In this document: in pieces, positions 1 to 64,000 of the stretch | Layout of the letters: each line of letters begins with the position of its first letter | Numbering within the stretch: position 1 is the first letter of the stretch | Source of the DNA: Takakia lepidozioides | Lineage: Eukaryota > Plantae > Bryophyta | NCBI GenBank assembly: GCA_030704615.1 | Contig: CM060731.1 | Coordinates: forward strand, 88,784,001 to 88,848,000 | Direction of reading: 5' to 3' | DNA: 64,000 nucleotides | Notes under the pieces: model-generated | What the model was told of the DNA's origin: nothing | Databases searched by the model: none | Seen by the model: only the letters and a program-made list of their open reading frames with translations | Position numbers and translations under genes: made by a program

Positions 1-351
1 GTTTTCCAGATTACCTATGATTACCTACAAGAAACCTGCATGGATAGATGGTCAAGTGGAAGCTGCAGCAGCAGCTGCACAATTGATAAAATCAAGCGTT
101 GCTAATGAAGGCACCTTCTTCAACACATTTCACCCTGTTTTTCCCTCTTATCAGAATCAGCCCTAAATATCCATATTGAATTATGCAAGTTAGCTAGTTG
201 AGTGAATCTTTGATAGTTTGGAGTGACTTTGACATGATACTCCCAACTGACAACAGGAAAGTATCCTAAAAGAGGTAACAAAGAAGAGGAAAAACTGTGG
301 AATGAATACTTTTCTGACCCCAGTCAATGGTGGGACAACCGAGGCAAAAAG
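1..351 (+). pseudogene. OSB-type PDF-motif exons (C-half ~1-110; N-half exon 257-351)
   Basis: Manual translation of 257-351 (ag|...|gt bounded) gives GKYPKRGNKEEEKLWNEYFSDPSQWWDNRGKK; ~26-110 gives YKKPAWIDGQVEAAAAAAQLIKS. Together these match the PDF motif consensus LWxxFFxxPxxWWDNRxxKxNPxxPDFKHKxTxxxLW of plant organellar ssDNA-binding (OSB) proteins. Confidence 0.75.
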
Positions 352-381
352 GTGAATGCAAAAAGGTGAATGCCTGTCAGA

Positions 382-2391
382 TTACCTGTCATTCTGAACA
401 CTATGGCTGAACGAGATGCGATGTCGTGGATTGTGCAGGGTATGCACAGCAGGGGTGCGGGATGGAGGCTTTGGAGACCTATGAGCAAATGATGGGGGAA
501 GGGGTGAAACCGCCCACATAACGTTTGTGTGCGTTTGCAATGCGTCTGGCAGCCCTGGAAAAGGGCAAGGCAAAGAGATCCCTGGTGACATCATCAAATC
601 TGTAATTGTACCAGATGACATCCTGAACATTGCTCTGGTGGCCATGTATGCCAAATGTGGGAGCATTGAGGATGCCAAGGGAGTATTCAACACTATGGCT
701 GAATGAGATGTGGTGTCGTGGAACGCGATGCTTGCAGGGTGTGCAGAGCAGGAGCGCAAGATGGGGCTTTGGAGACCTGAAAGCAGATGATGGGGGAAGG
801 GGTGAAGCTCGACCACATCATGTTTGTGTGCTTTGCAGTGCGTGTGCAAGCCTGCAGCCATGGAAAAGGGCAAAGAGGTGCATGGTTGCATCACCAAAGC
901 TGGAATTGTACCGGATGTGATTATGAACAATACCCTTGTGGACATGTATGCCATTGTGGGAGCATTGAGGATGCGGAGGGATTGTTCAACACTATGGCTG
1001 AACGAGGTGGTGTCGAGGAACACGATTCATCCAAGAGGTCAATTTTAAACACAAGATTACTTCTGATTCCCTGCGGATCAATAGCTACAAGAAAGCTGCG
1101 TGGGTAGATGGTCAACTGGAAACAGCAGCGGCAGTAGTGCATTTGATAGAACAAGGCGCTGCTAATGAAGGTACCTTCTTCAACACATTTCAGCCTGTTT
1201 TTCCCTGTTATCATAGTTTTTCCCTGTTTTTTCCTGAATGAGCATGGATAGAGTGTGGGTCCAAATTCATCCAAGAGGGCTGGACTTCAAGCTCCAGATT
1301 ACCTTGATTCCATGTGGGGGTCAGTAGCTACAAGAAACTTGCATGGGTAGATGGTCAACTAAAGGCAGCAACTGCAGCGGCACAGTTGATAAAATCAGGC
1401 ACCTCAACCATGACCACAGCTTCTGAAAGAGGATCAAGAGAGGGAGTCCACAATGTTTTTCTACTCAACACCCTTGTCAACATGTATGTTATGTGCGGGA
1501 GCATCATTGATGCTCACCAAGTGTTCAACAGAATGCCTCAACGATCTTTGATCACGTGGAATATAATGTTGGCAAGGATGCAATGCGTGTCCAAGCCTGC
1601 GAGATCTGGAAAAGGGGAAAGAGGTCCATGGTGACATTGTCAAAGCTGGAATTGTACCAGATGTCATTCTGAACACTCCCCTGGTGGACATGTATGCCAA
1701 ATGTGGGTGCATTAAGGATGCGAAGGGAGTTTCCATGGCTGAACAAGGTGTGGTGTCGTGGAGTGCGGTGCTTGCAGGGTATGCACAGCAGGGACGTGGT
1801 ATGGAGGCTTTAGAGACCTATGATCAAATGATGGGGGAAGGGGTGAAGCCCAACCACATCACGTTTGTGTACATTTGCAATGTGTGTGCAAGCCTGTCAG
1901 CTCTGGAAAAGGGCAAAGAGGACCATGGTGACATTGTCAGATTTGCAATTGTATCAAATGTCATTCTGAACAATACCCTCGTGGACATGTATGAAGGGAG
2001 TGTTCAACGGTATGGCTGAACAAGATGTGCTATCATGGAGTGCGATGATTGCAGGATATGCACAGCAAGGGCGCGGGATGGAGGCTTTGGAGACCTATGA
2101 GCAAATGATGTGCGAAGGGGTGAAGCCCGCTTTGCATTGCATGATGTTGAGGAAGAGCTTAAAGAATCGTCTTTTTGCCACCACAATGAGAAGCTGGCCA
2201 TTGTTTTTGGGCTTATCAACACACCCTCTGGGATGTCTTTGGGGATCATCAGGAATCTTCGGATGTGTGGTGATTGCCACACAGCCACCAAATTCATCTC
2301 AAAGATAGCTAAGCAAGAGATTGTTGTACAGGATGCAAACCGCTTTCACCACTTCCAAAATGGTGTTTGTTCTTGTGGGGAGTATTGGTGA
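382..2391 (+). pseudogene. Degenerate PLS-class PPR gene with C-terminal DYW deaminase domain (organellar RNA editing factor relic)
   Basis: Repeated PLS motifs (LVDMYAKCG, DVVSWSAMIAGYAQQGRGMEAL, GVKPNHITFV, LEKGKEVHG) in shifting frames with stops. DYW at 2128-2391: HNEKLA...NLRMCGDCH...RFHHFQNGVCSCGEYW*. E1/E2 and PG-box are missing. Confidence 0.9.
1025..1398 (+). pseudogene. Two further degenerate PDF-motif C-half exons
   Basis: 1025-1170 IHPRG..FKHKITSDSLRINSYKKAAWVDGQL...ANEG|gtacc; 1265-1398 IHPRGLDFKLQIT../SYKKLAWVDGQLKAATAAAQLIKSG (frameshifted). Confidence 0.7.
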
Positions 2392-3091
2392 AATGAAATG
2401 TTTGTCACCTAATTGAATGTATTGAACTGTCAGCTGCGAGTCAGGTTGGACTCCAACAGTGGCAGCAAAGGCGCACGAAATCTCTTTTTTGAGAGGAATT
2501 CTCAACAATAGGTTTTGAACATAATTGGACCTTGCGAAGGTTGAAACTGTAGAACAAATTCAAAAACTGTCCTAGTTGATGAACAGAGGTGCAGTGACTA
2601 GGTCTTCATGGTCTTAAAGATGGTCACTCTCTGATGAAAATACCCAGGACTGTATATCAGAAAATGGAAACTTTCTTCAGGCCTCTTGCACATCGGGCAT
2701 TGACAATGTCCCTTTCCTCTCTGCATCTGATTATTGTTCAAAGTGAGATTCCACAGCAAGTTTTATCGAGGGCAAACAGATTTTTTCTAATTAATTTATT
2801 AGATTTTATTCTATTTTTAAATGAATAAACTTGATATAATATAAAAACATACATATACATATTTGAGGGTATTTTTTAATTATTGAAAAGGAAAATATAC
2901 ATACAGAAGGCGGTACTTTTTAAAAATTACAAATTTCTATATATTTACAGGAGGGGGTTTTATAATCTTCAAAATGTATGTACAGAGGGGGTATAAATGA
3001 TCCAAGGACCCGTATACAGGGGGTTTTTTTTATTAGGCGGCGAACGCACGTGATACGGACATTTTATAAAGAGTGCATCCCCCAGGATGAA

Positions 3092-3208
3092 AATACGCCG
3101 AACTATCTCATCCTTTTCCATATACAAGTACTTTCGTACTTTAATCCCTGCTTGCAACACTTTTACAAGCCCAGTGTTCATGCCTCCAAACAGGTCTAAC
3201 AAACAAAT
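3092..3208 (-). pseudogene. C5 cytosine methyltransferase (DNMT3-like) motif I/II fragment within the retrotransposon pol region
   Basis: ICLLDLFGGMNTGLVKVLQAGIKVRKYLYMEKDE aligns by eye with the DNMT3 catalytic N-terminus [34 protein letters not shown] (SAM-binding FxG motif I and motif II Glu). Confidence 0.7.
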
Positions 3209-6200
3209 CCCTGAGTCAGGTGGTTGCCAGGTAATGGGCATGTGTCCAAAGGAGCTAACTGAGGAGGTCCAGTAAATCCCATGGGGTATAACACAGCCCC
3301 ACCAACAAGCACATCATAAGACATCGCGTCCGTAACAATGGTTTTGGCCCTCATGACTGAGCCATCCGTAGGATGATCCGGCTGCAATCGAATGAAGAGC
3401 TCATGGCGTGTAATCCCTCGCGCCTTCTCTGAACCGTCCGCCTCTGTGAGGCCCAAGCTTGCAATTGTTGTTCTCCCCAACATCAATGGTTGTGCTCCCG
3501 AGTCCAACAAGACCCGCAGTGGCCTATGCCTCTCGGCTGGGCCACCCAACTGAAACACTTCATCCTGATTGTCCACCAGGACTACCCCATGAGTCACCAT
3601 ACTACACTATGACTGGTCTAGCTGGCAACTCCTGCAACCTTGCAGCTGCCGCTTGCCATGGCGCAGCTGTGGCTGTCTTCACCCTTGAATCCAGGGCATC
3701 CATGCACTGCACCCTATCCACTATCCCCGCAGATAGTACCGATGCATCACTACTCTTACAGAGTCTAGCTGCTAGTCTGAACACAATAGCTGGCCGAATC
3801 CCCGGCATTGCAATTGCATTGCAGAAAACAATGGAGCTTAACAAACCGCCGTAGCCGCCCCCAACAATGTACTAGTTGCACCTTGCTTTGCAGCACCACC
3901 CACTGGCATTTCCCGAGCCACATCAACTCTCCCCAATGGCACTCGTGGCTCTACCTCTGACACACTTGGGCGAACGTGTGCCATCGATGGCGTAGTTGGC
4001 ACTGTCTCAACCAATGTGAAAGACTGTGGAAGCCTTGTCTGCCGACCTGCTTCCCCCCTTTGTGGATCAAAATCCACATCCGCTCCTCTTGGCTCAGAAG
4101 CACGCGTTGCTGCTCGAGTGACAACAGCTGCAGAGTCCACATGTAATGGCCCTACAAGTGCGGCTCCACACATGAAGCCCATACCAATCTGGTTTTCCCT
4201 AGACATAGGAGGTTGTGCAGGTGGGACTTGAACCTCAGGCCTTGGAGCTGGCGCAACATGAGTAGTGGCCATGGAAGCAAGACGTTGCTCTAGCTGGGCA
4301 AGCCTATCCACCATGTTTTCATCATGACCTTGACCTTGTGCTCATTGGTTTTGGTTACGACCTCCACCACAACCTCTGCCTCCTCTACCTCTCTGGACTA
4401 CATTGCCTCGTCCTCGGCCACCATTGTTCCCTTGGAACTGGCCTAGCCGTAGCTCAGGATGCAAGTCATAATAATGGGCATCTTCATGCCCATACTTGCC
4501 ACAATGCCCACACTGTAGTTGTGTAGGCTGTGCCTGTGCCGACCCTTTGCCTCTCTCCGGGCAATCTCTCTTAACATGGAGTCCTCTACAATCCCAACAT
4601 GTCACACTCGACTGTTGTTGGCCTGAGAATGAAGGAAGTGCCATCTACATCTGAGATTCTCTCTGTCCTTCCCTGGGCTTCACCTGAGCCCCCTTATTAC
4701 CTTGAGCACGTTGGGGTAGTGGTTGTTGGCTAGGAGCCCCACTTTGTTGTGTCTCCTTACCAAATCCCACCATGACCACTCGCTCCTCTACCATATTGAG
4801 CTCTATCCGCTCTGCCAGCAAAAACACGTTTGCTAAGGTGGGTTGGCCATTTGTAGAAGAGTTGCATCCCGCACCCTTCTCCTCAGCTCCTTGTCCAATA
4901 TCCCATACCAGAATTGGACTGCTTGAGCTTTCGTAACCCCTTGGGTTACATTTATCAATCGCCTCATGCGCGTGTAAGCCTCTCTCAAGCTCTCAGTAGG
5001 CTTGCGCTGGAACTCTTGCAAGCTCCGCAATTCCTCCGTTCTTATCCCTTGGTAGTTTCTCCTTAACTCCTCGAAGAACTCCACAACTGGGTTAAAAGCA
5101 GGCACGGGTGCTGGTGCTGCAGCAGGAGCTTGAGTGGATTTCCCAGCTCTTGTACCACTTGTCCCACTACTAGTGTTTGCCATTGGGGATGTTGGTGTAG
5201 CTGCTGGTGTTACCGCTGCCCTTGTGCTTTAGTAATGGAGACATAGTCAGGTGACCAATATTGTCGTCACTCCTGAATCTCCACCTCATTTCCCCACTTA
5301 AACTCATGGTAGTCATCCATAGGCGGCCCCTCAAGGTGCTGAAACAGCCCCTTCCATGCCATAAAAGACGTAAACAGTTGTGGATTGCGCATCTGCTGCA
5401 AATCACACCAACTATCAAACTCTTGTATGAAATCATCAAGCTCGATGGTGCCACAGCTCCAGAGTACCGACGTGGCTCCTTGGTAGTTCCATACATTTCC
5501 TCCATCGTATCCCACAACAATGGCATGCAAATGGCTTGCACCCTCGGCAAGAATTCTCATAACTCTGAGTCTGAACCTTCCTCAGAAGACACTAAGGTGA
5601 AGGTGGCCTAAACCGCACACCTCGTCTTATATACCCACTAGTATCGCTGGTGCTCGTACCGGCATTCTCCTTAGCAACTGGTGGCACCTCCGTGATGAAA
5701 ACTCACACTCAAACCGGCTATCAACCTGTCTCTAATCCCCCTTTTCCACAAGGTAACCGGGTAGAGAACCTGTTACGGCTTATGGTTTGGAATACTGGGT
5801 TCATAACATGAACCTGCACATGCACCTGCATCCAGTACCGCAGGCACTCCTATGGTTTGCTGGTCATCAACCCAGCCTCACTATAAGAGAAACAATGATG
5901 GTCTGCTGGTCATCACCCCAGCCTCACCACCGACAACACGCTCTAGGGTTGGCCGGCCACAATATTTCCAGACCAACCACCTATAAAAGCAAGCGCCCAA
6001 ACCAAACCAGCATGGCGCACAGTCAAGCATGCATGTGTGGGAGGAGGATCCAAACACATGAAACTCAAATAACAATACCTCCCACACCTTAAATCAATCG
6101 ACCTCCTTGCAGCTCCAATAAACCTGCAAGATGGCCAAGTCTCTATCCAAACTAGCTCTGCCTCCGCTTATGGAAAAGCTTTGGCATACAAGAATGATGG

Positions 6201-6600
6201 AAAACTATAGATAAGGGAAACTAAAGTGATCTCTAAGCCCAGAATGCTCTCATCCCATTACTCCCCCTATCTTCACACTCACTCTTGCTCGAGTAATAGA
6301 TAAGACTATCCTTAAAGGACCTTTCAAATAACTCTCAAGAGCCCTCAAATTATTGCCATGAACTTCTGAAATCTATCCTCAATCAGCCCCTCACATAGAC
6401 CCACCGAGGCTCAAAAAGTTCGCAAATTTGGACTCCAAACAGTCCACCAAAAGGCCCTAGGCACCCGCCAATTAGTGGCCTCCAAGTTCTCCAACCAGCC
6501 CTCACAATGGCTCCACAAGCGTGCAAAACATTGGCCTCAAAGGACCCCAAATAATCCTTCAAACAGCCCCAGAGGCTCCAAAAATATCCACTGGCAGTCG

Positions 6601-6735
6601 ATTTTCATCCGTCGCTGACCAGATGTCATCCAAAACCGCGATATTTCATCCGCTGGCGCAGTTTCATCCTTCGCCGCGATTTTTCATCTAATGGCACGAT
6701 AGTTCATCTGCTGGCGTAGTTTCATCCGTTGCTGC
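6601..6735. repeat. Degenerate short tandem repeat with TTCATC core
   Basis: About 7 imperfect units such as atttcatccgctggcgcag / tttcatccttcgccgcg / gttcatctgctggcgtag. Confidence 0.7.
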
Positions 6736-6742
6736 TGGGGTA

Positions 6743-8061
6743 ATGATGCCTGAGTCGACTCCAATGGCGGCCTTTCTAAAACTTCCTACGCTCGACAATT
6801 TGTTCATCACAGTGAAGGTGCAGGAGGTTATTCTCGCGATCATCTGTCTCCACTGCCATGCGGAGGGACACGTGAAGGCGGACTGCCCTGTGTTGTTAAA
6901 AGAAAGACAGTCTGTCAATCTCTCCAAAGAGGCAGCAGCTGTGCAAAATCACCAGACACAGGAAGAAGATCAGAGCCTCAAAAGAGCGGATGTTACGCCT
7001 CCAGCTCCTCCAGGTCCAGCCAAGAGGCCTCGCGCGGATCTCTCTACGGCCTCCATCAGTCCGCGGGTTTACCTGCTCTCTTCTCCTTCTCAAGGAGTCC
7101 GGTTCAAACCAGACGAGATCCCGGCGGTCTTCCCTTTGTCATTGGAGGATGGGGTTCAGAGCTTCGCTTCCTGCCTGCAGCTAAAATCTTTCGCAGAGGT
7201 TACGCTACCCGATTCTTCTCACTTGGCACCTGCTTCACAGTCTGTGGCGATTAACATCTCGCCCATTATATTTGGGTTCCCAGAGGGCACCCCCTCTATT
7301 CTTCTCACAGGGAGAAATAAGTTGGCCTCCTCATGGATCACTAAAAAGGATCTTCTCTATCTCTCCCTGGGAAAAGAGCTCGAGCTCATTCTCTTCAAAA
7401 TCAGGGAGATTTTCTCCGCCCAGTTCTCTGATTTTGACCTATCTTCAGAATCTGCTGTTTTCTTTGGCTCCAGAGTTCATCAATCAGCTTCTAATAAGAA
7501 GCTTTTCTTTGTACAAGTGCTCCCGGCTGTTAGGCTCTCTGACGTCTCCGTCTTGCCAGCAGGTGCTCCATCTCTTTCATGGTTTTCGAGCAACTCGCTC
7601 CCAGACGACACGGGGAACATGGCGGGACGACCTTTTCTCCTTGCCACCTTGGATGCTGGAGAGCTGGTGGAGGCCTTCAGATCGTCGCAGAAATACTCCC
7701 GCAGCTCGGTCAGACAGCAACCATCGGATGACCTGGCGATTATTGCAATTCCAGATGCGGAGAACTCCACTTTCTGCTTGTCACCGCTGGACTTGGCCAT
7801 CCCATCCCCCTCTGCGGTGAGCTCTTGCTCACATCTCTTACCGCTTTTTATTTTCGCTCAAGGAAGCACCCACAGGATGGTTTCTCTCTGCCAGTAAAGA
7901 GGTACTCTTCTTTGCTTTCTTCCAATTCTATAATGTTCCTTCAAGAGCACAAGCTAGATCTTAGGAAGATCTCTTCTCTAGGTCTCTCAATTTGGCCTTC
8001 TGCCTCAGCCTGGTGGAACCCTACCGTCATGGACTCGAGAGGGGGTACCGCGATTCTCATA
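6743..8061 (+). mobile_element. LINE (L1/Tx1-like) fragment: ORF1 with CCHC knuckle and start of ORF2 APE endonuclease
   Basis: CLHCHAEGHVKADC knuckle in the 384-aa ORF; downstream frame IMFLQEHKL...SRGGTAILI (APE motifs). Breaks off at a CACTA terminus. Confidence 0.75.
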
Positions 8062-8919
8062 CACTACAACACAAATTGGTTTTTGTCACGGCTTAACTCA
8101 CTTTTTTCACTGTGATATCAGACAGGGTCCACACTTTCCCCCAGTGTGTAAACAGACTAGTTGTTTTCGGATAGGTGTTGCAAACGGTGGCTGCGTGGAA
8201 ACAACCATGCTCATCCACAGCTGACATGGACAATGGTGGCCGTGGCTGGCCACGCCATCGTGTCATGCCACCTGGACATGCACACAAGGCGCGCCACGTG
8301 GACACGCCACGCGCCACAGGTAGGAGACGAGACGTGGCATCCCCGGATCGCGCCTGTCGCCGCGACGTGGAACAATGTAGCAGTGACACATGGCAATTTG
8401 GACATGCCACGGGGACATGGCATATTGGGGGACGACACGTGGATTTTTGGACAAGGTTGCGGGGGCCACGTGGAATAATTTCGAGCGCGGCACGTGGATT
8501 TAATGGAAAACCAGGGGGCCACGTGGAGTGAGGACGCAATGACACGTGTTCTAGAATTCTAGAATTCTAAAATTCCATACATATGTGCACACTACACATG
8601 CACACAAGGCGCGCCACGTGGACACGCCACGCGCCACAGGTAGGAGACGAGACGTGGCATCCCCGGATCGCGCCTGTCGCCGCGACGTGGAACAATGTAG
8701 CAGTGACACATGGCAATTTGGACATGCCACGGGGACATGGCATATTGGGGGACGACACGTGGATTTTTGGACAAGGTTGCGGGGGCCACGTGGAATAATT
8801 TCGAGCGCGGCACGTGGATTTAATGGAAAACCAGGGGGCCACGTGGAGTGAGGACGCAATGACACGTGTTCTAGAATTCTAGAATTCTAAAATTCCATAC
8901 ATATGTGCACACTACACAT
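8062..8919 (+). mobile_element. CACTA (En/Spm) 5' terminus with subterminal repeats
   Basis: CACTACAACACAAATTGGTTTTTGTCACGG starts exactly where the LINE APE frame breaks, followed by GC-rich ACGTG-rich repeats. The other end was not identified. Confidence 0.6.
8276..8919. repeat. Perfect 320-bp tandem duplication, G-box rich
   Basis: 8276-8595 = 8596-8915 (identity continues to 8919); six CACGTG per copy. Confidence 0.95.
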
Positions 8920-9424
8920 ACTACACAAAATCAGTATTCAGACCCTGCACACAAGCAGCAGCATGGCGAAGGCATGCATCATTGCGCATACATCTACTTG
9001 CTACCAAACGGTTTCCAAAATGACGCTTCATTGAAATGTTCATATTAAGGTCTGCCATATGGTCTGCCTGCATGAAGATACACTTCCAGCATTTGGACGT
9101 TGCAGCTACGTCAAAACTACTCACCGGACCCGTGACATGCTGCACTACTCTACATATTCCGAACCTGGCAAGCTGAACAACAAAAAACCGAGCTACAACT
9201 TTGGCACTTCACATGCTCCAACACAAAACTCCATGACCGCGATGCCAGGAACTGAGCAGCAGTTCTACCAATGTCCTAAAGGACAAGCATAAAAACAAAA
9301 AGTACTGAAGGGCTGTCCAGTACTGTGGAAGAGGGGTACCTTAGCAGCCATCACGCAACTGCTAGGACAAACACAATGTGAAAACTAGGGTTCAAAGCGT
9401 AGTCCACTGCACACTACCATAAAG

Positions 9425-10590
9425 CTATTGCCACAGGGAATCATAGGTAATCTTGTGCTTGAAATCTAGCCCTCTTTGATGAATCTGCACCCACGCTCTA
9501 TCCCCGCTCCTTCAGCTATCGGCCATGCCTCTGCACATATCATGCATTCACCCTTGCCTTGCTGCTAGCAACTAACAATGACAGCCTAGATTTGTTCTAG
9601 GAAACACCCAACTCAGCTTATCACACTAGTCCTATGCTGAATTGCGTCTGCTGCTCTCTGGAATCTAACATGCATTCACCTTTTTGCCTCAGTTGTCCCA
9701 CCATTGACTGGGGTCAGAAAAGTATTCATTCCACAACTTCTCCTCATCTTTGTTACGTGGTTTTGGATACTTTCCTGTTCTCACTTTGGCAACTTATCGT
9801 GTCAAAGTCACTCCAAACTATCAAAGGTTCACTCAACCAGCTAACTTGCAAAATTCAACATGAAAATATTTTAGGGTTGAAGAGGGGAAAACAGGGTGAA
9901 ATGTGTTGAAGTGCCTGATTTTATCAATTGTGCCGCTGCTGCTGCAACTTCCAGTTGACCATCTACCCTTGCAGGTTTCTTGTAGCTATCCTTCCACAGA
10001 GAATCATAGGTAATCTGGAGCTTGAAATCCGGCCCCCTTGGATGAATCTGGACCCGCATTCTATCCCTGCTCCTTCAACTATCCATGCCTCCGCACAAAT
10101 CCTGCATACATCCTTAATGCCTTGCTGCTAGTAGCTGACAATGACAGCCTAGATTTGTTCTAGGAAACACCAACTCAACTTATCACACTAGTCCATGCAT
10201 CCACACTTGGCATACAAGTCCACGAGAGCATAGTTCAGAACAACATCTAGTACAATTCCAGCTTGGATGATGTCACCACGAGCCTTTTTGCCCTTTGCAG
10301 GGCTGTTGGGCATATCATGGGATCATCATCCTCCATGCACACACGTTTGGCATACAAGTGCACAAGGGCATAGTTCAGATCGACATCTAATACAATTCCA
10401 GCTTGGACGATGTGGTTGCGCTGCAGTACCCCTTCCCACACCACTTGCTCATAGGTCCCCAAAGGGCCTCCATCCCACGCCGCTGTTGTGCATATCATGG
10501 GATCATCATCCTCCTCCATGCACCCACATTTGGCATACAAGTCCATAAGGGCATAGTTCAGAACGACATCAGTTCAATTCCAACTTGAAT
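9425..10590 (-). pseudogene. Inverted paralogous relic: PPR fragments followed by tandem two-exon PDF-motif cassettes
   Basis: PPR fragments MDLYAKCGCME / LVHLYAK (10190-10590); exon 10047-9915 IHPRGPDFKLQITYDSLWKDSYKKPARVDGQL; exon 9774-9680 GKYPKPRNKDEEKLWNEYFSDPSQWWDN*GKK; exon from 9484 IHQRGLDFKHKITYDSLW. Reverse-complement similar to 1-370 and 1025-1398. Confidence 0.8.
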
Positions 10591-11279
10591 GATGATGATC
10601 CCATGATCCCATGATATGCCCAATGATGATGATGATCGCAGTATCATTGTAGTAGTATGGCCGCACTCTCAAGGTTATTTTTTCTTTGTTCTAATTTGAT
10701 AAACAGGACACAGAAAAGAAAAAGAAAAGACAGTTCATAAGGAAAAACAGGGAGGAAAAGTAAATTGGCCAGTGCTCTAAGTTTCTTGAAGTGTCCAGCG
10801 TCGGTGGTCGACGATGCACTGTATCTATAGATGGCCATGCGCGGGCTATGGGTAGCTGATGACCACATATGCGCATGGCCATGTAAGTAATGACATGTGC
10901 TTCAGTATGTAAACGACATGTATGGTAATGGCACCCAGTAGAGAATATTCTTAGGATCTAGTATGGTGGGGCAAATCTGACGTGAGGCATGACATGCAAG
11001 ACCATGGATGGATGAAAGGATGGATGGATAGATGGCATGCTGTGCACGCAACGCGAGTCGTCTCTCTGGTCGCTGGGGTTTGGAGACGATTCCGTTGTGC
11101 CTCTTCTGTGCTGTCCTTTTGGTGCTTGTCAATTCTGGGCTCGCAACTTTGCTGTGTTACCAGGCTTTCTGCGTCGGTTGCAGGAGTGCTTCACTTCTTG
11201 TCCTTGCGAATACTAGGTTTCACTCTGCGCAGTTCTTTGCAGTGTTTTGCAGCGTGCTTTTGTGAAGAGATTCATCACC

Positions 11280-11720
11280 ATGCCTCGCTCACGCAGCTCT
11301 GGGCGCCCTGCGGCACGCCCCGCACCAAGAGCTCCCCCGCCTGCCCCTGTGCATCACGCCCCACCGCCTGCTCCTATGCAGCAGGGCGGTGGAGGCTCCA
11401 TGTTAGGAGGGCTTGCGGGCACCATCGCTCAAGGCATGGCTTTTGGATCAGGGAGCGCAGTCGCCCACCGGGCTGTCGACTCGGTAATGGGTCCGCGCAC
11501 CGTGCAGCATGAGCATGTTGAAGTAACCCAGTCCTCCTCGCAGGTGCCTACTGCCTCGCCTTCGACCACATCGTCTGGGAGCGTGGATGCGTGCATCAAC
11601 CAGGCCAAGGCTTTCCAAGATTGCGTGATGGCCAACGGCAACGATATAGGGAAGTGCCAGTTCTACATTGACATGCTGAATGAGTGCCGCAGGGGTTCTT
11701 CCCAGGGATCCTTCCTGTGA
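11280..11720 (+). CDS. Mitochondrial twin-CX9C CHCH protein (MIX17/CHCHD2/CHCHD10-like)
   Basis: MPRSRSSGR..., Pro-rich N-terminus, GGLAGTIAQGMAFGSGSAVAHRAVDSVMGPR core, CINQAKAFQDC and CQFYIDMLNEC twin CX9C; single coding exon. Confidence 0.93.
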   Translation: MPRSRSSGRPAARPAPRAPPPAPVHHAPPPAPMQQGGGGSMLGGLAGTIAQGMAFGSGSAVAHRAVDSVMGPRTVQHEHVEVTQSSSQVPTASPSTTSSGSVDACINQAKAFQDCVMANGNDIGKCQFYIDMLNECRRGSSQGSFL

Positions 11721-12074
11721 AGCTCACGCTGCCACTGAAAGATAATCAAATCGATTTCACAAACCATTCTGGAGGCATATTGCTGTTCTTTTTTCTTTTT
11801 TGGCCTTAAACATATTTCTAGTCCTATGTTGAATTTTGGACTCGATCATCATTCAATTAAATAATGAGATCAATGGCCTGTAAACTTTGGACTGTAGTGC
11901 ATCTACAAAGGTTTCACTGTCCCATGGGTTGCGCTTCAGGCATGTGGGGTTCATTGAAAATGTTCATGTTTTGCTTTGTTCCATGCAGCCCACGGCTGCC
12001 TTGTGGTAGTTAATACATTCCACGCACTCATTGCAAATGATGAAGATATACCGTCGAGAAAACGTCTTCTGAAG

Positions 12075-12225
12075 GATTAGGGTTTTTTTCCTCCTGCCTG
12101 GTGATGCAGTTTGAAGGATGTAAGGGTTTATGGAGGACGACCCAGGGTGTGGATCCCTGTAGTCAGAAACTCCGGTAAGATAGATTAGGGTTTTTTCCTC
12201 CTGCCTGGTGATGCAGTTTCAAGGA
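12075..12225. repeat. Short direct repeat (~38 bp x2)
   Basis: gattagggttttt(t)cctcctgcctggtgatgcagttt at ~12076 and ~12183. Confidence 0.7.
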
Positions 12226-13539
12226 GCGCAGGTAACCAGGCTCCATAGTAAGGTAGTCAAGCCCAAATTCACGACACTCATTTGTTGGCTTTGTTAAGTG
12301 AGTGTGAATGGATCTCCAGAGTTCCCGGGTGCAGTGCAACGTTCAAACGAAGTCAGTGTTTGAGTCCTAAACATCGATATGATGCGAAATCCAAGTAGAA
12401 CATAACCCTGTATAATGTCAATAGTGACTATAAACTGCATGCAATACTAATGAAACATGGCAGTGTGGCAGCTAATTTCTATAAGAGTCTGCATTTGAGT
12501 TGGAAAGAAGAGTTTGGGTGAGAATAAAAGAATTGACTGCAGTTGTAACTAGTACAATGTCATAAGCCATGGAGGTTCTTGGCAGATTTTTGGTAAACAG
12601 TATGAGAGCTCATCTTGACTCTTCCTCACCTGGAGTCTTCTCTCTCAAATCCAATACAATGTTCTCAATAAATGCCACAATTTTTTGCATCACATCAAGC
12701 TAGTGAAATTGGATGAGTTAATGTTTGCCATTCTCCTCGGTCCTTGCCGCCTTGGCTCCTGACATCAAACGTCTTCATAGAGCCATTGTCTTTCCACTCA
12801 AATCATGCAGGGCAGCAGGTGGGTGGTGCCCTCATGGTACTTGAGGCTTCTTACTATGTCTGCGTTTTCTCTGCAACCAACAATGGATGTCAATAAGTGT
12901 TACTCCAGTGTACTCCATTAGTGTACTCCATTTGTCAACAAAAATTTACAAGATTCACTGGAGGAAGGCAAAATAAATTTACTGCCAACATGTTGCTCAA
13001 ATGACTTTCCTAACAAATAATGCCTACAAGCAGGTGTACTACCTTCTGATTCATCACTTTGAGTTGCTCCGGCAGGCTTGACTGTCTCCTTTGGAATTGA
13101 ATTAACCTGCAGCTGGCAAGCCAACATCATGATACACTCATGAGGACACTCCATTTGTCACTCCACAGAGATGCCGTAGCCTTGAGACCAACTTTGCCCT
13201 GTGATGTAACCTTCCCTGCCTGCTGACACTCCCAGTATGACTACCATCAAAGCTCTATCCGGCCCCGGACATCCAGTTTTCTGAAATCCAGCTGGAGTAC
13301 ACTCATAAGTGTAATACAATGCCATAACACAGATTTCTAGCCTGCAGCCTGATGTTGTGTAGTATAACCCTTCCACTTGGGTGACTGCTACAGCTACTTG
13401 CGACAGGACTTGAGCTTTGCTAGAGCTGTTCTCGCAACACTACCAGAGAAGATGTTAGTGACAGCAGATCCTTCCATTTGTGTTTAACCTTATTATGAAA
13501 ATGCCCAGTTTATATCTTACATTCTCTGAAGAAGAGTTC

Positions 13540-15105
13540 AAAGCCACCTTGGACTCGCAGGTTAGCAAGTAAGATGCGCCCACCAGACAGCCTCCTACAA
13601 CTCCGATCAAGCCCAGGACCTTATTGCTCTCCACCTGCACCTCTTATAGATGACGCGATAATATCAATGACTGCCAAGGCCATGCCCAGTTAGCAAACGA
13701 GAACCAGTATTCGATCTCTCTTGAAGTTCTCTTGCAACAAGAGAGGGCTTGAGGAGAGAATATACTCGAAATAATGTGCTTGCTCTAACCTTGTGACCAG
13801 AGCTCAACAACCAGTATCATGAGATTGGATTGATTCTATTGTGCTTGATATGGTCTAGAGGGGAGAGACAGAGATGGAAGTTGCGCCCCTCCTCAAAAAG
13901 CTGGTGACTTGTGGGACTCTCATTGAACATTCCCAGGGCAGGAGGGTAAAGGGGAAGTACCTCGATACCAGCAGAAGGTGCTGGGAAGGTTGCCTCTGAA
14001 GCAGCAGGAGTTGGTGATGGGGCATGCATTTCAACAGCAGGAGAGGCTGTTGATGAGGTGACTGCCTCCTCAGTAACAGGGGTCAATGAGGGAGGTGGCT
14101 CAACAGCAGAAGGCAATGCAAGAGGTTCTTCAGAAAAAGAAGAAGAAGATGGGGGAAGCCCTTAATCGCTGGCAACAGGTGGAAAGGGAGGCAGTTCAAG
14201 AGCAGGTGCGAGTGATGTGATAGGAGCCTCTTCAACAGCAAGGGAAGATGCTGGAGGCGCCTCATCAGTGGTAGGGATGGACAATGGAGGAGCCTCTTCA
14301 GCAGCAGGAGAGGCCTTGCGCCGCTTTTCAATCTGCTGCAACAACTCCAGCCTCATCCTTTGTGACTCTAAAATTGTTAAAATCGAAGTGTTAGTCAAGA
14401 AAACCAATTTTCTTCAGATCTAACCAGGTTAGAACATGGATCTTCTATGTCTCTCCTACAACATAGGGAATATCAGTACGAATTGATCCTTTTGTAAGGC
14501 ATACCAGCCTACTCCGATAGAGAAAGTCAGCTGCTGAATTGCGGTTAGTGCCAGTGCAATATTAGGATCGCTTGGAAGAAGTCTACTTGATTCAGGCTGT
14601 GGAAAACAAAGAAAGAGACACATATGGGAAATCCGAGAGAGGGCGCGGATTTTCTGCCTTCTTGTGCATTTTGAAGGTGTACTACCAGTGGACTAGCGTG
14701 CACTAGGTACGTCTCCATGCCAGCCTCCGTCTCTCCCTCTCCGAAATATTGGGACGAAATGAGGGATGAGGGGGGAGAAAGAAGGGCACCATTCAGCAAT
14801 GCTACATCAGCAAACGCGGATGATGCAACGAGAACCTGTGCAGAGATAGTAACCAGCGCCACCATAGCCTTCTGTGTGAGCCCATGCTTGCTCCGGTCCA
14901 AATAATATCTATGCCTGTCCGTTTCTCCAAGGCTACATGTTGGTGTAATCCTCGTAGCCCGAGCAGACACCAATTTTCCCTTACCTTCTTTTCCCGAAAT
15001 TATGGCCAGAGAGAGATACCCCTTAGCATCTGGAAACTTTAGTTTGTGGACAAAGGGAGAGGAGCAGGGAAGCAGACTCTGCTGAAATCTCATAGCTCCT
15101 GCCAT
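13540..15105 (-). CDS. Putative plastid/thylakoid-type protein of unknown function with Pro/Glu-rich region and TM segment; exon structure uncertain, possibly degenerate
   Basis: Transit-peptide-like N-terminus followed by a hydrophobic stretch ending ASSAFA; plausible exon 14505-14582; P/E/A-rich frame 14407-13817 with in-frame TAA at 14162; TM-like exon KVLGLIGVVGGCLVGASYLL. Confidence 0.4.
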
Positions 15106-16807
15106 CTTCTTTGGCTTGGAAGCTCTATGAACAACGTGGATTCACCGATTCTATTTCACTTTGGTTCCCAGATCTCTATCAGATGACAACTCTCTTTCTG
15201 TCTCCTCCCTCCCATGGACATGGTGATGCCGGCATAGTACATTGTACAAACAAGTGTACTGTAGCAATGTACTACTGCTCCAGATCGTTCCATGATAAAA
15301 CTCATCAGGCCGTACTACAGTCGATAAATCCATGTCAATCTGCAGAATCTGTCAGGACAATGTGGGTATAACCCATTCTTACCTCAAGCCATGCTTGGCG
15401 TCGTAGGATGGGTGGATGAATTTGGGCATTGAGGCATTGCTATTTCAAGCTAGGTAGGGACCCACCATGCGTCTTTCTTCTCTTCCAGCCATAGATCGTC
15501 ACGTCACATAAGCAGTGGGGCCAACAGGAATGATGGGGCTTTCCAAAGCACACTTGCCAATTAGGCTGAGTGAGTGAGAAAGGTTCACTGAACACTAAAC
15601 ACAAGACCCGATCAGTGGTAAATTCACTCAGCCCAGTTAATGCGTTCTAGGTTATATTCTAGAAGTCATTCAATGGGAAACACAAACATGAAGAATCAAG
15701 TCGTCCACTAACAAGGAGCCACTCAGACCTTGAGTGGTTTGAACACTGACACCATTTCCACTGCAACAGATGCAGACAATACACAGTGGAATAGACATTC
15801 TGCTAGAGATTCCATGACTCGTATGAAGTTTCCTAGTTAACTAGATTGCTTTCTGCATCTTGAAACCAGTCATTGCAAGAAAGATAAAAAACTTACCCCT
15901 CGCATAAAGGCATGAGGATCTTAAGCTCTACCAGCATCTGTCTCAGTCTATGCTTCATGTAAGCCTACTAGTCAAACACCCACGACAGTCTAATCAAACT
16001 TCTGGCTCAATACATGCCTCATGTGAACACCAGTCACACATCCACAACAGTATAATGGGACTGAACCACAGGTCCCTGCCCTTCAAATAATCAAGCACCG
16101 AAACCACTACATCAAAGATGGTGGGGATACGTACTATTCACTTAATCAGCACCTCCGAAGAAATGGCACACTTTATGATCTTCAACTGGTCAATACATGA
16201 AGTTGACAGAGGGTGCCAAGAAGCTCTAATATAATACACGGCGGCATTTTCGCACAAATGCAGGAACACCTCAATTTCTACATAGGGTTACAAAAAGTGC
16301 TCCCTCTCATGATCTTCCCAGATTAGCAGCATGCTAATCTTTGGTCAATACAGATGTATAATCGTACAGTGGCTAACCTACTTAAATAAATGAAAAAATG
16401 GTCAATCAATGCTTGACTCCAAGTGTTGAGATTAAGCCAATAATGGGGTGCGCTCATCTGGCTTTGCTGTTCTCTTTGAATTATAGCCCAAATAATGTGC
16501 CTGCACAATACGATCAACACCAACAAAATAATCATTTCATTCTTCCATCATAGCAACAGGAATTGTCAACAACAGCTTGGACCATTTCGAGTGACTCACT
16601 GAAATGCCATTAAACCAACATCAGAGGTCAAGCAATGCAAAAATTCCCAGATGGACTCCACTCCTTACAGCTAGAAAATTTAGATGTTGCGACACAGAGT
16701 GGCCAAGGATGCTTGAACCTCCACAACTCAGTCCTCCAGCACAACATTGCACTCAATCATGAAGAAAAAGAGATTAGGAAATCCAGCTCAAACCAGATGC
16801 TTCCAAG

Positions 16808-17847
16808 CTAGGCGAGATCCTGGGAACTTCCACAGCTTGTTATTGAAAGATTGTGGTGAGAGACTTGTACATAAATAACCTGCTATAATCAATCTACAAG
16901 CTTGTTACAAACTAAAACATCTTTGAAGCCTCATTTGCTGTGTACGGGTGTGAGAATGTACTCATAAGACGTTGTTTGCCGTAGCCTTTTGGCCATTGAC
17001 CCCGTGCCCAGTTTGAGCGGAACACAAAAGGACAGAAACTACCGTTGTCAGAGGCTGACGCTGGTAGTATCACTTACCTTGAAACAGACAATTGATCCGA
17101 GCCAGAAGCCCAGGCCCTTTTGGGGTCTAGTTAGTGGGTAAATCACACACAGCAGATTGACGTTTGTGTGAAGGGATTTCTAGACGATATCTGGAAAACG
17201 GGTGTGAGAGCGAGACAGAGAGACAGACAGACAGAGAGACAATGGTCTGAGAAGGTGGAAGGAAACAAACCTGTATAAAGAGAGTGATGTCGAGAGAAAC
17301 AGTCCCGAAACTTCCTAAAAGCCAGGGAGCCTTTCCAAGGAAGTCTAACCTGCAACATCAAATATGCACACCTTCAAAACTTGTTCCAAAAACAAGTTGG
17401 TCCAGAAAGGGGATGAGAGGCCACAGAAGAATATAAAGAATGATCAGTACAAAAAACAAACGGGAGAAATGGTGGACAAACAGGTGATTGAAAGAAAGAT
17501 GCAAAATCGCATACCACGATTTGAGGCGCATGACAATGGCGGTGCCATAAGTGACGTTAGCAAGGGCCGCACAGGCAACCATGGCAAGTGACAAGCCTTC
17601 TGCAGACCCTCTTTTCTGGTTCTTCATCAGCTGTGAAATGCGCGAACCCAAGTACAATCCTGATGATGCCCACCTGCCAAATGAGGACAGATAAGCATGA
17701 GCATCTTCAGAGCACGTCCTTTTAAGAACAGCTATTCTACTGTTTCTAATCAACCCCAAACGTACTCCTCGTTTTTCTTACGACACACTTCTACCTTGAT
17801 CTCCAGCATGTGTCTGTACGTGTGTGTATTGGGGGGGGGGGGGGGAG

Positions 17848-17892
<45 letters not shown>

Positions 17893-20784
17893 TACTCATA
17901 AAATTTTGTTTGTCGTAGCCTTGTGGGCACAGACGAAATATAGAGGAAATAGAGGGGGAGAGAGAGAGAGAGAGAGAAAAGAGATTTGTAGTGTTCCCAA
18001 GAGGAAAAGATATACGAGAGAAGAAAATTATATTGCTACCAGGGCCTCTATGGGACACACTAGTCTTAGTGAAATGGGGGCTAAGTGGGAGAGAGAAGGG
18101 GAGGGAGTAGTACAAACCCAAATGCAGTACCGCTCTCCTTCTGGGGGGGGGAGGGAGAGAGAGAGAGAGAGAGAGAATGTACTCATAAGACTTTGTTTGT
18201 CGTAGCCTTGTGGGCACAGACGAAATATAGAGGAAATAGAGGGGGAGAGAGAGAGAGAGAGAAAAGAGATTTGTAGTGTTCTCAAGAGGAAAAGATATAC
18301 GAGAGAAGAAAATTATATTGCTACCAGGGCCTCTATGGGACACACTAGTCTTAGTGAAATGGGGGCTAAGTGGGAGAGAGAAGGGGAGGGAGTAGTACAA
18401 ACCCAAATGCAGTACCGCTCTCCTTCATCCACCAAAGCCTGGGGCTGGCTTTACAAATAATCAGCAACTTTCTGCCTGCTGCCATTGCAACTGAGCTCCC
18501 TGAGGGCACATTGCCCCTACCTAGCTGGTGAGATGCCATTCCAACACAAAGCAGGCCTGTGACACCTGCTGCAGCAGCAAGGCGCATCTTCTTCTTGTTC
18601 CGGTGCAAACCATGGTGAATAGTGAGGCGTGGCCCAGTAGGTGGACCATACTCTAGGCCATATTCCATCACCACACGCCGCAATTGCCGCCGCATTCCAG
18701 CCTCATCATCCTCAGCTGTTTTGAACGAGCACTGTTGCCGCACATTCTCACAGTCACCCACTGGATTCAACACCAGAGTTGGCCTCTCGGCCTGAGGCAG
18801 ACTGGTGTGTGGGCCATGCCATGCATGTGCAATCATCACTGCCCCAGAACGTCCCGTCACGTATGTGATTCCGTGACAGGCCTCCTCTATTTTTTCTTCT
18901 TCTCCCTTGCCTGCCCCACCCCAGGAAATCTAATTCGTGAGCCTCCACCCATGAGCCTGTGAGTGAACACTGTAAGTCTATAAGCCTGTTCTCACGATTT
19001 TGGGTGAATCAGGTTTGAGTCATGAGCTGAGCTCACGGATTTCACGCTCACTTGCTCATGGGCTCATGAATCCTGTTCATGGAGTAGTTTCTCTCCCCCA
19101 CCCCAAACACACACCCTCTATGCCTCCACCTTTCCTCATGTGACAACCTCTTGCAAGACACAGGAATAACCATGAGCCATTTACAACAAGCCCGTACAAG
19201 GTCACCAGTTGTCTGTGGTGCATATCATTAAGAACGGCAACAAAAATGTGGCCCATGGTACTAGAGAGGTTAGAGAGCTTCCTTGGAATAGGCTAACCTC
19301 TCCTCACTTTCTGGTATCCTACCATCCCAGTTTTCTGAACTCAAACAAGAAGGCAAATCAATGTGAAAACCTAGTAAACTTTGAACTCGCATTTGAGAGG
19401 TAACCAAAGATTAAAAGATAGCTACATCGAAGGTAAAGAAGAGCACAGGAGACGAAACCAAAGGCATCAGGTTTAACAAGAGTAAATCCAACAACTGACC
19501 TGATTTCGAAGTAGTTGAGCCTGGTGGAGCATGCACCACAATTTCTGCCTTCCTCTTGAGTCTTTCATCACTCACCACTATGCCCAGCAGCTCTTCCTTC
19601 TCCTCCTTGCGAGCCTGATAGTACACATACTGCCACCCCAAAGCAGCACCCTGTTAACATCTCACTTCCACTTAGGAGTGTAGCTTTCCTTCCCAATCTT
19701 TCTTTCTCTCTAACACATACATGTATGCAAAACAATTGAGGACCCCCCTCGCATCACTGTAGGGCCAACATTTCCTGCAGGTGCTTGATACTGTATCACA
19801 AATGACCCCCCACAGCAAATAGTTTCTCAAGAACACAACAGTGCATGACAATTACAGGACCAAATACCTGGCTGATAATAAGGGAGTCAGCAACTATGAA
19901 ATACATTGCCGTAAGAGTTTCAGTGGCCAGTTGGTCACCCGTGAAAAGACAGCCCAACAGATTGAAGGAGTCCCCCTGCACATTTTAATCCTTCCAACAT
20001 ATTCATTGCCCGACATTGATTGCGCGTGGTCTTGGTGCATAAGGGAACAGCAAGGAAGCATAAAGAAGCAAAATGGGGTCTGGTAATGCGCTTGGGTAGA
20101 GAAAAGTGCTAGCTTATGTATTGGACACGTGGAATCATGGAACTTATCAATGCCCACCTCAACTTTATGTAAATGAACAGATTCAAAATCCCACATCAAA
20201 ATCTCTTGGACTACAGGAAGGAACAGTTGAAAGTTTTGTGAATCAACGAACTTCACAAAGCACAACAAACAAGTAAAAGTTGAAACCCACAGGATACTGA
20301 TAGTATGACTTAATGCTATCGCTTGTAGCACGTATCACAAGGTGAATGTGATAGCTAGAAACGTAAAATTGCAATGAATAGAATAGAATGCAAAATAATA
20401 CTACAGTGACCACTCAAATTTCCAAGTGACACTCACTAAGTTGAATGATCAATGGGTGCGCTTTCCAATCAACAAGTCAGAGTCAGGCTTCGTCAAGCAA
20501 ACAGTATGCAGCAAGGCTGATTACACAAAGCCAAACAGAAGGCTAGTACCTACCGCAAGCCACTGAAAGAGGAACCACGGAGAGAGTGCATCCGAACTTT
20601 GATTCCGGAAATTGCTGATGAACTGAGGCAGCTGTGCTATAATCCAAAAAATCATCGATGACACGCCTATGAGGAACGCTGCCATATCCCATGATGTGTA
20701 AACACAATCCCCAAACCATGTCTGAATCCATGCGATTGCGTTTGAATCGCATCCACACTTGGTCTCTGTGTATCCTCCATACAT
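16808..20784 (-). CDS. PQ-loop repeat vacuolar/lysosomal amino-acid transporter (YPQ1/PQLC2-like), multi-exon
   Basis: Exons encode IAQLPQFISNFRNQSSDALSPWFLFQWLA, GDSFNLLGCLFTGDQLATE, LYLGSRISQLMKNQKRGSAEGLS, KAPWLLGSFGTVSLDITLFIQ; final exon ends TAG at 16808. Confidence 0.9.
16944..17209 (-). mobile_element. Short non-LTR retroposon (SINE or 5'-truncated LINE end) with 12-bp TSD
   Basis: Direct repeat acgggtgtgaga at 16944-16955 and 17198-17209 flanks a 242-bp insert whose end (atgtactcataagac...tttgccgtagcctt) recurs at ~17890, ~18177 and ~27972. Confidence 0.75.
17830..18426. repeat. ~290-bp tandem duplication with (GA)n microsatellites inside a PQ-loop intron
   Basis: Two near-identical units, each poly-G/(GA)n-atgtactcataa...gtaccgctctccttc. 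Confidence 0.9.
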
Positions 20785-22732
20785 ACCGACCCTTGCCAGC
20801 CGATAACAAATTTCTCAAACGATCACAGGGCTTCCTTTCACAGAAAGGGGCCAAGAAGAAAGCACAACAGAGAAGGTAAATCTATCCAATCTGAAGGACC
20901 TTCCCCTAGGTGCTGGCCAGATGCATGTAATTCTGGCCGTATTCAGAAGTCTGAATCGTATTCAGAAGGCTCAAACGAAAGTAGCATCCCAGTTGGCGTG
21001 AAAGCTCACATCCACTGTCTGCTTCATCGCACTTAATCCCTTCCATCCACACATGCCTGCTCGGGCACACCCTGCAAGACTTCGGAGCGAAACCCCTCGC
21101 GCAGCAGTTCGGGATTTGACTAACACGTCGGTGCAGCAACAGCCGCCTGGCACCTGCAGTTATCAGAGGATTGCGACATAGCCTGTTGTGTAAACCGAGT
21201 ACACAACCCAGTTGACTAGCATCTCAACCCCAGCCTTTCCATCTCACACTCTGCACATCCCCACAGCTCCACAATCCACATTCTCACATTCCCGCACACC
21301 TCCGCGTTCTACAAGTCTAGAGGAAGCCAAGGCAGGAGGAGCGCAGCACAAGCAGCACCACTCACAAGCACACTGCGCTCCTCCGGCCCACCACCTTCGC
21401 CTCGCCGGTCGCCAAACTGCCTTTCCAAGATTCACACGTCCCAACCCACCTGATAAGTTCACATAAAAGGGTGCCAGATCGCACCTTGTGCTGTGCCGCT
21501 TACCACCTGATAAGTAGTAACAGAGGGTGGAACAGTGCATACGAGACCCTGCTTATCAATTAGATTCTGGTGCCGTGTCGTCCACCCATTAGCAGCGTCG
21601 GCAAAAGTTGCCGTGGCTGAATCGGCGGTGGGCCCCCGCTTACCGGCCCGGCTGTCGCCGCAACACTGCTGTGGCGCGTCTGTGATGTATTGAGCAAAAG
21701 GAAAATGAGCAAATGCAGCGCTGAATTGAGGGGCCTGCTTAGCAGACGAGCAAGGCACGCCTGCTGCCACCTCTGTGGCGTCCACAGCGGTTGCTGTAAG
21801 AAGAAGCAAGCAGAACAAGGATCCAAGTGGTCCGCCACTGCAGCGGTCAAAAATTCCTCCGACGTTTGCTCTGCTAACACGGCTTAACTTCGCCGCATCG
21901 CATACATCCCAGCTCTTCGGACTGCCGTGGGCAGTTCGCAGATCTTGGTGCAGTCTCTCCTCTCCCCAGGTTGTGGAGCATTCAACGATTGGCTCATCAG
22001 TAAGTGTTCGTGTGAGTTCCCCTAATAATAAACCCGTGAATTTTCGCTCCCACGCTGGGGATACGTATCACCGATGACAAATTGTTCATTTGAGTTGGGG
22101 CGGTGGAGTCATGGGCCAATAACATTGACAATGACAAGGAAGCAGATCCAAATTATTCTGGCAAGCTGACACACGAAACATGCCGAAAATGATTGGTCAA
22201 GATGTTCCACAGAAGGAAACTCCTTGATAATATGAAGGAAACTTCTTGATGATATGAAGACGTTCCTTCTGCTTGCTCACTGGAGAAGTTCTTGATGCAT
22301 GGAGAGGACCTCTAATACCGACTGTGGATAATTGTGGCACACCAACTCCACCAATGTATGGTCTTTAGGGGGTGTTAATTGCTCATCTCCTCTACCATTG
22401 TTTATGGACTGAGTCAGGAGTGCCTAACCATTATTTGATAGCAAAATCAAAACAGAGAAGCCTACCCTTTATTCATGACATTGCAAGAGATCTGGTTAAC
22501 ACCCTACATTTCTATGTCGAAGTCATAAACTACTTGCTCATACTTTCAGAATAGTTGATAACATAACATGGAGAGCTTTCTACATCCACACGAGCATGTG
22601 AGAAGGGTTCCCCTCATTGGGTCGGTACACATACTCACAAAATGTGCACTTGAGGAACTGCATCCCACCAAAAATCTGACAGATTACATGGCATGATAAA
22701 CAAAGGTGGAGCAAAAGGTTACTGGGTTACTG

Positions 22733-24532
22733 TCAGCTGTCTTTATCAGAAGACTTCTCCAAAGGCTTTTGGCTACCCCGTGCTGCCTTCAGTTTTTCAA
22801 AGTCTATACCATCAAACTTGAGCTTGGAGTCGAGATAACGTGTTCCATATGCAGAGCCAAAGCCCCACCCTAATCCTAACCCAACTCCACAGCCTCCACC
22901 TTCATGACGACAAACCACAAAGAAGCTCAGCCCCACTTCAACCTCCTACAGCATATAGATCTATTCAACAGGGATTACCATAACTTATACAAATCCCTCG
23001 CCAACCAGAATTGTCTCCTTGCAGTTCTGAAGACGAGAGAGGATCTCTGCCACAAAGGTAGGCCTCTCGTATATTTGAGTCAAAAGATGCTGTAGTCCGA
23101 CTGGAAAATAGAGCCAGTGAGTTTTTGTATGTCTGTGGGCATCCCATAAGGCAATGGATGTTGTGGCTTGCAAATAGCTGGCTGAGAGATCCCATGTCAA
23201 GGAAGAGTCTGATGAGTTTGTTAAATGCTTGAATATGTAAGAGTCTGCCGAATCAGTGTTCCACACACATTGTTGCTGAACGCTCTGATTCGTCAGCAGC
23301 TGCTGGGATATGCTGCAACGATAGAGTTCCATGGAGCCCCACCACTTTCAAAGTTCCGGCAAGAAATTGGATACTAGATAGAATGGCTCCGTTAGTGTCC
23401 TGGTCAACGAACCAACGCTGTGAGAACAGAAGCTTTGTCAAGAGTTCCCATGTTTGGTGGAGGATTTGGTATTCAAATAGCTTTTATTGAAAAACTCACA
23501 AAAACTCACAATTGCCCGTCAAACTGGCGAGAGAGAAGTGAAGCAGCCATGTTTACCTGCACCAAGGCCCAAGGTCTGAAGCGGTGCTCCTGCAACAATG
23601 GCAGCAGGAACTCAGCAACCTGTTTCACAAGTCAAGGACACTTACCTATCACCACTAAGAATAAAACACGTTGTAGAACAGACATCGTGCCTACAAGTAG
23701 TACACTTTTGGTCGAGAGAGCACGCATGCGACAGAGGGATCAATTACCATAGGATTCACATCTTGCCCCCACATACCACTGTGACTGCATAGTGACCTAA
23801 TCAATGTGAAAGACTGGCCAAGGAATCAACTAACCTCCAAAGCCCCAGCCAATGCCAAAACCACAGCCCACCCCAAAACCTGTCAAAAACCATGCATTCA
23901 CCATCAGTCAACCAGACCTTGGCTTATCCACTGCCGCCATATGAGAGCATTGAATAGACACTGTAAGAGACAAATCAGACTCGATTTCCAGAAGGGAACG
24001 TGCATCGCATAACGCGAGCCCCAGACACATTGCCTGAGCTGATTTTCGAGGTGGGTGTACACCCTAATAATGAAATTAACATCCAATCGTGCGGGGATTG
24101 AAAAGAGGTAGAGAGGAGGGCAAGGCAAATATCACCTTATGCTGCTGGAGGGTAGCAGAGGTATAAATTCGACCCCATATTTCCACGGGGCTAACGCACA
24201 GCCAAGAACAACAGTTTGGCTACAGAGACATGTGTGTTTCTTCAAAAGTTCGAGTCGAGCTGACCTCAACACTGCTAGGGTAGCCCTCTGCCTACCCTCT
24301 CGACAAGCTCACATAGTGCCAAGATCGCCCAATCGCTGATTCAAACTACGCCTAGGAAGAAAACACTACCTGGTTCTCAAGGGAACCGATAGGTACTAGA
24401 TACAGTTGCGGCTGCTTGAAAAGGGAGTCTACATACAACGCTACTTCTGAGGACCCCATGATCGTAGTGGGGGACGGAGGGAGAAAGGGTACCAAAGCCG
24501 ACACCACGACCGTTGAAGAAGGCAAGTCCCAT
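22733..24532 (-). CDS. TGD5: TRIGALACTOSYLDIACYLGLYCEROL 5-like small glycine-rich plastid envelope protein, 4 exons
   Basis: Spliced exons MGLAFFNGRGVGFG / FGVGCGFGIGWGFG / GAPLQTLGLGA / GGGCGVGLGLGWGFGSAYGTRYLDSKLKFDGIDFEK...*, GT-AG phase-1 introns; matches the TGD5 pattern. Confidence 0.9.
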
Positions 24533-24851
24533 GGTCCTTTCCGCTTCAAGCACCACAACCTGAGATGATACTCGCTCAGATTCACCGCTGCCCTCCCGAC
24601 CTGCTGGGTACACTCGTGACTCTGCAGGGAATGACCGACCTGCTGGTCCTTTTACGATCGTTAACAATCGGTCTCTAGAGCTGGTGGATGTTAACTAACG
24701 TGTATCATGTGTGCCGTTTGTTACAGGCCCATGTCACACCACCGTTTTGATGTAGAGGCATCATCGTCATCGTCTGGGTTGCTCCATCGATTCCTGGAGC
24801 GGTCTGCGGAGGGATCTGTGAAGCTTGGTTCATATCTTCCGTCGATGCGTG

Positions 24852-25973
24852 ATGGGTTCTTCTTGGAAGGAGGGAAGCCTGGCAGGAACAGATGACTATG
24901 GTGTAGGAGAGGGAACCCATTACGAGGCTTTGGGAGTCAAGTCAGACTCAAAGTATGCCGAGATTCGAGCCAAGTATAGGGAGGCGATTCTTGCCCTTCA
25001 CCCTGATAAAGTGTCTTCTTGCTCTTCACTTGCTAATGAGTGCACAAGCATCCCAGGGCTTTATGCCACCAGGGAGAGTTCTCTGTTGAAGGATGAAGAA
25101 TTTGTTCCCGCCCTGCAGAAGAAAGGGCGTGATCCGACCTCTCAGACTGTAAATGGCCGCAAGTCTCCACCTTTAAGTGACCACTTGTTTTCTAGGATAA
25201 AGGAATTGGGATCAGAAGGCAGCATTGATCACAGCGGGGAGAAAAAATTCACTGCACCCATTGTAAGACCTGCCGACAAATACCTCTCTCAATTTTTGCG
25301 AGTTCAGGAGGCCTGGCAAGTTCTCCGGGATGCAGATTCGCGGGCGGCATACGATGCTCTGTTGGATACCCGTGTGCTGTCTAGTCGTCTCAGTGTCGGA
25401 GCTGAAGATTGTCGTGTTATTGGAGAGGAGATCGTGCTGGAGGATATGGAGGGGAGCGGGGTAGGTGAGGGAGGAAGCTTTGAGTTCTGGTATTCATGCA
25501 GATGCAGCGATTATTTTGTCGTTTCTCAAAGAGAATTGGAGGAAGCAGGGTTGGAAATAGGGGGCAGAGACGAGGAAAACGAGGCTTGGAATGATGAGGG
25601 TGAGATAGGAAATAAGGGCTGTTCTGAGACTTTGGTCAGGCACGGTGTACAGAATGCTGCAGATGCAAGAGGCGAAAAGGAAGTGAGATATCAGGGGAAA
25701 AGGAGAGGGGTTGGTGACGACAAAGCAGACGGAGAAACAGAGTATCCCGATCCTGGAGCAGGGCATGGGGACAGTGACCAGGAGCAGAGAGTGACAGATA
25801 CAAGGGAAGAGGATAGGAAAAGAGAGGTCAGGTATAGGAGAGGGGTAACAGGAGCCGATGGGCGTAGACATGATGAGACTGCGTGGAACAGGCAGCGACG
25901 CTCCATGGTGCTACCATGCCAGTCATGCTCTTTGCACCTTCGTGTTCACTACTGGGCTTTGTGCCTACCTTAA
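24852..25973 (+). CDS. DPH4: DPH4/DNAJC24-like J-domain plus CSL zinc-finger protein
   Basis: THYEALGV...LHPDK...FLRVQEAWQVLRD...AYD J-domain; LEDM...YSCRC.D.F...LPCQSCSL CSL finger. Confidence 0.85.
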   Translation: MGSSWKEGSLAGTDDYGVGEGTHYEALGVKSDSKYAEIRAKYREAILALHPDKVSSCSSLANECTSIPGLYATRESSLLKDEEFVPALQKKGRDPTSQTVNGRKSPPLSDHLFSRIKELGSEGSIDHSGEKKFTAPIVRPADKYLSQFLRVQEAWQVLRDADSRAAYDALLDTRVLSSRLSVGAEDCRVIGEEIVLEDMEGSGVGEGGSFEFWYSCRCSDYFVVSQRELEEAGLEIGGRDEENEAWNDEGEIGNKGCSETLVRHGVQNAADARGEKEVRYQGKRRGVGDDKADGETEYPDPGAGHGDSDQEQRVTDTREEDRKREVRYRRGVTGADGRRHDETAWNRQRRSMVLPCQSCSLHLRVHYWALCLP

Positions 25974-27549
25974 ATGCCAATGGATAGATCTTCCTCCTTT
26001 ACAATCTCTTCCCCGCAACCCCCCCGGCAGACCAGTCACCCGTTTTGTCTTCTGGGGTGGATTCTGTATTTCCACATAGCTGTGGTGTCTGTTCGATAGA
26101 GTTACCTTCAGTCTGTAAGGGAGCTTGTAACGCATTGAGATCGAAGCTCCGCAGCACGAGCAATTGCAGCTAACTTGCTAACCAGGCGTTTATGCAAGTC
26201 ACGTGATAACGCTAACTTTCCATTGTTTTCCATTGTAGACGATAGTCCAAAATACTAGACGGTTGGGGAATAGAAATTTGGGAGGCATTCTGCACAGAGC
26301 ACCGCGCAATCCACTGCATGCAGCAGTATGTGAACCCTTCTACTTCTTGAGTTGTGAGGAAGTGGAGGCAAGGATGTGAGCAAATTCAGCATGGATGATT
26401 TCTACACTCTGCGGGTGACTTGGTATGGTGCTCCTGTTGTCTCAATATTTTGTCATTGAAATTCTTGTCCTTATTGTCTGGTTGAAGGTCAGGTTGGTAT
26501 TGAGTTTTCAATGGTTGATTGTTCAGAGAGAGGGAATCTTATCTTTAGCCTCTACTACATAACCCAACCAACCTAGACACTTAGGACTGGAGCTGCTTAT
26601 TTGGTGAGCATTTGGCGAGGTTCTTGCTTATGGTTAGGCTGGCTTGACCCTATCTACTTGGGATTTGCTGTAAGGCACATGTGGGTTATATACCTCATAC
26701 CCCGTTCTCAGATGCAGGAGTGCAAGTTACAGGCTACTGTAAGCTTGAAGAGAAATACACGGAGGTGTCTGTTTCCTTGCCCAAGGTAACAATGCTATGA
26801 TTGGATTTGTAGTAGTTCTGCATTGGGAAAAAATGTAGAGTCTTCTGCTGAGTTTGTTCCAGTCATTCTCACTACTTATCATGTCCTTCATTAAGCCTAT
26901 CAACTATGTACACTTCTAGAAGATAAAGAGATTGATCACTTCAAGTGAAAAATGGAACTTTGCTTTATTTCATACCGGTTCTTGGTGAGTAAAGTTCTCA
27001 CATGAAATGAAATGTTGGGTATGATCAAATTATAAACCCCATCACATCTCTGAGAATATGTGACATTAATAGGTTGTGTTGGCAACCTAGTTATGTCTTG
27101 CAAAAGCAATTATCATGACAATCCTCAGCATTTCCAACAATCTGCACTCTGTTCTTGGCAGTAGGATGGACACAAGCACCGTGCCTATGGCAGAGGATGG
27201 AAGACCTGTCTAATGATCCTGTCATACCCATCCTCCTTGCCTTGGCTTTGATTGCAGCCATCATACACCCCAACAAAACAGTGTAGTCACTGTCATCTGC
27301 AGCCAAGGTCAAGCACAGTTTTCCAAAGAATGTGTCTAGGTCTGAAAGAGAGCAGGTCTGAAAGAGAGCGGTTAAGCTTGACTCTTTGTATTTTCCCATG
27401 CTCCGAGTTGCACCTCTGGCTCCCACTCAAGGAAAGCAGCTGCTTGCTGTGAGCAGTCAGTTGCCGAGAGTCAGTCACTCTTGTGATCCAAGTGCTTGGT
27501 CACAGCTAGAAGCTTTTTAATGAATAAGTTTTTTTTACTGTATAGCATC

Positions 27550-30500
27550 TTATCTCGGCTCAACGGTGCTCATGTAACTAGCTGTGTTAGTTAAGCTTGA
27601 TCCGGAGTTATAGGTTGAGCCTTGTGAATAATCTTTACTGAAGGGAGATGAGGAAGTTGATGTGCCACCACGACCTGCATAGTGGCGTATTCTGGGCTTG
27701 GAGATCTCAGGCATGTCAATCTCCGCCTCTCCGGCTAGCATTGTGACCACCCGTGACATTGTTGGCCTCATTGTAGCCACTGATTGTGTGCATAACAGTG
27801 CAACATCTATCACCCTCAAAACTTCTTCCTCGGAGATGGGGCCCTTCAGAGTGGGATCAAGAAGTTTTTCCAGTTTTTGATCTTCATGCAATTGCCAGGT
27901 CTGCAGCAAGAAGGTTTTTGGCGCGTAGTTAGCACTGTACTGTTCACCATTCAAAATTATCATTTAAGAGAATGTACTCATGAGACTCCGTTTGCCGTAG
28001 CCTTGTACACATAGACCCCGCCCCCATGGATGGAAATATCATTTAAGAGACAAACACAGAGATTGCTTTGAAATTGAGCTAACTGAACCAGAATCTACAA
28101 ACAGCTTCCACATCGTGCAATATAACATTGGACCCCAGCATACTTGATACATGAAATTCCTGCTTGTAGGAAAGAGAAGTCATACCCAATCTAGGAGATA
28201 GGCCATGTCTGTGGGCAAACGAAGGTCCAGATTGCCCCGGCCACTTACAAGCTCCAGTGCCACAATGCCAAAACTGAAGACATCTGCTTTCTCTGTGAGT
28301 TGTCCCCTCATGGCATACTCCGGTGCCAAATATCCACTTCACAACACCCCACAATGCAAATGTCAAGGCCCCTCATTGCTTCTCTGTGGTTCTTTGGTCT
28401 ACTTTTGTCCCTTGGACTTCCCAATACTTACTGACTGTTCCCTTCTTTCACTCAAAAAGGTTACTTTGTCCCTCTTTTTTCTTTCCCCTGGACCTTACAA
28501 AGTTCCTTCTTTCTTTCTTCTTACTTCCCCTGCAGTTTCCTGTTTTCCTTCAAGTTGCTAAGTTGGCAGTGCAATCACAGGAGACTAGAAAGGTACTAGT
28601 GCAGTAGAAAGTTAGTAACATTCTGTTTTCTATTGGCTTTCTAGTATGTTGGCAAAATGTGGCAGGAATGTGGCCAAAATGTTGTAAGCTGTCTGACTGC
28701 TACTTCCATTGCAGGTAAACTCTACCATTGGCCAGGGTGGAACAAGTATATCACAGGGAATTTCAACATGAAGGGCCAACAATCTTTATGCGGTGAAGGA
28801 ATGTGGTATATAATGCAATTTGTTTTGTATTATCAAATTGGATTCGACTTTTTCCAGCATTTTCAGGTCCAAATAACCAGGGATTATCTGTTTGCCTACC
28901 CGCTTCATAGAGTTCAGAAGAAACTAGGTGACTTGGAGCCTCTCGTTCACATCTCTCATCGAAAGGTGTTATCCTATAATGCATATTTCTGTACCTTGGC
29001 ATCAAATCACCTGGGTAAAACTTGTTTCAAGTTCAGCAAAGACATCAAATGAGAAAAGGCGCAGCTTACACTGTCCCAGCAACACGGGTGCTGATATGGC
29101 TCTGATCATCCAAAAAGAAACGGGCCAACCCAAAATCAGCAATTTTGGGATTGAGATCTTTGTCCAGCAAAATGTTGCTGGCTTTGATATCCCGATGTAT
29201 TATACGTGTCTGACAGCCCTCATGCAGATAGGCAAGACCACGAGCTGTTCCAACCAATATCTTTACTCGTGTCGGCCAATCCAAATGCAATCCTTGCCCT
29301 GCATCTGCAAGGACATGTACATTTAATTGGATCAGGTAAACTCTGTAAAACATTTTGGTGTTCCATCACCCATATCACTATGATTATATCTTTCCAGCCA
29401 CCTGATCGCTTTCTCCCTGCAGCAGTCCAAATAACTGGGAAGGAAAAAACATGTGGCTCCTCTCTCCTCAAAGCCATCTGAACTCGATGGTGTGCACAAG
29501 AAATCAGATCAGCAAGTAGTGATAAAAGGAACTGTTGCAGGGGACCTTTACTGTTCAGTACCCATCTTTAAGAACAATGAAGCTATTTCACAATATAAGC
29601 TTCCCTAATTTGAAGGCAATCAAAGCAGTTGACCAGGTTGGCTAATGGGTCTGGAGCAACTGCGGAAATGCACTTTCAGCATCAATCAGTGGACTCAAGC
29701 ATGAGAACCTCCTTGGCCTCAAGTGTGTTTCTGGGGTACTGACCCTTCGAACTCACTGTGCCTCTTCCCCTTGCCCCATTTCCTGCATGTGTTAGGCTTC
29801 AGGATTAAAATGGTGAGAGTGGTATTACCAAACAAGGCCTGATTGAGGCTTTTATTTTCAAGGTACTCATAAACTAGCAGCCGCTCTCCTCCTTTGAGAC
29901 AGCAGCCCCGCAGTTTTACAAGGTTGCGGTGCTGAACGCCTGTGATAAGCGTGACCTCATTCAGAAACTCTTCCTGTCCTTGCCGTGAAGTTTGAGAGAG
30001 CTGCTTGACTGCCACCTCAGTACCATCAGGCAGCACTCCCTTCATCACCAGATTTGCAAAAAATGAGACACATGAATTTAGGTTGGGTATAAGAACAACA
30101 CGAATGAGAGCGCGCGTGTCTGAAAGAGGGCTGCAGAATAGGGAGGAAAGCAAATGGGACACTCACAGGAAGGTGCAGATGCATGGTTGTCTGCAAAGAC
30201 ATTTCCAACTTTGAAGAACTTTAGAGCAACCTCTCAATAAACCCTCCAGGTTGTTATAGATGTATATAGTACTGATAACTGATACCTAGATTGTATTAGA
30301 AACTGAGAAGCTGTTGGTGTGCAGCATTGCAGAGTCGGATGGTATTATTTACTGACAGGCTTAAGATTGTACCATACCTTAAAGACTGAACCAAATCCAC
30401 CTTCCCCAAGCTTGCTCCCTGAATGGAAATTTCTGGTGGCATTTTTTAGCACAGTGTAGGTGAAGAGGGTCGGTCGTCCTTCAATCTTCAGAATGTCTGA

Positions 30501-31736
30501 TCACATACAGATCCAGCAATTTATCATCTTTCCTCGGAAACTACATGCCATGCATAGATACAGGAATTGTTCAATGCGACTTTGGCTGTCCATCACATTC
30601 TGATTGCATGACAATACTGGATGGAAGAAAGACATTTATAGAACAGGTCCCAATTTTCACAGATGTGTATGAGAGGTAGGAAGGAGGTGGTAGTAATGCA
30701 TGCATGTGTGTACCATCTCGATCTTGACTTGAGGCTGGACACCTCCAAGCCTTCTTCCTCCTCCGACAAGCTAAGAAAATACAAAGAGCCAGAGCGGCAA
30801 TCACAACGCCCGTTATACTGATGGCCACTATTGCAAAAATGCCTTTAGGTGCGCTTTTGGAAGCTCGCTCTGCATTAAGGAATTTCACCCCCACAAAGAA
30901 GATCACTGACCAGGTTTGTGAAGCATTTTTACAATTGACTTGTGACCAAATACGCCATATGCGTCCACCTTCTGGCTATAGAAAGCACTCTGGAAGCCTT
31001 AAACAAGTCACAGAAATCTACTACGACCGAGGAAGGAGACCGAAGGGCTAAAGGAACAGAAGTAGAACAACGCGCAGTCGAACCACAGACCCACACACGC
31101 GAGAGAGAGAGAGCGGGCAAGGAGGAGTATTGGGCGGCTTCAAAGGATTGAAGATCGTGTATGTAATAAGGGTGGTGACATACTGAAACTTGACAATCCA
31201 GAAATTTTGCATACAATCTGTGTATCTGAGCTGCCAGAGTTTCCCGATCGTGTATTTGTGCTTACGAGACGTGTACCTTGCAGAGAGGGAGTGAGGGGAG
31301 CCCCGCAAGAGCTGTTACCGGGCGCCAAACCCAACAGGGCGGGGCACACGCTGCAAAGGTCGGTAGTGAGCTTGCAGTAGCCAGGCATGGCTTCCTGCAA
31401 GACTGGCTTAACGACGTCCGGCGGGTAGAAGGTAACGTAGCAAAAACAGCCTAAAGTGTCGCGCGCGACCTTCTGCACCGCTGAACAACAGTTAGCAGGT
31501 GGGCGTGGAGGTCCCTGTGATTGGGTACCCATCAGATATTGTAGGCATGGAATCAACTCTTTCATGCCATCGCTGCACAATGGTGTACTCATGTCCAAAC
31601 ACGGTTTGCCTTTCTTGAATGGGAAGCTGCAGTTGAGACCTGGCATCGGCGCAGCTGCGCCCAGCTCACTGAAGATTGCTAGTACCACCACTACTGCTAC
31701 CATCCTTGCAACGGCCCTCATTGCTATTGACACCAT
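27550..31736 (-). CDS. Receptor-like kinase with nsLTP-like eight-cysteine ectodomain and LRR-VIII-2-like RD kinase; 7 exons, 560 aa
   Basis: Exons 31736-31277, 30869-30714, 30496-30378, 30039-29829, 29304-29070, 28336-28186, 27900-27550; all GT-AG, phases compatible, 1683 nt open. Signal peptide, C-X9-C-X18-CC-X12-CFC-X21-C-X6-[34 protein letters not shown]. Confidence 0.9.
27958..28050 (-). mobile_element. 65-bp retroposon 3'-end insertion with 14-bp TSD in an RLK intron
   Basis: tatcatttaagaga at 27958-27971 and 28037-28050 flanks atgtactcatgagactccgtttgccgtagcctt...gacccc. Confidence 0.8.
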
Positions 31737-33730
31737 TCTATCTGCCTATCTTTCTACCTAGAGTCCACTCCCACGGTTGCAGTCGATCGGATCTCACTTT
31801 TGGAGAAGCTATGTTCGCGCACAGCTGCCCTCCAAGAACACCCGCCGCAGCCGTGCAGAACGTACCATGGGGAGCTCAAGGAGCAATGCGGCACTGTAGA
31901 GCTGGGAGGTGAGTAACCTGGAGGTGGACAGGCGAGTAAGATATAGATGCTCTCCTACTACAAACTCCACCAGTCCTGAATGATCTCACATAGAGAGAGA
32001 CAAACAAATGAACACGCATAGGAAGAAGAAAAATCTTTGCAGAGAGTGGCAGCCCCCTTGACCTTGCAGCGAACGTCTACTGCCAGACCCACCACACCTG
32101 CCTCCTCGCCCTGACTTTCCATCAGTTTCCAAGAAAAGTGTTATTAGTGTGAACAGACTTGAGCTTGCAGCAGGCAAGTATCTCCACCTGGAGTTGCAGC
32201 CCTGTAGGCAATACAGTACTCCATGCAGCAGTTGTCGCACCAGCTTTTAACTAGTGACTGTAAGTGCATGTGCGCAAGGTATAACTTAGTTGGGTATTGT
32301 TTGAATGCAAGCCCTGCCTTCTGCAGCCATTCTGGAGAGCAAGGATTGCATGCAATAATGTTGTAGCGTGCTGCATTGATGAAGCCTGGGCCACCATCTC
32401 ACGTCCGGACGGTCTTCACGCGCTAATATAGGGATGGAGAACTGTATACAATCCAATTGATTACTCCCGCCTCTTCAACTTTCTTTCCTTTTCTGTTTTC
32501 AAAGTTACTATCACACTAAAATCAGAACAAACAAACAAGAAACCTTGAATCCATCATGTGGGTGATGGCCTGGGTCATCACTGTCAGGACTAGAGAATTT
32601 ATTGCAAGGGAAAATTTGTGGAGAAGATCACCATCTCCAGCGTCTGAGGCAAATAACTGGCCCTCGATTGGGCATCACACAAATGAGTTGATGTCGGCAT
32701 CGAATCCATTCCCAGTCAATGACTTTCCCTTTACCCATGTTTTGCCCATCATGTCTGGAATCTTGTTTTCAACGCCGCAGATTGCCCGTTAGCAACTCGC
32801 TTTACATGAGGTAGGCAACGGTACACTGTATGCCGGCCTTTTAGGTGCAGTCAAGTAACCATCTGTCTCCTTCACTCCTTTTGCAGCTCGAGAACCATGC
32901 GAGAGGAACAACCAATCTCTGAGGTCTGGTTTGCTTGACCTGGTGTGTGTTGTCAGTCCAGTGGATATACTTCCATAAACGAAACGAAACGAAACATGTG
33001 GTTGTTAATCTATCAGGGCCAGGATTTCCAGTGATACAGCTACTTTGGAAGTGCTATTTTCCAGCTATCTTCCAACTTTTTGAGCTTTCCATTGGTTTCC
33101 ATGAACCCTTGGGTTTCCCAACCATTCAATGCATTCACACCAGATGGAAAATTGGAAAAACATTTCCACTCAAATAGTGCAGAGATACTGAAGTAAGAGG
33201 TACACCAACTAGGAGGGCAAATAGCCAGAAATGATTTGGACCAGAACAAATGCTAAAATAGTCATGAACAAACGATGGTCCAAAAGCAGCTGTCTTCTCC
33301 CTACATGCATTTATTGGAGGAGGAAAAGAGTGATAAGTTCTTCCTACTTTTGTTTTGAAACCTTGCAGACCTGTTTTGTGAATATCTGATGTCAGGAAAA
33401 TGAAAAGTTCGAAAACCTGTCATATTCATTTGCCCCATTTTGCTTGAAAGGTATCTGGAGATCAATCTCAGCAAGGCAGCAGAGGCTGACCAGAAAACGC
33501 CTAACGGAAATAAGCAGGTAGGGGAGTGACTGCTGAGACTTAACAATCCTGCTCATGTAATAAGAACCTTTTGTGTGATACACCTCTCAATTTACAGACC
33601 AGTGGCAGAAGCAGCACACTCAGCCAAGCTCATCAACCTAGCTACCACTGTGATTGCAATTTTACATCAATTGGGATGTGAACAGTCAGAACTATTTGAG
33701 GAATTTGAGTGGAGGGACGAAATGGTAGTG

Positions 33731-36700
33731 TTACAGGACAGCAGCAGAATCAGTCAAATCGTGCAGCAATTTGACAGCTGCATCAGACTCTGCAACTTGC
33801 TGCCTGAGCTGAGTGTAGGTATTTTCGCTGGCGCTACCTCCCACCTCTTTCACCTGCTCTAACAGTTGTAGCAAGGCCTCATATTTCCCTCGTTCTGCGC
33901 ACTTCAGTAGCATTATATCCCATGCCCCCTGTCATACTACCAGTCTTAAGAATGACCCTGAAGCACTTTATGTGGCAAATAACAAGATACTCGAATGTCT
34001 TGAAGGGAAATGATAAATAATAAACCTACCAAGACAAAACCCAAAAGTGTTTCCCGTAGGTGGACATACTGAGCCAAAATAATCTCTAAAATTTACATCT
34101 TGAGACAGCAATTTTCCGTAGTAATAATCACTAAACCGACTTGAAGCTGAACTACAATTGAGATTTAGTCTGACTGAAATCGTTTTTACTTTTTGCGTGA
34201 CATCAAGTCATACGTTAGGGTGCCATGGAATGACGTGACAACTTTCACAGGTCTTCCCGGACATCCCAATGACAACCCTAGGGTCTGGTGGGCCCACAAA
34301 CATATTCAAGCTAAGTGCCTTATGCATAAACCTGACAACATTAAAGGAAAGAGGGCTTACTTGAGAAGGCTTATAGCCAACTTGTTTCATTAGTTCTAGC
34401 ACCTCTTTCACCACCTCCATGTTGCCGACCTCCGCAAATGCTTGTATAAACTTTTCGATGATGGGTTGTGCCAAAGGCCGCCCAGAAACCTAAACAATGT
34501 GATCAAGCCAAGAATGTACAATGTGTGTAAAGAAAGAGAAGGAGAACCATGGAACATAGAAACAAATGACCATGTTGTCACCAGGGGAAGGGAGGGATGA
34601 GAACAAAGTATTTACCTTGACTTCCTGGAAGACGGCAAGCAAATAATCAAGTTGATTGTGAACGATCATTGCCGAAATCACAGTGTGCAGTGAGAGGTTT
34701 GTCGGCACAATGCCCTTCTTCTTCATTTCCCCGAACATATTCCACAGCTCCTCCACTTTGCCCACTTTCATGAATCCTTGAAGCAGTGCATTGAATGTGG
34801 CCTGTTCACCACCCACCCAATCAACATCCCTCCTTACATATCACAGCTGCAAATATGGGTCTAATTCGTTGTCATTCAGAGAGTTTGCAATGCCTCATCG
34901 ACTCCCATATCTGGCAACTAAAAGCTACAGACCTCATTTGGGCGGTGGCCCCTGGTTTCCATGTCTTGTAAAGTGCGGAGAGCCAACTCGCAGAGGTCTT
35001 CTTTGGCAAAGTACCCAATGAGAATATTGAAAGTGCCACGGTCAGGTGGGCAAGCCTCTGAATCCATCTTGCGCAGAGTGGCCATGACCCCATCCATGTA
35101 GCCAGCATTGCAGTATACCTTCAACAAGGTATTGAACAAAAGGATATCACGGTCTACAAGATTTCTGCTCTCAATCTCTGCAGCCAGTCTCTTGACTCCA
35201 TCCAGCTGCTCGGCCTTCGCATATGCTGTGATTAAAATGCTGTACCCTATACTACCTGCACATATGGATTCATGATTGCTCATTCCTTAGCAATGGTTCA
35301 AACCGCAAGAGACAATAAGAGGAAAGACAACCACAGACAGCATATGTTGAGGGAAAGCACACATGGGTTGACCATCCTAATCATAATAACCGTACTCTCA
35401 GCATGACCCCAAGCTCAAGCAAGCAAGAGAAGAGAAGAGAAGAGAGAAAAATTTATCACGTCCATGGGGGGGCCCAGAGAGAAGAGTTGTTACAGTATAA
35501 GCAGAATGTAGCTGGCAAAGCAGAAATTTCCTTGTGACTATCCTGAAGCTCTGTGCAATTTCACTTCAAAATACTTTAGCCATAACCAAGGAATATTAAG
35601 GAAGCTACAACTGTAGTACCTGGGTTCATGCCTCTCGACTTCATCTCATCACATAATTCCTGAGCCTCTGTCACCATGCCCGTTTTCGCATACGCATCCA
35701 ACATTGAGCAATAAGAAACCTGTTCTTCACAAGCATCAGCAACCGAAATCAACCAGAATTCCAGCTGCTGCACATGAATCTAGACAATAGGATAAAAAAA
35801 ACACAGACAATGAAGATGGGCTCAACACTGCTTTCTACCTACCATGTTTTGGAGAAACCATACTGTCATGGAATAAGCCACATAGTAGTAATGCCCAACA
35901 AGAAGATCTTGGACATACCATGTCAGGATGTAAGCCAGAGGCCTGCACCTCGTTGAAGATTTTCCGGGCCTCTTTGGGCAGTCTACTGTTAGCATAAGCA
36001 TTAATCAGTGAATTGTACACCACCTGCACATTGCAGTTACTCTCCCATAAAACTGTGTTGTAGAAAAGTCATGGGACAAGGCAATACAAGGGCCTGTCCA
36101 AACATAAAGAAGTAAAGCTGCAGCACCTCCATCACTAGAATGATGAAAAAACCCAATAAACCAGATGTGAATATGTTGTAAGAGTATTGAGTGTGAGAGC
36201 CTCAAGAAAAACAGCATGAAGGTGTTTTAACATATGAAGAATGCTTCAATAAGAAATAGCAATGATAGTCTAGTGGGGAAAGTTGCTGATTCTCCTACTT
36301 GACAATGCGTCAGTGAAATGAACCCCACTAATAGGAGAAAGAAAGAAAGGAAGAAACTAAGTATGGTCGGGGCAGCCATGGGACAAAGTAGAACCATGAA
36401 GGAAACAGCGGGGTCACAGCAGTTTATAGACAACTAGGGAAGTTAATTGTTGGAACTTGGCAGAAGATCATGAATGTGAATTTGAGATCATTAAAAGATT
36501 TGGTTTGGCCAGTATTGATACTCATTGCTAAAGCTAATGCATAATGAAATGATTTAGCTAGATTTGAGATAACACACACTTTTGGTAAGGACTAGGGAAA
36601 GTAGGCACCAAGTTTGGGGTGAGACCCGCTGCACGGATTTGTTCCAGCACTTGCTCAGCTTCAGCATACTTGCCCTTGCAGGCATAGGTGTTAAGCAAGG

Positions 36701-38796
36701 AACTGTAATGAAAGAGGTTGGGTGTAATGCCTGCTGCCTTCATATCCTCAAATGTAGCCCTTGCTTCCTCCTCCAATTTATGTGATGCACACACATTGAT
36801 AAGCGCACCATATATGACTGAGTCCTGTACCAGATTCCGGTTCTGCATCTCCTCTACAAACTCTCGAGCCTTTCCGTATCCATCTCGAGTCTTTGCACAT
36901 CCTGCAATCAACTGTCACGTTCCCAACGCTGCTTAATTTGCCCCTCGGCTATTTTCCAGATGATCATAGTGTGTATCTTCCCCTTCAAATTAAGGATAAA
37001 GATGTATCACTCCAAAGAATAACAGAACAATCCAACACCGTAGACAGATCTGCGGTCAAACGAAAAAATCAGCACAGCAAGAAAATATAATTGATTATGA
37101 AGTGGGGGAACCTACCGTACTGTACGTGATGATGTCAGGCTGAAGACCCTCCTGTTTCATCTGCTCGAATAGTCGAAACGCCTTATCTACTTTACCATTA
37201 TAAACCAGTGAACTGAGGATGGAGTTGCATACGTAGACATTGCAGCGGATCGAATTATCTAGTGGGAGCTCATTGTAGACTCGCAATGCCTTCTCTGAAC
37301 GGCCTGCCTTCCCCAGAACTGAAAAATAACTGGTATATGTTGGAGCTGAAAGTTTATCGTGGTTCTTCATCCAATCGAACAGCTGAGTGTTCCCCCACAA
37401 CCCCCAGAAAAAAAAGGAGGAAAGCATGGATATGTCCATGTCAGCCTAGCCTTAGTCTTTTCAACCCATTTGCTAGATCAAAGATCATCAAAGCACTCAT
37501 TGCCCACAATTTCGCTTGTGTTTATCCTTGCAACTTGCTGATGTAATTATTTTGAATTCATTGACATGTAAGCAAAAGATTTTTGTGCAGTGGTATTGGT
37601 ATGGAAAGTCTTCCAGACAGGAATTATCTGGCAGATGGCTCCTACGAACGCCATTCTTTAAAAGCAACAAACAACCAATAGGCTAGGGCTAGGTAAATGC
37701 CTTTGCATCGTGGAAACCGGAGTACAAGAATTGGGACTTTGCATTAAACTCGGGTTGTCTGAGCAGCCACAGCTAATAGAACTCCAAAAAAAAGAGCTCG
37801 TCAACACAAACTAGTAAAATAGGGGAACTGCGGAGAAGCAGGGTAGATAGAGAAGAAGGTACCGAAGATGATTCTTGCCATTTTCCAAGCCTGCCAAATC
37901 GACGCAATACTGCATTCAAGTCCATGGTCTCCATTCTATTACCAACACTGCCACATTATAACAAAATTATTGGTGTCAGTGATCATCAATATTGTCCCCA
38001 GCCTCCCACCTTATGTGTGCCCTCTTGTGCGGAAACACGAGTTTGATTGTAAGCACCTGAGTAGAGCAGCATTGAGGTCATTAGCAGTTTGAAGAGTGAG
38101 CATGGCGGTGCGTCTCTCAGTCCATGGATGTTGGCCAGGTTGTACTTTGCGGTCAGGGCTAATCCACAAGTACTTGTCAAAGTTACCTCCAAGATCCTCG
38201 GCATCTGGGTCCTTCCTGGTGTCGTGCGCCTTACCACTGGGATTGACCCAAACATCCCTCCTTAGTCTGCGGCTTTGATCGTCCCTCGTGCCTGCGAACA
38301 CGTCACCTTCCTGCTCTCCACCATTTCTTCCTTCTACCTTGTAATCTTGCTCACTATCAGAAACGCCTACGCCTTCACATGTACTATCAACTGCACTGTC
38401 TCTAAGTGTAACATTATCAGCCATAAAACTGTCACTATAGCCAGATTTCTTCGGAGTGCTATTCCTGCCCAACGGTAGCTCCGGTGCGCCTGCCACCGCA
38501 CTCCTGGCTTCCAGTCTGTCAGTCTCAGTCAGGATGTCTCCTTCTAACGTTTCTAAATTCACCCGAGCTACACCCCATTTTTTTCTCCACTGGCAAGGGT
38601 GCGAGCTTGCCCCCTGAAACCCAAAATCTGAACCTGCAAGTCCTGCTCCAAAGAATTGTGAGCTCAACTGAAGTGACATGCTCTGCAGCATGGCCGCTGC
38701 TATGTTGCAGTGTGTGCCTCCAGCTTTGTGAGCGCGGCCTGCAGAGCTGCTAGAATTTGAGGACAAGTAAGTAGAGGTTGAGCTGCCCCAATCCAT
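33731..38796 (-). CDS. P-class chloroplast PPR protein, At1g10910 (EMB3103)-like, multi-exon
   Basis: QLFDWM...[17 protein letters not shown]...[11 protein letters not shown] / [14 protein letters not shown]...[14 protein letters not shown]...[13 protein letters not shown], plus further PPR exons to a stop at 33731. Start codon uncertain (38796 or 38691). Confidence 0.85.
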
Positions 38797-40527
38797 CCCC
38801 ACCCTACCTGCCTATTCCCACTCCCTATGCCACGTCTGCACTACGCCTCCGACATGAGTACATGTATTTCTACCTTCTAGGTCTCATGTATTTGTCCACT
38901 GTACCTCAAATCCTCGGTGAGACATTACCGTGGGTCGCCGTATGGCAGAGTCCTTGTCTATGACGCTGTAACTTTTCAAAAAGTGGTGGGAAACCGACAC
39001 AGGTAAGTAGGTGTATCCAAATCGTATGGACATCAGTACAATCGTTGCGTATATACGGCACCGCCATAAGTATAGGAATGTGGATTCTGTTATGAACCGG
39101 AGCATCAATCGATGCGCTGAATACTCCGTAATGCTATCCAAATATATAATATATCGTAAATCCGTCCCATTTTAAAAAAACCTTTTTTCAAATATGTCGA
39201 TTTTTATTTTTATTTTTAGCAAAGAGGGACAGAGGCCTCTAAAATTTTATTGATATGGGGGGATATAAATCATCCCAAGGAGTACAAAGAGGAATTTTAT
39301 TTTTAAAAAGTGAGAACGCTTTATTTGGAAGGCCAAAAATTGAAACCCGCAAGAGGCACAAACACACTGAACACTGAGGTGGATGTCCTCCACCTTAGCG
39401 GCTGTACGTTACCTACTGGAAATTTGTTGGAGTGCCCCCGCCTCCATGTTGTCTCAAACTAGGGGAAGGCTGGAGTGTTGCGGGCTCTCCACAAGTTATA
39501 GCAGGGATCCGTGGCCGCCGCAGGCCCTCCCCCATTGCAATTTCTTTCTCTCTCTTTTTTCTTTTTTTTTTAAGAAAGGGGACGGAGGCCCTTTTAATGC
39601 AATTTCATTTGTAGGATCGGAGTTCGTTTTCTTCTCCGACCACAGCAAAAATGAGAGGGACTGACAGCTTGTGAATATGACTGGACAAAAACATACCAAA
39701 CAGAATGCACCAAGAAGTGGACGAATGAAAATCATACATCTCACTCGTTTGTTGGTGGTATTACCAACCGTATGGATGATAATGAGTAGGTGTATATGTA
39801 TGTACGTATTGTACGTGCAGTATTTGACTGTGTGCAGAGTATTGCGGGGGGCGGGTGTGAAGAGAGCAGAGCGGGAAGGCGAGGAGGAGGGCCCTCTGGG
39901 AGTGGACACATCCCAGCACAAGCACAAGCATCCCTCCCTGCGTGCGCTGTGGGTTTGTGGTGCTTGGGCAGGCTCAGACGTGCATGCCCTTCACATGCTG
40001 CCCTGCCAGTGTTCACTACTTTACTACATGTGTCCCCAGGCAGGCTTCGGCTGCGATCCATCGAGGTAGCCAAGTGGTTAAGTTGGGATCATAGAGTATG
40101 AATTTGGTTGTATTGGTGTCCCGGTGTTACAGGAACTGACGCACCATTTTTGGCCTGATGAGCAGCTCTATTGCCTGGAACTCGAAGAACAAGGATCGCT
40201 CACTTACTCGGATTGGACTGAGGAGCAATTGAGATCCGGCATATATGCTGGTCGTGGAAAATCTGGTGTCAAGATTTGTGAGTAGGGGGGGGAGGTTGGA
40301 TGGGCCTGCGCATGGCTCAAAACGTGCTGTAGTATCCAAGGATGCACACGATCAGAGGGTGGAGGCTGAGGAATTGGTCAGTTTCTCGGATGGGCTGCCA
40401 GATCTTATCCTATTTCACATTAAGCGGCATTTCAGAGACGGCGAATAAGAAAGCAGCCCCTTCTTCATATGAGATGAGACTTCTGTGAGTTTTGAGTCAG
40501 GTGCAAGAATTATTTAGGGTTCATACT

Positions 40528-43500
40528 ATGGGGAGGACATCCACGGGAGCTCCGGCGTTCCGATTCATGCCCTCGGAGGTACTTCCGTTTATTCCTGAGA
40601 CTGTAGACCCTTTATTTTGTACCTTTCAGTTTTTCAGTACAGTGAAACTCTTTGGGGATTCTGGAAGCCCCGAGCGAGTCATTAGAGCGTTCATTAGGGC
40701 ATACTATAGTCGCCAAGCAAGGTTTGCTTGTGTTACAAGCTGATGAAGGTGACCATTTAAACGTGTCAACGTGCAAGATGTAGAATCAATACTGTTCTTA
40801 TAGTTCGGGGACATGGTTGGCGGGGTAAGGTTGGTGATATGGAGAAAGCCCTGGAGTCGTGCAAGGGTGCAACTCCGGCTCGCAGCGTCATTGAGTCGCT
40901 TTCTGCGAAGTTCAGGTGTGCATAATTATTTGCCAAGCCATACAATAATGGCATCACGTGACTATTGATTCACGAGAAATGGGCTAAGGGGTTCCAGGTG
41001 ATGTTGATTGAGTCCTGATTCATCTTGATTTTGGGCTTGTATGGTTCAGCAACGAACGAGCTGGTCAAAGGCCGGTACAGTGGAAACAGGTACTTCTTAT
41101 GCCTTCCTTTTTATACCCTCCGTCCATACAAATTCATTGGCCCCCTGTTACTGTTCCATGTACCTGGACTCAGACCATTGCCGTGTCAAGTAGAAAAGAG
41201 TCATTTCGAATCTGTTTCAAGTTTTTCTTGCTAATAAAGGATGGATGAATGTGGAATTCTTTTCAATGAGCAGGTGTGGAATTGGTTTCAAAATAGGCGA
41301 CATTCTCAGAAGACCAAGGGTCAGAGAACACCTGAGAAGCTGAAGGCCATTGCGGTGGGCAGTGATGCATCTCTTTCAGGCAGAGGACCACTGGTGACTG
41401 GTGAGTGGGGATACTTGGGTTCCTTTTCCGGGCTTTGTAGGCTTCTTGCTCTTCAGATTGTGTGTACTGGTTTTTGTCCAATTAGGTGCTGATAGCCGCA
41501 GTTGCAAGCCATATTGGCCAAGTGGCATAGTGGCGGCAGGAAACAGGGGGGGAGAGGGATTTGAGAATATAGCGGTACAATGCTCTTTTGCCAGATCGGT
41601 TGAGGTTTTGATCATGAGCCAGGTTTCAATATGAAGTTTCCACATAATATCTAACCCATAAGAATTTCTTGCATCCCATGTCCTTCCCTAAGATTGCACC
41701 AGGTCCATATGATTCTTGTATTGAGCTCAGAAGCAATATCTACTCAGTGTCCTTGCAAACCTCAAAGTGTCCTGATGTATTTTTTAGGAGTCTGTCCCTG
41801 CAACTTTTCAAAGACTCGATGAGAGACAGATATTTTTGTGCAGTCCTTAGTAGTTGTACACCGCATTTACAAGCTTTAGTGCCAAGTTAGGCCTGAGATT
41901 TTAGGTGCAAGATGAGCACTGATGTAAGTATCTCGGTTTACTTTCCTTTCACATAGCTGATGTCCATGGGATGTGATAAGTGCTTTGACCAGCACCTCAC
42001 TATTGCTCGACCAACCTGCCATGCGTGCTTTTTCGTCACAGTAGGATGGCACAATAGAGAGAAAAGGAAAGAAATTACCATCCTGCTCAAAGAGTCTAGG
42101 AAAAGCTCATCTCATCTCTTATGCCTTTTATACAAAAATGTAGGTCTCCTCAGTAAGTTTTTCGGGTAATTATGTGACCACAAGGTCAAAGGCCTGGATC
42201 TCTTCACATACTGGTTGTAACTAGAACAAATGTGTAATGACTGAGCTTTCTGGAGGTTTAATCTATCCGATTTTGTTAAACGTTTCCATAGTACATGGGG
42301 TCTTGGATGAACCCGTGGGATTAGTGACTAGTGTTACATATTTAGTAATGTTTGTGGGGTGCTTGATACTTAATCTTCTGCAGTGTCAAAACTGAGTAAT
42401 CGCTCATTCTTTCCCTGCCATCTATTGACAATGATAGGGGAGTGAAACGAAGTTTGGTTTGTACTCTGGGTTACAATCCGGTGGCCAGCAGAGATTCTGA
42501 GAGGCCAACGTCCTGCACTATAAGCTCCACAGCATAGGCCAACTAGATGTGGGTCAACACAGTACTTTTGTATCTTGAAATTTGTGAAGCCTACTATCAT
42601 GATATTATAATTTGGGTCAAAGTATTTAGCACGCGCAAGGCAATTGTAACTGACTTGACAAGCAAGAGATCAAGCTCCAAACAAGCAGCCAATTTTGAGC
42701 AGCATTATTCAATGTATTTAAATACCTGCAATGAATTGCATATCATTGTTCTGTTTGACATGGAATATGGTTGAGGTTCTCGGCATCACAGACTTTGCAT
42801 GGGTGGGTGAGACATACCGTGACTGAGTCATTTTTAGGGAGTTGAAATAAAGAGATGCATAGCATTTGTTCTGGGAAAGTGCTCGTTGCCTGGTTATCTT
42901 TAAGCTGTGTTGAACTGTGGCCGCATTGTTCACTTGCAGGTAGAAAGGGAAGTGATCCTCAACAGCTGGATTTTGAAGCAAAATCTGTGAGAGATGGAGC
43001 TTGGTAGGCTTTTACTATCATCTATTTGAAGTGTCGTTTCTAAATGTATAAGAAAAATTGTAGTCACCAAATACTCCTGGCCCTTCTGGTCAAAGCAAGA
43101 GGTGCACTTCTATCAGCAGAGTGAATTTTTTTGGTTTCTGCAGATGCGACACTGATCATGGTGCCACATAACTGTACAACACATTTTGGTTGTGCTGGTG
43201 TTAAAACAAGAGCTTACCTGTCCTCCACATCCACCCATGAAGTAGACAGTGCACTGGTTCTCAGTGGTGGCAATGCAGAGAGCACAGGGTTATTGGCCAC
43301 ATCCATTTTCTGGCATTCAATCTGGTCATTGATTTTGCTGCCCTAAGTGTTCATCAAGGATGGATGCTTAGGAAGCAGTGAGTGGTGTTAAGAGGGTGGG
43401 TTATGAGTGATGTGATCCAGGTATGACGTATCGTCTTTCATCAGCAGGCGCACTACAGCCTCTGGTGAGCCGGTAAGCTCCAGACATGTACATTTATTCA

Positions 43501-45722
43501 AGGCACAGGATATAGGAGGGGCTGGGGGGTGAAAAGGGTGTCAGTCCCCACCTTACGTTTTGTAGCCTCACTTTATAAGCATTTTGTTCACCTGTATACA
43601 TCAATCTGTGTGAATGAAGATTGGAGACACAGGTATCTGACATTTCCTTTCTTCATGCTTTCTTGTCCCTGTTGGAAGCAGTAGAGAAAGAGAGAAGAGA
43701 AGGGCAGGGGAACAGAGGAGAAGAATGAGGCCCGCTACCCTCATGACCAGCCCTGGTAGGATGCAAGGTTGGCTCTGACTGGCCATCCCAAGTCAACTTT
43801 TCCTCCCAAAGCTCATTTCGATAGCTGATAGGAAGAGGGTGGGGCAGGAGGTGTGCGTGAGGTTTTCAGGGTTTGGAGCTGAGGAGGATGAATGGGTGCT
43901 GGTGAAAACTGCAGTTCGCCAGCGCTCTCTCCCATGTGAAGCCAGTGAATGTGTGGCAGTGCTGCCTGGTGATCTTATCCTCTGCTTCCAGGTCTGCCCC
44001 AGTTTCACTTTGTAGCTCCATCGTCTCCGAGGTCACTTGTTTTCCTTAAACCCCCTCTGATATGGAGAATGGGAGAGCCTTCTCTACTGGTAGAAAGTAA
44101 GAGACCGGACTTGTATGTACTCAAGAGCTTCAGAAAGAGCAGGTATGTCTGCTATGTGGATAATTCTGTTCGGGAATTCCTGGGATTCTGCACTTTCACA
44201 GGAGATCTGGAAACGTGCACCAAACCTCAAGGTCAGGTGCTTTTTGGGAAAGAGGAAGGGAGATACGAAAAAGAGTCCTTGTCTCAATTCACACTTAGGA
44301 TGAAAACAAATGGAATGTTACAAGATAATGATATTTTTGCCATTTTAGATTATCCTAAATAACTCTCCGCGTTGTTCCTCAGTACCTCAGTGGTAGAGCG
44401 GTCGGCTGTTAGTTCTTAGCCCTTTTGCAGCTGGATAATCCCGAGCTACAAGAGCTCCTATCATCGGTATTCAAGTTGAAAGAGTTAATTCGAAGTTTTC
44501 CGGAAAGTCGAGCTGGCAGGGCTCAAATGGCTCATGACACTCTTGCTCAGCAACAGTGCAAACTTTTGTACCATGTGGACTTTAACTATTACTCCAACTA
44601 AAGTGCTTCTGCCAAAGTCTGTGAGTGCAGACATGTTGCACCAGACCATCACTAAGAATGCTCTTCCATTGTTGAGCATGTGCCATGCTCAATTGTATGG
44701 ATTGTTTATTGATAAAATCTGAGGTCCTTTGTCTACATCTAAAAAGTGTGTCGGAGGCCAATTGTGCAAGAATTGGATTCGTGACTGAGAGCATCTGCCT
44801 ACTTTCTTTGTGCAGGAGGGCAATGAGCAGGCATTATACTTTGATGCAGATATCCTGGATGTGCAGCGGCGCAGACATGATGTGCGTGGCTGTCGCTGTC
44901 GCTTTTGGGTGCGCTATCGCCATGACCAAACTGAGGTACCTATGCTTTTGTGTTCTGTGCATCTACGATTAGTGTTTTAAATGTTTGTATACCAGGGAGA
45001 ATCCTCAGACATACATTTTGATTGACTTTGGGAGGTTTAAGGAAGATGTGTATATCAGGTACAAAAGGAACTAGGTAAAGATCTTCTGCAAGAGAGGCAT
45101 TTACAATGATACTTTTTTGTACTGAAGGCCTCGAATCGTTGTGGTGGACATTTAGGAGGTGGTGCCGTTGAGAAAAGTATGCAGAAGACCTGAAACAGAG
45201 CAACGGCTTCACCAACCACAGGGACAGGACCCAGGCCCCCAAGCTGGTACGTCCACAAGCAACACCACTACTGTCACCCCCTCCCAACCTGCTCCTGGTG
45301 GAGAGGTCTCCCGCCCAAGCAGTGCAGGCATAGTGCAGAGCGCCTCCATACAGCCAAATGCTTCCTCTAGAAGTGCTGCTGCACCCAGCCTAGTCCCTCC
45401 TGCTGAGGGGACTCCAATTAATGCCGTTGAAGCTCCTGGTGGGAAGTCCAAGGTGGTGCCTTTACCAGCACCAACAGCAGCAGTGGTGGCAGGTCCAACT
45501 CCAGCACTCACATCAGCAGCAGTCCCAGCAATGGTACCAGTCCCCTTGCCAGCAGTAAGTCCTGCTCTAGAGCCAACTTTAGCACCCACAGCCACAATGG
45601 TGGTGCGAGAGCCAAAATCAGAGCCAGAGCCAGCACAGGTTCCAGATGGAGACCCTTCTGCAACCACCATGAGTGCACCAGATAGTGCAGCTCCAGAAGG
45701 TTATACTGAACTAGGGTCCTGA
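40528..45722 (+). CDS. SAWADEE homeodomain homolog (SHH1/SHH2-like), multi-exon
   Basis: [17 protein letters not shown]; VQWKQ|VWNWFQNRR homeodomain; [11 protein letters not shown]|YDV; [13 protein letters not shown]...[12 protein letters not shown]; ALYFDA...[17 protein letters not shown]; [10 protein letters not shown]. Confidence 0.93.
44376..44411 (+). pseudogene. trnN: 5' half of plastid-type tRNA-Asn(GUU), probable organellar DNA insertion in an SHH intron
   Basis: TCCTCAGTACCTCAGTGGTAGAGCGGTCGGCTGTTA matches the plastid trnN-GUU 5' half as recalled (TCCTCAGTAGCTCAGTGGTAGAGCGGTCGGCTGTTA) with one mismatch; 3' half absent. Confidence 0.7.
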
Positions 45723-48149
45723 TGTTGAGTAGTGATTGAGGCCTTGTGTCTTTTTTAATGTCAAATAATATGGAGAAATGGTGTTGAAGGCCACCAGCAA
45801 AGGATGATCAGCCATGGTCCTTGCTTGCAGTTGGACAGTTGATAGTGGATTGGTGCTGTGCAGTGAAATTCACAAAGGTTTTGCTCTTTTCAGTTTTGAT
45901 TGCTGCACCATGTGTTTACATGTGATAGAGGTAGCATGGATAGCATCCTGGTGAAGGAAAACCTTCATTGTGGATTTTAGACAGTCAACTCCATTGGAGC
46001 AAGTTTGAGTCAAACCTGCTTAAGTGGATTTGAAGTGGTATAAAAAGATAGTCAGTGCGGCACAAGTTTTTGAAGCTGTTGTTAGAAGTAAGAACTCTCG
46101 GCTTTTCTTTGACATTGAGCTCTTGTTCCATTGTTATCTTACTGTGTCGTAAACCCACGGGGAGAGACTCCCCTTAACTTGAAGGTTCTTCACTAGATTT
46201 CTAGCCTAAATATTACACTGCTAATTTTAACTAACTGCTAGTTAATTAACAAAATGTGAGGCCCTAATTCTCATTAGTTAGTTAGCTGATCAGATGCCTG
46301 ATTGCAAGTTCCCCCCTTAACTTGTAGATGATGAGTTTTACTATCATGTAACAACCCATTAGAAAGTTGAAGAGATCCTCATACTTGAGTGCCAGGTTGC
46401 TATTAGGCAATAAGCAACAGCTTTGCTGGAGTTGGTGTCAATGGCCATGCCCCTTGTTCCTGCCCAGCAATGGGGCAGTGAGCCACTAAGGCCAGGATGG
46501 GTCAAACCCATTTCCAATGCAGGACTGAATTAAGCTTGTGAGTGCCAAAAATTGCGTTTGTTACCATAATCTTTATTTGTCCTTGCCACTACCTGCTCAC
46601 TACCACCACCTGCCAATGGACTGCGCAGACCACCATTTTCAGTTGTCAAGTTCTCATGTGACTAGAAGCCTGTGATAGTTCTCATGGAGCTGTAATAAGA
46701 GTGTGAAACATGTTGGTGTAGCTGCACCGTTCCCTGGTCTCTAGAAAATCTGGGTGGCCTTACAATGTGCATGCAATGGAAACTCAGTTGTAGATGATCC
46801 ATGGACTTGATTTTTCCCAACCCCAGACTTGGTATGACACAAAGCCCTCTATTTCACATAATGGGACATTTTTCTATACTTCAAAATATGACTTGATAAG
46901 GGAAATTCTACCAAAGCCTAGTGGTAAAAGCTGGAATATGATATTCCATGGTATTCCTGGGGCAAAAACATGAGATCCACAAAGTGAAGTTTTTTGGACA
47001 GGAAGGTATTCAAAATTTGTAAAGGAAATTCTGAGCCAGTCATCACGACTCTGCTTTCTGGAGGCTTTCCTAGTCTACTTTACAAGGTCCTGGACACGAG
47101 CTTGTGCATTGACAAGATTTCTAATGCACGTCCAACCAAGTCCGACTACATGTGGCATGCAGGAATCAAGTATGGAAGTCTGGCATGCTGCCGGGGAAGG
47201 TCCATATGGGGAGCTTGGGCCTTGCACTCCAGTCACTGTATGCAGCGATGCAAATCAGCATGTCTTGGGACTTGTTTCATCCCACTTGGGCTGCATACCA
47301 AAATCCTGGCAAATGGCCTGATCTCAGGACTTCCGACTGGCTATCCTATCAATCTGAAGCAGCTAGTGGCTCCTTGAAAAACTCCACAGCACAGGTGCTC
47401 TGTACCTGAACCCCAAGAGAAATTCATCCACAAGTCGGCTTAGACTTTGTCCACTGTATACTCCAGATCAGTCATCAAAGGTTTTGAAATGAAGTTCTGA
47501 ATTGTACTCACCTGCAATGTGTCCCACCTTTGCTTACAGGTTGAACTCCCGTTGCCAGGCATTGCTATTTAAGAATTCTGATTTCTTAAATAGAACTCTG
47601 AACAGGGAGTTCAATCAGGACATGCTAGTACTAAGTAAATGTTTGTCCTAGTTAGAATCCAAGTACCAAATATGTAACTTGTCTATTCTCTGGAGTGGTT
47701 TCCGTTCATCTCTTAAGCAGCCATCACAGTTCTTGAATAATATCTCAGATACTTCTTGCAATCAAGTACAGTGTTACTGTTGCAAGATTGATGGAAAATG
47801 TGCTCAACAGCTGAACGTTTGTAGAAGCCACAGTATAAGATCACCCATCTGTGACAAACAAGGCAGTAAGATAGCGGCGCATGCAGCCACTGCCAGGAGA
47901 AAAATGTGCACCTCTTATTGAACCTGCCCAATTAAAGGGCAGGGACTCGAAGTTACCAATTTTCAATTCAGAACAACAACTGGGCTACTGTCACCAGAAA
48001 ACTATAGTAATATTGTACAAAGGCAGGCGTGCGTATGAGGTACAATTGCAGATAGACCTCCCGAGCCAGCGCGACCATGAACTTTGCGACTTAGATCCTT
48101 GATAGCCCTGCCAGGTCCTGTGGCAAAAAGCCAAAACCTGTGTAGCTGT

Positions 48150-51100
48150 TTAGACCATTTCATTACTGTAATCTTCTCTCACACTGTTTAATCGTCTACT
48201 CCACTCACCATTTGAAAGCTGACTAGATGACTCAACCTCTGGTGAACCCTCAGCAACTTGTGGCATGGTGTGGTTGTTGCTGTTCCGACGCTTGCCCAGC
48301 TTGCACAAACTTTGGACCACTGTACGTATTCTAGGTCGCCTCCTTGCTTGCTGCTCAACACACTTGTAGGCCAGTGCTGCCATTGAACCTAAATCTTCAG
48401 TGTTGCATTTTCCAGCCAGTCTTGAATCGAGTAACTCCCCCCAGCCGTCCTTTCCATCTACACCCATGGCTGCCTGCACTCCATGATATCAAAGCAGTCA
48501 CCCCCATGCCATAAACGCTACTCGTAACTTCCCACTATTCCCGGACACCAATATGATATAAACAGTTCCCAAAAAGTGCTGCATGGAACAGGCACAGACT
48601 AACATGAGGCAGACAAGATGCATTAGGAGATCAACGTACGAGATGGACATAGTCCATTAGTCCCTGTTGTGGGTTGCGGGCAGTTATGAGCTCAAACAGA
48701 AGCACTCCAAAGCTGTACACATCACTTTTTTCCGTGAAAATGTTGCTGGTCACATATTCGGGGTCCACATATCCAAATGTTCCCCTCACACCTGATGCTG
48801 TGGAATCTGTACTAGCCTCTTTGGATAGTCCAAAATCAGCCACCTGTAGCCACACCATTCTGTCATTAATAGTGTAAGAATAAAATGCGAAACAAATGAG
48901 ATCTAGGGCATTTCAAGTACATCACACACATTATCATGCAGCTCCATTAAGAACTACAACCAAGGGCAAGAGAAACTACCCAAGAGAAATTAACCAACTT
49001 ACCCTAGCCGTCATTGAGTCATCCAGTAAAATGTTTGCCGATTTGATGTCGCGATGCACTACTGGTGGTATTGCCTGCGACCCAAAATCCAGCTCCCTTA
49101 GTAATACTACGGCTGTAAGGAAAAACGGGTAGTAGGGCAGGATACTTGGTCTTCAAGACTTGACATAAGTAAAACTGCTACCTTCACCTGGTAATGAGAG
49201 CTCATGACCCAGGTGTTCTATTGGACAGTACCACAGCCTCATGTGAGAGCCTCGCAATACCTCCTGTCAGGTGCTCATATGTTCAAGCCAGCAATAAGGG
49301 ACTTGGGGGAAAAACCGATCAACATAAACCAAAAGAGAAACCCCTACTCCATGCAAGAATTTAAGGGGAAGGCTCCTGCATGGGGGGCCCTGTCTGGGCC
49401 CATTGGTTGCAAGCTACCTCAATGAAAGCTGCTTCTGCCTACAGAGAATAAAAATTTACTTCTGACCAAGAGTTTGTACATGTTGAGGGCCTCACACATC
49501 TGCATTCTGAGTAGAGAGAGATAATGTAACATGCCCCAACACAATGGTGTTACAAATCAACACCAGGAAGGGTGTTAACGTAAAGGCTAATGTCTAATGG
49601 CACAAGTCTAGGAGGCAAAAAGGGACATACTCCTTCATGAAGATATTCAATTCCTCTTGAGACATCTTGAGCTATACGCACCCTCCGGTCCCAGCTCAGA
49701 GGCTCATGTTCCTCATCTGTGACAATTTCCCCATATTAATTACAAGACTACTCAAGTTTTCATCAGCACTGAGGCAAACACAAGAATCTTACCCTCAAAG
49801 CACAAGCTGTCCATTCTACTGCTCAAAACACTCTCTACACACACCGTACTCCACATATGCTGATTTTGCACAACTGTAAAAGCTCCTATGTTGGACCCTA
49901 CTGACCCATTTAACAATCCAGAAAAATATCTCCAACACATTTTCCAACATCTTCCACAATTCCATTGCCTCCTTGATGCTAAAGCTACCACCAGGAAACT
50001 AATAATGCCAAATAAGTTCTCAGCTGTTTCCAGGTTCTTACTGTATCCTTCAGGTTGTAATTGCATCAAAAAATATGTGCTCTGAATTTGACTAATCAAC
50101 AAGTCCTTGCCTTCACACCCCTGATCTGCACTCATGGTAATAAACTTGTTCATCTACAGCCTACAAGGGTGCTCCTGGCTAGAAGTAGTGCATGTGCTGC
50201 TCCAGCTGCCGTATAAATGTAGATAAGTCTAAAGGTGAAAATGCCCACAAACTGAACACACCATTTAATCGCTGAGCCAGACTCCCGTGACTCATATACT
50301 CATACACCAGCATACGCTGGCCACGCTCCTCACAGTAGCCCACCAAGTTCACTAAATTGCGATGATGCAGCCTTCCCAGCAGCATTACCTGCTCCAATAT
50401 CCCATCCTCATTTAGCCTTCCTCTTGCTGTGTCATCAAAATCAGAACGAGCTCTTGCATAAGCATTCACGTTGATGTGCTAAAAATTGATTAAGTAATGT
50501 AAAGTTTGGTGCTCTCTCCCCCACCTTAATGGACTTTTTGATTGGAGAACCCATTGTCCACCCAATTTGCCTTCTCTGCCAAATAGAAACCCCCAAGGTC
50601 TCTGAAACTAATGATAAGCGGAAGACTCTGGTAATGACGGGGACCAGGGTGCTGCTAGGCCACCCAGCTGTAAGTCGGAACAGGGCCACCCAACTGCATC
50701 GGCTGAGAGAACTTTACAATGCCTCATGCCCTCAACAGAACATGAGTAGTGAAGGCAGCAGCAGAGTGGCAACAACCACTGAGGCCCTTCTATCCTAATC
50801 TGCCTTTTCTTGATGCATCCATGTTGCTGGCACTAAGCAGCTGTATCCCACCTACTGATCTTCACTGAGGATAATAAGCAGCCAACCTTTAAGATGCAAC
50901 CACAAATATGCTTGGACGCAAAGGATTTCCAGGGTTGATTGGGCAGGAACAACTTGCAAGCTAAGGTGGAGTGGACATGCTCTCGTCCTAACCCAATTCA
51001 AACCTTCAAAAGAGATGCCATTGGGGTTCAACTGACGAGCAAAATCCACTATGCCCATTCGACAAAATTTTGGATCATCCAATTCTTTTGGTTCCTGAAC

Positions 51101-51958
51101 TGAGGTTGCAATGCCCTGTACAAATACGCGTATGACCTCAGATATTTCCTGGCAATTGCTAAGCTACTCCATAAGGACCTACTGGCACCCATGAGAAAAC
51201 CAAGAAAGGCAGTCGAGGCATCCTTCGCATGCCAAGAACCGCTGAGTGCTTGATGAATGTCCTGTGTCCAAAAAGTATTACCAGATATGCAATGAATTCA
51301 TCATTCTGCTTTCCACAGTCTGTGTGAAAGAAAAGTGGGATTCACAGGGCGCAAAGGGAAGTACCTCTGTCTGAAACTCTTTGTCACCTTGCTTCGAGTG
51401 ATGAGCCAAAACCTTCACAGCAAGAATTGTCCCAGACGGCTGCACAATGGCCTTGTACACCGGCCCAAATGCACCCTGTCCCAACATTGCTGTGAAATTG
51501 TGAGTTGCCTTGTGCAGCTCCCTGCCACCCGGATGAGCATCATTTAGCCTTGCACAAATTCATTGACATGGAATGATGGTGCAAAAGCAGGCCACTTACT
51601 TGTAAGTGAACTTGGTGACACCAGACGAGGCCGGAATGAGGTTGTGACCACCCCACCACGATCTCAACAAGCCACCAGGATGTGCATGCAGTGGATCGTG
51701 GGCAATCCCACTGTCAGACATGAGGGTGCTCGAGTTGACACCATTGACGCGGATTGGCAGAGCTAAAGCCCTGCGATCACCTCCACCCTTCTCAAGCCGG
51801 TTTCGCCGCACTCTGAAGCATAGAAGGATGCATCCAGCTAGAACCACTCCTATGAGCACCCCAATTGAAATGCCTACAATTACCCCCACGGGCAAGCCAT
51901 TGCTCTTGCTCGCTGCAGAAGTGGGGGGAGAGGACACAGATTTTGTGTCCGCTGCCAT
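48150..51958 (-). CDS. Calcium/calmodulin-regulated receptor-like kinase (CRLK1/2-like), multi-exon
   Basis: N-terminal [24 protein letters not shown] motif, [72 protein letters not shown]. Confidence 0.92.
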
Positions 51959-53317
51959 TCACTTCACCTGCCCAACACTGGCACACAATTTCTGAGAATG
52001 TCAGAAACCCTCCGGTAACCTCTATCTTCACTAACATCCTCGAGAAATCACTTCTCAGCAAATACGCTCTGATCAATGAAAAACTTGCCCAACACTACCA
52101 AAGCCAGTGGATTACAGCGAATATTGGAACGCAACGTGAAAATGAGGGCAGCTGCATTTGCCACTGGGCTCAATAAGTGGCTTCAACCCAACTTGATCCT
52201 TCCAATCAGCTTTCAGGTCAGGTCGCCCTAGCCAGGCACAGCAGCCTTCTCAACCTGCGCTACCAATTCTACAGCTTGATAGTCGCCATTCAATTGACAG
52301 GCCCACACTTACTATGAGTTTGAACTGCAGAAAGAATCCGGAAATGTTATCGATCGATCCGTTGAAGGGTTTTGAAAAACAGGCACTCCTCGTATGTATA
52401 AGTACTGGGTAGACACGCTATGAGACACAGCTCAACGTTAAACTCATAAGACAGAAATCCACAAAATGTTTTCGAATGCTACCCACTCAGCTCCACCGTC
52501 GCGTGCGCTTCATGCTGCCTTCCACCTTCACTCTACAAATCCACCACTCACCCGCCCTTCAACGCCAAACTTTCCCCTAGATCTTCATCCTCATTCCCGT
52601 ACTCGGCGCACGATTATCACACCTTCACGGATCTGAAAAAAATGAACCCCGGGTCATAGAGGCCCCGTCCTCCACAATTCACAAACTGTTCCCTCTTCCC
52701 CGGCAATTTCCTCACAACCCACCACACCTCGCTGCAGCTGCTGCCTGCCTGGGTCAAGGGCTCCTAGAGACCGGCTTTAGCCAGGCGCGTGGTACTACTT
52801 AGACACGCACAACCAAACAGCCAGTCAAACACAAACTTTGGTCCAAATTACATACAGTAAGCATGTATTCTGAATCACAAGTGTTCTTCTTCTTCCTAGT
52901 CCTCCTAACCCAAGAAAAAAAGGGGAAACTTGGGAATGGCTTGGCTTCTTGGATATTAAGTGGGTCTGTGGGGGATGTCGCTATGAAGACACAAATGGGG
53001 CTCAAAAGTCCACAATAGTGCAATATGAGGGTGGGCCATGGCTGTAATCCATATCTCAAAGTGGTGAGCCTTACATTGGATTTCTCCAAAAACATAAATA
53101 TTGATATATCTTATTGGTTAGTATGCTGACACATGATGATATTGGTTATTTCTGTTGGAGTGTGATGTTTGGGTTCTTATATATTTGGAAGGCCAGATAC
53201 TCATGGCCTTGGATTGTTTTAGCCGCAAAAAGTAAGCATAACTTCCATTGGCTTGACCTTATGTGGTTTTTTTGGGGGGTGGGAAGGGGGGGTGTGTGTG
53301 TGTCCTTACATCCCATA

Positions 53318-53769
53318 ATTATTTTTATTTTTTTCTGCACAAGTGAAGGCAAGTTTACTTCACTGCGAAGAAAACTACAAAGCAACCCCTAGCCAGGAGA
53401 TAAAGGGGCTTCACCCCAAGCCCAGCAGGGGCGTGGAGATCAAACTAATGAAATTGACCCATTCTAGGTCTCTGATAGGACCACGTATCATGTCTACCAG
53501 CCCTGTAAAATAGCAGATGTTGTAACCCCCAAAGCTTGTCAAAATGAGAGAGGATGTCTTGTTCAGCCATCAGGAAGTCATCTGCTGTTTTGATAGCCTC
53601 TTTCCATGTCATCTTGGCATAGTCAAGGAGGGCTTCCCAGACAAGCTGCTGCAGCTTCTCCTACTGCCACTTGACCTTATTGAAGACGAGATCATTTCTC
53701 TCAATCCACACAAGCCAAAGGATTATGCCTCTCAACAGTGACCAGATTGGACCAAAGAACCGGAGGCTT
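53318..53769 (-). mobile_element. LINE ORF2 C-terminus, 3' UTR and A-rich tail
   Basis: Manual translation IWSLLRGIILWLVWIERNDLVFN.VKWQ*...FDKLWG...; stop at ~53445; A-rich tail at ~53320-53335. Confidence 0.75.
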
Positions 53770-53889
53770 GGTAGAGTACATGAGGATGGTTTGGGCAGCA
53801 GACTGCCATGTCTGGCCAAGTCTGTTGATGCAGGATTCTGTTGTTGGACTTACTCTGGACGGCAGAGTACCTCATGAGTATGCCATTGG

Positions 53890-54350
53890 CCAGCAGACTG
53901 CTCAGCTCTGAGTCTGCTCAGTCCCTCAGTCTGGCCAAGGCCGAGTGAACTCGTGCAGCACAGTCTGCTGAGTGTGACTGGACAGCAGGCCGGCGAGAAG
54001 GCCTTTTGTGCGAGGCTGCTTAGTATGTTGGGATGTCCTCAGTCTACCCAGTCTGCTCGGTTTGCTGAGTCCACTCAATGTATTCAGTCTGATGCTTAGT
54101 CTGCTCAGGCAGACTGGACAGGGGACTGATGAGAAGACACGTGCAATTGATGAGTCTGCTGAGTTTTGATGAGTCTGCGCACTAGTCTCAATGGTTGTTT
54201 GTTGTCTGCAGTGTCTTTTGAGTCTGGTCAATCTGCTAAGTCTGCTAAGTCTGTTCAGTCTACTATGTTGTTTAGTCTGCTAAGTCTGATCAGTCTGCTC
54301 AGTCTGCTCAGTCTGCTCAGTGGACTCAATCTTTTCAGTCTGCTTACATA
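53890..54350. repeat. Degenerate CAGTCTGCT repeat array
   Basis: Many agtctgct(c/a) units, perfect 9-mers around 54290-54320. Confidence 0.8.
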
Positions 54351-55429
54351 GTGGAGAAACATAGTGGCTTGGCGTCACGTGCCAGCAGACTGCCGCACTT
54401 TTATTTCATCAAGGAGAATGATAGCATAGCAATTCCTAACCTATACTCTCTACTTTGCGACAGATATACGGCCTGAAACCCTGCGGATTGTCGAGTATAT
54501 ATATGTGTTGCTGGTGTAGGGGCAGACACCCTTTTGTTGGGTATCCGGAGCACTCTAGGTCGCGATTTCCAGGCTTCCACCAAGTCCCTTTTCCTTTTCA
54601 GGGACATGTTGTTATTGTCATTTACAGGACGGAAACGCTTTGCTGCTGCAGGGTGCAACATTCCAGCAGCACATTTGGCCAGGATATCAACAAGCTGGCC
54701 TCTACAGATACGAAGAGAGGACAAGACATAGGCCTCCAAGTATTTGTCATCACCAACAATACGAAGGTATGTCTGCGAATTCTTCGTACATGGAGGTTGG
54801 GACGTCGACAGGGCACTCGCCATCATTTCCCAATTCCACATTGCCGCCACTAACCAACAGCAAAGTCTGTAATCCGCCATGGATGGTTCCCAATGTCGTG
54901 CCACAAGCTCGGACTATGAGGCCATCCGGCAGTTGTGGGTGAAGCAACTTCAGAACTCGGACTTGATGCTTGCATAAATTCCCCTTCATTGCCCACGGGC
55001 ACGTGCAACAAGCCCAATCGCAAACCGGATTGTAGACAATGTATGTTGTGTCGGGGTGATTGGTGCTGAGAACATACGATGGCTGTCCCGGGCTTACTGG
55101 AAGCGCGACATTGCATGTCGGAATGTCGCGGGCAGCAAGCACAGAACTGGAGACGTACTTTTCCTACTTGTCATTTCTTATGAACTCGTGCGTCTTCAAA
55201 TGGATTGCGTACCAGTAGTGTATCAGCACACGTCCAGTGAGTTCCCATATGAGCGAGTCCACTCCCATATCCTTCAACAACTTTCCTGCGGTGACAGGGT
55301 CCTTCGTTTTCTTGCATGATTGCTTTACCCAAGCCTTGCGGACGTGCCAAAGGCATAGGAAAATGAGTACTCCTTGAAAAACAGTTATGCACAATATATA
55401 TGTCCACATGAGTATATTGAATGTGGACC

Positions 55430-55990
55430 AGCGGACTTCATATAGCAGACTGGGCCAGTGGACTGTCACAGCGCACAGTCTGAGTGGACAGTCCCAGTGG
55501 ACTGTATTGGTGGGGGGGCATAGTGGACTGTGTTGGTCGACGACATTACCGGGACAGACTTAGCAGACTCGGCCAATGGACTATCTCAGCGGACTGCTTC
55601 CCACCGGACGAGCACAGTGGGCTTGCATTGGTGGACTGCATGACTGGACCGTCTCAGTGGACTTCAACCCGGCGGAATGACCCAGTGGTCTCCTCCGTTT
55701 CAGTGGACTGTGTGAACGGACATGTTGCGATCCAGCAGACTGACCCAGTGGACTGTCTGAACGGACTTGCTGCGATCCAGCGGACTGACCCAATGGACTG
55801 ACTCAGTGGACTCCTCCATCTCAGTGGACTGTGTGAACAGACATGCTGCGATCCAGCGGACTAACCCAGTGGACTGTCTGAAACGGACTTGCTGCGATCC
55901 AGCGGACTGATTCAGTGCACTGACTTAGTGGACTGACCCAGTGGACTGTCTCAGTGGACTCCTCTATCTTAGTCAGTCAACCCAGTGGGA
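55430..55990. repeat. Degenerate CAGTGGACTG repeat array inside a MULE intron
   Basis: Numerous cagtggactg / cagcggactg units with higher-order ~45-bp duplications (gcgatccagcggactgaccc). Confidence 0.85.
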
Positions 55991-58900
55991 TGCGGCATCT
56001 GATATAGGGATCATGTGTGGCGCTTACCGAATAGCGTTAATTTATGCATCGGCATCGTCCACAATGAAAGCATTGGGTCGCCAGTTCGGCATTTCTGCGA
56101 GGAGTGAATTGCGCAAGGCTGTCATCCACGGCACCAGGTCGGTTTACCGATTCCTCGCCGATATGATATAGGCAACTGGTATACCGGTCAACCACTCGTC
56201 GAATACCATCAACGTGTACAATGGAAACTGTTCAAATGGACAATGTCAGATGGTCACAGGATACAAAGAACGCCAATTGCTGGACTTCAAGACTTCATAA
56301 GAGGCAGGAGGTCTGCTGCGGTACAAAGAGGGTCTGCCCCTCGGTCTTCTGGGGAGTACGCATGAAAATATACACAGAAGGTCAGCGCAGGCACGCCCAA
56401 TGAATACCTGAGTTACACTATATGGTACTATGCTATCAGTTCCCACAAGTCCATGGAATCAAATGAGAGCACCTTGTGATGATTAGTCCCAAAGGTTGCA
56501 TTGCATGCAACAATACGGGCATTTCCTAATTCCAGCATTCTCCGCTTCTGCCACTCAGTCTGCACGCCGATAGTGAAGGTCAAGTCTCTGTCGAAATGTT
56601 GGAATGTTGGCGCCAACTTCTCCTCTTGATAGAAGAAGACTGACTTCGGATTTTGGTCCTTCCACATGCGGACACTTTCAGCATCGTCTTGACATGCTTT
56701 TTGAAGGTTTGCCAGGCCCGTTTCTCCTAGAGGTTGCGGACATCTTGCTCCAAGAGGAAATCATCACGTGTTCATGCATCTCCCAACCCGGTGTTGTTCA
56801 TGACGTGTTCTTTATGCTCCATCATGACTTGGGCAACCGACAGGCCTCGGCACAAACACTCCATGACCCAAGCTTTCAATTCCTCGCTAATGTGTGGGGC
56901 GTAGGCGTGGTGGGTGTTCTAGAACTCAGCCGACTTCCTATGTGAGGCTTTGCCTTGTGCATCTTTATGTTCCATGTTGTTGTAGTACGTCAGCACACAA
57001 ATGTCTGGGCCGAGATAGCATTGCTGGACCTTGAAGAAACACGGGCAACCTCGCTTGCAGTACGACTCTACATACTCCGACTTCTTTCTCCTCGGGCCTT
57101 TATGTGGGTTAGATGTTCCAGCACCCACATCCGGTCCTCCACGCTTTTGTTTTGGGTCCTGGACGATTGCATTGTTCGTGCGCTTGTCATCGGGTCCATA
57201 GCAGCACTGATACCTGGACATAAAATCAAAAATTGATATCCATGGACTCGTGGAAGCATGAAATCACAATAGGTGAGAAACAGAAATAAAAAAGACAAGC
57301 AATGGCACTACAGAAGGACTGTGAGGATGGTGCACACATGATACTAGTCAGAAATGTGTTGGCTCTGGGCGCTGTTCGCGTGCCGGGCTCCACTTTAGAA
57401 TGGACGTTCACCCAAAACTGAGTGGGACACTCCTCCAAACTCTCCACTCCAAGGACAAAGTCCGCAACTCTATCCCCAAGGTATGCAGGCCTTTTGAACA
57501 TTCACTCGCACACCCATAAACCCATTTTGTGCCTCACTCTTCCAATGGAGGTCCTTGTGGTTGAAAGGTCCAGGTTTTGGTGTTTGCAAACATTGCCGAA
57601 GAGGTCATATAAGGGGACTTTCAGTTTTTAGTATGTCCTCGCCTTTTGCTTCTACATCCATGCCTTGTACAATGCAGAGGACACGCTTCAGAAGCTGCAA
57701 GGAACGCGGCGCAGTATAGGGCAAGATGGACAGCGTGCAATCTGCAACAATGTACACGTTCGCGACTGCTAGCAAGTGGTAGGCGGCAGGGATAATGGAG
57801 GGTTCGGATGCATTTAGGAATGGACGGTCCAGACCCTGCGGACTGGCGGCCTGGACGGGCAGACTGGCGTGCAGTAGCGGACTGGCTGGCGGACTGGCGG
57901 GCAGTGGACGGGAGCAGCGGACGGGCTGAGGGGACTCGCTGCGGCGGGCCGGGGCGTGGGCCGGGGTGCCACGGGCGCGTCTGGAGGGCCGCGGGTGGTG
58001 CAGCCACGGGGCCACCTGCGCAGATGGGCGACCGTACGCAGCGGCGGGGTGGGGGGCGCCCGGCGTCCGTGCGCCTGCGCTCGCGCGTGCACATTGAAAT
58101 CGCTATTATCATAAAATGAGAGGCGAATAGTATTTAGTCAATCACACGGATGTTCTTCTTCTTCTTTTTGGCTTGAGATTTAGTACAGTAATACACCCAA
58201 GATGGTTTGAAGGGGATAGACTTGGTGATGGCATTAGGGAAGAAAACTTGGGAATTTGGGGTTTTTTGAATGAAGCTGTGACAGGGCCTGGTTCAGAATC
58301 AAGTGTCTCTGCATTGTGAGGGTTTGGAGTGCATTTTTGTGATGGCATGAAGTAGAATTTGCTTGGAATAGTTGCTGCAATGACACAATGCCACAGTCAT
58401 GGTTGTTGCAATTGCTTGTTATTTGTTTAGTTCTTGCAAAAAAGGTTGAACAATATCAATTTAGTACACCAATTAGAGGAACCGATAGGCATGTCTTCGC
58501 GTTTGAAGAGGATACAGCTTTGTTCGACTCCCATCTAGCGGGACTGCAGCAATTGCCACCACAAGAAGGGGAAGAGGTGGAGGAGGAGGTAGAGGAGGAG
58601 CAGGAAGGGGAGGAAGACAACGACAAGGAGGAGCAGGAGGAGGAGCTTCTCGAAATGCCTGTATTCTAGTGAGTTGCATCATCGTAAGTGCATTGGTTTC
58701 AGCTGTAGGCACGTCCATGATTCTGCATTGTAAACCCTGCAGCTTGTTGACGTGTGCCATGTTGTAGCATTTCAGACTCGTCTGATGAGGAGATGGTTGA
58801 TGAGACAGAGACGCAGCTACAGAGGCCATTCCTTGCCCGAAAATTGTTTCTTGCCAGTCCTGAGAAGCCTGCATTTGAACTCCCATCGTATGCAGACAGG

Positions 58901-59463
58901 GCTGCTAGAGAATCCATCAGGAGGGCGGAAAGGCCTAATCCGGTCGAGCAGATGTTGGCTAAGACGAAAGAGAGAATTCAGTGCAAGAAGGAGGCCAATT
59001 TGGGAATGGTGAAGGCCAGAGTTTGTAGGTATATCGTCGTGTCCGCTTCTGAAAGTGAGGGGGAGGAGGACGACAAGAGGGGACCGAGGTGGATGGTTCC
59101 AATTGGGGAGGATGGTGTATTTGAGGGGAGGGCTGGTGAGAGTTGTGAGGGTAGCAGTGCGGGAGGGTCGGATGTAGGTGAAGGACAGGCAAAAGGAGTC
59201 CTTCAGTAAGATGTTAGTATGGAGAGTGACTGTGGATCCTCGCCATAGAGAAGGGTGTGTTGTAGCATTCCGACCAAACAGTAGTTGTTCCCATGATGAA
59301 TAAAAAATGCCGAAATTTTTGAAATTTCTATTCAGCTTGTCAATGCCAAATTCATAGCCTCTCTTCAATCATTGTGCATGTTTATGTATTTGTGGGAAAA
59401 AGCAAGTTGTGCTTCCCCATTGCTTGTAGTTCTTATATTCAGCAGAAAACGCCAGAACAATAG

Positions 59464-59810
59464 CATACTAGAATTTGTTGCTCGTAGTAGGCACCGTTGG
59501 TAATGATATAAAGTTGCCGCAATAGTCCCGTGTTAGAATGCACTTTAGAAAGTAAGATGAGCACAAACGATACACGGTGCCGCAATAACCCGGCCACAAG
59601 CCAAGAGTACGAGAGCAAATTTTCGGGAGGTGTCTCGTGGTGTTGCGGGGCCGCAATAGGCCGGTCAAAAGTCATTCCTATGAAAACATTTTTTTGGGCA
59701 GGTGGTAAGACCTATTGCGGTGCCGCAATAGGCCGTTCACAGGCCATTCGCATGTCCACAAATGAAGGGGAAGGTGGGTGCTGGTATTACGTTGCCGCAA
59801 TAGGCCCTTT
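59464..59810. repeat. GCCGCAATA subterminal-type repeats upstream of the CACTA transposase
   Basis: Five GCCGCAATA copies (~59516, 59579, 59650, 59722, 59794), one palindromic tattgcggtgccgcaata; possible degenerate terminus catactagaa at ~59464. Confidence 0.55.
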
Positions 59811-60369
59811 GGAGCACGACCATGCAGCAAACAATGATGCCTCTGTATGCAAAGTGATCCAAAAAAACGGCCATGGTGTCGGTCATGTGTGATATCACAG
59901 TGCTACAACCACTTGGCTTAAACCTATGAATAATTTGAATGAACAGACGGTCAAACTCAATGGCATATCATCCATTCACATTCATCTATTTTATCTACAA
60001 TGACAGGGACGACTGTGAAAAGCATTCACCTTCATCTAGAGTCGTTCCGGCGATTATTGGTGGCAAGCTCGCGTTGGTCAACCATCATTGACCACCCTTC
60101 CGTCTAGTGCGGAGCCATGCAGTCATGACTACGTCTACTAAAGTAGTCGCCCAGAGGTCGACGTAGTCACGTAGTCATTTCAACGAAGTTACGTAAAGCC
60201 CAAGTTTGGTCCAAAAATACAGGGAAGTCATGGTCAAAGTCAGGAAAACCATGACTACCGCGGCTTGGCAGTCATATATATTGCGATCTGTTTGAAGATG
60301 ACATACCAAACAAATTTGACCCGAATCATCTCGAATTTCGAGAGGCTCTGGAAACTCCACTGTATGAAG

Positions 60370-61530
60370 GTTCGTCCAAGAACGGCCTCTAAGCTACTTT
60401 GTTACTACTAAATGCTTGTTGGACACATGTTGTCTCGGCTGCATTTACTAATGAGTTGCTAAGCCTTTTGAAGAGAAGCATTTTGCCTGCAAACAACACG
60501 TTGCGAGCCACAGAATATGAGGCCTTAAAAATGATCCACCAACTAGGCCTAAGCTACAATGTCATCCATGCATGTCGCAAATGGGTCTGTATTGTTTCAG
60601 GGTGCACTTCACGAATTAGATAGATGCCCCCAATGCAATCAAGACATGTACATGGACATGGGCAGAAGAAAAATTCTTGTCAAGGTACTGAGGCACTTCC
60701 CGTTATTTCCAAGATTGAGGCGTATGTATAGTTGCAAATCCATAGCTGATCTTATGACTTGGCATGCACGTAATGTGAGTGGTGATGGTCTTGCACGACA
60801 CGCGGTGGACTCTAAGCGATGGAAAGCTATAGATTCCATGTGGCCATCACTCACAGCTGAAACACGGAATGTGAGGCTAGGAATGGCGTTAGATGGTGTC
60901 AATCCATTTTCTGATAAGAGGTCTACTTGGTCGACCTGACCAGTACAATGCTCTTTAATTATGACCTTCCTCCTTGGCTAACCACCAAAAGGTTTTTCAT
61001 CATGCTAGCTAGCTCTTATCATTCCTGGCCCAGAGAGTGTGCGCAATTCCAACATAGATGTTTACATGCAACCTTTAATATATGAGATACACAAACTATG
61101 GGAAGAGGTACATGCACTAGATGCAACAAAGGTGAGTGGAAACCAAGATTTTACTATGAGGGCAATCCTCATGTGGACAATCAATGACTTTCCAGCATAC
61201 GGGTTGATTGTTGGATGTGCTACTAAGGGCTATAAGGCATGCCCAGCATGTGGGCCTTCATGTGACTCCCGCTACTCCCCTCAATTGCAAAAGAACCTTT
61301 TTATGGGGCATCGGCGTTACTTGCCACACAACCATCCCTACAGGACTGTACAAAAGGCTGCATTGATGGACGAGCCGAGGAATGAGGCCCTCCTAACGTT
61401 GTTACTGTAGGGCAAGTCTTGGAGAGGGCTGTAGAGTATGCCGCATACATCAGTGTAGGTGGTAGACCATCGAAAGTACATGCCATCAAAAGGCTATCAT
61501 GTCTATGGCAACTCCCATATTGGAAAGTGA
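60370..61530 (+). mobile_element. CACTA/En-Spm transposase (Transposase_21/TnpD-like), frameshifted
   Basis: IHAC, KVLRHFPLFPRL, MTWH, RNVRLGMALDGVNPF, LPPWL, IIPGP, IDVYMQPL, WTINDFPAYG, KGYKACPAC, MGHRRYLP. Confidence 0.92.
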
Positions 61531-61699
61531 GCCCATTGTTGTATGTAAGGCCATTTAAGAAACATGCTCATACTTGGCTGGTTTCCACCTGTTACTTCCT
61601 CAAACAAAGCCTCAGGGATGTTAACAGACATGGATCGAAAGCATGACGGACACCCCTGGTGTGTGACGAAGACCAGTAGCACGAAATTGCTAATGGTGT

Positions 61700-63400
61700 T
61701 TGTGTACGATACGTCCTCTGTGCGGGGAAGCTGAGGTGCCTCAATCCCGCCTGCTTCCACTTTCTCTCCAAAAGAGGGCAGAGAAACGAGACGGATTGGA
61801 CTGGCACAACGCATCATCCATTCATTGTCTCCAGCCAAGCTCCTGCGGGAACTTTCAAGTGCGCACATTGCAAAGAACCACCGACGTGCATGTCCATGTG
61901 CAGAGCCAAGCAATATTACGTTATCCATTTGCTCCCGGACTTGACTAGAGCTTGCATACATGTTGGGGTCCACTGCCACCCCTTGGCAAGAGGCAACATG
62001 CGTGAGGCTGTGCAGGAAGCACACGACATCATAAAAGAGGAGGTGAAATTGAGCCCCAGAGCCAGACCAAAGTTGATTCAGCTGAAGGCAGCCCACAAGA
62101 TTGCTCTTGGCAAAATCGTGTCTGAAGATGGTTCAGACCGGGTGCCCTTGAACAAAGAGGAGATGCTTGACCTGTTGGAGTCCGTCTCGCATGTTTGTAG
62201 TCCGAATGTGCGGAATCACATCGTATCTTGCAAGCAGGAGTTCGGCCGGGGGTGAAACCTCCACATGAAACACCCCAATTCCGGATGACTGGATATGACT
62301 ACATCCAAGGTAGCAGGTTTCCAGGCAAGGAACGAATCCGATCGTTGTTACATTTTTAAAATGTTGACGTGTGGGCCTGGGAGTGGGAGTCGACTTGGTC
62401 ACTCGCATGAACTGGAAACTTGTCGAATGCTTGGGTGATGTTTGATCACATCAAGCGAATTACAAACCATCAATGGGTGACTATGGGTGCGCATGTTTAT
62501 GACTATCACTCCAAGAGGCTCATGACGATTGCAATCTGCGAGATGAAAGGGGAGGACACACAGTCGGAGATGCATTGTGGGGGCATAAACGAGCAGATGG
62601 CAAGGGCGGGATTGCCAGAGCCCAATTTCAGGGGATTCATGGCAAACAACGCTCAGGCCAACTAGCGGCAGCGGTGCGGCGTGTGTACGGTGAGGACCCC
62701 AATGTTCCAATGGAGGGGAAAGAGAGATCCTGTGGATTCCATGGATGCAGAGTCTATCTCACTACACTACAAATTGTTGCTAGCTCATTCCAGGCTGAAA
62801 CCGTGTCCTTTGTACGGCGTGGAAGGATGCACCCACATTTGATGATGCGGAGGTTAGGTTTGCTATCATCGATGCTTGGTGGAACACGTCAAGTGCAGTG
62901 GAGACAACCAATCTGGGAGCCTTGCACAGCTGGTTGGGGTGGTGGCATTTCCGGTATCAACAGTTCGGACAGTACATGCGGGAGGATGATGCTGTCATTT
63001 TCGTGCAATGTCTTTCTATTACGGACCTTTCCATTGGTTCCTCACCATCGTTTGTGTCCTTGTAGGAGGTGCTTGGATTCAACATGGACATGCCGAACAC
63101 GAATATGGCAAAATCGTGCACTCCTCCTGGCGAGCGTCTTCTGCCGCACATCTGTGGACGTAGTGACGGCCACAACGGAGGACATCGACAGAGCGATCAT
63201 GCAGCAAGCCACGTACTACAAGTTCCTGATCGGGAAATAATGGGGCTTTGGGCCGGACAAGGGGGAATTGTTGGTACGAACAGCTTCGAGGTCGAAGAAT
63301 CCACTGAAATGGGCGACAACATTGCGAGAGAAGATCAAAGGGACACCTCTGCACCGCAGAGGTGAGCACCTAGAGGGGACGTCCGTACTCGCCCTGTGAG
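61700..63400 (+). mobile_element. Second Mutator-like DDE transposase relic with Cys/His-rich N-terminal domain
   Basis: CAGKLRCLNPAC...RACIHVGVHCHP; WVMFDHIKR..WVTMGAHVYD; FRGFMANNAQAN; ERSCGFH (CxxH); MPNTNMAKS (NxxE position degenerate). Multiple frameshifts. Confidence 0.6.
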
Positions 63401-64000
63401 GCGGAGGATTGAAGAGGAACCCGGGTGCGAAGAGGATTCCTGGAGATCCGACAGGAACATTCGGACAGCACCTCGAGGGGCCCGTCATGTTGCCGCACAA
63501 TGTGTCTTCCAGCAGTGGAAGCCCAAGAAATTCCAGATCGCCATCGCCTTCAAGCGGGGATTCCGTGCGAGAATTCCCACCGCTCGCTTGCCCCAGATTC
63601 CGCCCGCTGTTATGCAGTATGGCCAAGCCATTGTGGAGACGACTATGTCTGCGTCACAGTGGAGAATTGCTCGCTCAAAGCCGTCATTTCGAGGCAAGTA
63701 TTCCGCAATTCGAGTGGATACACGGCAACGTTGTTTAGAGATGATAAGGAGGAATCCAGATGGTGCTGTCCCTGCTCCTACTTTTACAGGAAGATTTGTC
63801 CATGCAAAGTTTGCGGAAACGACAAACACCCTGTTCTGGTTCTGCAGGCACGACATTATGACTTGCGTGTATGGAAAGCCCAAGTACGGCATACAAACAA
63901 TGCCAGAGGCTCCCCCGGTGTGGCCGGTGGAACCAGGCTGCGATCTGAGTCAGGTTGAGGCCGACGCCCTTACCGCCGCAGGATTTCGGATGGTGCAGCG

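Follow-up and report, generated by a model that had tools for sequence, protein, structure and literature searches.

Gene structure and transcripts at the locus

Within the 64,000-nt stretch of Takakia lepidozioides DNA that was analysed (hereafter the window), positions 31736-27550 of the minus strand hold a gene of seven exons, whose translated splice model gives a stop-free coding sequence (CDS) of 1683 nt, or 560 aa. All six introns of this LTP-kinase gene follow the GT-AG rule, and the terminal stop is the only stop in the joined CDS. By translation, exon 1 (31277..31736, 460 nt) contains the start codon, a signal peptide and the entire ectodomain; it comprises 153 codons plus one base, ends in phase 1 and is followed by a GT donor at 31276-31275. 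Intron 1 (30870..31276, 407 nt, phase 1, GT..AG) separates this LTP exon from exon 2 (30714..30869, 156 nt), which is in phase 1 at both ends and encodes a short linker, the transmembrane (TM) helix, an RRRKK stop-transfer signal and the start of the juxtamembrane region. The helix lies at about 30766-30843 and has a mean Kyte-Doolittle value of 2.81 over a stretch of 19 residues.

The remaining exons encode the kinase. Exon 3 (30378..30496), delimited by translation and transcript contigs, holds the juxtamembrane motif ILKIEGRP and the glycine loop GEGGFGSV, while exon 4 (29829..30039; PK_Tyr_Ser-Thr, E 1.8e-12 in Pfam) holds the VAVK lysine, the alpha-C glutamate and the hinge. The HRDIKASN catalytic loop, which is of the RD type, the DFG motif and the start of the activation segment are in exon 5 (29070..29304; Pkinase, E 3.6e-15 in Pfam), and GYLAPEYA followed by C-lobe helices is in exon 6 (28186..28336; translation and a Pfam kinase match). 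Exon 7 (27550..27900; translation and transcript contigs) completes the C-lobe and adds a Ser-rich tail, a VEPR motif and the stop codon. Domain and homology searches were run on single exons, and exon by exon the Pkinase and PK_Tyr_Ser-Thr matches of Pfam fell on exons 4-6. The RLK/Pelle layout is complete, with a signal peptide, an ectodomain, one TM helix and a kinase in which GxGxxG, VAVK, HRD, DFG and APE are intact. When we rebuilt the splice model, we recovered the exon borders, phases, 1683-nt CDS and full set of RD-type catalytic motifs that a preliminary description of this DNA had given. Models of bacterial promoters and terminators, which are irrelevant to a plant gene, had no match upstream of the ATG.

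In contigs from run X1, presumed to be RNA, five introns out of six are spliced out exactly at the predicted borders, with zero mismatches to the exons. The joints are 31277/30869, 30714/30496, 30378/30039, 29829/29304 and 28186/27900; a contig bridging intron 5 (29070/28336) was absent among the run X1 contigs listed. The joint between LTP exon and TM exon, which the preliminary description had proposed from manual splicing and had singled out for a transcript check, is crossed exactly by one contig that spans 31277-31593 and then runs into exon 2, with 81 letters beyond intron 1. In summary, we hold with high confidence that the locus is a single intact, expressed gene whose 560-aa product is a type-I receptor kinase with one membrane pass.

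Sequence and predicted fold of the ectodomain

The predicted signal peptide (about aa 1-28, 31653..31736) contains 19 hydrophobic residues with a mean Kyte-Doolittle value of 2.35 and has an approximate, inferred cleavage site. It is followed by an nsLTP-like 8-Cys core at aa 52-131 (31344..31583), delimited by the LTP_2 match, the family profile and the structural model. Exon 1 encodes 12 Cys, at residues 36, 46, 54, 64, 83, 84, 97, 99, 121, 128, 131 and 144, eight of which form the motif C54-X9-C64-X18-C83C84-X12-C97FC99-X21-C121-X6-C128; of the four extra ones, C36 and C46 precede the core, C131 is its last residue and C144 comes after it. Both the count and the spacing agree with those of the preliminary description, which had also named Pfam LTP_2 and structure prediction as checks on its LTP assignment. 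In Pfam, exon 1 scored above the cut-off for LTP_2 (PF14368; 33.6 bits, cut-off 22, E 4.5e-8) and for Tryp_alpha_amyl (PF00234; 22.9, cut-off 21.7). The PDB matches of a profile of the ectodomain family were confined to nsLTPs and DIR1, with E down to 2.2e-5, and solved nsLTPs are 17-24% identical to the window ectodomain in sequence.

The nsLTP fold is compact, with four to five helices. The AlphaFold (AF2) model of the ectodomain (pLDDT 86.5, pTM 0.78) has six helices, and the core helices are predicted with pLDDT > 90. Its best match in VIA-align was maize nsLTP1 1mzl (Z 7.3, rmsd 3.4 A, 81 of 93 residues), a moderate fold match (TM 0.55) at a Z that helical models often reach by chance according to the tool's own warning, so that the fold call leans also on the sequence matches. 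The top of each list was nsLTP1 throughout, for the first 15 matches in VIA-align, where unrelated rows had Z of 4.5 or lower, and for the first 14 in Foldseek. An nsLTP-like 8-Cys module is thus supported for the ectodomain by sequence and by predicted fold.

Related receptors in bryophytes and the LRR-VIII-2 kinases

Plant receptor kinases are sorted by ectodomain, and to our knowledge the textbook classes include no lipid-transfer fold. The preliminary description had implied that an LTP-RLK was unique, which did not hold: a single line of the metaRLK preprint lists LTP_2 among RLK ectodomains, and the search for the same architecture that the preliminary description had proposed found it, in unnamed proteins, in at least five Sphagnum species (at least three loci) as well as in Physcomitrium, Ceratodon and, among liverworts, Calypogeia. 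These members include Sphagnum fallax BDL97_07G004700, 13G005100 and 14G003900, S. magellanicum CY35_07G010800, Ceratodon purpureus KC19_8G059000, Physcomitrium patens UniRef A0A7I4... and Calypogeia fissa P0127. The exon order matches in loci L001, L004, L006, L007 and L009, among which L001, L007 and L009 are environmental contigs. The literature search found no dedicated paper or functional study of RLKs with an LTP ectodomain.

The family pattern consists of one or more LTP exons, a phase-1 intron, a TM exon and five to six kinase exons, with some members carrying two LTP modules in tandem. Members have in common the ectodomain motifs CFC.VTFYPP and CN.T.DLC..CP and a C-terminal [IVL]EPR (STVEPR in the window protein), and in all 34 family ectodomains compared, 9 Cys columns do not vary, among them those of CC, of CXC and of the final three Cys. 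The ectodomains are 28-51% identical among themselves, compared with about 90% for the kinase core exons. The window gene is closest to Sphagnum-type members: exon 4 is 90% and exon 6 94-96% identical to Sphagnum LTP-RLKs, and exon 3 is 67-79% identical to its homologues. Against the members named above, identity is only 39-45% for the window ectodomain and 64-75% for the window kinase exons, indicating that the window protein is a distinct orthologue or paralogue. Judged from these sequences, LTP-RLKs are a conserved bryophyte receptor family, present in mosses and at least one liverwort, and the same layout in both groups points to an old bryophyte family, not to a recent shuffle in the Takakia genome.

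The closest named relatives of the window kinase exons are LRR-VIII-2 RLKs of the At1g56130/40 type, at 57-62% identity, as the preliminary description had recognised; LRR-VIII-2 RLKs and the kinases of Sphagnum LTP-RLKs are 60-65% identical. The kinase phylogeny that it had suggested was built from public full-length relatives, with the window gene placed by per-exon identities. In 200 of the 200 bootstrap trees examined, one branch separated the LTP-RLK rows from the LRR-VIII-2 rows; the starred core clade of LRR-VIII-2 did not include the LTP-RLK rows, and the backbone was poorly resolved, with a support of 46/87 for the branch between the groups.

Gene structures were compared among Calypogeia, Ceratodon and Selaginella loci, with P0046 and P0168 left out. 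The intron set of the window gene recurs in the Calypogeia and Ceratodon genes, save for one extra Calypogeia intron. The phase-1 intron 1 has counterparts in both of these genes and, in Selaginella LRR-VIII-2, at the border between malectin and TM; this ectodomain/TM border together with four of the five downstream introns coincides in position and phase with the Selaginella LRR-VIII-2 gene P0153/L005. Exon 1 had no LRR or malectin match in Pfam, and tblastn with two LRR-VIII-2 ectodomains found no LRR or malectin coding sequence in the whole window (best E 0.04), which bears out the earlier observation that no such exon lies between LTP and kinase. The layout, listed in one database line, is thus real at the level of transcripts in the window gene, conserved across mosses and a liverwort, and tied to the LRR-VIII-2 lineage by gene structure.

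Origin, possible ligands and known systems

The LTP-RLK family most likely arose once, when an exon for an LTP module took the place of the LRR-malectin exons in a gene of the LRR-VIII-2 type, by way of the phase-1 intron. The introns and the phase-1 border in common with Selaginella LRR-VIII-2 support such an ectodomain swap; given the weakly resolved backbone of the kinase tree, we infer its direction and the single origin. The preliminary description had likewise proposed a phase-1 swap, and this part of its proposal fits the border and the four intron positions and phases.

We propose the following mechanism. The signal peptide would bring a disulfide-locked, all-helical nsLTP-like module with 12 Cys to the cell surface, where the TM helix and the RRRKK stop-transfer signal would connect it with an RD-type Ser/Thr kinase of LRR-VIII-2 lineage in the cytoplasm. 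The putative hydrophobic tunnel of the module may take up a lipid-like ligand, such as a fatty acid, a monomer of cutin or wax, or a lipid from microbes, and occupancy by this ligand could shift receptor pairing, so that trans-phosphorylation would switch on the kinase, as it does in other plant RLKs. As the best explanation, gene, family origin and lipid-like ligand taken as a whole, we regard this as quite probable. The putative lipid ligand, considered by itself, is a tentative suggestion and rather doubtful, and the claim that an ancient family of mosses and liverworts, derived from one exchange of LRR-malectin for LTP, directly senses lipids from the cuticle or from microbes at the cell surface is unlikely as it stands.

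The locus could instead hold two misjoined neighbours, a secreted or anchored LTP-like protein read through to 31140 and a kinase with its own start, and indeed the unspliced ORF at 31140-31736 stays open for 198 aa and LTP-TM relatives without a kinase are known, for example Sphagnum balticum P0017. The preliminary description had considered that the LTP exon might end alone at 31140; as the main form this is contradicted by the contig across 31277/30869. Moreover, the phases match, the ORF containing the TM exon opens with GTG and has no in-frame ATG, which means that an upstream exon is required, and the same joined arrangement, whether annotated or encoded, recurs in no fewer than four further genera. 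On the evidence of the contig, the lack of a TM-exon ATG and the layout in other genera, we rejected two separate genes as the main form and give them hardly any credence; the contigs leave room for a minor isoform that may retain intron 1 and stop at 31140. Very improbable too is a decaying, lineage-specific chimera or pseudogene devoid of function, which we rejected in view of the intact frame, the full set of kinase motifs, the spliced transcripts, the invariant core Cys and the conservation of the family across mosses and a liverwort.

A joined and functional receptor might still use the LTP fold as a mere compact disulfide scaffold that binds a protein, a peptide, a wall polymer or a co-receptor, not a lipid. 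The fast evolution of the ectodomain next to a kinase core at about 90% identity fits a surface that follows variable partners, and the family has extra disulfides and an N-terminal extension that are missing from classical nsLTPs, as well as members with a double module. On the other hand, all solved relatives found by sequence or by fold are lipid binders (nsLTP1 or DIR1), and the core helices are predicted at high confidence in the AF2 model. We consider such a scaffold a serious possibility, if slightly short of probable.

Transcripts, conservation and gene structure turn a one-line database entry into a defined family with an idea attached, namely that a pocket for hydrophobic ligands may be coupled straight to a kinase. 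If true, LTP-RLKs would be the first class of receptor kinases in which an nsLTP fold perceives the ligand, and early cuticle evolution would be linked to signalling. As Physcomitrium is a transformable model with LTP-RLK members, the idea that these receptors monitor cuticle or microbial lipids is directly addressable in bryophytes.

Among known systems, nsLTP1 and DIR1 resemble the window module in the 8-Cys motif, the Pfam match above cut-off and the helical, disulfide-locked predicted fold. In nsLTPs, lipids are bound in a hydrophobic tunnel inside the fold. They differ in that nsLTPs are small soluble secreted proteins (7-10 kDa), whereas the window module forms the ectodomain of a TM kinase of 560 aa and, compared with classical nsLTPs, has four extra Cys, two of which lie in an extension of about 25 aa at its N-terminus. 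LTPGs are membrane-attached modules of the LTP_2 type with a hydrophobic residue in CXC, and the window protein is like them in both respects; the attachment of LTPGs is by a C-terminal GPI signal, in contrast to the TM helix of the window protein, which is followed by RRRKK and about 330 kinase residues. A precedent for a plant receptor kinase with a lipid-like ligand is LORE (SD-1-29), an RLK of the S-domain type that perceives medium-chain 3-hydroxy fatty acids, although its ectodomain (B-lectin/S-locus/PAN) is unrelated and its kinase belongs to another subfamily. In the CRKs, DUF26 is a Cys-rich ectodomain whose name did not predict the ligand. Finally, a Selaginella member of the LRR-VIII-2 RLKs has the phase-1 intron at the ectodomain/TM border in common with the window gene, along with four of the five that follow it, and the C-terminal ...xxR ending of LRR-VIII-2 RLKs is related to that of LTP-RLKs. 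LRR-VIII-2 RLKs carry an LRR plus malectin ectodomain where the window gene has a single LTP-like module of 125 aa, and an additional intron (GSVFK|G, phase 0) interrupts the kinase of LTP-RLKs.

Gene model and splicing of the window gene

The minus strand of 27300-32000 was read and exon borders were checked by script. This reproduced exactly (borders, GT..AG, phases, length, absence of stops) the seven-exon model of the preliminary description, in which an LTP-like exon, a TM exon and five kinase exons form one gene. The exons lie on the minus strand at 31736-31277 (exon 1, incoming phase 0), 30869-30714 (exon 2, phase 1), 30496-30378 (exon 3, phase 1), 30039-29829 (exon 4, phase 0), 29304-29070 (exon 5, phase 1), 28336-28186 (exon 6, phase 2) and 27900-27550 (exon 7, phase 0). 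All six introns are GT..AG, and the CDS has 1683 nt (560 codons and the stop codon) and is free of internal stops. The product of exon 1 starts with a hydrophobic stretch and contains 12 Cys, spaced C-X9-C-X18-CC-X12-CFC-X21-C-X6-C plus four extra Cys, with two N-glycosylation sequons. In exon 2 a hydrophobic helix of 26 residues precedes RRRKK, and the motifs of exons 3-7, APEYA among them, are those of an RD kinase.

We compared 27400-31900 with the contigs of X1, the sole public sequencing run containing the stretch, presumed to be an RNA run. The contigs match the exons with 0 mismatches and show the joints 31277/30869, 30714/30496, 30378/30039, 29829/29304 and 28186/27900; the skipped segments have CT..AC ends on the plus strand, that is GT..AG on the gene's strand. 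The LTP/TM joint 31277/30869, which the earlier description had proposed as the transcript check, is crossed exactly by one contig of 398 letters (317 from exon 1 and 81 from exon 2, nothing between). Only spliced RNA or, far less likely, a processed copy can account for five exact intron removals. Intron 5 (29070/28336) is the sole intron without a bridging contig among the X1 contigs listed, and rare isoforms, compatible with these contigs, may exist beside the spliced form. Inspection of the ORF around the TM exon found no in-frame ATG, so that the kinase would be unable to start alone there. The data contradict both a reading as an LTP-like gene next to a separate kinase and a reading as a pseudogene. 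Taken together, these results and those on the ectodomain and its relatives show that the window gene is intact, spliced and conserved, and that it encodes a type-I receptor kinase whose ectodomain has the nsLTP fold.

Two introns contain repeat-like pieces. In intron 6, about 40 nt (27967-28006) have 90-95% matches in dozens of otherwise unrelated transcript contigs of both runs, with summed depth up to 367, and are a short dispersed repeat. In intron 5, 138 nt (28844-28981), overlapped by plus-strand ORFs 28657-29052 and 28928-29326, match the middle of a 2973-nt X1 contig with 10 mismatches and are probably part of a repeat or transposon that is transcribed. Another kinase gene, unrelated to the first, lies on the minus strand at 48150-51958: its ATG ORF (51596-51958) encodes a TM helix with a very short N-terminus before it and a basic stop-transfer after it, its kinase pieces are at 51278-51487, 50179-50469, 48631-48858 and 48150-48479, and no LTP-like exon lies upstream. 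It may be similar to CRLK1-type short-ectodomain RLKs.

The nsLTP-like ectodomain

Exon 1 passed the Pfam check for LTP_2 (E 4.5e-8; 33.6 bits, the cut-off being 22) and also matched Tryp_alpha_amyl. When 1.84 billion representatives were searched exhaustively with HMMER, 41 relatives were found. The alignment of 34 ectodomains of the family has nine invariant Cys columns and the common motifs CFC.VTFYPP and CN.T.DLC..CP, and among solved structures the profile built from it matched nsLTPs and DIR1 alone (best E 2.2e-5).

An AlphaFold2 model built with the alignment was all-helical (pLDDT 86.5, pTM 0.78), in agreement with the LTP fold anticipated in the preliminary description. The top 14 Foldseek matches were nsLTP1 structures (probability ~1, TM by target 0.5-0.56). 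VIA-align placed nsLTP1 in rows 1-15; 2S albumins came next, along with unrelated helical proteins, at Z values of at most 4.5. Its best superposition, on maize nsLTP1, gave Z 7.3 (rmsd 3.4 A, 81/93 residues), a value that by the program's own warning is common for helical models. We therefore base the nsLTP fold call on sequence and structure jointly.

LTP-RLKs in other bryophytes

The representative protein P0004 (602 aa) combines LTP_2 and kinase, and searching its ectodomain, then its kinase region, and reading the clusters revealed further LTP-RLKs. The layout was found in Sphagnum fallax (three loci, chromosomes 7, 13 and 14), S. magellanicum, S. jensenii, S. troendelagicum, S. compactum, Physcomitrium patens (P0128), Ceratodon purpureus (P0132 with two LTP modules, P0134 with one) and the liverwort Calypogeia fissa (P0127, whose ectodomain is alignable with the family and unflagged by Pfam). 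Their names go no further than 'hypothetical protein' or 'protein kinase domain-containing protein'. Per-exon tblastn found the window's order of LTP, TM and kinase exons in five more loci, those of Calypogeia (L004) and Ceratodon (L006) and three environmental contigs (L001, L007, L009).

The window gene was placed by exon-by-exon comparison, the searches being run with single exons. Its kinase is 64-75% identical per exon to LTP-RLK proteins, Sphagnum-type closest at ~74%, versus 57-62% per exon to LRR-VIII-2 RLKs; in the ectodomain, identity to the other members of the family is only 28-51%. On these per-exon identities, the window gene is placed as a member of the LTP-RLK family from another bryophyte.

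Tandem LTP-like modules within the first exon, before the same TM and kinase exons, occur in P0132/L006 of Ceratodon, P0131, P0135 and L009. Kinase-less relatives were also seen (P0017 from Sphagnum balticum, P0014, P0021 and locus L008): in some, an LTP-like module and a TM helix are followed by a short basic tail, a receptor-like-protein format, and in one the 8 kb downstream of the LTP exon contain no kinase. Such proteins may act as LTP-RLK partners or decoys.

The metaRLK preprint (10.1101/2023.12.21.572927) gives 'LTP_2 for lipid transfer' as one of the Pfam domains present in the RLK ectodomains of 528 species, in one line that does not give the taxa, and RLPredictiOme (PMC9603095) mentions in passing a 'probable lipid transfer-RLK' class. 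The earlier view that LTP falls outside the standard RLK ectodomain classes is thus fair, but the architecture had already been catalogued; our literature search found no paper that describes the family or says where it occurs, how it arose or what it does.

Origin and proposed function

The best named kinase relatives after the family go by the name 'probable LRR receptor-like kinase At1g56130/At1g56140' and carry LRR and malectin domains. In a maximum-likelihood tree of 40 kinase domains, from public proteins only, LTP-RLKs fall outside the starred core LRR-VIII-2 clade (support 100/92) on a poorly resolved backbone; the two groups lie on opposite sides of one branch in 200/200 bootstrap trees examined, but the support of this branch is only 46/87. 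Gene structures, mapped via exact protein-to-locus matches with Selaginella P0153/L005 as the LRR-VIII-2 reference, are more telling on origin. LTP-RLKs have a phase 1 intron after the LTP module, as at the malectin/TM border in Selaginella; a juxtamembrane phase 1 intron before ILKIEG (LKHLEG in Selaginella); a phase 1 intron after ALF (VLL); a phase 2 intron in AGT|x (same); and a phase 0 intron after LLDW (LLEW). The phase 0 intron at GSVFK|G is absent from Selaginella and is the only one confined to LTP-RLKs in this comparison. All six are common to Calypogeia, Ceratodon and the window gene. Calypogeia has one extra phase 0 intron in the catalytic loop region (HRDVK|ASN; L004 6630-6860), absent from the window, Ceratodon and Selaginella LRR-VIII-2. 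The shared introns are the trace expected of ectodomain replacement at a phase 1 intron, from which the direction of the swap and a single origin may be inferred. No LRR or malectin coding remnant was found in the window, which extends the earlier statement that no such exon lies between the LTP and kinase exons.

Nearly all LTP-RLKs carry the conserved motif [IVL]EPR at their extreme C-terminus (STVEPR at 27553-27567 in the window); the C-termini of their LRR-VIII-2 relatives are ...EGR or ...PR.

We propose that the LTP module would be occupied by a hydrophobic ligand and that occupancy would lead to receptor pairing and kinase activation. The main rival is that the nsLTP fold would serve as a mere disulfide scaffold for a non-lipid partner, with which the fast evolution and extra disulfides of the ectodomain would be compatible. 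The window module departs from classical nsLTPs in three features: it is extended at the N-terminus by ~25 residues that include two Cys, it carries a further C-X2-C at the last core Cys, and it has a Cys close to the membrane.
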